Of a stretch of DNA of 64,000 nucleotides, positions 1 to 64,000 are shown one piece after another (position 1 is the stretch's first letter; every line of letters starts with the position of its first letter). The stretch is from a candidate division WOR-3 bacterium (GTDB lineage Bacteria; Hydrothermota; 32-111), in the NCBI GenBank assembly GCA_037481815.1, contig JBBFKX010000003.1, forward strand, positions 160,001 to 224,000. Direction: 5' to 3'. A program made the position numbers and the translations under genes. The notes under the pieces were generated by a model, which searched no databases, had not been told where the DNA came from, and worked only from the letters and a program-made list of their open reading frames with translations.

Positions 1-423
1 AGTTTACCCATACATCATTTGATGCTTGAAGCAGCACGAAGTATCGATGAATGGAAACAGATAGAAAAGCTTATACCTTCTTTAGATCTTGTTGTAAAGG
101 TTGTTGAAAACCCTGATATCGACACCGATAACATAAAACTCTCAAGTGAAGAATGGAAGATGTTGACATTCGTTGATAACGTTTCAACGATAAAAGAGAT
201 CGCAAAAAAGGTCAACCAATCAGAGTTTCAGACAGCAAAAACGATCTATGGTCTTATAACGAGTGGACTCATAACTGTTGAAGAAAAAGAGGGACTCGAC
301 GATATTTTAAAGGAAATAGATGCACAGATAACAGATGAAAAAACGGATAATGAGAATAAAAAAGATGAAAGATCCGATGATAACAATAAAAAGGGTGGTA
401 TAAAAAAATTCTTTTCAAGATAG
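1..423 (+). CDS. DUF4388 (PATAN-like) domain protein, C-terminal part; truncated by window start
   Basis: Frame is open from base 1 (SLPIHHLMLEAARSIDEW). LxxEAARxxDEW followed by a winged-helix-like segment (LSSEEWKMLTFVD...LITSGLI) is typical of DUF4388 proteins. Confidence 0.6.
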   Translation, partial: SLPIHHLMLEAARSIDEWKQIEKLIPSLDLVVKVVENPDIDTDNIKLSSEEWKMLTFVDNVSTIKEIAKKVNQSEFQTAKTIYGLITSGLITVEEKEGLDDILKEIDAQITDEKTDNENKKDERSDDNNKKGGIKKFFSR

Positions 424-1158
424 AATCTTTAAAAATTCCTCTCTCTTTTTCTCCAAAAAAATCGTTGTGAGTTTTTCAAGGTTGATAACATCAAACATGT
501 TGTACTCTATCAATGTGTTTAACGAATCTTTTGAACCGTTTTTGTATTCCTGCCAGAGTAAAACAGCATCATAACCGGTTAAATTCTTCACCCTTTTAGA
601 CCTCTCGATCATAAATTTCTCTTCAAGTTTCTTTAAACCACCTTTCCATCCAACACTCTTTGTTGCTCTGAAAAGATCAAAATGAAAATCTGGTAAAGAT
701 AGAAAAGGAAACTCTTTTTTTATTTTTGGAATATCAAATGTCTGTCCGTTGAAAGAAACAAGTATTGATGGTATTGAAAACATCTTTTCAAGTTTCAAAT
801 AGTCCTCACCACTTTTATACACATAAAAATTCCCTCCAACATAAAGTCCTATCAAAGTTATCTCACCCTCAATGGATGTTTCTATATCTATATAACCTAT
901 CTCATTTTTATAATGTGTTAAAACTCTCCAGTAATCTCTATATTTCAATCTTTTGAAAAAATATTCCATATCATCGTTTTTAAATGAATTTATCGATCTT
1001 TTAACCTCATCTAAGATCTGGATGTTTTTTTTCTCACCAAAAGGAAGTTGGTTCCATTTCTCAACAACATCCCACCAGTTTTTGAAACCTTTTTTCCAGA
1101 GTTGTTCTTCTTTTTTATAACTTATTCCATCAATATGAATGAATGTATTCGTCAGCAT
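415..1158 (-). CDS. YprB-like RNase H-fold (DEDD) exonuclease
   Basis: MLTNTFIHIDGI N-terminus; YIDIET, SFNGQTFDIP, HFDL, GGLKKLE and YNMFDV motifs. Confidence 0.75.
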   Translation of the reverse strand: MLTNTFIHIDGISYKKEEQLWKKGFKNWWDVVEKWNQLPFGEKKNIQILDEVKRSINSFKNDDMEYFFKRLKYRDYWRVLTHYKNEIGYIDIETSIEGEITLIGLYVGGNFYVYKSGEDYLKLEKMFSIPSILVSFNGQTFDIPKIKKEFPFLSLPDFHFDLFRATKSVGWKGGLKKLEEKFMIERSKRVKNLTGYDAVLLWQEYKNGSKDSLNTLIEYNMFDVINLEKLTTIFLEKKREEFLKILS

Positions 1159-1843
1159 AGATCTCTAAAATTTCCTCATAAGAGATAGTATATATTTTTT
1201 TGTTATTTTTGTCTTTAAAAAATTTATTCATATTTCTGTTTCTGTTTTGTGTTAAAAAATTTAAAAAATCCCAAAGTTTGTGATATTTTTTCTCATAATC
1301 CTTTTTTCTTGAAATCGATATAAAAGATGAATCAACCTTCGGTGATGGATTAAACGAGTTTTTTTTGATAATAAAAAGATTTCTGATTTCAAAAAAGATG
1401 TTGACATATATTGAAATTGGAATAAAAAATCTTTTCACAAGTTTTTCCTGAAACTCCTTTTGAACTATAAGATATCCTTTCTTTATACTTTCAGATTCAA
1501 CAACCTTTTTAAAAATCTCTTTTGTTAAACTGTATGGAATACTTGAAACGGTTATCTCTTCTTTTATTTTATAATCAAGACAACTTGTATTTAAAATTTC
1601 AACATTTTCATTTTTTGAAAATTTTTCTTTTAAGATTTCAAAATATTTCTTATCGAGTTCAAGTATCACAAGTTTTTCAGGTTTTTTTGAGAGAATTGTT
1701 TCACTTATTCTTCCATCCCCTCCACCGATTTCAAGCACCCTTTTCCCTTCAAGATCAAAAAGAGAGTCCTCTATTTTTTTCAGCACATTTTTGTCGATCA
1801 AAAAATTCTGTGACAGTTTAACTCTTTTTACCGATGAATTCAT
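1130..1843 (-). CDS. rsmA: 16S rRNA adenine dimethyltransferase (RsmA/KsgA family)
   Basis: LSQNFL, VLEIGGGDG SAM-binding motif, QKE, FNPSPKVDS; sits in the metG-tatD-rsmA gene order. Confidence 0.8.
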   Translation of the reverse strand: MNSSVKRVKLSQNFLIDKNVLKKIEDSLFDLEGKRVLEIGGGDGRISETILSKKPEKLVILELDKKYFEILKEKFSKNENVEILNTSCLDYKIKEEITVSSIPYSLTKEIFKKVVESESIKKGYLIVQKEFQEKLVKRFFIPISIYVNIFFEIRNLFIIKKNSFNPSPKVDSSFISISRKKDYEKKYHKLWDFLNFLTQNRNRNMNKFFKDKNNKKIYTISYEEILEIYADEYIHSY

Positions 1844-2600
1844 AAAAATTTTTTTTAACTATTTTTTTCAAATCTTCAATGTCGATATTGAGCAACTCAG
1901 AAATTTTCTTATATATGTAAACAACATACTCTGGTCTATTCCTTTTGCCTCTGAATGGAACAGGAGAAAGGTATGGTGAATCGGTTTCGATGAGCATCCT
2001 TTCGATATGATCTTTTTTGATTATATCTTTTAAATCGTTGTTCTTGAAAGTTATGATTCCATTTATTCCAAAAAAATATCCTTTTGAAACTAAATTTTTT
2101 AGATTTTTTTCTGTACCTGAAAAACTATGGAACTCGAAAACCAGATCTTTATAATCATCAATTATTTCGAAAACCTCTTCGTATCCGTTTCTCACATGCA
2201 ACATCACAGGTTTTTTCTTTTTTCTCGCAAGATCCAACTGTTTTATAAAAAGTTCTTTCTGCTGTTTTAACTCATCCTTTTTGTGCCAGAAAAGGTCAAC
2301 ACCTATTTCCCCGATTCCAGAACAACCTTTTTCATCAAGCAATTTTTCTATTTCGTGAATATCTTGATCAGTGTAATTTGAAGCGTAGTGTGGATGTATT
2401 CCAGCAAAGTGATACACTTCAAAATCGTCAGGGAATTCTATGGAAAAAGATTTTTTGCTACTATCAACATCATATCCGACTATGTTTAAAATCCTGACAT
2501 TGTTTTCCCTCAAACTTGAGGTAAAAACATTCATATTTTTTTCAAACTCAAACTCCTCCATTTGAAGATGGAGGTGAGAATCAAGAAAAGGTTCAGCCAA
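1818..2600 (-). CDS. tatD: TatD family DNase/hydrolase
   Basis: DSHLH, GIHPH, GEIGVD, LHVR, FHSF and IETDSPYL motifs. The TTG at 2600, after a GGGG RBS, is a more plausible start than 2633. Confidence 0.9.
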   Translation of the reverse strand: MAEPFLDSHLHLQMEEFEFEKNMNVFTSSLRENNVRILNIVGYDVDSSKKSFSIEFPDDFEVYHFAGIHPHYASNYTDQDIHEIEKLLDEKGCSGIGEIGVDLFWHKKDELKQQKELFIKQLDLARKKKKPVMLHVRNGYEEVFEIIDDYKDLVFEFHSFSGTEKNLKNLVSKGYFFGINGIITFKNNDLKDIIKKDHIERMLIETDSPYLSPVPFRGKRNRPEYVVYIYKKISELLNIDIEDLKKIVKKNFYEFIGKKS

Positions 2601-4629
2601 CAGTATCCCCTGCTTCACAACTCTCATCAGCAAAAAGAACTTTTACCCTTGTTTTATCTTTATTGGAAGCGGCAAGAAGCATACCAAACGACTTGTTTCC
2701 CCTTATCGTTGCAGGTTCAAGATTTTTCACAACAATTATTTTTTTTCCAGTAAGATCTTCTGGTTTATAAAACAACGCAACTCCTGCAACAATATCTCTG
2801 ATTTCATCTCCAACATCGATTTTCAATTTCAAAAGTTTATCTGAATTCTCAACTTTTTCGCATGAGAGAACTTTTGCAACAACAAGTTGAACCTTTTTGA
2901 AATAGTCGATGGAGATATAGTTTTTATCTTCATCCTTTTTCTCTACTGATACAATTTCCGTTGAAACCTTTTGCCCCATCCTTTTTCTTTCTTCTTCGAT
3001 AACTTTATCCTCTATCTTTGAGAAAAGAATATCAAGTTTTTTATTTTTAAATTCCTGCAAAGGTTCTAAATTTTTTATATCATCCCATCTGAATTCTTTT
3101 ATCTCCAAAAAATCTCTCAGCCTTTTCGACGTGAATGGAATAAATGGATCACCAACACATGATAGAACAACAACCGCCTTCATACAAACATACAGAACAG
3201 TATCAAGGTAATCCCTATCATTTTTTGCAAGAACCCAAGGTTCCTTTGAAGCAAAATATTTGTTCGATTCTCTTGCTATATCCATGAACTCATATGTTGC
3301 TTTTCTCAACTGATAGGTTTCTATGTATTCCCCAACCTTTTGAACCTTTTCATATATCGTTTTCAAAAACTCTCTATCATCATCTTTTAACTCTTTTCCT
3401 TTCTTAACCTTTCCATCATTGTATTTTAAAACGAATTGCACGGTTCTATTTATGAAATTTCCATATATATCGGCAAGTTCCCCATTGTTTCGGTTTTGAA
3501 ACTCTGTCCATGAAAAATCGGTATCTTTATTTTCCGGGAGTATTGATGCAAGAACATACCTTAAAATATCCGGTGGAAACCTTTTAAGATAATCGTCAAG
3601 CCAGACAGCCCAGTTCCTGGATGTCGAAAGTTTTTTTCCTTCGATATTCAAATACTCGTTTGCGGGAATATCATAAGGTAGATTATAACCCTCCTCAACT
3701 CCCATAAGTATTGATGGCCAGATTACAGAATGAAAAACTATGTTATCCTTTCCTAAAAAATGTATGATTCTTGTATCTTTATCCTTCCACCATTTTTCCC
3801 ATCCATTCTTATCACCTTTATTTTCAAAATACTCCATAGTTGAAGATATGTATCCTATAGGTGCGTCAAACCAGACATAAAGAACTTTGTTTTCAAATCC
3901 TTCGATTGGGACTTTCACTCCCCAATCAAGATCTCTTGTTATGGCTCTTGGTTTCAAACCTTCTTTGATCCATCCAAGAGAGAACTCTTTAACATTATCT
4001 TTCCACCATGTCCGCGAATTTATGTACTCTTTCAATCTATCCTGAAACTTATCAAGATCAAGATAAAAATGTTCTGTCTCTTTTACAACAGGTGTAGCAC
4101 CACAGATTTTACATTTTGGATCTATCAACGAAACATTATCTATCGGTTTTCCACAGGTATCACATTGATCACCTCTAGCCCCTTCTGCTTTACAATGTGG
4201 ACAAATGCCTTCAACATATCTATCGGGTAAAAATCTTTTACAATTTTCACAGTAGTACTGTTTCTCAACCTTTTTTGAAACATATCCATTTTGATAAAGT
4301 TTCAAAAAGAAATGTTTTGCATTCTCATGATGTATTGGCCTTGAAGTTCCCGAAAAATTATCGAAAACGATTCCAAATTTTTCAAAAGAATCTTTCATAA
4401 CCTTATGGTAATAATCAACTATCTCTTTTGGAGTTTTCTTCATCTCGTCCGCTTTGATCGTTATTGGAACACCATGTTCATCACTTCCACAGATAAAACA
4501 AACTTCCTCTCCTTTGAGTTTCAAATATCTCACAAAAATATCAGCAGGAAGATAGCATCCTGCAAGGTGACCTATGTGGATTGGACCATTGGCATAAGGT
4601 AATGCAGCGGTTACGAGATACCTTGTCAT
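2593..4629 (-). CDS. metG: Methionine--tRNA ligase with C-terminal tRNA-binding domain
   Basis: ALPYANGPIHIGH (HIGH), zinc-knuckle cysteines, KLSTS (KMSKS-like), OB-fold tail. ATG at 4629 follows GGAGG. Confidence 0.97.
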   Translation of the reverse strand: MTRYLVTAALPYANGPIHIGHLAGCYLPADIFVRYLKLKGEEVCFICGSDEHGVPITIKADEMKKTPKEIVDYYHKVMKDSFEKFGIVFDNFSGTSRPIHHENAKHFFLKLYQNGYVSKKVEKQYYCENCKRFLPDRYVEGICPHCKAEGARGDQCDTCGKPIDNVSLIDPKCKICGATPVVKETEHFYLDLDKFQDRLKEYINSRTWWKDNVKEFSLGWIKEGLKPRAITRDLDWGVKVPIEGFENKVLYVWFDAPIGYISSTMEYFENKGDKNGWEKWWKDKDTRIIHFLGKDNIVFHSVIWPSILMGVEEGYNLPYDIPANEYLNIEGKKLSTSRNWAVWLDDYLKRFPPDILRYVLASILPENKDTDFSWTEFQNRNNGELADIYGNFINRTVQFVLKYNDGKVKKGKELKDDDREFLKTIYEKVQKVGEYIETYQLRKATYEFMDIARESNKYFASKEPWVLAKNDRDYLDTVLYVCMKAVVVLSCVGDPFIPFTSKRLRDFLEIKEFRWDDIKNLEPLQEFKNKKLDILFSKIEDKVIEEERKRMGQKVSTEIVSVEKKDEDKNYISIDYFKKVQLVVAKVLSCEKVENSDKLLKLKIDVGDEIRDIVAGVALFYKPEDLTGKKIIVVKNLEPATIRGNKSFGMLLAASNKDKTRVKVLFADESCEAGDTVG

Positions 4630-5471
4630 CAATCCTCCTTTGTTTTGTTGAGGTTTGGGACAAATTTCCATTTTTTCTTTTTGATTCTATTGAACTCATC
4701 AAGTGTGTGTGTTATCAGTCCGCCATTCTCTTCAACATCTTTGTATTGTATCGTTACAAGGTCATTGTATATATCAAGTTTCACAATTTTACCTTCACCT
4801 AAAGTTGTTATAACATTTGAATTTATAGGAGGGAATCTCTTATACACATCCTCGTAAAAATCCATTTCGTACATCAGGCAACACATCAATCTTCCACACA
4901 TCCCTGATACTTTTTGAGGTGTTACTGAAAGACCCTGATCTTTCAATGTCTGTAAAGTTATCGCTTCAAAATCTTTCAAAAATCTTCTACAACACAACTC
5001 TTCACCACATGCCCCAAAACCTCCCAACCTTTTAGCATAATCTCTTACTCCTATCTGTTTCATCTGAATTCTCGCATGAAAGTATGAAGCGAGTTGTTTT
5101 ACAAGATTTCTAAAATCGACCCTTTTTTCAGAAATAAAATAGAAGGTTATATGTTGCCCATCAAAATGTATCTCAATATCAACAAGTTTTATATTGAGTC
5201 CATTCTCCTTTATGAATTTCAAAGTTGGTTCATAAGCATCTTTTTCTTTCATCTCGTTTGATTTTTTTAACCTTATATCATCGTCTGTTGCCTTCCTTAT
5301 GATTTTCCCAATAGATTTCTCAAACTCGTATGGAAAGATTTTCAAAAGAATTCCTATATCAAGCCCCTGATCATGTTGACACACAACATATTTCCCTTCC
5401 TCAACATCTATGTTTGTTGGTATTTCAAACATCTTTCTCTCAGCACCTCTGAACTCAACTCTTCCAAACAT
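4629..5471 (-). CDS. PSP1-domain protein (YaaT/RicT family)
   Basis: RVDFRNLVK, QIGVRD, CGEELCC and SGMCGRLMCCLMYE motifs; lies between holB and metG. Confidence 0.9.
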   Translation of the reverse strand: MFGRVEFRGAERKMFEIPTNIDVEEGKYVVCQHDQGLDIGILLKIFPYEFEKSIGKIIRKATDDDIRLKKSNEMKEKDAYEPTLKFIKENGLNIKLVDIEIHFDGQHITFYFISEKRVDFRNLVKQLASYFHARIQMKQIGVRDYAKRLGGFGACGEELCCRRFLKDFEAITLQTLKDQGLSVTPQKVSGMCGRLMCCLMYEMDFYEDVYKRFPPINSNVITTLGEGKIVKLDIYNDLVTIQYKDVEENGGLITHTLDEFNRIKKKKWKFVPNLNKTKED

Positions 5472-6480
5472 TATCTTTAACTCCTTCCTTTAAATCAAAG
5501 AGGTGATTTATTATATGAGCAGTTTGAAAGTTCACCCTTATATCCTGTTCAATACTCATCAACTCTTCAAGCATCTCTGACAAATTTTCAGCAGTTTTAG
5601 CATTTTCACTTTCAAGTATTTTTTCGTTCAAATATTTTGATAAAACCTTTAAAAAAAGTTTTAAAAAATATTTTTCTTCTCCCTTTTTTGAAAGGGTTGA
5701 AAAATATTTTAAAAATCCATCCCTATCACCAGACAGAAACATATTCAAACTCTTTTGAGAATCGAAGGTTGTTTCAAGATCGATCTCTGGGCTTATATAA
5801 CCATCAAAAATATAAAGATAGTTTTCTATTTTCTTTTCATCGTATCCAAGTTCTTTATATATTTTATAAAAATCATCCTTTGTCAGATAACCAAATTTTA
5901 AGACCTGACATCTTGAAACTATGGTTGGTAATACACCGTTCAAATTATCAGTTGTTAGAATAAACATCGTGGATTTTGGTGGTTCTTCAAGAATTTTTAA
6001 AAATGTGTTCGCTGATTCTTTTCTCATCATTTCAATGTTCCTGACGATGAAAATTCTCTTTTCACCCAAATATGGTTTTGTCGAAGATTCAACTATAATC
6101 TCTCTTACAAGATCAACCGGGATATTTTCGTTCCCCGAAAAAGAAAAGAAATTTAAAAAAAACAATGTTCTTTCTTTTTTGGTTGTCTTATCTTTTACAC
6201 CTTCCTGTAAAATTTCATTTATAGATTTCAAAATCGAATCTGAACTTATAAGATCCTTTTTCAAAAAAGGATACACGATAAACAGATCTGGATGTTTAAA
6301 CTCTTCAACATGTTTTCTATATTTCTCTCCAAAAATCTGTACAGCGAACTCTAAAGCAAGAGAGAATTTTCCAACACCTTTGTTTCCAGTAAAAAGGTAA
6401 GCGTTTGCTACCTTTTTTTCGAGAATGGATTTTTCAAGAATACTTTTCACTTTTGAATGACCAACGATATTTTCAAACAT
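5455..6480 (-). CDS. holB: DNA polymerase III delta-prime subunit
   Basis: AYLFTGNKGVGK, HPD, ANTFLKILEEPP and LPTIVSRC motifs. Confidence 0.88.
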   Translation of the reverse strand: MFENIVGHSKVKSILEKSILEKKVANAYLFTGNKGVGKFSLALEFAVQIFGEKYRKHVEEFKHPDLFIVYPFLKKDLISSDSILKSINEILQEGVKDKTTKKERTLFFLNFFSFSGNENIPVDLVREIIVESSTKPYLGEKRIFIVRNIEMMRKESANTFLKILEEPPKSTMFILTTDNLNGVLPTIVSRCQVLKFGYLTKDDFYKIYKELGYDEKKIENYLYIFDGYISPEIDLETTFDSQKSLNMFLSGDRDGFLKYFSTLSKKGEEKYFLKLFLKVLSKYLNEKILESENAKTAENLSEMLEELMSIEQDIRVNFQTAHIINHLFDLKEGVKDNVWKS

Positions 6481-6481
6481 A

Positions 6482-7690
6482 CTATTTCTTTTTCAGATAT
6501 TGTAAAGGATTTATAGGCTTCCCATCTTTTCTCATCTCAAAATGTAAAACTGGCCCTTCAAGCGAACCCGTATCACCACCTTTTCCTATAACCTCACCTG
6601 CAAGAACCGGCTGGTTCAGCACCACATCTATTTCAGACAGATGAGCGTACAATGTATAATAACCGTTTCCATGATCTATCATCACCACATTACCATATCC
6701 TAAAAATTTATCAGCATAGATTATATCACCATCATAAACGGCGTATATAGGATCCCCGATGTTCACTTTTATATCGATTCCATTATTTATCGTTTTAGTT
6801 CCATATTTTGGATGCATAACTGAACCATAAGATGAAATCACTTTTCCATTTGCAGGCCAGATCACTTTACCCTTGTTCAGATCAAAATAATGTTTACCTT
6901 CAGAAACATCCCTTTTCTTGTCAATCTTTTTCTGAGCGATCCTCAATTTGTTTATAAGATATTGCAAAGATTCCTGTGATTTGATCAACTCTTTTTCGAT
7001 ATCTGTCTGTTTTTTCTGCTCCGTCTGCAAACCTTTCAAAAATTGCTTTTTTTGCTCGATTTTATTCTGGAGTTCCTGTTTTTCTTTTTCAACTTCACTT
7101 TTCACAACAAGCAGTTGTTCTTTGCTCTGGTTGTACTCCTTTAGTTTTGTCTGATATAACACCTGCAACTTTTTGACTTTATCATAAAGTTTTTTATCCT
7201 GTTTTGCCAAAAGCAATAGGTATCTTATCCTTTTTGCAAGATCAGCAAAAGATTTTGAGGTAAATACAACTTCAAAAGTGTGTATTTTTCCTTTTTTGTA
7301 GATGTTTATTACTCTTGTTTTTAATTTTGCTCTTCTATCGTTCAACTCATTTTGAACCTTTACAAGTTCTTTTTCAGTTGTATCTATTTTTAATGTCAAA
7401 AGTTTATCTTTTGTTTCAAGTTGTTTTATCAGAAGATCCGTTAAATATATCTCCTCATCCATCTTGTTTAAACTGTAAAGTGTTTTTGTTTCTTCAAGTT
7501 TTAACGAGTCCTTTCTCTCTTTGATCTGATTTAACTGTTTTTTGAGATCATTCAATTTCTTCTCATTTTCACTGATCTTTTTATCAATATCATCATCAGC
7601 AAAAATCGTTGAAAAAATCAAAAGAAAAAACAGGAAACTAAAAACAACTTTTTTTGATGATACTATCAACGATATCTTCCTTTTTAACAT
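6482..7690 (-). CDS. EnvC-like murein hydrolase activator (coiled coil plus M23 domain)
   Basis: Signal peptide, long coiled coil, NGIDI, YAHL and LHFE M23 motifs; first zinc His appears replaced by Asn, as in EnvC. Start uncertain (7690 or 7702). Confidence 0.8.
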   Translation of the reverse strand: MLKRKISLIVSSKKVVFSFLFFLLIFSTIFADDDIDKKISENEKKLNDLKKQLNQIKERKDSLKLEETKTLYSLNKMDEEIYLTDLLIKQLETKDKLLTLKIDTTEKELVKVQNELNDRRAKLKTRVINIYKKGKIHTFEVVFTSKSFADLAKRIRYLLLLAKQDKKLYDKVKKLQVLYQTKLKEYNQSKEQLLVVKSEVEKEKQELQNKIEQKKQFLKGLQTEQKKQTDIEKELIKSQESLQYLINKLRIAQKKIDKKRDVSEGKHYFDLNKGKVIWPANGKVISSYGSVMHPKYGTKTINNGIDIKVNIGDPIYAVYDGDIIYADKFLGYGNVVMIDHGNGYYTLYAHLSEIDVVLNQPVLAGEVIGKGGDTGSLEGPVLHFEMRKDGKPINPLQYLKKK

Positions 7691-8606
7691 TTTCCATCTC
7701 ACCTTTGAATGACAGAATCAACCTGTGTTTTAAAACATAGGGAGCAACTTTTACAACATCATCTATATCGGGCGTAACTCTTCCATCCATCAGTGCATAT
7801 CCTTTTGCTGCAGCGATGATAAAAATTCCAGCCCTTGGACTCGCTCCCCATTTGATATACTCTTTTACAAGATCAACTTCACTCGTTTCAGGTCTTGAGT
7901 TTCTTAAAATTTTTGAAACAGTTTCAACGATGTTCGACCCAACAGGTGCACTTTTAACATATTCCTGTATCTTTATTATATCATCCTTTTTAACTATGCC
8001 CTGATCAATTTTAAAATCTTCGTTCACGATCCTTTGTTTTAAAATCTCCATCTCATATCTTTTTTCAGGATAATCTATCTGTATCATGAACATAAATCTA
8101 TCAAGTTCCGCCTCAGGTAAAGGATATGTACCTTCCTGTTCGATCGGGTTCTGTGTGGCAAACACATTGAACGGTTTTTCGAGTTGATAATCAACACCTT
8201 CATTTGTGACCATTCTTTCTTCCATCGATTGCAAAAGTGCTGCCTGAGTTTTGGGAGGTGTTCTATTTATCTCATCGGCAAGTATTATATTTGCAAACAC
8301 AGGACCTTTTATGAACTTGTACAGGGTTTCATTTCCATCCTTTCTTAGGACTGTTGTTCCAGTAATATCTGAAGGCATAAGATCCGGTGTAAACTGGATT
8401 CTACTATATTTACAATCTATGCTCTTTGCGATAAGTTTTATTATCAATGTTTTTGCAAGACCGGGAACACCAACTATTATTGAATGAGAATCACATATCA
8501 AAGTCAAAAATACCATCCTTATTATCTGATCCTGTCCTGCTACAACTTTTTTTACATTCTCTTCTATTCTTTTATAAATTTTTGAAACATCTATGATTTC
8601 ATTCAT
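7638..8606 (-). CDS. MoxR family AAA+ ATPase
   Basis: [35 protein letters not shown] and [22 protein letters not shown] motifs. Confidence 0.93.
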
Positions 8607-11130
8607 CTTTTTCCTCTAAATTCTCTTCTTCATCTGATCCTTCATCCTCTTCCCCATACTGTTGTTCATCAACATTTTTTTCACTTCCATTTCCATTCTC
8701 GTTGTATTCATGTGCTATTATCGCAACATCGACTAGTTTATCACCTTCTGCAAGGTTCATCAATCTAACACCAGCAGTGTTCCTTCCGATAACTCTTATA
8801 TCCGATACTGCAATCCTTACTATCTGTCCCGATTCTGCTATCAAAAGAAGTTCATCTTTATCAAGAACTTCGATAGCATCAACAACAGCACCGTTCCTTT
8901 CATGTGTTTTTATCGCTATTACCCCTTTTCCACCTCTATGTGTCTTTCTGTATTCCTGCATCTCTGATCTTTTTCCATATCCATTTTCTGTTGCAATAAA
9001 CAGTGTCGATTCCCTTTTAACAACAACCATGCTGACAACCTCATCACCCTCTTCAAGTGTGACACCTTTAACTCCAGTTGCTCCTCTTCCCATATCTCTC
9101 ACTTCATTTTCTTCAAACCTTATCGCCATTCCCCACTTTGTCACTATGATAACATCGTTTGTTCCATCTGTTAAAGCAACATCTGCAACATTATCATTTT
9201 CATTAAGGTTGAGAGCGATTATTCCACCTTTTCGAGGATTGCTGAATGCGGAAAGTTCTGTTTTCTTTGCTATACCATTTTTTGTGATTATGAAGACAAA
9301 ATGTTTATCATCAAACTCTCTTACGGGAACAGTTCCTCTGATCTCTTCATCCTTTTCAAGTTCAAGAAGGTTGACTATCGCTCTTCCTTTTGATGTTCTT
9401 CCACCTTCAGGGATCTGGAAAACTTTCAACCAGTAAACCTTTCCTTTGTTTGTGAAGAATAGAATATACTGATGTGTTGATGCGATAAAAATCTTTTCAG
9501 CGAAATCATCATCCTTTGTTGTTAATCCGATAACTCCCTTTCCCCCTCTATTCTGTTTCCTGTATGAGGAAATAGATTGTCTTTTTATATATCCCTGATG
9601 TGTTATCGTCACTATAACATTTTCATCCGCTATAAGATCCTCTATTTCAAGTTCCTCATCCTCATTTGGAACTATTTCTGTCAATCTTCCGTCTCCATAC
9701 TCTTTTTTGATTTCAAGAAGTTCCTCTTTTACAACATTCAGAATATTTTTTTCAGATGAAAGTATGAATTTCAACCTTTCGATAAGTTTTATCAACTCTT
9801 CATACTCCTGATCGAGTTTCTCCCTTTCAAGGCCGGTCAACCTTGCAAGTTTCATTTCAAGTATCGCGTTTGCCTGAATTTCTGATAGTTTAAATTTTTT
9901 CTGAAGTTTTTCTGATGCATCCTGAACATTCTCTGATGTTTTTATTATTTTTACAACTTCATCGATATTTGAAACTGCGATTTTCAGTCCTTCAACGATG
10001 TGTGCCCTTTCCTCTGCTTTTTTCAGATCAAATTCTGTTCTTCTTCTGACAACTTCTTCTCTATGTTTTATGTAATGATGGATAATATCCTTCAATCCTA
10101 AAACTTTTGGTTCATTGTTCACAAGACAGATAAACATTATGGAATATGAGGTCTTCAGTTGAGTGTGTTTATAGAGTTGATTTAAAACAACTCTTTTCTC
10201 TGCACCTCTTTTGAGTTCAAGCACTATCCTCATTCCATCCCTATCGCTCTCATCTCTTATATCTGAAATATCTTCTATAACTTTGTTGTTAACAAGTTCA
10301 GCGATCTTTTCGATCAATTTTGCTTTATTTGTCTGATAGGGTATTTCAGTTATAATGATCTGTTCTTTTTCATTCTTTTTTGTTTCAAATTTAACTTTTC
10401 CTTTTAAAATTATCTGCCCTTTTCCTGTCTCATACGCTTTTTTTATTCCACTTATTCCCTGAATTATTCCACCTGTCGGGAAATCTGGTCCCTTTATATA
10501 TTTCATCAACTTTTCAACACTGATTTCAGGGTTATCTATGTATGCAACCATTCCATCAACAAGTTCTGTGATGTTATGTGGTGGAATATTTGTAGCCATT
10601 CCAACAGCGATTCCAGAAGTTCCATTCGCAAGAATGTTTGGAAACTTTGATGGGAGAACTACCGGTTCTTTGTAAGAACCATCAAAGTTTGGCATAAAGT
10701 TGACAGTATCCTTATCGATATCAACAAGCATCTCCTCAGCGATTTTTGAGAGTTTTGCTTCCGTGTACCTGTAAGCAGCAGCAGAATCACCATCTATTGA
10801 ACCAAAGTTTCCCTGTCCTTTCACAAGTGGATACCTTAATGAAAAGTCCTGAACCATTCTGACGAGTGTTTCATAAACAGCCATATCTCCATGAGGATGG
10901 TATTTACCAAGAACATCTCCAACAACTGTTGCTGACTTTTTAAACGGTTTGTTGTGGTAAAGCCCAAGTTCTTTCATCGCATAGAGTATTCTACGATGTA
11001 CTGGTTTTAAACCATCACGAACATCAGGTAAAGCCCTGCTTATGATTACAGACATTGCGTAATCGAGATAAGAGGACTTCATTTCATCTTCGATAGTTAC
11101 ATCAATGATTCTCTGTCTGTTGATATCCAT
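8599..11130 (-). CDS. gyrA: DNA gyrase subunit A
   Basis: [23 protein letters not shown], catalytic AAYRYTE, GyrA-box QNRGGKG, C-terminal pinwheel repeats and acidic tail. Confidence 0.97.
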
Positions 11131-11142
11131 TTACAAAACTCC

Positions 11143-11445
11143 TTAGTATTGTGGATAATTTTTATTTTTCACATTACCATTATTTTTATTGTAAACAAAA
11201 TCCTCTAACGGATTTTCAAGTGTTAGATTTAGTTCAGAAAGATCCTCAGGATACCTTCCATTGTTCATATAAAATGTTGCTATACCATTCCTTAACTTGT
11301 TAAGGTCAGATAACACTTTTGTTTTATCCGGAAGTTGTAAAACCTTTTCTGTTGTTTCTATTGTTTCTTTTTTTGTCTCACAAGCGTTGAATAACATCGA
11401 TATAAATAAAATTATCATAAAAATAAATAATATTCTTTTTATCAT
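11143..11445 (-). CDS. Small lipoprotein with pseudopilin-G-like C-terminal helix
   Basis: Lipobox-like LFNAC; DLNKLRNGIATFYMNNGRYPEDLSEL resembles the GspG/pilin head; GGAG RBS. Confidence 0.55.
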   Translation of the reverse strand: MIKRILFIFMIILFISMLFNACETKKETIETTEKVLQLPDKTKVLSDLNKLRNGIATFYMNNGRYPEDLSELNLTLENPLEDFVYNKNNGNVKNKNYPQY

Positions 11446-11519
11446 AATAAGAACTCCTAAAATTTAATGTTTTATTATAACAAAAAACTGAAAATCTTTC
11501 AACTAAAATCAGTTATTTT

Positions 11520-11553
11520 AAAAAATAAAAATGGGCAGATATTGAATCTGCCC
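11520..11553 (-). terminator. Intrinsic terminator of tracrRNA
   Basis: Perfect 8-bp stem 11533-11540/11546-11553 followed on the minus strand by ATTTTTATTTTT. Confidence 0.8.
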
Positions 11554-11600
11554 GCTGAGCCCCGTAGGGCTTAACAGTTCGGCTTACGCCTTACTGGGAC

Positions 11601-11628
11601 TTGACTACAAAACCATTTTAAGTAGAAT
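11601..11628 (+). promoter_or_regulatory. Putative cas9-cas1-cas2 promoter embedded in the anti-repeat DNA
   Basis: TTGACT (11601-11606), 16 bp, TAGAAT (11623-11628); ends 47 bp before the cas9 ATG. Confidence 0.6.
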
Positions 11629-11636
11629 TTAAAAAT

Positions 11637-11664
11637 ATTTTAACTATTTAAAAATTTTTGTCAA
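11637..11664 (-). promoter_or_regulatory. Putative tracrRNA promoter
   Basis: TTGACA (11664-11659), 16 bp, TAAAAT (11642-11637); predicted start about 11630, at the 5' end of the anti-repeat. Confidence 0.7.
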
Positions 11665-11675
11665 GGGGGAATTTT

Positions 11676-14600
11676 ATGAAGTATGTTCTTGGTCTTGATC
11701 TTGGATACAATTCAATCGGCTGGGCTATTTTAGAACAGGATGAAAATGGTAATCCTGTAAAACTTATAAATACAGGTGTTAGATTGTTTGATCCTTCAGT
11801 AGAAGACATGGAAAAGGATGGAAAGGGAAAAACAAAAAATGTCACAAGAAGAGAGGCAAGATTAAGAAGAAGACAACTTTTTAGAAAAACGAAACGACTT
11901 GAAAAACTTTTAAATTTTTTTATAGAAAATAATTTTTTCGAAGATCAAAAAGAAAAGATTTATGATTCTTTTGAAAGGGACGAATTTTTATCCAAACTTG
12001 ATAAAGAATTGTTAAATCCTTATATTTAAGAAGAAAAGGTCTTGATGAAAAACTTGAATTAAAAGAACTCGCAAGGATATTTTACCATATTGCACAACAT
12101 AGAGGTTTTAAAACAACAAAACGAGAACTTGCAAAGATGGAAGATAATAATGAAAAGAAAAAAGAGTCAGGTATTGTGCAGAGTGAGATAAATTCTCTTG
12201 CTGAACAAATAAAACAATCTGGCAGTAGAACTTTGGGAGAATATTTTGCAACACTTTTTGAAAAAGGAGAAAGAATCAGAGGAAAACATACAAGCAGAAA
12301 AATGTATGAAGAGGAGTTTGAGCAGATTTTTAAAAAACAGAAAGAGTTCTATCCAGAAATTTTAACAGATGATTTTAAGAAAAAACTTTACAAACTCATT
12401 TTCTTCCAGAGAGAATTGAAAAGCCAGAAAGATAAAGTTGGAGAATGTATTCTTGAAAAAGGTAAAAAAAGAGCACCCATTGCTCTCCTTGATTCTCAAA
12501 GGTTCAGATATATGTGCAAGGTAAACAATTTGAAACTGATTGATAAAGATACCGGAGAAATAACAGAGTTAACAAAAGAAGAAAAACAGAAAATTTTCAA
12601 TGAACTCGAAAACAATGAAAAACTGACTTTTGATAAGATAAAAAAACTTCTTGGTATAAAAGACAAAGAAAGATTCATTTTCAATATAGAGAAAGGTGGA
12701 GAAAAACATATCACTGGAAACAGAACAAATGTGAAGATGAAAAAGGTTTTTGATGATTGGGACAATTTTGATGAAGAGAAAAAGAACTCCATGATAAACG
12801 AAATCAGAACAATTGTAAAAATAGAAGCACTCGAAAGAAGAGGTTTAAAACTTGGATTTTCCCCTGAACAGGCAAAAAAATTCTCTCAGGTTGTTTTTGA
12901 AGATGGATATTTGAGTTATTCAAAAAAGGCGATCGAAAAACTTTTACCATTTTTAAAAGAAGGTTACAAAGAATATGATGCAATAAAAAAAGTTTACTCT
13001 GTTGAACTTGATAATCCAATACACGAAGAATTTGATTTTCTCCCTGAGATAGAAGATGTCATTCAAGTTAGAAATCCACTCGTTGAAAGAACCCTCTCTG
13101 AAACAAGATATCTTGTGAATTTTCTGATAAAAAAATATGGAAAACCAGAAACAATAAAAATAGAACTTGCAAGAGAATTGAAACTTTCAAATAAACAGAA
13201 AGAACAAAAAGTAAAGGAGAATCGAGAAAACAGGAAAAGAAGAGAGGATGCAATAGAAAAAATAAAAAATGATTTAAACATAACCGAACCAACAGAAGAT
13301 CAGATTTTAAGATACCTTCTTGCAGAAGAATGTGGTTGGCATTGCCCTTATACTGGAAAATCTATTAATATAAACGACCTTTTGGGTCCTCATCCATTAT
13401 TTGATATTGAGCATATAATTCCATTTGATAGATCTCTTGATAACTCTTTCTTAAACAAAACTCTCTGCTACTCAGAAGAAAACAGAAATGTAAAACACAA
13501 CAAAACACCCTATGAAGCATATTTTGGGACCGATAAGTGGGAAGCAATAATTGAAAGAGTAAAAAAATTCAATGGAAACGCCCGACTTGAAAAATTGAGA
13601 AGATTTCAGATGACACCAGAACAGGTTGAAAAACATTTTGAAGATTTTTCATCTCAATATTTGAACGACACAAGATACGCTTCAAAAGAAGCAAAAAAAT
13701 ATCTTGGTTTACTCTATGGTGGAATAAAAGATGATGGAATGGATAATAAAGGAAAAAGAAGAGTCATTGCAAGTTCTGGAAGAGTTACTTCAACATTAAG
13801 AAAAGCCCTTGGATTGAATACAATTTTAAACGAAGAAGATTTCAAAATAAGAGATGACCATCGCCAGCATGCTATTGATGCTATAACAATAGCGTTAACT
13901 GATAATTCAACTATCAAAAAAATTTCTGATGCTGCAAAAAAAGAAAAATCTTTAGAAAAACTTTTCAAAAACTATCCTCTTCCATGGGAAAATTTCAGGC
14001 AGGAGGTTGAAGAAAAAATTACAAACCTTCTCGTTTCAAGAAAAGTTAACAAAAAAGTTTCAGGTCAGATACATGATGAAACATATTACAAAAAACCATT
14101 TGAAGAGAACGGTCAATCTTATACACACAAAAGAGTTAATTTGGAAAGTTTAAGTGAAAAAGATATTGACAATATAGTTGATGAAAGAATAAAAGAGATT
14201 GTAAAAACAACTCTAAACGGAGAAGATCCTAAAATCAAATTCAAAGATCCTAAAAATCATCCTTATGTCGAACAAAAAGATGGAAAAAAAGTTCAAATAC
14301 ATAAGGTTACAATAAAAACCAAATTTGAAACTTATAATGAAATTGGCCCAGAAAAAGCGAAAAGATATGTTCAATCAGCAGATAGCCATCATATTGAAAT
14401 CTTTGAAGATTTGAAAACAGGCAAATGGGATGGATATGTTGTTTCTCTACTTGAGGCATACAAAAGAAAACAGAAAAATCTTCCAATCATAAACAGGAAC
14501 TTCGGAGAGAACAAAAAATTCTTATTTTCTCTTGCAAAAGGAGAGGTTATCGAACTTGATACTGAAGAGGGGAAAAGAGAGTTGTATGTTATAAAAAGAA

Positions 14601-14773
14601 TAGCAGGGAACAATAAACAATTGTTGTTCACTAAAATCCATGATGCAAGAAAATCTGATGAAATTAATAAAAACCCAAAAGGGCTAACAGCTGTTCCATC
14701 TGGACTACAGGCAAGAAATTGTAAAAAAGTTGTTATAAATATTCTTGGAGAAAAACATTACGCAAATGATTGA
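11676..14773 (+). pseudogene. cas9: Type II-C Cas9, frameshifted at about 12026 (about 1032 aa if repaired)
   Basis: RuvC-I YVLGLDLG and Arg-rich bridge helix in ORF 11676-12029. The -1 frame continues LRRKGLDEKL...HIAQHRGF into the 12137-14773 ORF, which carries IELAR, HNH DIEHIIP...N and RuvC-III DHRQHAIDA. Confidence 0.93.
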
Positions 14774-15686
14774 AAAAATAGTTGAGATTTCAGAAGGACC
14801 TGTAAAACTTTCTTCTGAGTATGAACAACTGATAGTATCAAAAAATGGAAGTGAAATTTTAAAAATTCCTTTAAATGAAATCGCTGTTATTCTAATTTCA
14901 ACTCCACTTGCTTCAATTTCAACAAATGTAATTTCTCTAATAACCAAAAATAAAGGGATGATTGTAACCTGTGATCAATTCTATCTTCCAGTTGGTGTAT
15001 TTTTACCTTATGAACTCAATTACATTCAATATGAAAGAATACAAAAACAGATTAACGCTTCTTTGCCATTAAAAAAACAACTCTGGAAACAGATAATTTC
15101 AGAGAAAATAAATTCTCAGGCATCAGTTTTAAAAAAACATAAAGGAAACGATTTTGGACTTTTCTACATTTCACAAAAAGTTCAATCAGGTGATTCAACA
15201 AACCTTGAAGCATACTCTTCAAAAATCTACTGGAAACAACTTTTTGGAGAAAAATTCAAACGCGATAAAGATCTACCTGGTGTTAATTCTATTTTAAACT
15301 ATGGTTATACAATTTTAAGAGCGATGACAGCAAGAGCGGTCTGTTCTTCTGGATTAAATCCAACACTTGGTATATTCCATCATAATAAATACAATACCTT
15401 CTGTCTTGCTGACGATCTTATGGAACCATATAGGCCTATAGTTGATGAGTTAACTTATAAGTTGATGATCAACTCAGGAATACAACTCTTTTTAACAAAA
15501 GAGTTAAAAAAAGAAATCATCGAACAACTTCTGGACAAAAAATTTGAAGTTAACAAAGAAAATTATTCACTTAACGAGTCACTGTTTAAATTAGCATCAT
15601 CTCTTGTAAATGTTTATAATGGAAAAGAGAAAAAGTTAAATATTCCAACACCTTATGAAAAGGAAAAAAACACCAACACAAAATAA
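14766..15686 (+). CDS. cas1: Type II CRISPR-associated endonuclease Cas1
   Basis: LWKQII, SGDSTNLEA, NSILNYGYTILR, LGIFH and FCLADDLMEPYRP motifs; overlaps the cas9 end. Confidence 0.95.
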   Translation: MIEKIVEISEGPVKLSSEYEQLIVSKNGSEILKIPLNEIAVILISTPLASISTNVISLITKNKGMIVTCDQFYLPVGVFLPYELNYIQYERIQKQINASLPLKKQLWKQIISEKINSQASVLKKHKGNDFGLFYISQKVQSGDSTNLEAYSSKIYWKQLFGEKFKRDKDLPGVNSILNYGYTILRAMTARAVCSSGLNPTLGIFHHNKYNTFCLADDLMEPYRPIVDELTYKLMINSGIQLFLTKELKKEIIEQLLDKKFEVNKENYSLNESLFKLASSLVNVYNGKEKKLNIPTPYEKEKNTNTK

Positions 15687-16005
15687 CAGATACCATTCGA
15701 TGTGGATTTTAGCACTTTTCGATTTACCAACATTAACAAAAGAGGACAGAAAAAATTACAGGGACTTTAGAAAAGAACTTTTAAAATCTGGTTTTGAACA
15801 ATTACAATTTTCTGTGTATGCAAGATATGTCGGTGACGAAAAAAGAGCGGAAACATTTAAAAACAAAATAAAATCGGTTGTTCCACCAAAAGGTGAAGTC
15901 AGAATAATCTGTTTAACAGATATCCAGTTTGGAAAGATGGAAGTATATTATCAAAATTCCAGGAAAAAACCTGAAAAGAAACTTGAACAACTTCTACTTT
16001 TTTAA
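15655..16005 (+). CDS. cas2: CRISPR-associated endoribonuclease Cas2
   Basis: MWILALFDLP, YRDFRKELLKSGFEQLQFSVY, PPKGEVR and C-terminal QLLLF. Start may be 15700. Confidence 0.95.
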   Translation: MKRKKTPTQNNRYHSMWILALFDLPTLTKEDRKNYRDFRKELLKSGFEQLQFSVYARYVGDEKRAETFKNKIKSVVPPKGEVRIICLTDIQFGKMEVYYQNSRKKPEKKLEQLLLF

Positions 16006-16019
16006 TCCAGTTTTAACAA

Positions 16020-16055
16020 TAAACCCTCTCATTGTGTGAACTTAAGAGAGGGTCT
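16020..16055 (-). terminator. Hairpin between cas2 and the array; likely terminator of array transcripts and part of the leader
   Basis: ACCCTCTC (16023-16030) pairs with GAGAGGGT (16046-16053); followed on the minus strand by TTATTGTT. Confidence 0.55.
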
Positions 16056-17742
16056 ATTCTACTTGAAATGGTTTTGTGGTCAAGCCCCAGCAAAGTTTTA
16101 TGCATAGATTCTAAAATTAGTATTCTACTTGAAATGGTTTTGTGGTCAAGCCCCAGCGAAAAATCCTTTGACTTTTCTACAATGCTTATTCTACTTGAAA
16201 TGGTTTTGTGGTCAAGCCCCAGCGCGATTATATTCTTCAAAACAAAATCCTCTATTCTACTTGAAATGGTTTTGTGGTCAAGCCCCAGCTAAACTATGAC
16301 AATAGTGAGGATACTGCTAATTCTACTTGAAATGGTTTTGTGGTCAAGCCCCAGCAACCTTCTTTTGATAATGTCAATATGATAAATTCTACTTGAAATG
16401 GTTTTGTGGTCAAGCCCCAGCGGGATAGCGGAGCAATAGAAAGTGATGCATATTCTACTTGAAATGGTTTTGTGGTCAAGCCCCAGCCAAATAAGAGATG
16501 ATATAGAAGTACTATATATTCTACTTGAAATGGTTTTGTGGTCAAGCCCCAGCTACTCGCTTCTTTCAAGGATGAAAAATAAAATTCTACTTGAAATGGT
16601 TTTGTGGTCAAGCCCCAGCGCTGGAGTTTGTTTCAAGTAATGACTCACCATTCTACTTGAAATGGTTTTGTGGTCAAGCCCCAGCAACTTATGAGGTTTA
16701 TAAAAAATTAAACGAATTCTACTTGAAATGGTTTTGTGGTCAAGCCCCAGCAAAAAAATGTTTTATATATAATAGAAACAAATTCTACTTGAAATGGTTT
16801 TGTGGTCAAGCCCCAGCAGCTTTGAACCCGGTTTATACAGTATTCATATTCTACTTGAAATGGTTTTGTGGTCAAGCCCCAGCCAATTCTTGTGCTTTGT
16901 TTTCAAGTGTGTTATTCTACTTGAAATGGTTTTGTGGTCAAGCCCCAGCAAAGGAATAGGTGTTGGTTTAGGGGCTGGTATTCTACTTGAAATGGTTTTG
17001 TGGTCAAGCCCCAGCCATAGATGGGTCTGATGCATACCCAGATAAATTCTACTTGAAATGGTTTTGTGGTCAAGCCCCAGCTGTTTAATTTGCTTCCTGT
17101 ATTGTAATATTATTCTACTTGAAATGGTTTTGTGGTCAAGCCCCAGCCAAAAACCAAAATGACAGATGTTGAAAGTGATTCTACTTGAAATGGTTTTGTG
17201 GTCAAGCCCCAGCCATAGATGGGTCTGATGCATACCCAGATAAATTCTACTTGAAATGGTTTTGTGGTCAAGCCCCAGCTGTTTAATTTGCTTCCTGTAT
17301 TGTAATATTATTCTACTTGAAATGGTTTTGTGGTCAAGCCCCAGCCAAAAACCAAAATGACAGATGTTGAAAGTGATTCTACTTGAAATGGTTTTGTGGT
17401 CAAGCCCCAGCTATCGATTTGGTTTTGTAATAACATGGTTAATTCTACTTGAAATGGTTTTGTGGTCAAGCCCCAGCCTCGAGTTTGTTTCAAGTAATGA
17501 CTCACCAATTCTACTTGAAATGGTTTTGTGGTCAAGCCCCAGCACCCGGCTTCAATGTTTTTATCTGTATTGAATTCTACTTGAAATGGTTTTGTGGTCA
17601 AGCCCCAGCTCGACTGCACTGGAGATGCTGTTGTTGGAGAATTCTACTTGAAATGGTTTTGTGGTCAAGCCCCAGCTCATTTTTTTGTAAAACTTCCTTA
17701 AAAAATATTCTACTTGAAATGTTTTTGTGGTCAAGCCCCAGC
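16056..17742 (-). CRISPR. CRISPR array: 26 repeats of 36 bp (minus-strand GCTGGGGCTTGACCACAAAACCATTTCAAGTAGAAT) and 25 spacers (24 of 30 bp, one of 31 bp)
   Basis: 66-bp periodicity counted directly; the only variant repeat is 17707-17742. Orientation inferred from tracrRNA complementarity and the repeat-internal promoter. Confidence 0.98.
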
Positions 17743-17770
17743 TAAGAAGTATATTGTTAAATTGTTATTG

Positions 17771-18058
17771 GGGACGGTGCTTGACTTTTTGACTTTTTTT
17801 TGTAACTTTATTTTTTTACGAAACTTAAAATTGATATAAATTTTTAGTTTTTTTTAATTTTTTTAAAACAAAAAAGTAAACTTTTTTATTCAATATCTTT
17901 TTTTGCCTTTGTTTATGATAGTTTCGGAATAATATAAATAGTGAAAATACAACAAAAACCTTAAAAAAATAAATAAAATTCTAACAGTTTTTTTTCGTAT
18001 AACTTATTTTAAAACAATAAGTTAAAATATTTACTGTCAAAAAGTCAAGCACCGTCCC
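17771..18058. mobile_element. 288-bp MITE/REP-like element with 23-bp perfect terminal inverted repeats
   Basis: GGGACGGTGCTTGACTTTTTGAC at 17771-17793 and its reverse complement at 18036-18058; very AT-rich non-coding interior; no target-site duplication seen. Confidence 0.55.
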
Positions 18059-18117
18059 TAAGTTTATTTTTATATTAAAATCTTGTTTTATCTTAAATAA
18101 CCTGTTATAATTATTTT

Positions 18118-18312
18118 ATGAAAAAACCTGTAAAAATTCTAAAGCAAAAGGAAAAAGCAGAATTTAATCGAAGTGTCTGGCATAACATGACTCCTGATGA
18201 AAGATTACAGATTGTTGAAAAATTAAAAGAAAATTATGTCAAAAGTTTTTTAAACAAAAATGCACAAGGATTTAAAAGAGTTTTTAAAAAGTTTAAACGA
18301 AAAAAAAGTTGA
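18118..18312 (+). CDS. Small protein (64 aa), putative partner of the downstream nucleotidyltransferase
   Basis: WHNMTPDERL motif of small proteins that typically precede such nucleotidyltransferases; TGnTATAAT ends 6 nt before the ATG. Confidence 0.5.
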   Translation: MKKPVKILKQKEKAEFNRSVWHNMTPDERLQIVEKLKENYVKSFLNKNAQGFKRVFKKFKRKKS

Positions 18313-18694
18313 TTACATGATTGTTGGAGGAATAGCAGTAGCATATTACGGTTATCCCCGCTACACTGGTGATATAGACATCTGGATAAAAAAGTCAAAA
18401 GAAAATGCTCAAAAAGTTATTGAGGTGGTAAAAAATTTTGGCTATTCAAATATCGATTTATCACTTGAGGATCTCCTTGAAGATAATATGGTTTTTCAAT
18501 TCGGAGTTGAACCAAATAGAAACGATTTAATCACAGATCTGGATGGTATAACTTTTGAAAAAGCAGAGAAAAATAAACAATTGATATCTCTTTAAAACAT
18601 TTCAGTTTATATTGTTTCTCTTGAAGATTTAAAGAAAAATAAAAAGGCATCAGGAAGATATAAAGATCTTGATGATATTGAAAATCTTCCGTGA
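18260..18694 (+). pseudogene. Nucleotidyltransferase-fold protein (DUF6036-like) with in-frame TAA at 18593-18595
   Basis: YMIVGGIAVAYYGYPRYTGDIDIW motif; the same frame continues after the stop with NISVYIVSLEDLKKNKKASGRYKDLDDIENLP, the expected C-terminus. Confidence 0.75.
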
Positions 18695-18800
18695 TATATA
18701 AATAATCGCAATGTGTATTTTATTGTTATTTTTTGATATTAAAATTTAAAAGAAGCTCTGATTTAAGGGGACAGGTGTTTCAAAGTTCCAAGATCTAATC

Positions 18801-19784
18801 TCAAAATTTTGGAAATACCTCCATGCCATTTTTGTTGAGGTATTTTGTAACACCAACACTACCATTCTCTTTATACTGAAAAATTTCAACAGCATACCCA
18901 TAAACATTGTTCACAAGCATATCCTCTTCATCAGTATAAAAAATCTTTTCAAGTTGTCCTTTTGAGTTGTAAACAAAGCCCTTTTTTGCATAACCAACAA
19001 TAAAACTCTCTTTCAAATTGCCTTTCTCATCATGATAACTTTCTTCGATTTTTCTCCCCTTACTATCATATTTCCATCTTTTTATTGGGACATAAAGTTC
19101 GTTGGCACCTTTTAAACTATCATTTTTATCATAAAAACTTTCCTCTATCAATCTTCCATTGTTATCATATTTCCATTTGATTTTAGCACATCCGTATAAA
19201 TCCTCTGCAATTTCTCCATTTTCAAAATGTTGTTGTTCAACACATCTTCCATCTGAATCATACAAAAATCTGTATTCTGCAACTCCACAATAATCTTTAA
19301 CCTGATTTCCATTTTCGTCAAAATTTATGTTTTGAACAACATGTTTTAAATCTTTTCCTTTTTTATCTTTGAACACCTGATAGAAAAATTTCATTCTATA
19401 TACACCATCACTCGTTTTGATCTGATTATCATCTTTATCTTTAAAAATAAACTCTTTACCTAAACTATCATAATTAATAATAATCTTCGCAACACCAAAT
19501 ATTCCACCATTTTTCAGTTTGTTTTGCTGATAATACTCTATCGTCTTCAAAAGGTCATTTTCATATTTGAAACGATAATACTCAAAATAATTTTCAGGAT
19601 TTTTCAGTTCATCAACTCCAACAAATTCAAAATTCGTTGAAACCCCATAATCAAAACTAAGATAAGTGATTTCTTTCTGGTTCTGATTGCAATTGACTTT
19701 GCAAACATTTCCAACACACTCCCCTGCAGTTAGAAATAAATTTAATACAAAACCTATAATAATGAATAAAAAATTTCTTTTCAT
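18801..19784 (-). CDS. Secreted protein with YD/RHS-like repeats
   Basis: Signal peptide; repeats FLYDSDGRCVEQ, WKYDNNGRLIEESFYD, WKYDSKGRKIEESYHD, VYNSKGQL. Confidence 0.6.
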   Translation of the reverse strand: MKRNFLFIIIGFVLNLFLTAGECVGNVCKVNCNQNQKEITYLSFDYGVSTNFEFVGVDELKNPENYFEYYRFKYENDLLKTIEYYQQNKLKNGGIFGVAKIIINYDSLGKEFIFKDKDDNQIKTSDGVYRMKFFYQVFKDKKGKDLKHVVQNINFDENGNQVKDYCGVAEYRFLYDSDGRCVEQQHFENGEIAEDLYGCAKIKWKYDNNGRLIEESFYDKNDSLKGANELYVPIKRWKYDSKGRKIEESYHDEKGNLKESFIVGYAKKGFVYNSKGQLEKIFYTDEEDMLVNNVYGYAVEIFQYKENGSVGVTKYLNKNGMEVFPKF

Positions 19785-19910
19785 AAATCTCCTTTATTTT
19801 TCTAAATTCTATAAAAAAAAATAAAATGTTCAATACTTAATTAAAAAAATTTTTGAGAAAAACCTGATTGTTTGATACATTTCAATCTATAAATCTATTA
19901 TGGATTAAAT

Positions 19911-19937
19911 AAAGGGACAGGCAATTCTGTCCCTTTT
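19911..19937. terminator. Bidirectional terminator-like hairpin downstream of the LVIVD gene
   Basis: AAAGGGACAG (19911-19920) pairs with CTGTCCCTTT (19927-19936). Confidence 0.7.
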
Positions 19938-19947
19938 ATCAATTAAA

Positions 19948-22071
19948 CTATTTAACTATAATAAGTTTACCATTATACTCTTTTTTACCATCAACAAGTT
20001 TTATAAAATATACTCCCTTTTTAAGTTTTTTCGTATTCAAAATATAATTTCCTGGATTTTTATCTTTTTCAAAAATCACCTGTTTACCAGAAACATCATA
20101 AACAACTATTTCATTTGTTTTTCCATTCAATGTGTATTCAAAAGAATTAAGATTAATCTCCATTTTAGTAACATTTTCTTTAAGATTTTCTTTTTCAAGG
20201 TTGGTAAGAGTATTTTTCAATATATAAAAACACCCGGATGCAAGATAAACATAATTATTATCAGCCCAAACATCCCTTGCTTCTCCTGGCGTATCATAAT
20301 ATCCAACTTCTTGAGGATTTGTTGGATCTGTTACATCTATAACCCTTACACCCGAATTCTGATCAGCCACATAAGCATAATTTCCAACAACACAAACATC
20401 CCAGGACCAACCAGGTGTATCATAATATCCAACCTCTTGAGGATTTGTTGGATCTGTTATATCAACTATCCTGAGACCAAAAGTTCCATCCGCCAAATAA
20501 GCGTAGTTTCCAGAAACAAATACTCCCCTTGACCAGCCTTGAGAAACATAATATCCCAACACAACTGGTGATGATGGATTTGAAATGTTTACTATTTTAA
20601 AACCATTATTATTTAATGCCAAAAAAGCATAATTCCCATTTACACAAATATTGTAAATATAACCAACAGTATCAACAGAAGCAACTTTTGAAGGAGATGT
20701 GGGGTTTGAAACATCCACAATGCATAAGCCAGAATCACCATCTGCAATATAAGCATAGTTCCCGGAAACAACAACATTGTTTGGATAACCAGGAGTATCA
20801 TAAACACCCACTTGTGTTATGTTTGCAGGATCAGAAATATTCAATATTCGCAAACCCCAACCAACATCAGTTACATAAGCATAATTTCCAGTAACATAAT
20901 GTCCATTGGTATTATTAACATTACTATAACTTCCCACCTCATAAGGATTAAATTTATTTGAGATATCAATTATCCTAAATCCACATTCTCCATTTGTAAC
21001 ATAAGCATAATTTCCAACAACATATACATAATAAGATAAACCATAAAAACCATAACTCCCAATTTGGGCTGGTATCGAAGGATTTGAAACATCAACTATC
21101 ATCAATCCCAAAGTTGAAACACATGCATAAACATAGTTACTATCTTTAAAAATATATTCAACAAACTCACCAAAACTAAAATTACTTACTAACACAGGAT
21201 TAGATTTATCTGAAACATCCAAGATTAAAATTCCCCAATATCCATTTGCCACATAAGCATAGTTTCCACTAACATTAACATTTAAAGCCAAACAATTTGT
21301 GGCATAATATCCTGTTTCAAAAGGAGTTGATGGGTTTGTTATATCAAAAATCCTTACCCCACCCCAGTATCCATCAGCAACATAAACATAATTACCTGAA
21401 ATAAAAAGATCATACGCATAACCAGGGGTATCAACAGAAACAACTTTTGAAGGAGATGTGGGGTTTGAAACATCTACAATGCATAAGCCAGAATCACCAT
21501 CTGCAATATAAGCATAGTTCCCGGAAACAACAATGCTCATTTCCCAACCTGGAGAATTAAAATAACCCACCTCTACTGGATTTAACATATTGGAAATGTT
21601 TAAAATTACAAGACCATTACTACCATCAAGAACATAAGCAATTGTATCTTTTACAAAAATATTATAAGCAACACCTGATGTATCATAAAATCTTATAAAT
21701 GTTGGATTTGAAGGATCAGATACATCATAGATTCCAATACCAGTTAACCCACAGGCAATATATAAATGATTTCCTTCAACAAAAATCCCATTTATATACT
21801 CTGGGGCTCCGATCTCGCTCAAAAACACTGGATTGTTTTTGTTTTTCACATTAAGTAATACCACATAATAATCAGATTGAACGAAAGCGATAGTATCAAC
21901 AACATAAACTTTTCTTGCATAACCATAGTAAGGAACTCTTCCGATTCTTTTCATGTTCAAACTATCATAGGTATTTTTGGGGTTGGCGAAACCTTTAAAA
22001 TATAGCATCTCCTCAGCAGAAACCGAAATCAAAACTAATAAAATAAAAAGAGTTAAATAAACTTTTTTCAT
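19948..22071 (-). CDS. LVIVD-repeat beta-propeller surface protein with T9SS type A-like C-terminal sorting domain
   Basis: Signal peptide; a dozen or more ~42-aa repeats (GNYAYVA...GLRIVDxSNP...VGYYDTPG); C-terminal VYDVSGKQV...LKKGVYFIKL...KLIIVK. Confidence 0.85.
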   Translation of the reverse strand: MKKVYLTLFILLVLISVSAEEMLYFKGFANPKNTYDSLNMKRIGRVPYYGYARKVYVVDTIAFVQSDYYVVLLNVKNKNNPVFLSEIGAPEYINGIFVEGNHLYIACGLTGIGIYDVSDPSNPTFIRFYDTSGVAYNIFVKDTIAYVLDGSNGLVILNISNMLNPVEVGYFNSPGWEMSIVVSGNYAYIADGDSGLCIVDVSNPTSPSKVVSVDTPGYAYDLFISGNYVYVADGYWGGVRIFDITNPSTPFETGYYATNCLALNVNVSGNYAYVANGYWGILILDVSDKSNPVLVSNFSFGEFVEYIFKDSNYVYACVSTLGLMIVDVSNPSIPAQIGSYGFYGLSYYVYVVGNYAYVTNGECGFRIIDISNKFNPYEVGSYSNVNNTNGHYVTGNYAYVTDVGWGLRILNISDPANITQVGVYDTPGYPNNVVVSGNYAYIADGDSGLCIVDVSNPTSPSKVASVDTVGYIYNICVNGNYAFLALNNNGFKIVNISNPSSPVVLGYYVSQGWSRGVFVSGNYAYLADGTFGLRIVDITDPTNPQEVGYYDTPGWSWDVCVVGNYAYVADQNSGVRVIDVTDPTNPQEVGYYDTPGEARDVWADNNYVYLASGCFYILKNTLTNLEKENLKENVTKMEINLNSFEYTLNGKTNEIVVYDVSGKQVIFEKDKNPGNYILNTKKLKKGVYFIKLVDGKKEYNGKLIIVK
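20669..21533. repeat. Near-identical intragenic duplication, 20669-20774 versus 21428-21533 (106 bp, 2 mismatches)
   Basis: Direct comparison; offset 759 bp. A second pair, 20291-20333 versus 20417-20459, is 43 bp with 1 mismatch. Confidence 0.85.
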
Positions 22072-22148
22072 TTACCCTCCTCTTTAAATTTTATGTTTTT
22101 TTAATTTTTGATTTAACTAAAAAAATTAAATTTGCCAGCCATCCAAAT

Positions 22149-23797
22149 TCATACCTTGAACCTGTCAACATATCTTTTCATCTCCTCAGCAATATTCTTT
22201 AAAGTCAATATCGATTCAGAAAGCGAATTAAAAGAAGCCGTTTCTTCTTCAACCGCCGCTGAGACCTCCTGGGCTGCTGCTGCATTCTGTTCTGACTCCT
22301 TCGTAATCTTTTCAATATATGTTGAAAGTTCACTTACAGCATTTTTAGAAATCTCACTTTTTTGAGCAATATTCTCTATTTCTAAAACAGAGTTTTCCAT
22401 ATCCTCAGATATGTTTTTCAATTTATTCGATATATCAAAAAATATACCTTTTGAACTGTTTATTCCTTCTTTCGTTTTCAGTGATTCCTCAATAAGAGTT
22501 TCGGTTTTCTCTAAAATTTCATTCACTATCACATCTATCTCTTTTGCTCTTTCTTTACTGTTGTTTGCAAGTTTTGTTATCTCCTGTGCAACTACCGAAA
22601 AACCTCTTCCATATTCACCAGCCCTTGCTGCCTCAATCATCGCATTTAAAGATAAAAGAGATGTCTTATTCGAAATGTTGTTTATGGTATCCATTATCTC
22701 AGGTATCTTTTTCAACTCATCAGCAAGGTTTCTTATTCTGTTCGATAAAGAGTCAATCGAATTAACAAGATCTTCAGAACTTTTAAACGCTTTTTCCGAC
22801 TCAAACTTCCCTTCAACTGAATTTTTTAAAGTATTCTGCGACATCTCTTTTGCTTTCAATGCTGCCTGTTGCGTTTCAAAAACATTGCTATTGGTTATTT
22901 TTGCTTTTTCAAGTATATACATTACCGACTCCATCTGTTTTTGTGAACTGTTTGCGATTTCCTGAATCGACGATGAAATCTCTTCTGATGAAGCAAGAAG
23001 TTGTTCTGTTGTTGATGAAAGAGTATCAGATTGTTCAAAAAGTTTTGGAGAGGTTTTTTTTAATTCAACAACGACCTCACTCAACTCATCAAGAAACTCG
23101 TTGATCCCATCAGACAAATATCCTATTTCATTGTTCTCTTTTTTTTCTATTCTTCTTGTTAAGTCGGTCCCAATAGAACTCACTTTGTTTGATATTTTAA
23201 CAACAGGATTAATTAAAATCCTGACCAAGATGGTGGCAGTAAAAATACCAGCCAGAAGTGCTATCAAAGCAAATATCAAAGAAATTTTTAACATTTTAAA
23301 AATTGAACTTTTTAAATGTTCTTCACTGATACCGATTCTGACAAAACCGATAAAAGTTTTTTCAAACGATTCTAAAAAATCTTCTCCACTTACACTTATT
23401 GGATAATAGAATTCCCATATCTTTCCCTCAGTAAAATATGGTTCATCATTTTTCATTCTATCAATAATCTTATTATCGATCAGATCATCAAATTCTATTT
23501 TTGATTGGCAGGATATAACTTTACCATCTTTATCATAGACATAAGAATAAACTATATCATTTTGAGAAGAGAGATTTAACAAGACCTCAGAAATATCATT
23601 ACAGTTTTCTTCAACAACCGATTTCTTACACGCAAGTGAAAATAAAGAAGCGATGGACTCTCCTTTCGTTTTGAACTCTCTTTTTAAAGATCCAATTGAA
23701 AATAAAAAAATGCTTCAAAAACGATTACTATTGAAACAACAAGGATCACTATTATAAAAGTTGACTTTTTCAGCAAACTGTTTCTTTTTTGTTTCAT
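22149..23797 (-). pseudogene. Methyl-accepting chemotaxis protein, frameshifted in a T7 run at 23704-23710 (about 549 aa if repaired)
   Basis: ATG at 23797 gives MKQKRNSLLKKS plus TM1 but stops soon after the T run. One extra T joins it to the frame with the periplasmic domain, TM2, HAMP and signalling tip [24 protein letters not shown]. Confidence 0.85.
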
Positions 23798-24666
23798 CTG
23801 TATATCTCTTTAGCACTCTTTAAAACTTTATCATCAAATCTAATATTCAAATCTGATGAAACTTTAAGGTTCACATAAAGATACCCATCAGGCATATCTT
23901 TGGGATTTTCGAGTTTTTTTTCATCAAGGTATTTTTTTATCATTTTTCCCAGAATCATTCCATTTTCAAAGTAATCTGGAGATAAACCAAAAAGCGCTCC
24001 CGCTTTAACAAGTTTGTCAGATGTTACAAACAATGGTATTTTTGTTTTCTGTGAATGCAAAATCATATTGTTGATAACACCAGCAGAAGATATTACAGGA
24101 TCTGTTATCAAAACGATCAAAGAAACATCTTTCAATAAGTTTATCTTTTCATTTACATCATTCTCATTCTCACTTTTTATCTTTTTAACACTGATACCAG
24201 ATTTTTCTGCATCCTTTTCAAACTGCTTAATCAGTTCTTCCTTAGAATATAATATTCCTATACTTTTACAGTCTGGAATAACCGATTTTATAACATTCAA
24301 CTGCTTTGAATAATCTATGTTCAAACTTACTCCTGTAATATTTTCATCTTTTCCAGCGATCAATGTTGGATTGTAAACCATTCCATAGAATATGGGTTTT
24401 TTTATCTTTTCAGATATAACGATTTTCAATGGAGTTTCTCCTAAAACACAGATAAGATCATAATTTTCTATGTTTTTTAATCCATTTAAAACTTCCTCTT
24501 TTTTCCCATCACAATCTAAAAGAACATAATCTTTAATCCCTGACTTTTCGATTCCAGATAATGCAATATTGTATATATCAACATTTTTCCATTTTAGAAT
24601 CAAGATTTTTGATTCAAGATTTTTAACGAGTAACAAAAAAAGTATCAGAATAAAAAACTTTTTCAT
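23794..24666 (-). CDS. ABC-type substrate-binding protein (ABC_sub_bind-like)
   Basis: Signal peptide; NITGVSL, IGILYS, LVKAGALFGL and YLYVNLKV motifs. Confidence 0.8.
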   Translation of the reverse strand: MKKFFILILFLLLVKNLESKILILKWKNVDIYNIALSGIEKSGIKDYVLLDCDGKKEEVLNGLKNIENYDLICVLGETPLKIVISEKIKKPIFYGMVYNPTLIAGKDENITGVSLNIDYSKQLNVIKSVIPDCKSIGILYSKEELIKQFEKDAEKSGISVKKIKSENENDVNEKINLLKDVSLIVLITDPVISSAGVINNMILHSQKTKIPLFVTSDKLVKAGALFGLSPDYFENGMILGKMIKKYLDEKKLENPKDMPDGYLYVNLKVSSDLNIRFDDKVLKSAKEIYR

Positions 24667-24678
24667 TTTATCCCCATT

Positions 24679-26646
24679 TTATTTGCAGAAACAGTATGTT
24701 ATCTTTAAACCAAATTCCCTATCAAGTCCTGGCATCGGAGCAAATCCTCCATTGTAAGGCTGGATAAATTGGTAAGGTGTATTAAGAATGTTTTTCACAA
24801 AAAATGAAAGAGACAAATTTTTCAACAAGAGATCTTTTATCGTTAAGTTTAAATTTACAAGAATATCGGGATCAAAAGATTTAAATACAAAATCATCAAT
24901 ACTATCATCAAATCTATAATAGGCATATTTGGAAGACAAATATGCTCCATTAAAATTAAGAAAAAGATTTGATAACAAAGAAAAAGTTCCCGAGAATCCC
25001 ATTTTGTGCCTTGGAGCACCTAAAAAAGATTTTTCATCCGTTGGAACACTATATAGTTCTACTTCATTCCTGTTCGCTATATAGTATGAATAATTCATTT
25101 TTATATCAACCTTACTCTTCTTTAACCTGTATTCAATCTCAAAACCTCTTGAACCAATACGTGTATCGTTAAAATAACCTTCAACAAAAGTTTCCTCATC
25201 AAAATAGTATACAATAGGTGAAATAATGTTAACATCATATATGTTTCCCACAACAAACATTTCAGGAGTGATCATATAACCGGCTTCGACCTCAAAAGTT
25301 TTTGTTTTTTCAGGTAAAATGTTTAAATTTACATTCACATTCATAAAACTTGGGGATCTGAATGAGTGTGCATACAATAATTTAATATGAAATTTATCAA
25401 AAACTTTTGTAAAACCAATTCTCGGGACTAAAAATTTCCCATACAATTTGTTGTATTCGAACCTGAAACCTGAAATTGAAAGAAGATCAACTCTGGGAAT
25501 CTTATAAAAAAGTTCTGTGAAAATTGAAATATTTTGATTAACAATTTTTCTTGTTCCATCAGCAAAATCCACCTGTAAACTATCGTTTGCAACGCATCTT
25601 TCATAATAATATTCTTCACCAAACATAAAAGAAAGATCTTTTGAATGCTCATAGTTCAATGAAACATTCTCAAGGATCCTTTCTGCTTTCAAATTCCAGT
25701 AATTTTCCGATACATTTGAACTCGTATCGGTTATTTGCCATGGATACTGTAATTTGTATTTTACTGCTGGTAAAATTTTTATTTTCTCATTCAAATCTAA
25801 GTTGTATTTAATATCAGCAAAATAATAATCAAATTTTTGATTGACACTTTTGGGCAGTATATAATCATAAACATTTCTTACCGTCATATCATATCTATCA
25901 ACCATTAAATTGGCTTCAAGATCTTTAAAAGTAAAATTCAATCTTCCATTTAATGGAATTATATTCGAGTTTGAACTCATAAAGAAACTGTCATTATACA
26001 TATCATAATAAGTTCTAACACTTCTTATAGATTGGTTGTAAGAAAATGAACCACCAATATTAAAAGATGAAAAATTTTTATTAAAAGAAACAACTCCACC
26101 TCTTTTTGAATAGGTTTTCCCAAAACTTGAATATACTAAATCAGTTTTTAAAAACTCTCTATTGTCTTCTTTTTTAGTAACAATATTTATCACCCCAAGT
26201 TCTGCAAAACCACCATATTTTACAGAGCCCGGACCTCTTATGATTTCTATCCTTTCAATGATTTCAGGTGATATATGGTTTCCAAGAATAACATTTGAAT
26301 AGGTCAGTTCATTCATTTCGTGTCCATCAAGAAGCAAAAGAATTTTTCCTTCATTCGCCCAGATACCCCTTACACCCAAACTAACCGTTTGTGAAACATC
26401 TGCACCAAAGAAAAAACCTGGTATAAAATTTAAAATTTCAATAAGGTCTTTTGCCCCACTTTTTTCAATTTCATCTTTAGTTATTATAGTCACAATACCT
26501 GCTGTTTCTCTAACGGTGAGTGATTTTTGTGTGGCAACATTAACCTCTTGCGATAAAAGTTCTTCAAGACCTAACTCCTGTTGAAATGAAAAAATAAAAG
26601 TAAAAAGTATAAAAAAAGAAAAAAATATTTTCAGGGAATTTTTCAT
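24679..26646 (-). CDS. TonB-dependent outer membrane receptor
   Basis: Plug motifs VTIITKDEIEKSGA, LLLLDG, IERIEIIRGPGSVKYG, GVINIVTK; barrel FRSPS, LPEK, VKNILN, PGLDREFGLKITY. Confidence 0.92.
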   Translation of the reverse strand: MKNSLKIFFSFFILFTFIFSFQQELGLEELLSQEVNVATQKSLTVRETAGIVTIITKDEIEKSGAKDLIEILNFIPGFFFGADVSQTVSLGVRGIWANEGKILLLLDGHEMNELTYSNVILGNHISPEIIERIEIIRGPGSVKYGGFAELGVINIVTKKEDNREFLKTDLVYSSFGKTYSKRGGVVSFNKNFSSFNIGGSFSYNQSIRSVRTYYDMYNDSFFMSSNSNIIPLNGRLNFTFKDLEANLMVDRYDMTVRNVYDYILPKSVNQKFDYYFADIKYNLDLNEKIKILPAVKYKLQYPWQITDTSSNVSENYWNLKAERILENVSLNYEHSKDLSFMFGEEYYYERCVANDSLQVDFADGTRKIVNQNISIFTELFYKIPRVDLLSISGFRFEYNKLYGKFLVPRIGFTKVFDKFHIKLLYAHSFRSPSFMNVNVNLNILPEKTKTFEVEAGYMITPEMFVVGNIYDVNIISPIVYYFDEETFVEGYFNDTRIGSRGFEIEYRLKKSKVDIKMNYSYYIANRNEVELYSVPTDEKSFLGAPRHKMGFSGTFSLLSNLFLNFNGAYLSSKYAYYRFDDSIDDFVFKSFDPDILVNLNLTIKDLLLKNLSLSFFVKNILNTPYQFIQPYNGGFAPMPGLDREFGLKITYCFCK

Positions 26647-26845
26647 AACCCTCCTTAAATTTTTTTAATTTTATCATAAATTTTTTAAAAGTCAAAAAAT
26701 TTTTCAAATCAGCACATATATCATCGGTCTTTTTAAAAAATCAAAAGTGATAAATTTGAGTTGATTTAAATCGATTAAATTTTATAATAAAAAAATGGGA
26801 ATAAAATTCTCTTTTTTAATACTCAAAAATTAACAAGGAGTATTT

Positions 26846-27967
26846 ATGAAAAATTTTTTCATCTTTTTTATTCTATTATTTTTACTTCTATCTTCCTGTA
26901 ACCTTGGACCACAAGCGGAATATGGACCTGACGACACGGTAAAAATTTCAGGGAAATGTTTTGATATAGATTCAACATCATATAACGATATGGAGATTGG
27001 ATTATGGATATCTTCACCAGAGTCGTTTCTAACAGATTTTTTCGGTTTAACACCTTCAACCTATACTGTTACAGATTCAACCGGTTATTATGAGTTTCTA
27101 AGAAAAGGTAGAGATTTCACTTCAACTAACGGCTCAACTTATAAAGTTTCCGTAATGAACTATAACACAAATCTCCCTTTTGAACCTCACACAAGAATAG
27201 ATTTTTATCCAATACATGTGGATAATCAGGTTCCTGATTTAAAATTATGGAACGGAGAATGCAATTTTACAATAAACGACGATGTCGTTAGATTTACCTA
27301 TGAAGGTATTGAAAAAATTGGAGTTTTAGATGTTGATTCATATAGATTTGAAGTAAAAGCAAAGATAGATGGAATCGGATACAATCTATGGCAAAAAAAA
27401 GTTCATAAAACAGATTCAATCTATTTACCAGTTTATATTTTTGGGGGAACACAATATCTTGGATGGAGAATGGTTTGTGAAAAGAAAGCACCTTCTGACG
27501 CTGATTTTGGTTTTATTTATATGTCCGAAACTGATACGACTTCAATTCCGTTAAATGGATATACAAACATATCTCTTGGGAAAAATTGTTTTAGAGAGGC
27601 AACACCTGAAACAATCAAAACTTTGACGGATGGCGGTTTTGGTCCATATCCTTCATATTCCTTATCTATAAGTTCAACAGATGTATCCTGGATTGTGCTT
27701 GACCTTGGGCAGGTATATGATTCGATATTTTCAGTTGTGGTTTACGGAATAAATCATACTGGCGAAACAGGAAAATACTACCTGATTTTAGATGAAGACA
27801 CAAGTAATGGATGGGATGAAAAAATTGATTCCGTATCTATGGATCAACACTATTTCTATTTTGAAAATATAAATAAAAGAGCAAGATACATAAGATTAGA
27901 ACTAAGTAAGATGTCAAATATGAGCATATCTAACTGCAGGGAAATAAGCGTTTTTAAGAAAAACTGA
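26846..27967 (+). CDS. Lipoprotein of unknown function with discoidin-like C-terminal domain
   Basis: Lipobox LSSC; WIVLDLG...ARYIRL...EISVF pattern of F5/8-type domains; AGGAG RBS. Confidence 0.6.
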   Translation: MKNFFIFFILLFLLLSSCNLGPQAEYGPDDTVKISGKCFDIDSTSYNDMEIGLWISSPESFLTDFFGLTPSTYTVTDSTGYYEFLRKGRDFTSTNGSTYKVSVMNYNTNLPFEPHTRIDFYPIHVDNQVPDLKLWNGECNFTINDDVVRFTYEGIEKIGVLDVDSYRFEVKAKIDGIGYNLWQKKVHKTDSIYLPVYIFGGTQYLGWRMVCEKKAPSDADFGFIYMSETDTTSIPLNGYTNISLGKNCFREATPETIKTLTDGGFGPYPSYSLSISSTDVSWIVLDLGQVYDSIFSVVVYGINHTGETGKYYLILDEDTSNGWDEKIDSVSMDQHYFYFENINKRARYIRLELSKMSNMSISNCREISVFKKN

Positions 27968-29353
27968 TCACTTTAAAAATAGGAAAGCTATACTCAAATA
28001 AGTTGCTGTTCCAATTATATCTGCAAGTGATGTTATTAAAGGTGTACTTGCCGTTGCAGGATCTTTTTTCAATTTTGTGAATATGAAAGGTAAAAGAACA
28101 CCTATCAAACTACCTATTATAACATTAAATATCATAGAAATGACAACTATCGATGCTATCAAAAGATTCTTACCCCTTATAAAACCCATTATTGAAATTC
28201 CAAAGCCCATCACAAGTCCAAGAAGTGTTGCTATTAAAAGTTCTCTCAAAATCAAAGTAAACCAATCTCTCATTTCGATAGTTCCCATAGCAAGTGCTCT
28301 TATCACAAGAGTTGCTGATTGTGCTCCAGCATTACCTGCTGTATCAACCAGAACAGGTAAAAATGAAACCAGAACAACATACCTTGCTATCGTGTCCTGA
28401 AAACCCTGAATGATTCCTCCTGTAACAAAATCCATTATAAGAAGTGCCACAAGCCAACTTATTCTCGCTTTGAAGATTTGCATCATCGGAACATCTTTTA
28501 TTCTTGTTATAAAATCAAGATCTATATCGTGCGATTGGATACCAGAAAATTTAGTAAAGTCCTCTGTCTGCTCTTCTCGAACAGCATCAAGAATATCATC
28601 AAAAGTAACGATTCCCAAAAGATGTCTCTCTTCATCCGTAATCGGCAATGCAAGAAGATCATATTTTTCAAAAATTTTGATCGCCTCTTCCTGATCAGTA
28701 TTCGCAGTCAAAAATATCACACTTTTATCCATCAAGGAATCTATCGTTTGAGAAGGTTCGGCAAGTATCAACTTCTTTATCGATATATCATCCAAAAGAT
28801 GCCACTGGTCGTCAACAACATAAATCATGTTTATCGTTTCTACATCTTTTCCATAATTTCTAATGAATGCGATAGTTTTCTCTATGGTCCAAGAGTTTTT
28901 CACAGCTATATAATCTGGATTCATCAATCTTCCAACACTATTTTCAGGGTATCCTAAAAGTTGTAATGCCTTTTTTCGCTCTTCAGGAGAGAGAAGGTTT
29001 ATCATCTTTCTTGTGAGATCTGGAGGCATCTCCTCAAAAAGTTCGGTTCTATCATCTGGTTCAAGTTCTTCGATTATCGTCTTAATATCATCGTTTGTAA
29101 GATTTCTTAAAAGATCCTCTTGCATATCACTATCAAGATAAGAAAATACTTCCTGTTGAAAATCTTTTGGTAACAATCTTAAAATAACAACTCTTTCCTT
29201 CGATTCAATCTCCCTAAATAAATCTGCAATCTCCGGGGGTTGCCAGAAAGAGATCAATTCCTTTAAATTTTTCCAGTCCTTATTTTTTATTATCTCTTCG
29301 AGTTCCGGCTTTAATAATCTCACCATTGGATCAAATTTATAATCGTCAGACAT
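27968..29353 (-). CDS. mgtE: Magnesium transporter MgtE
   Basis: MgtE N domain, YPENSVGRLM CBS pair, AGNAGAQS and DPATASTPLITSLAD. Confidence 0.95.
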   Translation of the reverse strand: MSDDYKFDPMVRLLKPELEEIIKNKDWKNLKELISFWQPPEIADLFREIESKERVVILRLLPKDFQQEVFSYLDSDMQEDLLRNLTNDDIKTIIEELEPDDRTELFEEMPPDLTRKMINLLSPEERKKALQLLGYPENSVGRLMNPDYIAVKNSWTIEKTIAFIRNYGKDVETINMIYVVDDQWHLLDDISIKKLILAEPSQTIDSLMDKSVIFLTANTDQEEAIKIFEKYDLLALPITDEERHLLGIVTFDDILDAVREEQTEDFTKFSGIQSHDIDLDFITRIKDVPMMQIFKARISWLVALLIMDFVTGGIIQGFQDTIARYVVLVSFLPVLVDTAGNAGAQSATLVIRALAMGTIEMRDWFTLILRELLIATLLGLVMGFGISIMGFIRGKNLLIASIVVISMIFNVIIGSLIGVLLPFIFTKLKKDPATASTPLITSLADIIGTATYLSIAFLFLK

Positions 29354-29481
29354 AAAAACCCCTTGAGAAATGAAATTTTTTCTTTGATTATAAAATTTTT
29401 TTCAGTAAAGTCAATTTATTTTTCAAAATTTTTATTTACTTTAAAACTTTGTATGCTAAAATCTCTCTAAAAGGAGGATTT

Positions 29482-30744
29482 ATGACTGGAAAAATAGCGT
29501 ATGATCTGATGCTTAAATTGAAAGGTGAAAGGGTTTCCGGAACAGAAAATCATAAAAAGGCAAATAACATCTTAAAACAGTTTTTAAAAGATTTAAAAGT
29601 TAAATATGAAACTATAGATTTTCCACTATACATTTCAGATATTGGCAAAGGATCTGTAACTCTGGGTTCACAAAGATATGAAGGTGTTCCCTATGGTTTA
29701 ACAGTTCCATATTCGGTTGAAGGGATTTTAGAGTATGCTGAATCTTTTGAGCAGATTCAAAACATCGATCAGAATTTTGAAAACAAAATTCTTATTATGA
29801 AAGATAGACCAAATATGTCAAAATTTCCTGTGCTAAAAGAGAAAAAGATAAAAGGTATAATCACCGCTTCAAGATCTGATGATTTAATCTCATCTTTACA
29901 TCTTTCAAGTTGGATGATCGAAAAAAACTGCATAATACCGATGATCGATATAAAATACTCTGATGTTTTAAAACTTATGGAAAATGTTGGGAAAAGGGTA
30001 AAAATTGAAGGAAAAGGTAAAACTTATAAAACAAGATCTGAAAATATCATCGCAAAAATCGATGGAACAAAAAAGACAGAAGAAAAAATAATCGTTATGG
30101 GACATACAGACACTGTCCCAAGATCTCCTGGTGGTTCTGATAACAGTGGGGGAATCGGAATAATGGCTGAACTTTTAGCATACTTTTCAAAAAATCGAAC
30201 AAAAAGAGAAATAATTTTTTCATTCTTTTCAGGTGAAGAATTGGGACTCTGGGGAAGTAGATTCTTTGTAGCAAGGAACGAAAAAGATCTGAAAAATTAT
30301 ATTCTTGGAATCAATTTCGATGTTGCTGGTGATCCTTTTGGAACAACCCAGTGCATTGTTACAGCAAATGATTATCTTGTCAATGTAATAAATTTTGTTT
30401 CAAAACTTACTGGAAGTTCAATAAATGTTTCAAAAGATATATATTCAAGTGATAACATGCCTTTTTCACTCAAAGGTGTTCCAACCATCAACCTTTTGAG
30501 AGCTGGTGGTGTTCCATCACGCTTTATCCATACAGATAAAGATTCGGTGGATCATATTTCTGAGAAAGGTGTTCTTCCTTTAATAAATTTTGGAAAATTC
30601 TTTATTGAAACTGTTGGGAACTCATCCATAAACCCAATTGAAAAAAATATTGATGAAGGAATAAAGAAAAAAATCGAAGGGTATTTCACCGGAAGAGGTA
30701 CTGAGATCAAGGATGTTGTTGATAGTTTAAAAAAGATCAAATAG
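29482..30744 (+). CDS. M28 family peptidase with PA-like insert
   Basis: GHTD, GGSDNSGG, GEELGLWGS, NFD, SDNMPF and HT motifs; ATG at 29482 after AGGAGG. Confidence 0.88.
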   Translation: MTGKIAYDLMLKLKGERVSGTENHKKANNILKQFLKDLKVKYETIDFPLYISDIGKGSVTLGSQRYEGVPYGLTVPYSVEGILEYAESFEQIQNIDQNFENKILIMKDRPNMSKFPVLKEKKIKGIITASRSDDLISSLHLSSWMIEKNCIIPMIDIKYSDVLKLMENVGKRVKIEGKGKTYKTRSENIIAKIDGTKKTEEKIIVMGHTDTVPRSPGGSDNSGGIGIMAELLAYFSKNRTKREIIFSFFSGEELGLWGSRFFVARNEKDLKNYILGINFDVAGDPFGTTQCIVTANDYLVNVINFVSKLTGSSINVSKDIYSSDNMPFSLKGVPTINLLRAGGVPSRFIHTDKDSVDHISEKGVLPLINFGKFFIETVGNSSINPIEKNIDEGIKKKIEGYFTGRGTEIKDVVDSLKKIK

Positions 30745-32251
30745 TTTCAAGATAGTACAGAGTTTTGTTATCTATATTAACATTGTACTTCAAAATCAAA
30801 TAGGAGATATCGAGTAATAACAAAGATTTGAGTTTTCTATCATCAATTCTGGAAATCAACTGAAAAACTTCCTGTAAATTTTTATTGTTTAAACTGTTGT
30901 CCTCTTTTTTGAATGTCTCTTCGAGAAAAAGATACAGTAAAGGTATTTTTTCCTGATTCCCTTTTATTGATTTTATATATTCCAGACCTGATGTAAAATC
31001 ATTTCTGTATATATACATCTTGGAAATAATCGATGGATATTTTTTAAAATCCCTTTTCAAAATTTTTATAAACTCAAAACATGATGAAACACTTCCATAA
31101 TTCGCATACATCTCTGAAATAAGATGAAGATAGAACAAAACATTCTCATCATTATTTGCTTTCATTTCATTAATGAACAATTTTAAAAGTAAAAAACCTT
31201 TTTTATCTTCACCTTTTATCAGATATGTTTCGATCAATTTCAAAAACATTTCATTTTTTAATCTCTCATCTTTAACCATTGAAATATCTTCTATAAGCAG
31301 TTTCTCAATATTTTCATCGTTGTTAAATCTTAAAACCGAAAGTATCATTTTTATTCTTTCGACTCGTTTTGTTATGCTTTTTGCTTCTTTAATCGTCTCT
31401 TTAAAAGAATTTGCTAATTTCACTTTATCGTTTAAAAGATAATAATCGTTTGTCATCTGTGAAAGTAAAAGAGTTTTTTTAACATTATTTTTTATCCTAT
31501 CCTTGTTTTTATAAGCAAGATCCAGATACTTTTTTGAACTCAACGAATCACCTTTTTCGAAGAACTTTTCTGAAATCGTTAGTAAAATCTCAGGATCGTT
31601 TTCAAAACCGAGTTGGATTTCAACAAGTTTCGAATTCACTGAAAGGTTCAATTTTCTATAAGCATCAAAGAGTTCAACAAGAAGAAATGCTTTTTCATTT
31701 TTATTCTTCATTCGATTCGTTTCCCAGAATGCTGAACTTAAAAGAGAAAGAGATTTTGATATTTCTTTTACAAGTCCGAAACCTTTTCCCAGAAGAATCT
31801 TTGTCTGAGTTTTTTCAAAATCATTTTTGATATATGAAAGAAAAGTTTCAGAAAGTTCAAAATATTTTTTTGCCTTCGAAACATTTTGATCTCTCAGGTA
31901 TTCATTAGCGATTTTTAAATAGAATTTCGATTTAAAAGAATCGTTTAGGTTTTCTACCAGTTTTAACGCAAAATCATAATCTTTATTTTCGATGGCATCG
32001 TTAAAACTTCTTTCAACAGTTAAAACTTTTATTTCATCATTATCTATATTCCTCAATGTTCCTAAAAAGTTTTCAAAATTACCCTCTAGAAAATAATTTC
32101 TTGCAATCTTACAGTAGGTTTCATCATCAAACTCTTTAAAATTTCTTTTTTCGAGTGCTTTTTCAATAAAAAGTTGATTATATCTCTGAGAAGAATGAAT
32201 AAATATAAAAGAAAAAAGAATAAAAACTTTAAAAAATAAAATTTTCTTCAT
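30737..32251 (-). CDS. Secreted helical-repeat (TPR-like) hypothetical protein
   Basis: Signal peptide and repeated amphipathic helices; no clear family motif. Confidence 0.5.
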   Translation of the reverse strand: MKKILFFKVFILFSFIFIHSSQRYNQLFIEKALEKRNFKEFDDETYCKIARNYFLEGNFENFLGTLRNIDNDEIKVLTVERSFNDAIENKDYDFALKLVENLNDSFKSKFYLKIANEYLRDQNVSKAKKYFELSETFLSYIKNDFEKTQTKILLGKGFGLVKEISKSLSLLSSAFWETNRMKNKNEKAFLLVELFDAYRKLNLSVNSKLVEIQLGFENDPEILLTISEKFFEKGDSLSSKKYLDLAYKNKDRIKNNVKKTLLLSQMTNDYYLLNDKVKLANSFKETIKEAKSITKRVERIKMILSVLRFNNDENIEKLLIEDISMVKDERLKNEMFLKLIETYLIKGEDKKGFLLLKLFINEMKANNDENVLFYLHLISEMYANYGSVSSCFEFIKILKRDFKKYPSIISKMYIYRNDFTSGLEYIKSIKGNQEKIPLLYLFLEETFKKEDNSLNNKNLQEVFQLISRIDDRKLKSLLLLDISYLILKYNVNIDNKTLYYLETI

Positions 32252-32303
32252 AAAGCGTATTTTACCTATTTACTATTTTTTTTCAACACATATAATATCA
32301 ATA

Positions 32304-33410
32304 ATGAAAATTGGAATAGTACATGACTATTTGAACCAGTATGGTGGTGCTGAAAGGGTTTTAGAGGTCTTACTTGAGGTATTTCCGGAATCAACAGTTT
32401 TCACTTTAATCTATGACAAAAATAGAGTATCACCTGTTCTTTCAAGACATAAAATAAAAAAGTCATTTTTAAACAAATTTCCTTTTTCAAAATTCTATTA
32501 TGAATATCTTTTACCCTTTTATCCAGCAGCGATTGAATCTTTTGATACAAGAGATTTCGATATCATAATCTCAAACTCCTCTGCTTGGGCAAAAGGTGTT
32601 ATAACAAATACAAAAACACTTCATGTAACCTATTGTCTCAATCCTATGAGATTTGTATGGGAATCATTTTTCCCCTTAGTTAACAAGAGAGGAGTTGTGA
32701 GTAAAGGGCTTAAACTGATTTTAAGTCAAATAAGATTATGGGATGAAGTTTCATCAAAAAGACCAGATTTTTATATAACGATCTCTAAAACTGTCCAGAA
32801 AAGATTAAAAAAATATTATGATATAGAATCTCCTATAATTTATCCGCCTGTAAACACCGATTATTTCGTTCCAGATATCAACAAAAGACAGGAGGAATTC
32901 TTTTTGATAGTTTCCCGCTTGAAACCTTATAAATCTATTGAACTTGCGATAAAGGCATTCAATATATTGAAAAGACCTCTGGTGATAATCGGAGAAGGAA
33001 CACATTACAACTATTTAAAATCGATTTCTGAAAAGAACATTCAATTTTTAAATTATGTTGATGACAGAAAGTTGCTTTCTTATTATCAAAGATGTAGAGC
33101 ACTTGTGTTTCCTCAGGTTGAAGATTTCGGAATAGTGTCTCTTGAAGCACAGGCGTGTGGCAAACCTGTTATCGCTTTGAAAATGGGGGGAGCTGTTGAA
33201 ACCATTGTTGAAAACAAGACAGGCGTTTTCTTTGAGAAACAGAATGTTGATTCTCTTATCGATGCTGTCAACAGATTTGACAGGATGACCTTTTCAGTGG
33301 AGGATTGTAGAAACAACTCGTTGAGATTTTCAAAAGAAAGATTTAAAAAGGAGTTTAAAGATAAAGTGTTTGAATACTATGAAATATACAAAAGGGAGAT
33401 GGAGATATGA
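32304..33410 (+). CDS. GT4 family glycosyltransferase
   Basis: IVHDYLNQYGGAERV, IYPPV, SRLKPYK and EDFGIVSLEAQACGKPV motifs. Confidence 0.92.
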   Translation: MKIGIVHDYLNQYGGAERVLEVLLEVFPESTVFTLIYDKNRVSPVLSRHKIKKSFLNKFPFSKFYYEYLLPFYPAAIESFDTRDFDIIISNSSAWAKGVITNTKTLHVTYCLNPMRFVWESFFPLVNKRGVVSKGLKLILSQIRLWDEVSSKRPDFYITISKTVQKRLKKYYDIESPIIYPPVNTDYFVPDINKRQEEFFLIVSRLKPYKSIELAIKAFNILKRPLVIIGEGTHYNYLKSISEKNIQFLNYVDDRKLLSYYQRCRALVFPQVEDFGIVSLEAQACGKPVIALKMGGAVETIVENKTGVFFEKQNVDSLIDAVNRFDRMTFSVEDCRNNSLRFSKERFKKEFKDKVFEYYEIYKREMEI

Positions 33411-34282
33411 ATCTTTTTCCACTTTCTTTAACGATGGATAAAGAGGATATAAAAATTTTGGGAATGAGTATGAATGAAATCAACAGTTTTTCGAGAATAG
33501 AAAACAGTTTTGACCTTGTAAAAAATCTTGAAAAAATTTTAAGTAAATTTTTTGAAAATATAACCTTATCTCAGAATTTAATTCCACAGAATCTATTTAT
33601 AATCGGAGAAAAAAACAAACTCCATTTAGGTAAAAATATAAAGGTTGAAGGACTAACGATAATCAATCTTACAAAAGGAGAAGTTTTTATTTCCGATAAT
33701 ACAGTGTTAAAAAATTTCAATTCTATAGAAGGACCTGTTTTCATAGGTGAAGGGAATCTTTTAGATTCTGCAACGATAAGAGGACCATTCGTTTCTGGAA
33801 AGGTGTGCAAACTGTCTGGAGAGATTGAAGAATCGATCTTTTTTGATTATGTCAACAAACATCATTATGGGTTCATAGGACATTCGATAATTTGCAGTTG
33901 GGTAAACCTTGGTGCTGGGACAACGAATTCAGATCTCAAGAATAACTATTCCACTGTAAGAATTTTTAATGGCGAGAATTTCGTTGATAGTGGGATGCAA
34001 AAATTGGGATGTATCATAGGAGAACACACAAAAACAGCCATAGGAACAATGATAAACACGGGAACAGTTATAGGACCTTTTTCAAACATCTTCCTCGATA
34101 TAAAAAACAAAAAGTATATAAAACCTTTTTCATGGGGAGACGATTCCAATATCTATGATATTGAAAAATTGATAACTGACATAAAAAAAGTTATGGCAAG
34201 AAGGAACGAAACTCCCTCCGAAAATTATGTAGAAAGGGTAAAAAATCTATATACGATCTATTCTTCGGGTCTATCGTCTTGA
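33407..34282 (+). CDS. Left-handed beta-helix (hexapeptide) protein resembling the GlmU/sugar-1-phosphate transferase C-terminal domain
   Basis: NKHHYGFIGHS, WVNLGAGTTNSDLKNNY and KLGCIIGEHTKTAIGTMINTG; N-terminal nucleotidyltransferase domain largely absent. Confidence 0.75.
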   Translation: MNLFPLSLTMDKEDIKILGMSMNEINSFSRIENSFDLVKNLEKILSKFFENITLSQNLIPQNLFIIGEKNKLHLGKNIKVEGLTIINLTKGEVFISDNTVLKNFNSIEGPVFIGEGNLLDSATIRGPFVSGKVCKLSGEIEESIFFDYVNKHHYGFIGHSIICSWVNLGAGTTNSDLKNNYSTVRIFNGENFVDSGMQKLGCIIGEHTKTAIGTMINTGTVIGPFSNIFLDIKNKKYIKPFSWGDDSNIYDIEKLITDIKKVMARRNETPSENYVERVKNLYTIYSSGLSS

Positions 34283-36462
34283 GAGTCATTTTCGTCAATT
34301 GCCTGAGTATGATTACATTTAATACATTTATATTTATCTTTTATCCTAACCATCCCTTCAAAACCACATTTCATACATTTTATCCTTTCAGGTTTTGACC
34401 AGAGAACAAAATCACATTTGGGATAGTTTGAACAACCGTAAAAAACCTTTCCTTTTGAACTTTTCCTTTGAACGATATCCCCATCATCCTTTGGACATTT
34501 GATTCCAAGAGAATAATTCTTGGTAAATTTACATTTCGGATAATCTGAACAGGAAATAAACTTTCCATATTTTCCATTTTTCACAACGAGTTCTTTTCCA
34601 CATATTGGACATTTTTCATCAAGTTTTTCTTCTTCTTCAACTATCGGTTTTGCATTCGAACATTTTGGATAGTTAGTACATGATAAAAATTTTCCATATC
34701 TTCCCCATCTGATGACCATTGGTGAACCACATTTTTCGCACAGTTGATCGGTTTTCTGCTGAACACTCTTTGAAACCTCTTTACTGTTTCCATTAGCATT
34801 TTTTAAATCCTTCTCAAGTTGAGAATAAAAATCTTTTAAAACTTCTTTTCTCAAAAATTTCCCTTCAACAATCTGATCAAGTTTTTCTTCCATTTTCGCC
34901 GTAAAACCAGCATCAAAAATGTCAGGAAACCATCTTATTAAAAGATTGTTCACGGTTTCACCAAGTTCCGTGGGTTTAAAAAATCTCTTTTCTCTTAAAA
35001 CATATTCCCTTTTCAAAAGAATATCGATAATTGAGGCATAGGTTGAAGGTCTTCCAATACCTTTCTGTTCAAGCGCTTTTACAAGGGTGGCATCTGTATA
35101 TCTTGATGGTGGCTGTGTTTCCTCTTTTTTTATCTGTGATTCTTCAAGTTTTACATCATCGTTCCTGGCAACTTCAGGTATATCATTTTTCAGGTTTCTG
35201 AAATCACCGTAAGGATAAATTTTTAAAAAGCCATCGAATTTCAATCTGTTCCCTACACCTCTAAAGTAAAATTTTCCACCTTCTATATCAACGGTCGTAT
35301 AAGTGTAGATTCCATTCTTCATCTGTGTCGCAACACTTCTTTTCCATATAAGAGAATAAAGTTTATACTGATCCTTTGAAAGGTATTTTTCAACTTTTTC
35401 GGGTGTGAGTTCGACATCTGTAACTCTTATCGCCTCGTGGGCGTCCTGCGATGATTTTGAACTTTCATATATGTTTATCTTTTCAGAAAGATAATCTTTT
35501 GATATGTTTTTTTCTATGTAATCCCTTATCATCTTTATCCCATCTTCACTCATCCTTGTGGAATCGGTTCTCATATAGGTTATCAGACCTGTCATCGTAT
35601 TCTCAATCTTAACCCCCTCATAGAGTTGTTGGGCTATACTCATCGTTTTTTTTGCAGGGAAACCCAAAATGTTTGCTGCTGCCTGTTGGAGAGTACTTGT
35701 GATAAATGGAGGATAAGGTTTTATAGATTTATCGTCAAAAGAAACATTTTTTATAATGAACTTTTCCTGTTTTAAAAGATCTACAATCCCTTTTGCTTTT
35801 GTTTCCTCTTCAAAAACCGCTTTGTCATTATTGTACTTTATAAGATCAGCGAAAAACGAACCATTTTTATGTTTAAATTTTCCCTTTATTTTAAAAGTTA
35901 CTTTACTTTTAAAATTCCTTATTTTCTCTTCCTTTTCACAAATAAACCTCAACGCAACTGACTGAACTCTTCCTGCTGAAAGACCTTTTTTTATAACCTT
36001 CCATAAAAACGGACTAATGAGATAGCCAACCAGACGGTCAAGAATTCTTCTCGCGTACTGCGATTCGACAAGATTCATGTTTATATCTTTCGGATTTTCA
36101 AGACCCTCTTTTATTCCTTTTTTCGTTATCTCATAGAATAGAACCCTTTTTGCTTTCGATTTTATCTGATCATCCATTATTGAAACTATATGAAATGCTA
36201 TTGCCTCTCCTTCTCTATCAGGATCAGTTGCAATAAAGATCTTTTCGCTTTTCAAACTCTCTTCTTTTATCTGTGAAATTATTTTTGTCTTATTTTGAAT
36301 CAATCGAAAATCAGGTTCAAAATCTTTTTCTATGTTTATTCCGAGAACCTTTTCAGGTAAATCGATTATGTGCCCTTTTGACGATAACACTTTAAAATCT
36401 TTCCCAGCATAATTTTCTATCGTCTTCGCTTTTGTTGGTGATTCAACAATGATAAGTTTCAA
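34258..36462 (-). CDS. topA: DNA topoisomerase I
   Basis: LIIVESPTKAKTI, ATDPDREGE, SAGRVQS, catalytic LITYMRTDS and C-terminal zinc ribbons. Confidence 0.97.
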   Translation of the reverse strand: MKLIIVESPTKAKTIENYAGKDFKVLSSKGHIIDLPEKVLGINIEKDFEPDFRLIQNKTKIISQIKEESLKSEKIFIATDPDREGEAIAFHIVSIMDDQIKSKAKRVLFYEITKKGIKEGLENPKDINMNLVESQYARRILDRLVGYLISPFLWKVIKKGLSAGRVQSVALRFICEKEEKIRNFKSKVTFKIKGKFKHKNGSFFADLIKYNNDKAVFEEETKAKGIVDLLKQEKFIIKNVSFDDKSIKPYPPFITSTLQQAAANILGFPAKKTMSIAQQLYEGVKIENTMTGLITYMRTDSTRMSEDGIKMIRDYIEKNISKDYLSEKINIYESSKSSQDAHEAIRVTDVELTPEKVEKYLSKDQYKLYSLIWKRSVATQMKNGIYTYTTVDIEGGKFYFRGVGNRLKFDGFLKIYPYGDFRNLKNDIPEVARNDDVKLEESQIKKEETQPPSRYTDATLVKALEQKGIGRPSTYASIIDILLKREYVLREKRFFKPTELGETVNNLLIRWFPDIFDAGFTAKMEEKLDQIVEGKFLRKEVLKDFYSQLEKDLKNANGNSKEVSKSVQQKTDQLCEKCGSPMVIRWGRYGKFLSCTNYPKCSNAKPIVEEEEKLDEKCPICGKELVVKNGKYGKFISCSDYPKCKFTKNYSLGIKCPKDDGDIVQRKSSKGKVFYGCSNYPKCDFVLWSKPERIKCMKCGFEGMVRIKDKYKCIKCNHTQAIDENDSQDDRPEE

Positions 36463-37439
36463 TTACTCTCCTTGTCTAAATTCCAGAGATAATTCAAAAC
36501 ATCCAAAAAATCCTCTGGTAAAGGTGAATAGAACGACACAGTTCTACCATCTGAAGGATGTCTGAATGTCAATGATACTGAGTGTAGCGCCTGTCTATCA
36601 ATAAGTCCGTTAATATTATCAAAATGTTTTTTCAAGTCAACAGGGAGATTTTTTAATGCTAGATGAATATTTTTTTTGTATTCCTGATCACCAACCACAG
36701 GATGTTCTATATGATGCATGTGGACTCTTATCTGATGTGTTCTTCCAGTTTGGAGGTTGACTTTCAGAAGAGAACATATTTTAAAATTTTTTAAAACCCT
36801 GTAAACAGTTATCGCTTCTTTACTGTTAACATCGGTTACAGTCATAAGTTTTCTATCAACATTACTCCTTCCTATCGGAGCATTTATCTCTCCAACCTTT
36901 CTTGTAAAACTTCCCCACACCAGAGCAAGATAGGTTCTTTTAACTCTCCTTCTTTCTATCTCGTTAGCAAGATACTGATGTGCTCTTTCATTTTTTGCAA
37001 AAACCATCACACCACTTGTATCCTTATCAAGTCGATGGACAACACCAGGTCTCTGTTCATCTCCTCCCGATAATTTTGTATGGTGGAGTAAAGCGTTCAC
37101 AATCGTCCCTTCCCTGTTTCCCTTTGCCGGGTGAACAACCATTCCTTTTTCTTTATCTATAACTATAATATCATCATCCTCATACAGGATCTTTAAAGGT
37201 ATATCTTCGGGTTGAAGATCTGTTTTTACGAGTATCTCGTATTCCACAAGTATATGATCTCCCTTTTTAACTTTATAAGACGGTTTTTCAATCTTTCCGT
37301 TAACTAACACCTTACCATCTTCTATAAGTTTTATTATCCTCGTTCTTGATAATCTGACTCCAAGAGATTTTAAAAAAACATCCAATCTTGATGATGGGTT
37401 TTCACTCTTTACATTATGTTCTATTCTAAATTTTGCCAT
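36459..37439 (-). CDS. rluD: RluA/RluD family pseudouridine synthase with S4 domain
   Basis: S4 domain, RPGVVHRLDKDTSG, TGRTHQIRVH and RQALH. Confidence 0.9.
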   Translation of the reverse strand: MAKFRIEHNVKSENPSSRLDVFLKSLGVRLSRTRIIKLIEDGKVLVNGKIEKPSYKVKKGDHILVEYEILVKTDLQPEDIPLKILYEDDDIIVIDKEKGMVVHPAKGNREGTIVNALLHHTKLSGGDEQRPGVVHRLDKDTSGVMVFAKNERAHQYLANEIERRRVKRTYLALVWGSFTRKVGEINAPIGRSNVDRKLMTVTDVNSKEAITVYRVLKNFKICSLLKVNLQTGRTHQIRVHMHHIEHPVVGDQEYKKNIHLALKNLPVDLKKHFDNINGLIDRQALHSVSLTFRHPSDGRTVSFYSPLPEDFLDVLNYLWNLDKESN

Positions 37440-38139
37440 ATTTAACTTTTTTCTTAGAAAAATCGATAATTTTCAATATTTCCTTTTTTGCCTTTTCAAA
37501 AATTTTATCAAAATCCTCTTTTGAGATATTATCCCTTTCTGAAGTTCCCTGTATTTCAACTATTTTTCCCTGATCATCGAGAACGAAATTGAAATCTGAG
37601 GAAGATTTTGAATCATTTTCGTAATCAAGATCTATCACAATCTTTTGATCAACGATCCCACCACTTATCGCTCCAATGTAAGTTTTAAATGGATTTTCAG
37701 TAATAACTCCTTCTTTTAAAAGATTAGCAACCAGTACATACAAAACAGCCATTCCACCATTTATCGAAGCACATCTTGTTCCACCATCTGCAACGATAAC
37801 ATCACAATCAACTATTATTGAAACATTTTTCATTTTACAAAGATCAACAGAAGCTCTCAAAGATCTACCGATCAAACGCTGTATTTCCGTTGACCTACTG
37901 TTGATCTTTCCCCTTTCTCTCTCTATCCTGTTTGTAGACGATCTCGGTAACATAGCGTATTCAGCTGTTATCCAACCACTCTCATCTGGGTTTATGAAAG
38001 GTGGTAATTTTCTTTGAAGGGTCGCAACACACAACACCTGTGTATTCCCCATAGAAACAAGGCAACTCGCTTTTTCATTTTTCAAATAGTTCATCTTTAA
38101 AGAATATTCTCTCAAAATTCCTCCTATTTCCCGATACAA
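37426..38139 (-). CDS. rph: Ribonuclease PH
   Basis: GWITAEYAMLP, RSTEIQRLIGRSLR, DCDVIVADGGTRCASI, DLDYEND and EIQGT. Confidence 0.93.
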   Translation of the reverse strand: MYREIGGILREYSLKMNYLKNEKASCLVSMGNTQVLCVATLQRKLPPFINPDESGWITAEYAMLPRSSTNRIERERGKINSRSTEIQRLIGRSLRASVDLCKMKNVSIIVDCDVIVADGGTRCASINGGMAVLYVLVANLLKEGVITENPFKTYIGAISGGIVDQKIVIDLDYENDSKSSSDFNFVLDDQGKIVEIQGTSERDNISKEDFDKIFEKAKKEILKIIDFSKKKVKYGKI

Positions 38140-39431
38140 AAATTCGAAAAGATTCTGTCAAGGATTTCATCATCGGTTATTTTCCCAAGCAACATATCGC
38201 ATCGTTCTATTATATTTTTTAAATGAAAATCTATTATTTCCGGTTCATGTTTCAAATTCAAACTTTCGAGTTTTTCCATTTCATCAAACATCTTTTCAAC
38301 CACATTGAACTGATGTTGCGAAACTATTATCGTTTCATCAGAAAAATTGATTTTTTTAAAAATCTCTTCATTCAGAATGTTTAAATTCTCTCCTGTCAAA
38401 GCCGAGATTTTTATTCCCTTATACTGAGGAGAGTTCGACAGATCACATTTGTTTCCAACGATTAACGGATCTTTATGTTCTATCATCTGAAGAATCTTTT
38501 TGTCCTCCTCCAACATGCCTTTTGTTAAATCGTAAACGAAAATAACCACATCGGATGCTTCGATTTTTTGAAACAGGAGTTCTATCCCCCTTTTTTCGAT
38601 CGGATCATCTGTATCCCTTATACCACAACCATCTGTTAAATTAACAGGTATTCCTTTTACATCTATCCATTCCGATATAAAATCTCTCGTTGTGCCTTCA
38701 AACTCTGATACTATCGCTCTTTCCTCTTTCAGCAACCTGTTGAAAAGTGTTGATTTCCCCGTATTACTCCTTCCAACAAGAACAACTCTGATTCCTTTAT
38801 CCATTATCCTTCCACTTGAAATCGATCTTTTTAAACTTTCAAGTTCAGATTTAACCTTTTTAAACTCTTTTTTAAAATTATCAAACGACCAATCAACATC
38901 GTCTGGAAAATCGATAGCACTTTGAACATAAGTTTTCAAAGATAAAAAAGCCTCTTTTATATTTTTGATTTTTTGAGAGAATTCTCCCATCTCATTTTTC
39001 AACGATAAAAAAAGTGATCTTTCAGTTTTAGAATTTATTATCTGCAGTATCGACTCGGCCTGAACAAGATCGATCTTTCCGTTCAAAAACGCTCTCTTTG
39101 TAAACTCTCCCCTTTCAGCTTCTCGAAGATTTAAAGATTTCAACAGTTTTAAAAATGTTTCAACAACAGCGAATCCACCATGTAAGGAGATTTCAGCCAT
39201 ATCTTCGCCTGTATAACTGTTTGGAGAAAAAAAAGTTGTTATGACAGAATGATCATACACTTTTCCTTCGTATTTTATATAATCAACATAAACTTTATGA
39301 TGGGCGAACTTTTCTATTGAAGTTATCTTTTTTAATATTTCAAAGGTCTCAGAACCAGAAATTCTGACAACTGTTATAGCAGAATTACCAACAAGAGTTA
39401 TCGGTGCAAATATTGTATCATTTTTTACCAT
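38124..39431 (-). CDS. mnmE: tRNA modification GTPase MnmE
   Basis: DTIFA, SYTGED, GEFTKRAFLNGK, GRSNTGKS, GTTRD, NKCD and C-terminal FCIGK. Confidence 0.95.
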   Translation of the reverse strand: MVKNDTIFAPITLVGNSAITVVRISGSETFEILKKITSIEKFAHHKVYVDYIKYEGKVYDHSVITTFFSPNSYTGEDMAEISLHGGFAVVETFLKLLKSLNLREAERGEFTKRAFLNGKIDLVQAESILQIINSKTERSLFLSLKNEMGEFSQKIKNIKEAFLSLKTYVQSAIDFPDDVDWSFDNFKKEFKKVKSELESLKRSISSGRIMDKGIRVVLVGRSNTGKSTLFNRLLKEERAIVSEFEGTTRDFISEWIDVKGIPVNLTDGCGIRDTDDPIEKRGIELLFQKIEASDVVIFVYDLTKGMLEEDKKILQMIEHKDPLIVGNKCDLSNSPQYKGIKISALTGENLNILNEEIFKKINFSDETIIVSQHQFNVVEKMFDEMEKLESLNLKHEPEIIDFHLKNIIERCDMLLGKITDDEILDRIFSNFCIGK

Positions 39432-40080
39432 TTTTCAGGAATCTGTTTCTCCTTTTCTGTTTAACATAACCTTTGATATCAAGGTAAACTGGCCTCGTGA
39501 ATTTTTCTTTTATCAACATTTTGTTCAAAAGATGTTGTAAAGCATCTATAGTTTTTCCATTTTTTCCAATCAAAAGATTGGCATCGGGGGTATCCTTTAT
39601 AATGATTCGATACTTGTTGTTCAAACAACTTATCTCAGGTTCAACAGAAAAGCCCATCAGTTCGGTTAATCTCTTGAATTTTTCCTCTATGATTTTTATC
39701 TGTGATAATTCTTTCGTTGATCCATTAACATTTTCTTTAAGATTTTCATTTTTTTCTTTTATTTCTTCTTCAGAAACTCCATTGTTCTTTTCGGTTGAAA
39801 CTTTTTCAAGAATTTCGTTTATGTTTATTTTTTCTTTTTTCTGTTCCTCAACCTTTTCTTCTTTCTTGAGAAGTTCTTCAGGTATCCGCCCATTCAAAAG
39901 GTGTAATCTAACAACCGCTTTCTTTTTGCCGAACTTTAAAAAACCATTCTGAGGTTCATTGATTATTTCAACATCAACATTATCGATCGTTGTTTTTAAA
40001 AGTTCAACTCCTTTTTCTATCGCTTTTTCAACCGTTTCATCCTCAACATCAATATATTTTTTTTCTTTATCCATAATCAT
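39418..40080 (-). CDS. Jag/KhpB-like RNA-binding protein (Jag_N plus KH, no R3H)
   Basis: TVEKAIEKG...VEII...GFLKFGKKKAVVR, KH motif LLIGKNGKTIDALQ; between yidC and mnmE. Confidence 0.8.
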   Translation of the reverse strand: MIMDKEKKYIDVEDETVEKAIEKGVELLKTTIDNVDVEIINEPQNGFLKFGKKKAVVRLHLLNGRIPEELLKKEEKVEEQKKEKININEILEKVSTEKNNGVSEEEIKEKNENLKENVNGSTKELSQIKIIEEKFKRLTELMGFSVEPEISCLNNKYRIIIKDTPDANLLIGKNGKTIDALQHLLNKMLIKEKFTRPVYLDIKGYVKQKRRNRFLKNGKK

Positions 40081-41663
40081 TCTCCCATCTGTTTCTTTAT
40101 ACTGTTTTTTATTAAGATCTGTTGTCCAACAGACAAAATATTATAAATAAACCAGTAAAGGTTTATTCCTGAAGGCATATTTAAAAATAAGATTGTGATC
40201 ATTACAGGCATTATGTAAACAAGCATTTTTTGTGATTCATCTGTTGCTGTTGAAGAAATCTTCTGGGAAACGAACATCGTTATACCTGTTAAAATTGGAA
40301 GCACATAGAAAGGATCCTTATATGAAAGATCTTTTATCCAGAAGGCAAAAGGTGCCTGTCTCAATTCAATCGTTGTTCTTAATATAGCGTAAAGAGCGAA
40401 AAAGATAGGCATCTGTATCAAAAGAGGTAAACATCCCATAAAAGGATTTATTCCAGATTTTTTATAGAGATTCATCGTTTCGGTATTGAGTTTTTGTGGA
40501 TCTTTAGCATACTTTTTCTTCAACTCTTCAAGTTGTGGTTGAATCATCTGCATCTTTCTCATCGATGAAAAAGAAGTAAAAGTCAAAGGTGAAAAGATTA
40601 TTATCAAAATTATAGAAAGCAGTATGATTATCACTCCATAATTTGGAATGAATCCATACATGAATATTAAAAAAGAAAGTATCAATTTGCTTATTGGTTG
40701 TATCCAAGACCACCCAAAATCGGGAAGTTTGTCCATTCCATTCTTTAATTGCTTTAAAATTCTGTAATCTATTGGTCCAACATAAAAATCAACTGAATCT
40801 GAGAGGATCGAGAACTGAGTTTCCAGTTTCTTATCTTCAAGTTTTTTTACCTGTATGTTATCACCTTTTCCAATAATTCCAGCAAAGAAATATTTTGTCT
40901 GAACTCCCATCCAATCATAATTGCCTGAATAGTTTGAGATGTTTTTAACACTTTTTTCCTTTATCCTGTAAATGTTATTGAAACTATGATAACTCACTCC
41001 ATAGTACTGCAACTCATCAGATATATTGTCTTCAGTAAAAGAAATACCTTTTTCGAAAATGTATTCCTTTTTATCAAGTGGTATATTTGAACTTATCTTT
41101 TGTGTTATAAGATAACTTCCCTTTTTAAAAATAAAAGTTCTCGTTATCCTTATAGTATCAAAAAATCCCACAAGAACCAGTGAGTCAACTTCATTTTTTA
41201 ACGGGTTTATATCACCTGTATAGACAGGAAAAAAATTGATGTTCGAAAAATCCAGAATAAGATTGTTAGATTTTATAATAAGTTTAAAAAGTTTTTGACC
41301 ATCGTTTAAAAGTTCAAGAGAATCGCCTTTTCTCGTCTTATAATTTTTTAAAATTAGAGATGAAAAAGAACCTGATAAAGACGAGATTTTTCCCTTCAAA
41401 AGATCTGTTTCAAAATAAAGCAGAGTTGTATCTTTTGGTAAGATATAATTTTCTGGAGATCTCTGCTGCAAGGTTTCTATCTTTTTTGAGGTTGTGTCAA
41501 CTCTGTCAACACTCAAACTATCATTTGTTGTGCTCTGAACAACAGATGTTTTTGGTGTCATATAAGAATAATAAGCAAAGATTAAAATTATCAACAAAAA
41601 CATGATGAGCATTTTCGTTGAATTGTTCATAAATAAACTCCTATTCGAGCGGATCGTATCCAC
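40077..41663 (-). CDS. yidC: Membrane protein insertase YidC
   Basis: Periplasmic domain, DFGW, NYGVIII, GCLPLLIQMPIF, WIKDLS and PSGINLYW. Start may be 41630. Confidence 0.95.
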   Translation of the reverse strand: MDTIRSNRSLFMNNSTKMLIMFLLIILIFAYYSYMTPKTSVVQSTTNDSLSVDRVDTTSKKIETLQQRSPENYILPKDTTLLYFETDLLKGKISSLSGSFSSLILKNYKTRKGDSLELLNDGQKLFKLIIKSNNLILDFSNINFFPVYTGDINPLKNEVDSLVLVGFFDTIRITRTFIFKKGSYLITQKISSNIPLDKKEYIFEKGISFTEDNISDELQYYGVSYHSFNNIYRIKEKSVKNISNYSGNYDWMGVQTKYFFAGIIGKGDNIQVKKLEDKKLETQFSILSDSVDFYVGPIDYRILKQLKNGMDKLPDFGWSWIQPISKLILSFLIFMYGFIPNYGVIIILLSIILIIIFSPLTFTSFSSMRKMQMIQPQLEELKKKYAKDPQKLNTETMNLYKKSGINPFMGCLPLLIQMPIFFALYAILRTTIELRQAPFAFWIKDLSYKDPFYVLPILTGITMFVSQKISSTATDESQKMLVYIMPVMITILFLNMPSGINLYWFIYNILSVGQQILIKNSIKKQMGE

Positions 41664-41850
41664 CCTTTGAAAATGGGTTACATCTTAAAATTCTTTTGAT
41701 AGTCAAAAAAGATGCTTTGAAAAAATTATATTTTTGGTATGCCTGTAAGGAATATTCCGAACAGGTTGGAGTAAAACGACAGGTTGGAGGAAACATTGGT
41801 GAAACATATTTTTTATATACCTTAATAAAATAGATGAAGATTCTATTCAT
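41641..41850 (-). CDS. yidD: Membrane protein insertion efficiency factor
   Basis: CRFTPTCSEY and RILRCNPFSKGGYDP. Confidence 0.95.
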   Translation of the reverse strand: MNRIFIYFIKVYKKYVSPMFPPTCRFTPTCSEYSLQAYQKYNFFKASFLTIKRILRCNPFSKGGYDPLE

Positions 41851-42182
41851 AGTTGCTTAACCTTTTTAACAACACTGAAAAATTCCTCTCTTAACTGTTC
41901 GAGATCCTTTTGTAAAATCTTTCTGTTCGCTATAAGGACATAATTCATATTTTCAAAAAAATCTGATTCGTATTCCAGAAAAAGTTTTCTCAGGATTCTC
42001 TTCATTCTGTTTCTTTCAACTATATTTTTATAATTTCCCTTTTTCACGGTAAAAGCTACCTTTTTCTCTTTTCCATTTTTGTACAAAATAATAAAAGAGT
42101 CAGAGGAAATCCTTTTGGGATTTTCAAAGACACTCTTTATTTCATTCTCTTTTAAAATCGGGGTATTCCCAATTCTCCTCAT
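41847..42182 (-). CDS. rnpA: Ribonuclease P protein component
   Basis: [11 protein letters not shown] (RNR motif); rpmH-rnpA-yidD-yidC order. Confidence 0.88.
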
Positions 42183-42328
42183 ACTTTGGGATCAGAGACG
42201 GTCAAACGTTTTCTTCCCTTTGCTCTTCTTCTTGCAAGGATCTCTCTTCCGTTTGATGTCTCCATCCTTTTTCTGAATCCATGTTTTCTTACTCTTTTTA
42301 TCTTACTCGGATGATAAGTTGGTTTCAT
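42179..42328 (-). CDS. rpmH: 50S ribosomal protein L34 (49 aa; absent from the ORF track)
   Basis: Hand translation [58 protein letters not shown]. Confidence 0.97.
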
Positions 42329-42377
42329 TATACCTCCTATCCAAAACTTAAATCATCATAAATTTTTAAAAGAAAGT

Positions 42378-42405
42378 ATTTTACTTAAAAATTTTTCTAA
42401 GTCAA
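42378..42405 (-). promoter_or_regulatory. Putative rpmH operon promoter
   Basis: TTGACT, 16 bp, TAAAAT. Confidence 0.6.
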
Positions 42406-42465
42406 TAAGAAGTTTCCTGAATCTTTTCTTGTTGAAAAATATTTTAATTCAACTATCATATAACG

Positions 42466-42990
42466 ATGGAAATAATAAAAAGTATAGAAGAGATAAAAAA
42501 GATTTCAACTCTAAAAGTTCATGAAAATGAAATTTTTTTTGATAATTTCAGAGATCTTGATGATGAAGAAAAAAAAAGTTTTGATATTCCTGTAAAAAAT
42601 TTTTATGAGGATCTGAAAAAAAACATCGAATGTAGGGAATGTGGAAACTGTTGTAGAGAAGTGATTATAGTGTTTGAAAGGGATGATATACCCCTTCTTT
42701 CAAAGGGAACAGGGACCGACGAAAAAGAACTTATAGAAAAAACTTTTATTTTATATGAAAAACATAATGTTTATGTGATGAACCAAACCCCGTGTAAATA
42801 CCTTAAAGGAAACGAATGTTCGGTTTATCCTTTTAGAGGAACGGAATGCAGAGAGTTTCCATATATTGAAACAAAAGAATTTTCAAAGATATACAATTAT
42901 GTTTTTCAGGGTTATTCGATATGCCCTTTTCATTTCAATATAGTTGAGTTCGTTAAAAATTTATTTGTTGACAATATAAAATTCAATTGA
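42466..42990 (+). CDS. YkgJ family cysteine-cluster protein
   Basis: CRECGNCC and PCKYL...CSVYPFR...CREFP motifs. Confidence 0.85.
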   Translation: MEIIKSIEEIKKISTLKVHENEIFFDNFRDLDDEEKKSFDIPVKNFYEDLKKNIECRECGNCCREVIIVFERDDIPLLSKGTGTDEKELIEKTFILYEKHNVYVMNQTPCKYLKGNECSVYPFRGTECREFPYIETKEFSKIYNYVFQGYSICPFHFNIVEFVKNLFVDNIKFN

Positions 42991-43002
42991 TAAAATAATA
43001 AA

Positions 43003-44571
43003 ATGTTAAATTTTGAAAAATACGGTTGTGAGCAACTGAAAGAGATTGCGATAAAGCAGGAAAAAATATTTTTCAACTTTTTAAATCTACTTGATGATGT
43101 AATATTATTGATCAACAAAGATCTCTCCGTTGAATTTTTAAATGAAAAGGCAAAAGAATTTTTTGAAATAAAAAGTGAAGGCGAAATCCCTTTAAAACAT
43201 ATTTTTAAAGATTTCGAGTTTGAACAGAAAAAAGAGGCAATACAGAAAACCTTAAGTTTAAAAAAGGTTTTAGATATAGACAACCTGACCGTTATCAAAG
43301 GTAGAGAGTTCTGGGTAAAGAATCTTTTTATTCCAATTGAGGATCTGGAAAGTGAAAACTTTAAGGTTCTACTGTTTATAAAAGATATAACATTTAAAAA
43401 ATTTGTTGAAGATCAGAACATAAAGGTTAACGAAAGGTTTGCAAAAATTTTTCAAAACAATCCATCAGTTGTTTTGATAAGCAGGGTTGAAGATGGAAAG
43501 ATCATCGAAATAAACAGTTCAGTTGAAAAAGTTTTCGGATACACTCAAAACGAGATAACAGGGCAATCGACTCTCATCCTTTACGCTGATCCACGTGAAA
43601 GAGCACTTTTTATCGATAAGATTTTAACCAAAGGTCCAATAACGAATTACGAGATCCAATTTAGAAGAAAAAATGGAACGACCGGATGGGCAAGTATCAG
43701 TGCAGATTTCATAGAAATCGATGAGGAAAATTGTATAATAGCAATCATAAACGATATAACTGAAAAAAAGTTTTCATCATTGTTAAACGAAACCCTTTAT
43801 AAAATCTCAAATATAATTTACAATTCAAAAAATCTTGATGACTTGTTTTCAAAATTACATCAGGAAAAAAAAAACATAATATTCTCAGAGAATTTTTATA
43901 TTGCGATATACAACAAAGAAACCAACATAATCTCTTTCCCCTATTTTGTTGATCAAAGAGATAACCATGCTCCATCAAAAAGGTTTGGGAATGGATTAAC
44001 AGAATATGTTTTAAAAACAAAAGAAGCAAAACTTTTAACGAGAGAGGATATAATAAATCTTTCGAGAAAAGGTGAAGTAGAAATAGTTGGAACCCTTTCC
44101 GAATACTGGCTCGGAGTTCCACTCCTTGGTGATAATTTTTCTGGAGTACTCGCTGTACAAAGTTATGATGAAAATATAAAATACTCTGAAAAGGACAAAG
44201 AGTTTCTTTCATTTGTTGGCCAACAGATATCAAGATTGATCGATAGAAAAATATTTGAAGAAAAGATGAGCAACCAAATAAAAAGATATTACTCTATTCT
44301 TGAATCTCTACCAAACCCGCTTTTTGCTGTTGATAACAATTTCAAGATATTTTTCTACAACGACAAATTTTTAAACTATATGGCAAAACACAAAAACATT
44401 GGTACGGAAATAAAGATTACAGATATCATTCCAGATTTCTATACCTCAGAAATACACTTTTTGTTAAAGGATGAGACGTTTACAAGAAAGACATTTTCTT
44501 TCGAGTTTAACGGATCTAAATCCCTTGAGATAGCAAAAATTGAAGATGGATTCATTTTTATCCTTTTATAA
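43003..44571 (+). CDS. PAS-PAS-GAF-PAS sensory protein with no recognisable output domain
   Basis: PAS S-box (FGYTQNEITG, FRRKNG), GAF (FPYFVD, GLTEYVL, WLGVPL, GVLAVQSY) and a terminal PAS-like segment. Confidence 0.75.
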   Translation: MLNFEKYGCEQLKEIAIKQEKIFFNFLNLLDDVILLINKDLSVEFLNEKAKEFFEIKSEGEIPLKHIFKDFEFEQKKEAIQKTLSLKKVLDIDNLTVIKGREFWVKNLFIPIEDLESENFKVLLFIKDITFKKFVEDQNIKVNERFAKIFQNNPSVVLISRVEDGKIIEINSSVEKVFGYTQNEITGQSTLILYADPRERALFIDKILTKGPITNYEIQFRRKNGTTGWASISADFIEIDEENCIIAIINDITEKKFSSLLNETLYKISNIIYNSKNLDDLFSKLHQEKKNIIFSENFYIAIYNKETNIISFPYFVDQRDNHAPSKRFGNGLTEYVLKTKEAKLLTREDIINLSRKGEVEIVGTLSEYWLGVPLLGDNFSGVLAVQSYDENIKYSEKDKEFLSFVGQQISRLIDRKIFEEKMSNQIKRYYSILESLPNPLFAVDNNFKIFFYNDKFLNYMAKHKNIGTEIKITDIIPDFYTSEIHFLLKDETFTRKTFSFEFNGSKSLEIAKIEDGFIFILL

Positions 44572-45814
44572 CAAAATAAAAGATTTTATTCCATTTTTTA
44601 CAACCATCACAGTTTTTCTTCTAATCTTTCTTAGAGAATTTTTTGGTGAAAGGATAAAGATTCACCTTGTGATGTTTTTTGGAGCATTATTCGTTGTTTT
44701 AACGAACAGCATCTCTTTGTATGACTCTTTTAAAGCGATCGATTTTGAAGTTATTATCTTTTTAGCATCAATATTTGTTGTCGGCGAATCACTTTTTGAA
44801 AATGGATTCCTTTATTCTTTAAGTTATAGAATTTTTTCAAGAGCCAAAAATCTGGATTCCCTTCTTTTTCTTTTTATAATAACTATGGGTTTCCTTTCAT
44901 ATTTTTTTATGAACGATACGATAGCTATTGTTGGAACTTTTCTGGCAATATACATCTCAAAAAAGTTCTCGATAGACACGGAAGCAATTCTTTTGACACT
45001 TGCTTACAGTGTTACTCTGGGAAGTGTACCAAGCCCTATAGGTAATCCACAGAATCTTGTGATCGCTTCAAGAATAAAAGAAGTTTCTCCCTTTTTACCC
45101 TTCACAAAATATCTTTTTCTTCCAACCTTTTTAAATCTTATATTACTCTATTTCATTGTAAAAATCGCATTTAAAAATAGGATAGATTTCAGTAAAAAAA
45201 TATTTTTTGAAAAGGAAAAATATGTAAAAAACAGAAACTTTATAATTTCTTTTCTCTCTGTGTTACTATTGATTCTTATGATTTTATTAAAACTAATTTT
45301 ACCTTTAATTTTTAAAAATCTCAAAATGCCACTCTTTATTATTCCAATACCATCATCCCTTTTGATACTCTTTTTCAACCAGAACAGAAAACATATATTG
45401 AAAAACCTCGATTATAAAACTCTTGTTTTTTTCATTTCAATGTTTATTCTTATGAAAAGTTTATACCTGAAAGAAAAACCTGAATTTTTGTTCAATTTTG
45501 AAAACATTAAAATATCTTTAAACTTTATTTTTTCTTCATCAATAATTTTAAGTCAATTGATCTCAAATGTTCCTTTTGTAATACTCTTTCTTGAAACCTT
45601 TAAAAATCTTGATCATCGACTTCTCATGTCGCTTGCAGCAGGCAGTACGATTGCAGGTAACATTTTTCTTCTTGGAGCGGCAAGTAATATAATAATATTA
45701 CAAACAGCTGAAAAAAAAGGAGTTAAATTAAAAATTTTTGAATTTTCAAAAATAGGTATACCTTTAACACTGGTTAATATTCTGATATATGTTTTATTCT
45801 TTTTTATTTTTTGA
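44540..45814 (+). CDS. ArsB/NhaD/CitMHS superfamily anion transporter
   Basis: FFMNDT, LGSVPSPIGNPQNL, SQLISNVP and AGSTIAGN...GAASNIII. Confidence 0.88.
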   Translation: MKMDSFLSFYNKIKDFIPFFTTITVFLLIFLREFFGERIKIHLVMFFGALFVVLTNSISLYDSFKAIDFEVIIFLASIFVVGESLFENGFLYSLSYRIFSRAKNLDSLLFLFIITMGFLSYFFMNDTIAIVGTFLAIYISKKFSIDTEAILLTLAYSVTLGSVPSPIGNPQNLVIASRIKEVSPFLPFTKYLFLPTFLNLILLYFIVKIAFKNRIDFSKKIFFEKEKYVKNRNFIISFLSVLLLILMILLKLILPLIFKNLKMPLFIIPIPSSLLILFFNQNRKHILKNLDYKTLVFFISMFILMKSLYLKEKPEFLFNFENIKISLNFIFSSSIILSQLISNVPFVILFLETFKNLDHRLLMSLAAGSTIAGNIFLLGAASNIIILQTAEKKGVKLKIFEFSKIGIPLTLVNILIYVLFFFIF

Positions 45815-45816
45815 AA

Positions 45817-46434
45817 CTATTCTTTATCTATCTCTTTAAGTTCTATTATATATCCAACTTCCATCTTTAATATCAACGGGAACCTTTCATCATCAAGAAT
45901 CCAGAAGTAACCAAAAAGATCACTCGTTGCATAAATAGCTTTGAGTTCCACCTCTTTTCCATCAACCACACAGTTATAAACGGTTTTTCTTTCAAAAGTC
46001 AGATGCTCTTCTCCATCTCCAACATCGATTGTAACTTCTTTTTTATTAACGAGATCCTGAAACACTCTTTTTGAAAAGAATAACGATGTTTTGTCATCAA
46101 GATTGCTAACACTATAATCCCACAGATTCATAAATATTTTTTCAGAGTTCTCAAGAGATTTCTGCGAAATCATAACTTCATCCTTAACTTTAAAAATAGT
46201 ATCATCTTCGACCTGGTATTTATAATGAAGATTTTTGTCCATTTTTTTTATTTCGATCATCAACTCATACTTATCCCCCCACGATGATACCTCGTATATG
46301 AAAGTGCTACCCTCTTTAAAAAAATGAGAGTACTCTGAATTTTTTATTTTAAAATCTTTAGCACAGTTTATAAAAAGAATCATTACCAATAAGGGAAATA
46401 TTTTTTTTGTTAAAATTTTCATTCTCCCCTCCAT
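45817..46434 (-). CDS. Hypothetical lipoprotein
   Basis: Lipobox-like FINC; start probably 46422 after GGAGGGAG. Confidence 0.55.
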   Translation of the reverse strand: MEGRMKILTKKIFPLLVMILFINCAKDFKIKNSEYSHFFKEGSTFIYEVSSWGDKYELMIEIKKMDKNLHYKYQVEDDTIFKVKDEVMISQKSLENSEKIFMNLWDYSVSNLDDKTSLFFSKRVFQDLVNKKEVTIDVGDGEEHLTFERKTVYNCVVDGKEVELKAIYATSDLFGYFWILDDERFPLILKMEVGYIIELKEIDKE

Positions 46435-46506
46435 TTATTTTATTATAACTTTTCAGAAAAATTTTTCAATCTTTAAATTATGAAAAAAAAGGGTATAATA
46501 ATTAAT

Positions 46507-48372
46507 ATGGAAAAAATACTGAATTCAAAAACGCTTGTTGAAATGTTAGAAAACTCTGTTGAAAAATATTCTCAAAGAGTTTTACAGAGTTATAGAGAAC
46601 AGAATGGAATAAAAAATATCACCTATAAGGAATTTTTTGAAAAAGTAAAAAGGGTCTCTTCTGCGTTCAGAAAATTGGGAATAAAAAAGGGAACAAAAGT
46701 TCTTCTTGTTTCAGATAACAGATACGAATGGCTCATTGCAGATATGGCACTTTTAACGATAGGGGCTGTAGATGTTCCAAGAAGTTCATCTTCCCCTGAA
46801 AGTGAGTTGAGTTTCATCGCGAAACATTCTGATTCGGAGTTTGCAATAATCGAGGATGAAAAACTTTACCAACCCATAAAAAGTATAATAAAACAAGAAA
46901 ATGTTGTAGTTTTCAATACAACAGAAAATTTAATAAAATTTTCAGATCTACTTAAAGATGATGGAAATGAGTATAAAAAAGAAAACATCTGTGAAGATGA
47001 TCTTGTAACTATCATATACACTTCTGGAACAACCGGAAACCCAAAAGGTGTAATGCTCACACACAAAAATTTTATGCACAATGTTTCCGCAATTACTCCC
47101 CTGATAAAATTTAAAACCTATGGAAAAGAGGGAGATGTAACGGTTTCGATTTTACCTGTTTGGCATATCTTTGAAAGAACTTTTGAATATGTGTGTATAG
47201 CCGGTGGAGCAAAGATTTTCTATTCAAATGTTAAAAGTTTCGCAAAAGATCTTCTGGAGATAAGACCAACAATAATGAGCGCAGTGCCAAGGATCTGGGA
47301 ACATATATATAGAAACATCATAGATCGAATGAAGAATGAAAAAGTTTTCAAAAAAACGCTTTTTTATCTGTTTTTAAGTATAAGAGAAAAACATCTCTAC
47401 TCTTATAGAGTTCTTACGAACAGGGATACGCAACTGTACGAAGAAGGTTACAAAAAAAGATTTTTCAAAATTTTAATATCACTTGTGATTTTTCCCCTCT
47501 TTCTTGTTCCGTCACTTTTGGCATATTTTATTTTTGAACCGATAAGAGATAATCTTGGTGGAAGGTTGAGGGGTGCTTTTACAGGTGGTGGGATGATTCC
47601 AAAATATATCGACAATTTTTTCAATACGGTGGGCATAACCCTTTTAAACGCTTATGGAATGACAGAAGCTTCTCCAGGGATCACATCAAGAAGATTTGAC
47701 TACAATTTTCTTTTTACCGCTGGTATACCGTTTGATAGAACGGAAATCTCATTAAGAGATGAAAACGGGAAAAAGGTAAAAAAGGGTGAAAAAGGGATCA
47801 TATATGTTAAAGGTGATCAGGTCATGAAAGGTTATTATAAAAACGAAGAGGAAACAAAAAAGGTTCTAAGTGAAGACGGATGGTTAAACACCGGTGATAT
47901 CGGATTCATAACAAAAGATGGAAACCTTATAATACTTGGCAGAGCAAAGGATACAATAGTACTTTTAGGTGGAGAAAATGTAGAACCTCAAAGGATCGAA
48001 GAAAAACTTGAAGAGAGCGAATTTATTTCACATGCTGTTGTTGTAGGAGATGATGAAAAAGATCTTGCCGCTTTGATTTTTATAGAAGAAGAAAAATTGA
48101 AAAATCTTATAAAAGAACTCAAGTTGAATATTGATGATCTGAAAGAAGGTATTGAAAATATTAAGGTCAAAGAGTTTTTCAAAAATTTCCTTGAAGAAAG
48201 AATCAATAGATCAAAAAACTTCCATCCATTCGAATCAATAAAAAATTTCACCATAATTCCTGAAAAGTTACAGATAGGCAAAGAGATAACCGAAACATTA
48301 AAAAAAAGGAGAAAAGTCATCATAGATAAATATAAAACGAAAATAGAAGAGATGTATAAAAAGAAAAAATGA
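46507..48372 (+). CDS. Long-chain acyl-CoA synthetase (AMP-binding)
   Basis: IIYTSGTTGNPKG, LPVWHIFE, YGMTE, GWLNTGDIG and GRAKD; start 46507 or 46480. Confidence 0.92.
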   Translation: MEKILNSKTLVEMLENSVEKYSQRVLQSYREQNGIKNITYKEFFEKVKRVSSAFRKLGIKKGTKVLLVSDNRYEWLIADMALLTIGAVDVPRSSSSPESELSFIAKHSDSEFAIIEDEKLYQPIKSIIKQENVVVFNTTENLIKFSDLLKDDGNEYKKENICEDDLVTIIYTSGTTGNPKGVMLTHKNFMHNVSAITPLIKFKTYGKEGDVTVSILPVWHIFERTFEYVCIAGGAKIFYSNVKSFAKDLLEIRPTIMSAVPRIWEHIYRNIIDRMKNEKVFKKTLFYLFLSIREKHLYSYRVLTNRDTQLYEEGYKKRFFKILISLVIFPLFLVPSLLAYFIFEPIRDNLGGRLRGAFTGGGMIPKYIDNFFNTVGITLLNAYGMTEASPGITSRRFDYNFLFTAGIPFDRTEISLRDENGKKVKKGEKGIIYVKGDQVMKGYYKNEEETKKVLSEDGWLNTGDIGFITKDGNLIILGRAKDTIVLLGGENVEPQRIEEKLEESEFISHAVVVGDDEKDLAALIFIEEEKLKNLIKELKLNIDDLKEGIENIKVKEFFKNFLEERINRSKNFHPFESIKNFTIIPEKLQIGKEITETLKKRRKVIIDKYKTKIEEMYKKKK

Positions 48373-50612
48373 TTTTTAAAAACTGGAAAAAATTTTCTGT
48401 CATTTTTACCCTTTATCTTTTTTCATTCTTATATGGACAGGAAAAAGTCGGGCTTGTTCTTGGTGGTGGTGCAGCAAGAGGGCTTGCGCATATTGGTGTT
48501 TTGAAAGTGATTGAAGAGTACAATATCCCAATAGATTACATTGCAGGAACAAGTATGGGATCGATAATTGGTGGATTGTGGGCATCAGGTTATACAGCGA
48601 GTGAAATAGAATCTATCTTTTTAAGTGAAAACATAAAAAACTGGCTTAACGAGACAACCATAAAAAATTATCAACCCGTTTATCTTTATCTCAATTCCTA
48701 TCCAACATTTCTAACGACTGAACTGAAAGATGGAAAACTCAAAATACCAGAGGGAACTGTTGATGATAAAATAATAAACCTCGAACTTTTCTCTTTCTTT
48801 TCAGATGTTGATTATGCGATAAAATCGGACTTCAGAAAAATGTATAAACCATTTCTCTGCACAGCATCAGATTTAAAAAGTGAAAAACCCAAGGTGTTCA
48901 CCAGTGGAAAATTAGAAAAATCTATAAGAGCTTCCATGGCTATCCCTCTTGTTTTCAAGCCAGTTATCTTTGATTCTATATCATATTTTGATGGTGGAAT
49001 GTTTGAAAATATCCCTTTGAAATCTTTAAAAGACACTTTTAATCCAGATGTAATAATAAGCGTTGATGTTTCCTCCGATGGAAAAAATCTTGATGAAAAA
49101 AATCCTTCAATCATAGATATAACTTTCTCGATTGTCGATCTACTAACAAGGAACTATCCTGTCGACACTCTTGAAAAATACAGTATCCATATAAGGCCTG
49201 ATGTTGGAAAGTATAGGGGTTACGAATTTATCAAATCTGAAGAGATTATAAAAAAAGGGTATGATAAAGCAAAAGAAATTGTTCCCCAGATAAAGGAAAA
49301 GATCAAAAAAGAAGAAATGTATCCAAAAGGAAACAGAAAATTTTACATAGAAGGATACAAAACTTTTAATGGAAGGATAATAGATACTTTAATCGTTGAA
49401 TCACAAAATAAATGGACTGAAAAATCTATTAGAAATATTTTAAAAATTAAAAAAGGTGATATTTTTTTCTATGATAATTTAAAAAAATCCATCTATACAC
49501 TTTACTCCCTCTCGATCTTTGAATCGATCGAACCTGAGATAACAATAAATGAAACCAACCAGAGAATGATATTAAAAATAAAAGTAAAAGAGATCGATTC
49601 AACAATTTTTAAATTTGGAGGTTTTGCTGATTCGAAAGCGGGAATAAATCTTTATGGAGTTTATCAAAAAAACAATATTTTCAACACGCTTTCATATCTT
49701 GATTTATATGGGTTTGCAGGTAACTACATAAAAGGATTAACCATAAATCTTTTTTCTCCAAGTATATTTTATTCTAACCTGCTGGCTGGAATTTACTCGA
49801 ATTTGCACATTTACAAAAATTACAATGTATTTGATAACTACTTCAATTACGAACAAAACTACAATACAACATTTTTGTTTGGAACAAACATAGATAAACG
49901 AAAGATTTTCTCATTTTTCGTTTCATCAAAATATAAAAGATTTCTTTCAATGGATCTTTTCAAAACCTCTGTTGGAATATACTTTTTTGAAAAAGAAGAA
50001 AAACCTTTAAGTTTAAACATTTCGACTGATAAAAAAAGTTTTATTATCGGGTTGAATCTTCCTAATCCAACACTCAAAACTACCGATTTTCAAACTTACA
50101 ACGATATTTTTGATCTGAACTCATTAAAACAGATATATATAAAATCAACAGGTTATTTTCTGGATCAAAAAAGATTATCAAAAAAGTTCAACTCATCGAT
50201 AGTTTTCAAATACGGTTTTATCTTTTTTATTTTTACAGATCACCCGATTTCTTCAAAAATTTCTCTCGATTATCCGATCTCTCAACCAACCTTTGAGTTA
50301 AGGTATCTTTATGATAAAAATCTTCAGAAAAGATATACGATATCCTCAGGGTATACCTTAAAATATTTTATAAACGATAATTTTTACATTCAGAGTGAAA
50401 ATGAAGGATCCATTCTTTTTGATGGAATTGTGGACCAGTTCTATATAAAATATATACTTGGTTCAAGATTATCTTTAACTTTTGCAACTCCTTTTGGAGT
50501 TTTTGAAACAAGCATAGGGTATTTTAAAAACAATATAAGAAAAGATTTCTTTACATTTAACATTCATCTTGGAAACCCGATAAACTACCCTGAACTTCTG
50601 GGACAGTACTGA
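48369..50612 (+). CDS. Patatin-like phospholipase with POTRA and probable beta-barrel (PlpD-like)
   Basis: Signal peptide, GGGAARG, GTSMG and DGG catalytic motifs; POTRA-like LKIKKGDIF...LYSLSIFE; aromatic beta-rich C-terminus. Confidence 0.82.
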   Translation: MIFKNWKKFSVIFTLYLFSFLYGQEKVGLVLGGGAARGLAHIGVLKVIEEYNIPIDYIAGTSMGSIIGGLWASGYTASEIESIFLSENIKNWLNETTIKNYQPVYLYLNSYPTFLTTELKDGKLKIPEGTVDDKIINLELFSFFSDVDYAIKSDFRKMYKPFLCTASDLKSEKPKVFTSGKLEKSIRASMAIPLVFKPVIFDSISYFDGGMFENIPLKSLKDTFNPDVIISVDVSSDGKNLDEKNPSIIDITFSIVDLLTRNYPVDTLEKYSIHIRPDVGKYRGYEFIKSEEIIKKGYDKAKEIVPQIKEKIKKEEMYPKGNRKFYIEGYKTFNGRIIDTLIVESQNKWTEKSIRNILKIKKGDIFFYDNLKKSIYTLYSLSIFESIEPEITINETNQRMILKIKVKEIDSTIFKFGGFADSKAGINLYGVYQKNNIFNTLSYLDLYGFAGNYIKGLTINLFSPSIFYSNLLAGIYSNLHIYKNYNVFDNYFNYEQNYNTTFLFGTNIDKRKIFSFFVSSKYKRFLSMDLFKTSVGIYFFEKEEKPLSLNISTDKKSFIIGLNLPNPTLKTTDFQTYNDIFDLNSLKQIYIKSTGYFLDQKRLSKKFNSSIVFKYGFIFFIFTDHPISSKISLDYPISQPTFELRYLYDKNLQKRYTISSGYTLKYFINDNFYIQSENEGSILFDGIVDQFYIKYILGSRLSLTFATPFGVFETSIGYFKNNIRKDFFTFNIHLGNPINYPELLGQY

Positions 50613-51520
50613 TGAAAGATAAAAGAAAAGGTTTGATCTACGCTTTTATTGCACTCTTTTTATGGGGAATCCATGGGGTTGCTGGAAGATATCTTGCGTG
50701 TGAAAATGTTAACATGTTGTTCGTTGCAACAGTGAGATTTTTCATTGGAACTTTCCTTTTCTTTCTTTTTCTTTTTTTCACAAAAAAGTTGGACTTAAAT
50801 TTCAAAGAAAATTTTAAACTCGTTTTAGCGATCTCTGTGATCGGGATAACTGGAAACTCATTACTCTATCATATATCTTTGAAATATCTTTCAGGCACAC
50901 TCGTCATGATTTTTGAGAATCTCTCTCCAATATTTGTAATACTTCTTTCACTTATGGTTGACAGAGAAAAACCTACTTTTTTTGAAATAGTTGCCTTTAT
51001 CCTATCTTTTGTCGGGATAATAGTGATCATTTTGGGAAAGGAACAATTTTTTGATCTTAAAGACAACTTCTATTTCGGAATCTTCTGGGGAATTTTAACC
51101 GGGATGAGTTTTGGTTTTTATGTTTACCTTTCATCAAAATTGGTGACACCTTTAAGAAACAACCCAGAAAAAATAATCAATTTTCTTTTTAAAATTTTTT
51201 TGATCTCATCGATAACAGTGTCTCCAATAATCTTTCTATCATCAAACAGACCTATAAAATTTGAACACTGGTTCTGGATTTTTGAAATGGGGATTTTTCA
51301 AAGTGGACTTGCTTATATATTCTGGAATTATGCTCTATCCTATCTTCCAGTTAATTCAACCTCCATTCTTTTTATCTTCACAATTCTGTTTACAACCATA
51401 AATGAGGTTATATTCTTAAAGTTGAAACTCAACATTTTTCTTATCATAGGGGGAGGACTCATAATACTATCAGGGTATCTCATTTCAAAAAATTTAAAAA
51501 AAAGCGAGGGAAAAGCATAA
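50612..51520 (+). CDS. DMT/EamA family transporter
   Basis: About 10 hydrophobic segments in two repeats; LWG, RF, SPIF and LAYIFW. Confidence 0.88.
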   Translation: MKDKRKGLIYAFIALFLWGIHGVAGRYLACENVNMLFVATVRFFIGTFLFFLFLFFTKKLDLNFKENFKLVLAISVIGITGNSLLYHISLKYLSGTLVMIFENLSPIFVILLSLMVDREKPTFFEIVAFILSFVGIIVIILGKEQFFDLKDNFYFGIFWGILTGMSFGFYVYLSSKLVTPLRNNPEKIINFLFKIFLISSITVSPIIFLSSNRPIKFEHWFWIFEMGIFQSGLAYIFWNYALSYLPVNSTSILFIFTILFTTINEVIFLKLKLNIFLIIGGGLIILSGYLISKNLKKSEGKA

Positions 51521-51595
51521 AATTTCCGTCTAATCAATGTTGATTTAAAAAGATTATGGTTTAAAATTGTATCCAAATTAAAGTTGTGAGGTCAG

Positions 51596-52831
51596 ATGAA
51601 AAAATTTGTTATACTGTTCGTTTTAATTCTTTCATCGTTTTTATACATTTTTGCTCAAACATCACTCGAAGATGCCCTCTTGAAAACAAGAACCTCATCG
51701 ATCGATTTTAAATTGAAGGTGATCGAAAGAGACATTAACAACAAAGCACTTCTGAATTCTCTGCCATCAATTTTACCATACATAGCATACTCCGTTTCAA
51801 TAGATTCATCAAACTATTCGAACTGGAACTACTCACAGTCGATATCTTTAAGTCAAACGATTTTTAACCTTCCATCATTTTTAAGTATCTTCAAAAACAA
51901 AGAGTACTCAGATATTGCGAACCTTTTATATTTAAAAGGTCTGAACGATATGATTCAACAGATTATAGAATCGTATTTTAACCTTTTATCCTATCAGATA
52001 AAACTTGAAACCGATTCAACGATAATCTCGTTTGAGGAAACAAATTTAAAAAAGAATAAAATCCTTTATGAAAATGGGCTTCTATCAGAATCAAATTTTT
52101 TACAGATTGAGTCAAACTATTATTCTCTTCTCTTTTCTTACGAAAAGGATAAGATAACCTATCAAACATACCTTGAGGAATTCATAAATTTAACCGGAAT
52201 AAAATCTCCGGGAAAACTTTTAGATATAGATACTTTTCCTGAAATATCTTTTTTTGATATCGATCAAACAAAAATCTTAAAAAATCTTCCAGAATATCTG
52301 ATAGCAAAAAAAAATTACACTGTTTCTGAAGAAGAAAGGATCATATCCTATGCAGAATTTTTTCCAAAAGCATCATTGAATGTTTCCTACGGTTTGGTGG
52401 ACACAACATACAGATTCAATCTGAATAACCTATTAGATAGTTCAACTGTTAGATTTGGAATATCCGTTTCATTTCCCGTTTTTACAGGATTTTCACGTAG
52501 TTTAAATGTTATTCAAAAAAATTACTCACAGAAGAGCGCTTATCTTAACTTTTTAAAAACAGAGGAAAGTTTAAAACTTGAAATAAACAATTTCGATAAC
52601 AGAATAAAACTTTCAAAAAATTTCCTTGAGAGTTCAAAAAAACTTTATGAATCAGCACAAAAGAATTTTGATAAAGCAAAAATCCTTTTGCAGAACGGGG
52701 AGTTGAACATAACAGATTATACAACGATTGAAAAAACATACATTGAAAGTCTGGTAAACTTTCTAAATTCAAAAAAAGAGTATTACAAGACATATTATAG
52801 ATACCTTTATTTAATAAGGAGGATAAGGTGA
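51596..52831 (+). CDS. TolC family outer membrane efflux protein
   Basis: Signal peptide, AEFFPKASL and GISVSFPVFTG; first gene of an MFP/ABC operon. Confidence 0.8.
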   Translation: MKKFVILFVLILSSFLYIFAQTSLEDALLKTRTSSIDFKLKVIERDINNKALLNSLPSILPYIAYSVSIDSSNYSNWNYSQSISLSQTIFNLPSFLSIFKNKEYSDIANLLYLKGLNDMIQQIIESYFNLLSYQIKLETDSTIISFEETNLKKNKILYENGLLSESNFLQIESNYYSLLFSYEKDKITYQTYLEEFINLTGIKSPGKLLDIDTFPEISFFDIDQTKILKNLPEYLIAKKNYTVSEEERIISYAEFFPKASLNVSYGLVDTTYRFNLNNLLDSSTVRFGISVSFPVFTGFSRSLNVIQKNYSQKSAYLNFLKTEESLKLEINNFDNRIKLSKNFLESSKKLYESAQKNFDKAKILLQNGELNITDYTTIEKTYIESLVNFLNSKKEYYKTYYRYLYLIRRIR

Positions 52832-54003
52832 AAATTTTTAAGAAGAAAAGAACATACATTATACTGGTTATTGTTTTGATAATTTTATTTCTTGTATTTG
52901 GAAAGAAAAAAAATATTGTCACAGTTGAAATTTCAGAGATAACACTCGATACGATAGAAGAGATGGTTAACGCTTCTGGTGCTCTCGAACCATTCGTTGA
53001 TGTTGAAATCTCCTCTGATATAATGGGAAAATGCTTAAAAATATTTGTGAAAGAAGGTGATTTTGTAAAAAAAGGTACTCCACTTTTAAAAATTGACGAC
53101 ATATCACAACAGGCAAGGTTGAAGGAGTCAGAAACAGCTTTAAACTATGCTCAATCAAATTTTGATTATGTTTCATATAAGTTTGAAAACCAGAAAAAAC
53201 TCTATGAACAGAATCTTATTTCTAAATCTGAATTCACTCTCGCTGAACTCGAATATAAAAACAGTTTGAACCTTTTAACCTCTGCAAAATCATCCTATGA
53301 GATAGCAAAAGATAATCTCGAAAAAACCATCATCAGATCTCCCATAGACGGAACTGTTACCGCTATATATGTTGAAGAAGGTGAAAATATAATAACAGGA
53401 ACAATGAACAACGCTGGCACCGTTCTCATGACGATTTCGAACAACCAGAAATTGATAGTTAAAGCGAACGTTGATGAAACATCGATTTCTAAAGTAAGAA
53501 ATGGAAATGTTGCAAAAGTTGTTTTCGATGCTTTCCCCGAAAAAACTTTCACAGGAAAGGTTTTTGTTAAAGCAAATAGACCAAAATACTCTGTTTCTTC
53601 ATCCTCATCATCCGCGTTTTCATCATCAACTTCAACCGCCGTTGAATACGAAGTCAAAATCATTCTTGATGATTCACCAGATAACAACCTTTTGGTTTCT
53701 GGTATGAGTTGTGATGTCGATATAGTGACTCTCAAAAAGGATAGTACCCTGTCGATTCCGATCCAATCGATGGTCAACAGGGAGAACAAAGAGGGTGTTT
53801 TTAAATATTCTGGAGGAAAGATCAAATTTGTTCCCGTTAAAACTGGTATCACAGGAAATTTGAAAACAGAAATATTTTCAGATAGTTTGAAATCTGGAGA
53901 TTCAATAGTAAGTGGACCTTTTCTGTCATTCAAATTTCTCAAAGATGGCTTAAAGGTAAAAATTTCTTCTGAAAAGAGATTTCCATCAGGGAGAAAAAGA
54001 TGA
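52828..54003 (+). CDS. MacA-like periplasmic adaptor (membrane fusion protein)
   Basis: VKEGDFVKKG, IRSPIDGTV, VDETSI and VFDAFP. Confidence 0.9.
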   Translation: MKIFKKKRTYIILVIVLIILFLVFGKKKNIVTVEISEITLDTIEEMVNASGALEPFVDVEISSDIMGKCLKIFVKEGDFVKKGTPLLKIDDISQQARLKESETALNYAQSNFDYVSYKFENQKKLYEQNLISKSEFTLAELEYKNSLNLLTSAKSSYEIAKDNLEKTIIRSPIDGTVTAIYVEEGENIITGTMNNAGTVLMTISNNQKLIVKANVDETSISKVRNGNVAKVVFDAFPEKTFTGKVFVKANRPKYSVSSSSSSAFSSSTSTAVEYEVKIILDDSPDNNLLVSGMSCDVDIVTLKKDSTLSIPIQSMVNRENKEGVFKYSGGKIKFVPVKTGITGNLKTEIFSDSLKSGDSIVSGPFLSFKFLKDGLKVKISSEKRFPSGRKR

Positions 54004-55217
54004 TAGAACTTTTTCTCGAAAGTTTAAGGGTCAGTCTCGATTCAATAAGAAGCAACAAACTCAGAAGTTTTTTAACAACACTTGGAATAATCATTGGAGT
54101 TATGACGGTTATAATAGTTGTTTCAATTATCGCTGGATTAGAATCAAAAGTTCAACAGGTATTTTCAACTATAGGTTCAAACGTTATCTATGTTGAAAGG
54201 TTTCCGTGGGTTTCGATGGGACCAAACGATTGGAGAAGATCGTTTAGAAACTATGTTGATTTTAACGATTACAAAATGGTCAAACAGATGATAAGATCAG
54301 CAGAGGATGTTGGAATTTCAATTTCAAGAAGGTTTCTTGTAAAATATAAAGGTGAAAGATTGGAAGCGGTCAACGTTTCGGGAATTTCAGAGAATTCTTT
54401 TAAAATTGAAAATATCTCTATCGACATAGGTATTCCAATATCATCCGATGATATCAAATATAGAAGGAATGTTTGTGTTATAGGGAAAGATATTCAAAAA
54501 AATCTTTTCAAAAATGAAAACCCGATAGGAAAACTTCTAACAGTTGATGGAAGAAAGTATATTGTAATAGGTGTAACAACAGAAAAAGGTTCAATTTTTG
54601 GACAATCGATGGATGAGGTTGTATACATTCCTTACACAACTCTTATAAAATACTATGGGGATGAGTCAAGAAGGATATCGATAATGGTGAGAAGTTTTAA
54701 TCCTGATGAAACGATAGAAGAGTTGAGATGGATCATGAGATTGTCACATTCACTAAAACCAAAAGATCCTGATAATTTTCATATAAACACTCAGGACGCG
54801 CTGATCAGTCAGTGGAAATCTCTTACGACAGCAATATTTTTTGTTATGATAGCAGTTGGAACTTTGTCTTTGATAGTTGGGGGAATAGGAATAATGAACA
54901 TAATGCTCGTCTCGGTTTCCGAAAGAACAAGAGAGATAGGAATAAGGAAATCAATAGGAGCAAAAAACCGTGAGATACTTTTACAGTTTTTGTTTGAATC
55001 GATTACTATATCTCTCACTGGAGGAATCATAGGTATAATTACCGGTTTTTTAATCTCGTTTACTATCTCAAAATTCACAAATTTGCCTTTTGCGATTCCT
55101 TTATGGTCTGTTCTTTTAGGTTTTACCTTCTCTTTTTCAGCAGGACTTTTCTTCGGAATCCTTCCGTCAAGAAAGGCCGCATCACTCGATCCGGTGGAGT
55201 GTTTGAGATATGAGTAA
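54000..55217 (+). CDS. MacB-like ABC permease
   Basis: NKLRSFLTTLGIIIGV, VGGIGIMNIMLVSVSERTREIGIRK and AASLDPVECLRYE. Confidence 0.93.
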   Translation: MIELFLESLRVSLDSIRSNKLRSFLTTLGIIIGVMTVIIVVSIIAGLESKVQQVFSTIGSNVIYVERFPWVSMGPNDWRRSFRNYVDFNDYKMVKQMIRSAEDVGISISRRFLVKYKGERLEAVNVSGISENSFKIENISIDIGIPISSDDIKYRRNVCVIGKDIQKNLFKNENPIGKLLTVDGRKYIVIGVTTEKGSIFGQSMDEVVYIPYTTLIKYYGDESRRISIMVRSFNPDETIEELRWIMRLSHSLKPKDPDNFHINTQDALISQWKSLTTAIFFVMIAVGTLSLIVGGIGIMNIMLVSVSERTREIGIRKSIGAKNREILLQFLFESITISLTGGIIGIITGFLISFTISKFTNLPFAIPLWSVLLGFTFSFSAGLFFGILPSRKAASLDPVECLRYE

Positions 55218-55881
55218 CATAATAGAAATGTTTCATATAAAAAAATATTATCCCTTTAAAGGTGGTTATGTTGAAGCTTTAAAGGATATCAACCTAACGA
55301 TTTCTGAAGGAGAATTTTTATCGATAATGGGACCATCTGGTTCTGGAAAATCAACACTTATGCATATCCTTGGGTGTTTAGATAAACCAACTGGTGGAAC
55401 CTATCTTTTAAATGGAAACGATACATCAAAATATGACGATGACAAACTTGCAGAGATCAGAAACAAATATATAGGTTTTGTTTTTCAAAGTTATAATCTC
55501 CTTCCGAAAACAACCGCGTTAAGAAATGTTGAAATGCCTATGATCTATGCAAAAGTCAAAAGAAATGAACGTATCAGAAAAGCGAAGGAACTCCTTGAAC
55601 TTGTGGGGCTATCCCATAGAATACACCATCTTCCATCGGAGATGTCAGGTGGAGAAAGACAGAGAGTTTCAATAGCAAGATCTCTTGCAAATGATCCCCA
55701 GTTCATACTTGCTGATGAACCAACAGGTAACCTTGATTCAAAAATGTCAGACGAGATAATGAAAATTTTAAGGGAACTCAATCAGAAAGGAAAAACAATA
55801 ATAATAGTTACACACGAACCCGATGTTGCCAGAAAGACAGATAGAATAATCCATATCAAAGATGGTTTGATAATAGATTAA
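55210..55881 (+). CDS. ABC transporter ATP-binding protein (MacB/LolD type)
   Basis: GPSGSGKS, MSGGERQR and LADEPTGNLD. Confidence 0.95.
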   Translation: MSNIIEMFHIKKYYPFKGGYVEALKDINLTISEGEFLSIMGPSGSGKSTLMHILGCLDKPTGGTYLLNGNDTSKYDDDKLAEIRNKYIGFVFQSYNLLPKTTALRNVEMPMIYAKVKRNERIRKAKELLELVGLSHRIHHLPSEMSGGERQRVSIARSLANDPQFILADEPTGNLDSKMSDEIMKILRELNQKGKTIIIVTHEPDVARKTDRIIHIKDGLIID

Positions 55882-55893
55882 TTTTTCAATTTG

Positions 55894-55921
55894 TTGACAT
55901 TTATTTTATAGGTATTATAAT
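55894..55921 (+). promoter_or_regulatory. Consensus sigma70-type promoter of the diguanylate cyclase operon
   Basis: TTGACA (55894-55899), 16 bp, TATAAT (55916-55921); ATG follows after 8 nt. Confidence 0.75.
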
Positions 55922-55929
55922 GATTTTAT

Positions 55930-57951
55930 ATGAAACCTGTTGTAAGTAAATTCTTGGGTTCAGAAAACGAAAAAGATTTCATTGATGCAATAAATTTTTT
56001 TTTAAAAGAGTACTATATAAAAAATCTTTTTTTAAGTTTAAAAACACAGAACGGTTTTTATTTCTATTCAACACTAAAAAAGGATAAGACATTTTCAGAA
56101 ACAAAAGAACTATACAATTTTAAAAGGATTTCTGTCGAAGAAAAGGAACAGATCAACAGGATAGATTCCCTTTTATATGATATAAGGATTGGTGATGAAG
56201 TGGTTTTACAAAGTGGAAACCATTATATCTTTCTCACTGATAAACAGGAAGAATTGTTTTTGATTTTTCAGAATGAAGGGGAAATATATGATGAAAGAAA
56301 AAATCTTGAAATGCTTGAAATTCTTCCATCAATAAAAAATGGCTTAACAAAGATATATCTTTTGCAGAAACTAAATTCAGAGAAAGATATAGAGGAAAAG
56401 ATCGCAACCGTTAATAAAAAATTGTATACATTACAACAGTTAACCCTTCTTCTCCAATCGACTTTTGATTTTGAAAAGATTCTTAACATAATAACAAAGG
56501 CAATAAGTTCATCCCTCGGCTTTTCGGTTGTTTTAGTTTCCCTTTATAATGAAAAAGAAGATTCGATGGAAAGGGTCGCACAGAACGGTTTGAATGAGAA
56601 GGTTTTTGAAAAGTTGAAAAAACAAAAGGTTCCTTTTTCAACTATAAAAAATCTGATGCAGGAAAAATTTAGAATATCAAAATCATACTATATAAACCAT
56701 AAAGAGATGAACCTTGACCAGATCGATAAAACTCTAAATGAGATCGCTTATGTGATCCCTGAGGAGCGACCTGACGAATATGTAAACTGGCATCCCGAAG
56801 ATATACTCATAATACCACTCTATTCAAAAGAAAACAGGATACTTGGTATCATCACCGTTGATAAACCCATAAATAAGTATGTTAACCTTCTTGAATCGAT
56901 AGAAATTTTAGAATCGTTCGCTCAAACAGCAGCAATTTCACTTGAAAATGCTAAACTCTTTTCGAGGATGGAACAACTCATAAAAAATCTTGAAAAAGTA
57001 TCCACAATCTCCGCTTTGATGAACTCTCATATACAACTTGATGATCTTTTGAACCATTTTGTAAAATCTATAAAAGAGAATTTTCCACATTACAATACCT
57101 CAATAATTTTATATAACGAATTCAACGAACTTGAGATAAAAGCGTTTTCAGGATATAACGAAAAATATATAGAACGGATCAACGAGATGCTGAAGATGGG
57201 TGAAGGTATCGTTGGATGGGTTGCAGAGCATAAAACTCCGGTTCATGTAAAGGATACCCGTTCGGACCCAAGATTCGTCGGACGGCTTGATATATCGATG
57301 TCCGAGATTGCGGTTCCATTACAACTCTCTTCAGGTATGATTGGAATATTAGATATAGAAAGTGAAGGGATCAACTCACTTGACGAAAACGATTTTAGAA
57401 TCATCTCAATCCTTGCTTCACACCTATCTGTTTCAATAGATAATACATTCAAATATGAGGAAACAAAAAGAATCGCAAACACCGATCCTTTAACGGATAT
57501 GTATAACTACCGTTTCTTCATCGAAAAACTTAAAGATGAACTCGAACGATCCAGAAAACTTTCCATTCCTCTTTCCATACTTATGCTTGATATCGATTAC
57601 TTTAAAGAGATAAACGATAACTATGGTCATATGGTTGGAGACATGATCATAAGAGAACTCGCTCAACTCCTTTCAAAAACTGTCAGAAAAGGTGATATTG
57701 TTACAAGATATGGTGGAGATGAGTTTTTCATAATTTTACCCGGAACAGGTAAACAGTTTACACATTCGATAGCGGAAAAGATAAACAAACTTGTTAAAAG
57801 AACAAATTTCACAAACGGCATCAAGATCACAGTATCCGTTGGAACAGTTACATATCCTGATGATGGGGACAGTGTAGAAACACTACTCAAATGGGTTGAT
57901 GATGCCCTTTACGATGCCAAAAGAAAAGGAAGAGATAGAATCAATGGGTAG
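55930..57951 (+). CDS. GAF-GAF-GGDEF diguanylate cyclase
   Basis: Two GAF domains; TDPLT, DIDYFKEINDNYGH, I-site RKGD and intact RYGGDEF. Confidence 0.92.
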   Translation: MKPVVSKFLGSENEKDFIDAINFFLKEYYIKNLFLSLKTQNGFYFYSTLKKDKTFSETKELYNFKRISVEEKEQINRIDSLLYDIRIGDEVVLQSGNHYIFLTDKQEELFLIFQNEGEIYDERKNLEMLEILPSIKNGLTKIYLLQKLNSEKDIEEKIATVNKKLYTLQQLTLLLQSTFDFEKILNIITKAISSSLGFSVVLVSLYNEKEDSMERVAQNGLNEKVFEKLKKQKVPFSTIKNLMQEKFRISKSYYINHKEMNLDQIDKTLNEIAYVIPEERPDEYVNWHPEDILIIPLYSKENRILGIITVDKPINKYVNLLESIEILESFAQTAAISLENAKLFSRMEQLIKNLEKVSTISALMNSHIQLDDLLNHFVKSIKENFPHYNTSIILYNEFNELEIKAFSGYNEKYIERINEMLKMGEGIVGWVAEHKTPVHVKDTRSDPRFVGRLDISMSEIAVPLQLSSGMIGILDIESEGINSLDENDFRIISILASHLSVSIDNTFKYEETKRIANTDPLTDMYNYRFFIEKLKDELERSRKLSIPLSILMLDIDYFKEINDNYGHMVGDMIIRELAQLLSKTVRKGDIVTRYGGDEFFIILPGTGKQFTHSIAEKINKLVKRTNFTNGIKITVSVGTVTYPDDGDSVETLLKWVDDALYDAKRKGRDRING

Positions 57952-59163
57952 GTGATGAATAAAAACCCATTCTTTTTCAAATCATACTTTTTTGTTGCAT
58001 TGATAGTTGTATCTTTGGCATCCTTTCTCTTCATTCAGGATATAATATTTAAACTCGAAGAAAAATCTTTGATACAATCAAGAATTTTCGCAAGGTATGC
58101 AACCGGAATCACTGAGAATCAAACTTCTAAAAGCGAGGAAATAATTTTTGAGGAGATCATAAAAAATATTTCTTTTCCAATAGTTTTAACTGATACATCC
58201 GGTTATCCAATTTCCTGGAGAAATGTTGGTTATCTAGATACCGTTTTTGAAATTGAAAATAATCCAAAATACCTTGCTGACTTAAAAAAAATAGTTGAAA
58301 AACTTGATAGCGAGAAAAGACCGTTTAAACTTGTATACAACTCAAAAGTCCTTGCTATCATACACATGGGAGAAGATCCACTCTATAAAAAACTCCAGTT
58401 CGCTCCATTCTTTCAGGTGATAGTTTCCTCTATTTTTCTTCTTATAGGAATTTATGCTTTTCTTTTATACAGAAAGAGTGAGGACAACATAATTTGGGCG
58501 GGAATGGCAAAGGAAACAGCCCATCAGATTGGAACCCCTCTAACATCTCTGAAAACATGGATATACATGTTAAAAGAAAAACAAGCCATTGATAAAAATA
58601 TAGTTGATGGAATCGAAGAGGACTGTTCACGTCTTGAAACCGTCTCTAACAGATTCAACAAAATCGGTTCAAATCCTGTTTTTGAGATAACAAATTTAAA
58701 AGAACTCATAGATGATGTTTCCTCTTATTTCAAAAAAAGAGTTCCAACAACAGGTAAAAATAAAATTTCGATTGAAACAAAACTGGATGGGGACGAACTG
58801 GTAACCGTTGATAAAGAACTTTTCAAATGGGCTTTAGAGAATTTGATCAAAAACAGTATAGATTCCTTAAAAAATATTCCGGACGGGAAAATAAAAATAG
58901 AAACAAAAAATGAAAATAACCGAGTTCTTATAAGAATATCGGATAATGGTGTTGGTATCGAAAGAAAAAATATTGAAAATATATTCAAAATTGGATTCAC
59001 AACCAAAAAGTTTGGCTGGGGACTTGGTCTTCCTCTTGCGAAAAAAATAATTGAAGATTTCCATAAAGGAAAACTGATACTTGAAAGAACCGCAGTTAAC
59101 GATGGAACAACTTTTTTAATAATACTTGATAAAGATGAGAAAAAGAATTTTATGGATCGATGA
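57952..59163 (+). CDS. Membrane-bound sensor histidine kinase
   Basis: Two TM segments, ETAHQIGTPL H-box, ENLIKNS, DNGVG and FTTKKFGWGLGL. Confidence 0.93.
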   Translation: MMNKNPFFFKSYFFVALIVVSLASFLFIQDIIFKLEEKSLIQSRIFARYATGITENQTSKSEEIIFEEIIKNISFPIVLTDTSGYPISWRNVGYLDTVFEIENNPKYLADLKKIVEKLDSEKRPFKLVYNSKVLAIIHMGEDPLYKKLQFAPFFQVIVSSIFLLIGIYAFLLYRKSEDNIIWAGMAKETAHQIGTPLTSLKTWIYMLKEKQAIDKNIVDGIEEDCSRLETVSNRFNKIGSNPVFEITNLKELIDDVSSYFKKRVPTTGKNKISIETKLDGDELVTVDKELFKWALENLIKNSIDSLKNIPDGKIKIETKNENNRVLIRISDNGVGIERKNIENIFKIGFTTKKFGWGLGLPLAKKIIEDFHKGKLILERTAVNDGTTFLIILDKDEKKNFMDR

Positions 59164-60673
59164 TCAGATCGATAATCTCAAATCACTTTCAACCTTTCTG
59201 GAAAATGAGGGTTATGAAGTGATACCATCATCGAGTGGACTGGATGGATTTGAAAAAGTAAAAACAGAAAAATTCGATTTGATAATCCTGGATCAGTATA
59301 TGCCTGGACTTGATGGAATTGAAACACTATCCCTTTTAAAGGAGTATTCTTCAAACATTCCCGTAATAATGGTTACAAAAGCCGATGATAAAGATATAAT
59401 AAAAAATGCGATATCGTTAAAAATAAACGATTATCTGATAAAACCGATCAACGCGATGCAACTGTTGACAACGATCAAAAGGATACTTGAAAATAAAAAA
59501 ATAATATCTGACAGTATAGGAGAAAGATATTCAAACTTTTTGAAAAAAGTTGAAATTTATTTAAACAGAGATCCCTCTTTAGAATCATTTTTTGAACTCC
59601 ATCGCATCTCTTCTTCGATGAATATTGTTTTAAACGAATTTTTAAAAAAGGAAATTTTAACATTACACGAGCAAACGAAAGATAATATGAACAAAGTTTT
59701 TGCAAAATTTGTTAGCAAAAATTATCCCAATTTTTTAAAAGATAAAAGTTTAACTTTTTCACATAGATTGTTCGAACACAAAGTTTTTCCAATATTAAAA
59801 CAGAATAAAAAAATTCTGTTCATTCTTATAGATTGTATGAGATACGATCAATACCTTATTTTTGAGTCAACACTTTCAGAATATTTCAGAATTGTAAACG
59901 ATCATTATTTTTCAATCATTCCAACAGCAACACCGTTTAGCAGAAATTCCATTTTCAGTGGTTTTCTACCAGTTGAAATTTATAAAATATTTCCAGAAAG
60001 ATGGGAGTTTGAGGATACTTTATCCCAGAATCAATATGAGGACGAATTTTTAAAGTCACTCGCAAAGAAGAATGGAGTTGATAATGTTCATTATTCAAAA
60101 GTTTCAACTAACGAAAACCTTTCAAAGTATATTTCAAACTTTTCAAATTTAAAAAACAACACCTTAAATGTTCTTGTGATAAACATAATGGATATTTTTA
60201 CACATATAAGAAGTGAATCAAACATTCTAAAAGATATGCTTCCAGATGAAAGTTCCCTTCTTTTCCTCATGGGAGTATGGATAAAAACTTCTGGAATTCT
60301 TGAACTCATAGAAAAGAGCGTTGATAATGGGTTCACAATTTTTATAACTTCAGATCATGGTTCAATAGTCGCAAAAGATCCTATAATTTTAAACACAGGA
60401 AAAGATGTTTCCATAAATTTAAAATATAAATTCGGTTCATCTATCTCCCCTCAGAGTAAAGATCTGCTTGTTATCGATAAACCCGATGAATTCGGTCTGC
60501 CCATTCAAAAACCAAACGATAAATGGTATATAACTTTTGGAAACGGATACTTTGTATATTCTACAAAGTTGAACCAATACAAAAAAGAATATTACAACAC
60601 CTTTCAACATGGGGGTATATCGATGGAAGAGATGATTCTTCCAATAGGTATCATAGAAGGTAAATATGTATAA
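59135..60673 (+). CDS. PorX-like response regulator (REC plus PglZ alkaline-phosphatase-fold domain)
   Basis: ILWIDD, LDQYMPG and MVTK; PglZ motifs IDCMRYD, PTATPFSRNSIF, ITSDHG and FQHGGISMEEM. Confidence 0.88.
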   Translation: MRKRILWIDDQIDNLKSLSTFLENEGYEVIPSSSGLDGFEKVKTEKFDLIILDQYMPGLDGIETLSLLKEYSSNIPVIMVTKADDKDIIKNAISLKINDYLIKPINAMQLLTTIKRILENKKIISDSIGERYSNFLKKVEIYLNRDPSLESFFELHRISSSMNIVLNEFLKKEILTLHEQTKDNMNKVFAKFVSKNYPNFLKDKSLTFSHRLFEHKVFPILKQNKKILFILIDCMRYDQYLIFESTLSEYFRIVNDHYFSIIPTATPFSRNSIFSGFLPVEIYKIFPERWEFEDTLSQNQYEDEFLKSLAKKNGVDNVHYSKVSTNENLSKYISNFSNLKNNTLNVLVINIMDIFTHIRSESNILKDMLPDESSLLFLMGVWIKTSGILELIEKSVDNGFTIFITSDHGSIVAKDPIILNTGKDVSINLKYKFGSSISPQSKDLLVIDKPDEFGLPIQKPNDKWYITFGNGYFVYSTKLNQYKKEYYNTFQHGGISMEEMILPIGIIEGKYV

Positions 60674-60992
60674 GGTTATACTTTACATTAAAAATTTCCC
60701 GGTCTTCCTCGGGGTATATGAAGTTGAGAAGAAGAAAAAAAATCTTGTTGATATTCTGCTGGAGTATGAAGAAAAAGAATTCATAGATTATTTTGAAGTT
60801 TACGATACTGTTGAAACTCTGTTAAAAAACAATAAATTTTCACTCATTGAGGAAATGATCGAATATCTTGAAAAAGGGTTGAAAAAATTTTTCAAAGATA
60901 AAAACTCTTTCAGGTTGGTTGTTAAGAAAAATAAACCTTATAGAATGAAATACTGTTCTTATGTGGAGATGGAAAAATGCAAAAAGATATGA
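60666..60992 (+). CDS. folB: Divergent dihydroneopterin aldolase
   Basis: GVYEVE, IDYFEV, FSLIE and VKKNKP match the FolB pattern; directly upstream of folK. Confidence 0.6.
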   Translation: MYKVILYIKNFPVFLGVYEVEKKKKNLVDILLEYEEKEFIDYFEVYDTVETLLKNNKFSLIEEMIEYLEKGLKKFFKDKNSFRLVVKKNKPYRMKYCSYVEMEKCKKI

Positions 60993-61495
60993 TTCTTCTA
61001 TGTCTTGGTTCGAATATAGGTGATAGGGAAAAAAATATCTCTGATGCTATAAAACTGATCAAACTTAACAACATAAAAATCACAGGTTTTTCGAAATTGT
61101 ACAACACTGAACCTGTTGACTATGAAAACCAGAACGATTTTCTAAACATAATACTAAAAGTATCAACCGATTTTTCACCAGATGAACTTTTAAGGGTTGT
61201 AAAAAGGATAGAATATCTTATCGGAAGAAGAGAATCAAAAATAAAAAAGGGTCCGAGAATAATTGATATTGATATATTGTTTTACAATGATATAATAATT
61301 AATAGTGAGGAGTTGACAATCCCTCACAAAAGTGTTTTGGATAGATATTTTATAATAAAACTTTTGATGGACATCGATCCTGAATTTTTAATGCCAAAGT
61401 TTAACATAAAAGTGAAGGATGTTTATCAAAAGATTGATAAAAGTAAGAGAGTTGAAGAGTATAACATGAAAAGTTTAAAAGGAGTTTTATTTTGA
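60977..61495 (+). CDS. folK: 6-hydroxymethyl-7,8-dihydropterin pyrophosphokinase
   Basis: LGSNIGDR, QNDFLN, GPRIIDIDIL and LTIPH. Confidence 0.95.
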   Translation: MQKDMILLCLGSNIGDREKNISDAIKLIKLNNIKITGFSKLYNTEPVDYENQNDFLNIILKVSTDFSPDELLRVVKRIEYLIGRRESKIKKGPRIIDIDILFYNDIIINSEELTIPHKSVLDRYFIIKLLMDIDPEFLMPKFNIKVKDVYQKIDKSKRVEEYNMKSLKGVLF

Positions 61496-62133
61496 CAAAC
61501 TCTTACAAGTTTATCAGTGTTGAAGGTGTCATAGGAGTTGGAAAAACAACTCTTGCAACAAGGCTGGCAAAGCATTACAATGCTGAGATAATTCTTGAAC
61601 CTGTTGAAGAAAATCCGTTTCTTGAAAACTTTTATAAAAATGTCAAACATTATGCATTCCAGACACAGATCTATTTTCTTTTTGCAAGATACAAACAACT
61701 CCAAAAACTGAAACAGACAAGGATGTTTTATGATATGGTGATAAGCGATTATATTTTTGAAAAGGATAGGATTTTTGCCAATTTAAACCTTGACGATAAT
61801 GAACTCATACTTTATGAACATATAATAAAATTCATTGAACCCGAGATTCCCAAACCAGATCTCGTAATTTTTCTTCAGGCATCATGTGAAACAATAATGG
61901 AAAGGATAAAGAAGAGAAATAGAACATTTGAACAGGATATAAGTTACGATTATATAAATCAACTCTCGAAAAATTACTCGAACTTCTTCATGATGTATAA
62001 GGATGCCCCGGTACTCATGGTCAATGTTGATGATGTCGATCTATCAAAAGACCAAGCATCGATCGCTCAAATCATTCAGGAGATTGAGAAACCTTTTAAA
62101 GGGTTGAAGTTTTTAAAACCAATATCAGTATGA
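61492..62133 (+). CDS. Deoxynucleoside kinase
   Basis: EGVIGVGKTT, ENPFLENFY, FQTQIYFL, KDRIFA, PDLVIFLQA and RNRTFE. Confidence 0.92.
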   Translation: MTNSYKFISVEGVIGVGKTTLATRLAKHYNAEIILEPVEENPFLENFYKNVKHYAFQTQIYFLFARYKQLQKLKQTRMFYDMVISDYIFEKDRIFANLNLDDNELILYEHIIKFIEPEIPKPDLVIFLQASCETIMERIKKRNRTFEQDISYDYINQLSKNYSNFFMMYKDAPVLMVNVDDVDLSKDQASIAQIIQEIEKPFKGLKFLKPISV

Positions 62134-62972
62134 AACTTTTTTCTAAAATACCTCAACTAAAAAAAGAAATAACAAAAATAAGAGAGAAAAACAAATGTAT
62201 AGGTTTTGTTCCAACGATGGGATATCTTCATGAAGGACACATCTCACTAGTAAAAAGAGCAAAAAAGGAAAACGATGTTGTTGTTGTATCAATATATGTT
62301 AACCCTCTCCAATTTGGAGTCAATGAAGATTATGGCAGATATCCAAGAGATATCGAAAGGGATAAAAAAATATTGAAAGAGAATGGTTGTGATATTCTTT
62401 TCTTTCCTTCCGATCAAGAAATGTATCATAACCAGCTCGTTTCAGTTAAGATAAAGGAACTTTCTGAAAAATTGTGTGGTATATCAAGACCAACACATTT
62501 TGAAGGTGTTTTAACTGTTGTGGCAAAACTTTTCAACATTGTTTGCCCTGACAAAGCATATTTTGGAGAAAAAGATTTTCAACAGTACCTTATAATAAAA
62601 AAGATGGTAGAAGATTTAAACTTTAATTTAAAAGTTATTCCCTGCCCCATAGTAAGAGAAAAAGATGGTCTTGCGATGAGTTCAAGGAACTCCTATCTTT
62701 CAGAAGATGAGAGAAAAAGGGCTACGGTTCTTTTTAAATCTTTAAATCTTGGAAAAGAGATTTTAGAAAAAGAAAAGGATATAAAAAAAGCAAAAGAACG
62801 AATTAGAGAACTTATTGAAAATGAAAAACCAGATAAGATAGATTACATTGAAATATACGATGAAAATGGTTTGAAAGATGTAACAGAAGATACAAAATAT
62901 TGCAGAATATTTCTTGCAGTTTTTTTTGGAAAAACACGACTTATAGATAACATAAGGGTAAAATTGAGATGA
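62130..62972 (+). CDS. panC: Pantoate--beta-alanine ligase
   Basis: FVPTMGYLHEGH, VNPLQF, RPTHFEGV, FGEKDFQQ, GLAMSSRN and RLIDN. Confidence 0.97.
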   Translation: MKLFSKIPQLKKEITKIREKNKCIGFVPTMGYLHEGHISLVKRAKKENDVVVVSIYVNPLQFGVNEDYGRYPRDIERDKKILKENGCDILFFPSDQEMYHNQLVSVKIKELSEKLCGISRPTHFEGVLTVVAKLFNIVCPDKAYFGEKDFQQYLIIKKMVEDLNFNLKVIPCPIVREKDGLAMSSRNSYLSEDERKRATVLFKSLNLGKEILEKEKDIKKAKERIRELIENEKPDKIDYIEIYDENGLKDVTEDTKYCRIFLAVFFGKTRLIDNIRVKLR

Positions 62973-63928
62973 AAGAAAAAACCAACATATTGATTCTCGC
63001 AGCTGGACTCGGGAAAAGGATGAAATCGGATAAGCCAAAAGTCCTTTTTGATCTTCTTGGTAAACCTATTCTTGGTTATATTCTTGAAACTGTAGAAAAA
63101 ATAAAAAATGAAAAGGTTGTTGTTCTTGTAGGTAACAGATCAGAACTTGTGACAGAATTTTTAAAAGACAAAAAGGTTGAGATAGCATATCAAAAAGAAC
63201 AACTTGGAACCGGACACGCTGTTATGTGTGCTTTTGATAGATTCGATCAGAATTCAAACATAGTTGTTCTCGCTGGTGATGTTCCCCTAATAACAGCGGA
63301 AACAATTTCAAAAATGCTGGATAAACACATTAAAGAGAAAAACGAAATAACTTTTCTGACAATGGAACTTGAAAATCCTTCAGGTTACGGAAGAGTTGTA
63401 AAAGAAAAAAATCGAAAAGTCAAAATGATCGTTGAGGATAAGGACTGTAATCAAAATCAAAAAAAGATAAAAGAGGTAAATTCTGGTGTATATGTTTTTA
63501 AACATGACTTTCTAAAAAAGTACCTTAAAAAACTTTCCAACGATAACAGTCAAAAGGAGTACTATCTTACGGATCTTATAAAGATAGGTTATAAGGAAAA
63601 AGTAAAAGTAGGCACAATAAAACTTGAAAATGTGTTGGAGGTTTCTGGAATAAATGACAGGGAACAGTTGTCTCAGATCGAAACTCTGATTTTAAATAAA
63701 AAAATCTCTACGGCACTTAAAGAAGGAGTTACTATAAAATCTCCACACACCTGTTATATGGAATACGATGTTGTTTTTGAAAACGATGTTATAATCGAAC
63801 CATTCGTTGTGATAAAGGGAAAATCCATCATAAGAAAAGGAACAAGAATTTCATCCTTTTCAACACTTGAAAATTATGAAACAAGAGAAGGCGAGTTCAT
63901 TCCTCCATTTTCAAATTTAAAAGGATGA
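62969..63928 (+). CDS. glmU: GlmU-like uridylyltransferase domain with only a short beta-helix stub (319 aa)
   Basis: LAAGLGKRMKS, QLGTGHAV, GDVP, GYGRV, EVNSG, EYYLTD and GIND; ends before a full acetyltransferase domain. Confidence 0.8.
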   Translation: MKEKTNILILAAGLGKRMKSDKPKVLFDLLGKPILGYILETVEKIKNEKVVVLVGNRSELVTEFLKDKKVEIAYQKEQLGTGHAVMCAFDRFDQNSNIVVLAGDVPLITAETISKMLDKHIKEKNEITFLTMELENPSGYGRVVKEKNRKVKMIVEDKDCNQNQKKIKEVNSGVYVFKHDFLKKYLKKLSNDNSQKEYYLTDLIKIGYKEKVKVGTIKLENVLEVSGINDREQLSQIETLILNKKISTALKEGVTIKSPHTCYMEYDVVFENDVIIEPFVVIKGKSIIRKGTRISSFSTLENYETREGEFIPPFSNLKG

Positions 63929-64000
63929 AAAAATTTTTTATAATCTCTGTTTTTGCTCTGATTGTTTTCTTGGTGTGTTTAATTTATTTTTTGATTTTTG
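63925..64000 (+). CDS. Start of a membrane or exported protein, truncated by window end
   Basis: ATG overlaps the glmU stop; MKKFFIISVFALIVFLVCLIYFLIF is open to the end. Confidence 0.5.
   Translation, partial: MKKFFIISVFALIVFLVCLIYFLIF

Follow-up and report, generated by a model that had tools for sequence, protein, structure and literature searches.

Does a CRISPR array whose repeats look like promoters start each of its guide RNAs separately, and does the upstream half of that promoter count for RNA polymerase? The question is raised by an array at positions 16056..17742 (minus strand) of a 64,000-nt window, the whole stretch of DNA analysed, from an uncultured FCB-group bacterium (candidate division WOR-3). 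The array comprises 26 repeats of 36 nt and 25 spacers (30 nt in 24 of the 25 and 31 nt in one), and its minus-strand repeat reads GCTGGGGC-TTGACC-N16-TAGAAT in 26/26 cases, with the -35 hexamer TTGACC at repeat positions 9-14 and the -10 hexamer TAGAAT at 31-36, ending at the last base of the repeat. We think it probable, if well short of assured, that each repeat is a complete host-type promoter that starts its own crRNA at a type II-C locus; every guide RNA would then probably start alone, since a complete promoter of the host's kind lies in each repeat. Both polymerase initiation at the repeats and a contribution of the -35 are what we infer from the sequence.

The motif itself is regular throughout the array, as the first-pass annotation had described it. 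A consensus scanner listed TTGACC / 16 / TAGAAT with 10/12 consensus matches in all 26 repeats, and AAG rather than a TG-bearing triplet precedes the second hexamer in every one of them, so that none has an extended -10. Repeats are identical in 25 of 26 cases; the cas-distal one (17707..17742, minus strand), which would be the first transcribed and the "extra" or oldest repeat, has a single mismatch at repeat position 21. Because this mismatch falls within the 16-nt promoter spacer, both hexamers are intact in all 26. The sequence of the distal repeat equals the normal repeat of another genome of the genus (G002), which also has a degenerate repeat at the cas-distal end of its array; mutated extra repeats are typical of II-C systems (PMC12080349; here and below, papers are cited for the parts of their text available to us). 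A chance origin of the repeat motif is unlikely: on a matrix learned from host upstream regions, only 2 of 200,000 composition-preserving shuffles of the repeat reached its score, and 666 of 1,711,140 positions on both strands of host contig C1 score as high or higher. As a separate observation, a block of three spacers is duplicated within the array.

The surrounding genes are those of a minimal type II-C system, the class first assigned to the locus. Among the ORFs between 8000 and 21000, read with Pfam and TIGRFAM ids, we found tracrRNA, cas9, cas1, cas2 and the array, with neither csn2 nor cas4; no additional ORF lies between cas9 and the array, those scanned past the array are not cas genes, and the upstream gene is gyrA on the opposite strand. 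The cas9 gene (11677..14773, plus strand) matches Pfam HNH_4, Cas9_a and RuvC_III, and its ortholog in one same-genus genome (G001) matches TIGR01865 at 705 bits. In this assembly, a 1-nt deletion in a T-run near 12026 splits cas9 into ORFs at 11677-12029 and 12137-14773, whereas the gene is intact, at 1032-1084 aa, in five genomes of the same genus. It is followed on the plus strand by a type II cas1 of the NMENI class (14745..15686; PF01867; TIGR03639 at 281 bits) and by cas2 (15655..16005; PF09827; TIGR01573), and an RNase III gene is present in the genome. The array lies downstream of cas2 and is convergent with the cas genes, with its degenerate repeat transcription-proximal—traits of II-C loci.

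The strand on which the array is read follows from the tracrRNA gene (11525..11630, minus strand), in which an anti-repeat (11628->11594) is followed by three hairpins, the first nexus-like (AAGGC..GCC) and the third a terminator with a T-run, this terminator (11553-11533) being called by a scanner. The anti-repeat at 11594-11628 matches the repeat at 32/35 bases, and since it can pair only with minus-strand array transcripts, the crRNAs are predicted to come from the minus strand. The orientation originally proposed is thereby supported in silico by a minus-strand tracrRNA that has its own promoter, covarying hairpins (24 predicted pairs, four with compensatory changes in an alignment of six genomes), and a terminator. 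That promoter, TTGACA-N16-TAAAAT at 11637..11664 (minus strand), has a predicted start near 11630, the first base of the anti-repeat; it matches the consensus at 11/12 bases, its score of 17.6 bits on the host matrix exceeds the 95th percentile for best upstream sites, and its TTGACA is present in 6/6 genomes. A search against Rfam gave no match to a tracrRNA or CRISPR family, only a chance miRNA match at E = 0.09. The -35 hexamer lies inside the stretch of the repeat that the anti-repeat matches, as had been pointed out for its double constraint, and pairing with tracrRNA constrains the same repeat bases as the promoter core.

How the repeat compares with the promoters of its host can be judged from a matrix built from 386 upstream regions and about 192 sites, which gave the consensus T[AC]TTGA[CA][AT]-N16-TA[AT]AAT. 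In these host promoters the -35 hexamer holds more information than the -10 (about 6.9 versus 3.2 bits) and the TG signal is faint (G at 0.25 at the -14 position). The 16-bp spacing is indeed a host pattern, as first suggested: outside the array, TTGACN-Nx-TANNNT occurs 10 times in the window at x=16 versus 2-4 times at x=14, 15, 17, 18 and 19, and genome-wide, once the array and copies of a dispersed repeat element are masked, 197 times at x=16 versus 78, 67 and 56 times at x=13-15 and 99, 73, 74 and 51 times at x=17-20. Inflation of this count by the dispersed element, which has 35 copies and contains TTGAC, was considered and rejected, as 197 of 203 spacing-16 matches remained once it was masked (203 being what is left of 230 when the 27 of the array region are set aside). 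Among intergenic matches to the host motif, 89/126 lie within 150 nt upstream of an ORF start on the same strand. Promoters of the Bacteroidetes type, suspected because a T9SS sorting domain is encoded nearby, were also rejected: no spacing gave more than one TTTG-Nx-TAnnTTTG, there is no strand bias in TAnnTTTG (47 versus 41), and the upstream enrichment of the Shine-Dalgarno-like AAGGAG (106 versus 36 regions) was counted against them.

Set against this pattern, the repeat matches the consensus at 10/12 bases and at the host-preferred 16 bp, departing by a C at -35 position 6 and a G at -10 position 3, each found in about 3% of host sites; its 16-nt promoter spacer is richer in G+C than those of host promoters. 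Its 8.2 bits put it at rank 170 when set beside the 192 best upstream sites, whose median is 13.0, and 170/386 upstream regions have a site that scores as high or higher. The repeat is therefore a weak-to-middling match to host promoters. The proposal that it forms a full -35/-10 promoter for crRNA holds as far as the host-type TTGAC-N16-TAwAAT match goes; its score is undistinguished, and initiation at the repeat, like a role for its -35, is a prediction. At least one host gene that looks leaderless likewise has TAGAAT as its -10, and such genes indicate where transcripts would begin: an ATG (of ORFs of at least 80 aa) lies 7, 8, 9 and 10 nt past the -10 in 29, 21, 17 and 12 cases, as opposed to 3, 1, 2, 0, 0 and 1 cases at 1-6 nt past a strong -10. 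Initiation some 7 nt past the -10 would give guides of about 24 nt, so the sharp onset of ATG at 7 nt fits the earlier prediction of a start 6-7 nt into each spacer and guides of about 23-24 nt.

Comparison within the genus shows which parts of the repeat are free to vary. Repeats of five same-genus genomes differ only at positions 14, 16, 21, 23 and 33, and they score 8.5-12.1 bits on the host matrix, versus 8.2 here. TTGAC, TA.AAT and the 16-bp spacing are invariant, which is weak as a test of hexamer conservation given a probability of C(26,5)/C(36,5) = 0.17 that five variable positions miss the ten core promoter bases. The two changes that do fall within hexamers, C>T at -35 position 6 and the G>T that yields TATAAT, both move toward the host consensus, and matrix scores go up to 9.4-12.1 bits. 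No spacer is common to the six genomes, and acquisition polarity accordingly rests on the degenerate distal repeat and the literature; the position of that repeat fits the rule that II-C systems acquire at the last-transcribed repeat.

Beyond the genus, the layout turned out to be widespread. In 22/32 distinct II-C repeats sampled from another phylum, a TTG (at repeat positions 8-11) precedes a terminal -10 by 16-18 nt, as compared with 0/32 in the opposite orientation and a shuffle expectation of 1.08. What was initially taken for this system's own solution is thus the majority form among the repeats sampled from another phylum, and the putative -35 belongs to a widespread II-C repeat family layout and is not private to the locus. 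It follows that inheritance with the repeat family is a likelier source of the 16-bp spacing than tuning to the host, whose preference for 16 bp it may match by coincidence. Searches for close relatives yielded little else: a single-protein search of genome contigs found no close Cas9 relative; an alignment-based search found 13 Cas9 loci, all at most 32% identical outside the genus, with an array at 5/11 of the out-of-genus loci examined; and a pattern search with both hexamers left free found five stretches on genome contigs and nine on metagenome contigs without a new repeat, giving otherwise arrays of known repeats, one more array identical to the repeat of a same-genus genome (G004), and single chance matches.

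Repeat-borne initiation has precedents. Zhang and colleagues, in Mol Cell in 2013, are said to have found that the crRNAs of Neisseria meningitidis start from promoters within each repeat. That II-C repeats can contain promoters is established (PMC3656092, PMC5965381) and has entered the textbooks, which leaves the basic idea without novelty; initiation from repeats has been shown by experiment in Campylobacter jejuni (PMC3656092) and in N. meningitidis (summarised in PMC5965381). The locus resembles the II-C system of N. meningitidis in having cas9-cas1-cas2 only, 36-nt repeats that end in a -10, an array read toward cas2, a start within the spacer, pairing of tracrRNA with the repeat, and RNase III acting on the 3' side only (PMC5965381, in part; the last three features are predictions here). 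The Neisseria-type repeat of N. lactamica (Table 1 of PMC4607530) differs in detail—its TACAAT follows TGC and so forms an extended -10, and TCCCTT takes the place of the present repeat's TTGACC, whereas here the TG is absent and a 5/6 -35 stands at 16 bp; function has been shown for the former type and is predicted for this one. Like the minimal II-C system of C. jejuni (Dugar et al. 2013, PMC3656092), the locus has a promoter motif at every repeat's 3' end, and its primary transcripts would likewise begin shortly inside each spacer (position five in C. jejuni, about seven predicted here). In that system, however, tracrRNA adjoins the array rather than lying upstream of cas9, and the repeat ends in GGTAAAAT, called an extended -10, with no -35 described in the available text (PMC3656092).

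Pearson et al. 2015 (PMC4607530) examined 58 II-C repeats and reported that they generally end in a sigma-70 -10 (gnTAnaaT), that arrays are convergent with the cas genes, and that the degenerate repeat is transcription-proximal, all traits shared by the present locus; the text, in its available part, describes only the -10. In Table 1 of that paper, which prints nine II-C repeats, a TGn precedes the -10 in six, and all six lack a TTG 16-18 bp upstream. In Clostridium cellulolyticum (Fedorova et al. 2020, PMC7038990), whose II-C array is likewise opposite to the cas genes and for which a repeat promoter was also suggested from sequence, crRNAs carry 23-26 nt of spacer and the last nine repeat bases resemble an extended -10, with no -35 noted in the portion available. 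A "-35-side" element inside a II-C repeat is nevertheless already in print: for Flavobacterium columnare and F. psychrophilum, a TTG in the repeat, 33-35 bp before each spacer, has been proposed as a crRNA promoter (Hoikkala et al. 2021, PMC8092290; PMC10309648). This was the only stated -35 in II-C repeats found in our literature search, within the text available. The proposal concerns the Bacteroidetes -33/-7 type and names only the TTG, with no -10 partner in the available text (PMC8092290; PMC10309648), whereas the present repeat has both sigma-70-type hexamers, matching a consensus derived from the host. Our conclusion on this point is modest, namely that the repeat promoter is a known design in a fuller form than the textbook cases, and the locus adds a clean case in which both promoter halves lie in the repeat and match the consensus from the host's own genome.

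Could the terminal -10 be the only promoter element, as in Neisseria and Campylobacter, with TTGACC retained as part of the crRNA:tracrRNA duplex read by this Cas9 clade and similar to a -35 only as a by-product? The -35 could indeed be a requirement of the Cas9-guide scaffold and not of RNA polymerase, as a TTG at positions 8-11 with 16-17 bp is inherited across II-C repeat families of another phylum and recurs in arrays on records titled Bacteroidales and Mucilaginibacter. In keeping with this, the 5' part of the repeat (GCTGGGGCTTG / GTTGTGATTTGA) is common to many II-C repeat families of that phylum and to those arrays, repeat positions 1-24 of II-C systems pair with tracrRNA (in C. jejuni a 24-nt complementarity over nucleotides 2-25; PMC4607530), and the anti-repeat keeps the same bases in 6/6 genomes. 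We nonetheless regard this reading as unlikely. In a host whose -35 outweighs its -10 and whose TG signal is faint, a bare TAGAAT lacking TG would make a poor promoter. Moreover, one surveyed family, GCTGTGA-TTGACC-N17-TACATT, has its TTG one base further 5' and a spacing of 17 with the -10 still terminal, a tolerance expected of a promoter and not of a fixed structural position, and several surveyed loci (L129, L135) have lost the TTG in the anti-repeat while keeping it in the array repeats.

Two further readings would leave the repeat motifs silent or merely inherited, and to each we assign little probability. The array could be transcribed as one long precursor, from a promoter past its cas-distal end, to be cleaved by RNase III together with tracrRNA in the manner of II-A systems; the genome has the RNase III gene, the repeat scores low among host promoters, and a host-type minus-strand site of 10.0 bits (TTGACT..TTTAAC, 18048->18021), absent from the consensus scanner's list, lies 280 nt outside the array and could be an ordinary external promoter. 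This site is not specific to the array, since it lies inside a copy of the dispersed element with its 35 genome copies. The motif is, furthermore, correctly placed in 26/26 repeats against 2/200,000 shuffles, its -10 ends at the repeat border as it does where initiation was mapped (PMC3656092), and the newest spacers, 1.7 kb away, would fare worst under a single distal promoter, because II-C spacers enter at the last-transcribed repeat (PMC12080349). Alternatively, the locus may be a decaying relic in this strain, with cas9 truly frameshifted, no immunity, and a motif retained by descent. The T-run deletion against five intact same-genus frames and the three spacers duplicated as a block would agree with decay, and the frameshift means that the system may be inactive here unless the deletion is an assembly error. 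A single missing homopolymer base is, however, a common error of that kind, the repeats are uniform (25/26 identical), cas1, cas2, tracrRNA and the tracrRNA promoter are intact, and decay in one strain would say nothing of the motif's role in five relatives.

Under the preferred reading, in which each repeat starts its own crRNA, the array would be read on the minus strand toward cas2, each repeat acting as a housekeeping-type promoter with TTGACC as -35, 16 bp of spacing, and TAGAAT as -10 at the repeat end. RNA polymerase would start about 7 nt into the next spacer and so set the 5' end of the crRNA, leaving a guide of about 24 nt that needs no 5' processing; the downstream repeat would pair with tracrRNA, and RNase III could cut the 3' end. 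Transcripts arriving at the cas2 end would meet a 13-bp hairpin between the array and cas2 (16018..16058, minus strand) followed by a U-rich stretch, a candidate terminator that could keep array transcripts from extending antisense into cas2. The hairpin folds at -18.9 kcal/mol on the minus strand (z = -3.7, with 1/200 shuffles as good); the terminator scanner, whose limit the 15-nt loop exceeds, made no call there. If confirmed, this arrangement would sharpen the picture of what sets the crRNA supply of compact Cas9 systems and would place a short stretch of the repeat under the triple constraint of promoter function, tracrRNA pairing, and Cas9 recognition. It would also matter for moving such systems to other hosts, as a -35 inside the guide scaffold is not freely changeable.

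Our small sequence survey suggests that the fuller -35/-10 design is common among II-C arrays. A broader reading, which we put forward only tentatively and hold to be somewhat doubtful, is that II-C repeats come in two designs—the described extended -10 of Proteobacteria and Firmicutes and an undescribed full -35/-10, the majority form in FCB and PVC-type lineages, with the -35 inside the guide-RNA scaffold—and that, in this genus, the anti-repeat, an inverted copy of the repeat, doubles as a cas9 promoter head-on to the strong promoter of tracrRNA, about 5 bp separating the two predicted starts. Were the two designs real, promoter strength, tracrRNA pairing, and Cas9 recognition would have to evolve together; head-on promoters would provide a built-in switch between cas9 and tracrRNA expression. 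The candidate cas9 promoter in the anti-repeat DNA (11601..11628, plus strand) reads TTGACT-N16-TAGAAT toward cas9 (ATG at 11677), face to face with the tracrRNA promoter. It matches the consensus at 10/12 bases and scores 11.5 bits, more than any other plus-strand site in the interval from the upstream minus-strand gene to cas9, and its motif is kept in 6/6 genomes; from its position and sequence, the site may drive cas9. For other phyla the survey is too thin to generalise a role of the anti-repeat as cas9 promoter; an anti-repeat was detected at 12/34 surveyed loci, and 6/12 of these share the orientation of cas9 and stand 10-66 nt upstream of it, in many cases with a decayed -35 part.

In the CRISPR array (16056-17742), 26 direct 36-nt repeats alternate with 25 spacers (one of 31 nt, the other 24 of 30 nt); 25 repeats are identical, and the last (17707-17742) differs at one base. 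The minus-strand sequence of the repeat is GCTGGGGC TTGACC ACAAAACCATTTCAAG TAGAAT, exactly as claimed in the first-pass annotation, and a consensus scanner lists TTGACC-N16-TAGAAT (10 of 12 consensus matches) in all 26 repeats, none of them with a TG before the -10. The motif is a real observation, well beyond chance. Upstream of the array, three cas genes lie on the plus strand—cas9, with HNH, RuvC_III, and Cas9 alpha-helical lobe domains; cas1 (14745-15686), of the type II NMENI class; and cas2 (15655-16005)—with neither csn2 nor cas4 at the locus, so we assign the system to type II-C. All five same-genus genomes searched have a Cas9 of this kind, one of the intact orthologs matching TIGR01865 at 705 bits, and none was found in 35 other relatives; the top hits in species representatives beyond the genus reach at most 32% identity.

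The first-pass annotation had taken the 16-bp spacing for a host pattern, and the window outside the array bears this out, with 10 matches at 16 versus 2-4 at neighbouring spacings. Across the whole genome (1.58 Mb), TTGACN-N16-TANNNT gave 230 matches at spacing 16 (27 in the array region) compared to 53-102 at each of the remaining spacings between 13 and 20, and 197 compared to 51-99 once the array and a dispersed element were masked; 89 of the 126 intergenic spacing-16 matches are followed within 150 nt by a same-strand ORF. An expectation-maximisation fit to 386 upstream regions yielded the host consensus T[AC]TTGA[CA][AT]-N16-TA[AT]AAT at about 192 sites. On the resulting weight matrix the repeat scores 8.2 bits, a value that 2 of 200,000 shuffled repeats and 666 of 1.71 million genome positions reach. 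Among the best upstream sites (median 13.0) it ranks only 170th of 192, low for likely promoters, because of the C at the sixth -35 base, the G at the third -10 base, and the G+C-rich spacer. A 16-bp promoter spacer is preferred over 17 in this genome; the -35, TTGA(C), is very strong, and regions preceding host genes are enriched in a Shine-Dalgarno-like AAGGAG. Bacteroidetes-type promoters, suspected from a nearby T9SS sorting domain, were discarded, the Bacteroidetes motif pair being absent genome-wide.

The transcription start was calibrated on 615 strong host sites, at which an ATG opening an ORF of 80 aa or more follows the -10 by 7, 8, 9, or 10 nt in 29, 21, 17, and 12 cases, versus 3, 1, 2, 0, 0, and 1 cases at 1 to 6 nt. 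This distribution suggests leaderless mRNAs and hence a start at about the seventh base after the -10. As the repeat border coincides with the end of the -10, crRNAs are predicted to start ~7 nt into the 30-nt spacer and to retain a guide of ~24 nt, close to the 23-24 nt proposed initially; the available text on another II-C system reports 23-26 nt of guide (PMC7038990). The roughly 80 genes whose ATG follows a strong -10 by 7-10 nt also suggest that leaderless mRNAs are numerous here, beside genes with Shine-Dalgarno sequences.

Elsewhere in the window the repeat recurs only once, immediately upstream of cas9 (11594-11628, identical at 32 of 35 positions); the plus strand of this copy resembles the minus-strand array repeat. 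To judge by its sequence, the minus strand here has everything needed for a tracrRNA gene: a TTGACA-N16-TAAAAT promoter (11664->11637) that is predicted to start transcription at the first base of the anti-repeat and whose score of 17.6 bits exceeds the 95th percentile of upstream sites, followed by the anti-repeat itself and three hairpins, the first AAGGC..GCC and the third a terminator with T-run (11553-11533). Of its 24 predicted base pairs, four keep pairing through two-sided changes across the six genomes of the genus, and at positions 21, 23, and 33 repeat and anti-repeat change together. Only minus-strand array transcripts can pair with this predicted tracrRNA, which places the crRNA on the minus strand, as first proposed, and has the array read towards cas2, the usual direction in II-C arrays according to the available portions of two reports (PMC4607530, PMC12080349).

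On the plus strand the anti-repeat, being an inverted repeat copy, has the predicted promoter of the repeats as well (TTGACT-N16-TAGAAT, 11601-11628, 11.5 bits). This site, present in all six genomes, is the best plus-strand one in the stretch that separates cas9 from the upstream minus-strand gene, and it points at cas9, whose ATG lies 49 nt further on behind a AAGGGGGA ribosome-binding site. The predicted starts of the two facing promoters, ~11635 (+) and ~11630 (-), are ~5 bp apart, so close that two polymerases could hardly be accommodated together, and the facing arrangement is conserved in the six genomes; that it acts as a cas9/tracrRNA switch is speculation. The facing pair spans 11601-11664, the -35 of the tracrRNA promoter overlapping the cas9 ribosome-binding site.

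The annotation's interpretation thus appears reasonable and is in part strengthened: judging from sequence, every repeat is probably an active, rather weak host-type promoter to which the -35 contributes, yielding crRNA 5' ends without processing. RNA polymerase would start at each repeat, ~7 nt into the following spacer, and RNase III, which is able to cut the crRNA:tracrRNA duplex on its 3' side, might do so here. Alternatively, only the -10 might matter, with TTGACC kept for the guide scaffold, a reading we consider unlikely. The -35 is the most informative part of host promoters. Repeats in the genus vary at positions 14, 16, 21, 23, and 33 only, leaving TTGAC, TA.AAT, and the 16-bp spacing invariant, and both within-hexamer changes go towards the host consensus (TTGACT; TATAAT), raising scores to 9.4-12.1 bits. 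This conservation fits a promoter but proves little, since five variable positions would miss the ten core bases with a chance of 0.17 and tracrRNA pairing constrains the same bases.

The crRNAs could instead come from one external promoter, followed by RNase III processing; an RNase III gene is present in the genome, and the promoter motif stands in every repeat. We give this route little credence. There is a similarly slim chance that the locus is an inactive relic, which would bear on this strain only: cas9 is split here into ORFs 11677-12029 and 12137-14773, and alignment with two same-genus genomes traces the split to one base missing from a T-run near 12026 (12020-12030, TATAT-TTAAG here versus TACATTTTAAG in both). 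The deletion is either a true inactivating mutation or a homopolymer assembly error; the frame is open (1032-1084 aa) in all five same-genus genomes.

A promoter within the repeat would be a variation on an established theme. In the available excerpts of the literature searched, II-C repeats are described with a terminal -10 only—GGTAAAAT at the end of C. jejuni repeats (PMC3656092), gnTAnaaT among 58 II-C repeats surveyed (PMC4607530), and an extended -10 in C. cellulolyticum (PMC7038990)—the one exception being the TTG "-33" proposed for Flavobacterium (PMC8092290, PMC10309648). Among the nine II-C repeats printed in Table 1 of PMC4607530, TGn precedes the -10 in six, none of which has a TTG 16-18 bp upstream. 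We scanned II-C repeats in 301 genomes from the phylum of a distant Cas9 relative (record titled Opitutales). A search for the Cas9 RuvC_III domain matched 60 genomes; the 40 best-scoring hits were taken and 20 left out by rank and by eye, including short-contig, split, and low-score hits. Arrays occurred in 36 of the 40 fetched loci, with a full-length repeat consensus in 34 and 32 distinct repeats. TTGnnn stands 16-18 bp before a terminal nAnnnT in 22 of the 32, in the orientation antisense to cas9, versus none in the opposite orientation and an average of 1.08 in shuffles. The 28 with a terminal nAnnnT divide into TTG alone (11), TTG with TGn (11), TGn alone (3), and neither (3). The 32 repeats are interrelated, so these counts are not independent events, yet they include several visibly different families, one with the TTG one base further 5' and 17-bp spacing. 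Several begin with GCTGGGGCTTG, as does our array repeat. The layout is not specific to this locus; the shared beginning points to a bipartite layout inherited and widespread in a large branch of II-C repeats, and the 16-bp match to host preference may reflect inheritance rather than adaptation. With many repeats carrying both promoter halves, the -35 inside the guide scaffold, it seems worth comparing II-C repeats systematically with the promoter types of their hosts.

Several further features of the array were observed. Spacers 15-17 recur as spacers 18-20 in a 198-bp tandem duplication (16980-17375), and spacers 9 and 22 (16620-16649, 17478-17507) hold nearly the same target sequence with a one-base shift. 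One same-genus array (G001) has larger internal duplications of spacer blocks, and no spacers were found to be shared between the six genomes. The cas-distal repeat is mutated here and in another same-genus genome (G002), in agreement with the "extra", oldest-side repeat reported as mutated in II-C arrays, in which the last-transcribed repeat is the entry point of new spacers (available text of PMC12080349). Between the array and cas2, a 13-bp hairpin (16018-16058) folds on both strands; in the minus-strand RNA (-18.9 kcal/mol, z = -3.7) it precedes a U-rich stretch and may stop array transcripts ahead of cas2, and it may also stop cas-operon transcripts ahead of the array. A dispersed ~30-nt element, GGGGACGGTGCTTGAC TTTTTGACA..., has 35 copies in the genome; many of the tiny contigs have it, and copies cluster near C3:273-279 kb. 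Two of them, in inverted orientation (17768-17793 and 18036-18061; 26 nt, 96% complementary), enclose 242 bp of A+T-rich sequence, and this pair adjoins the cas-distal end of the array.
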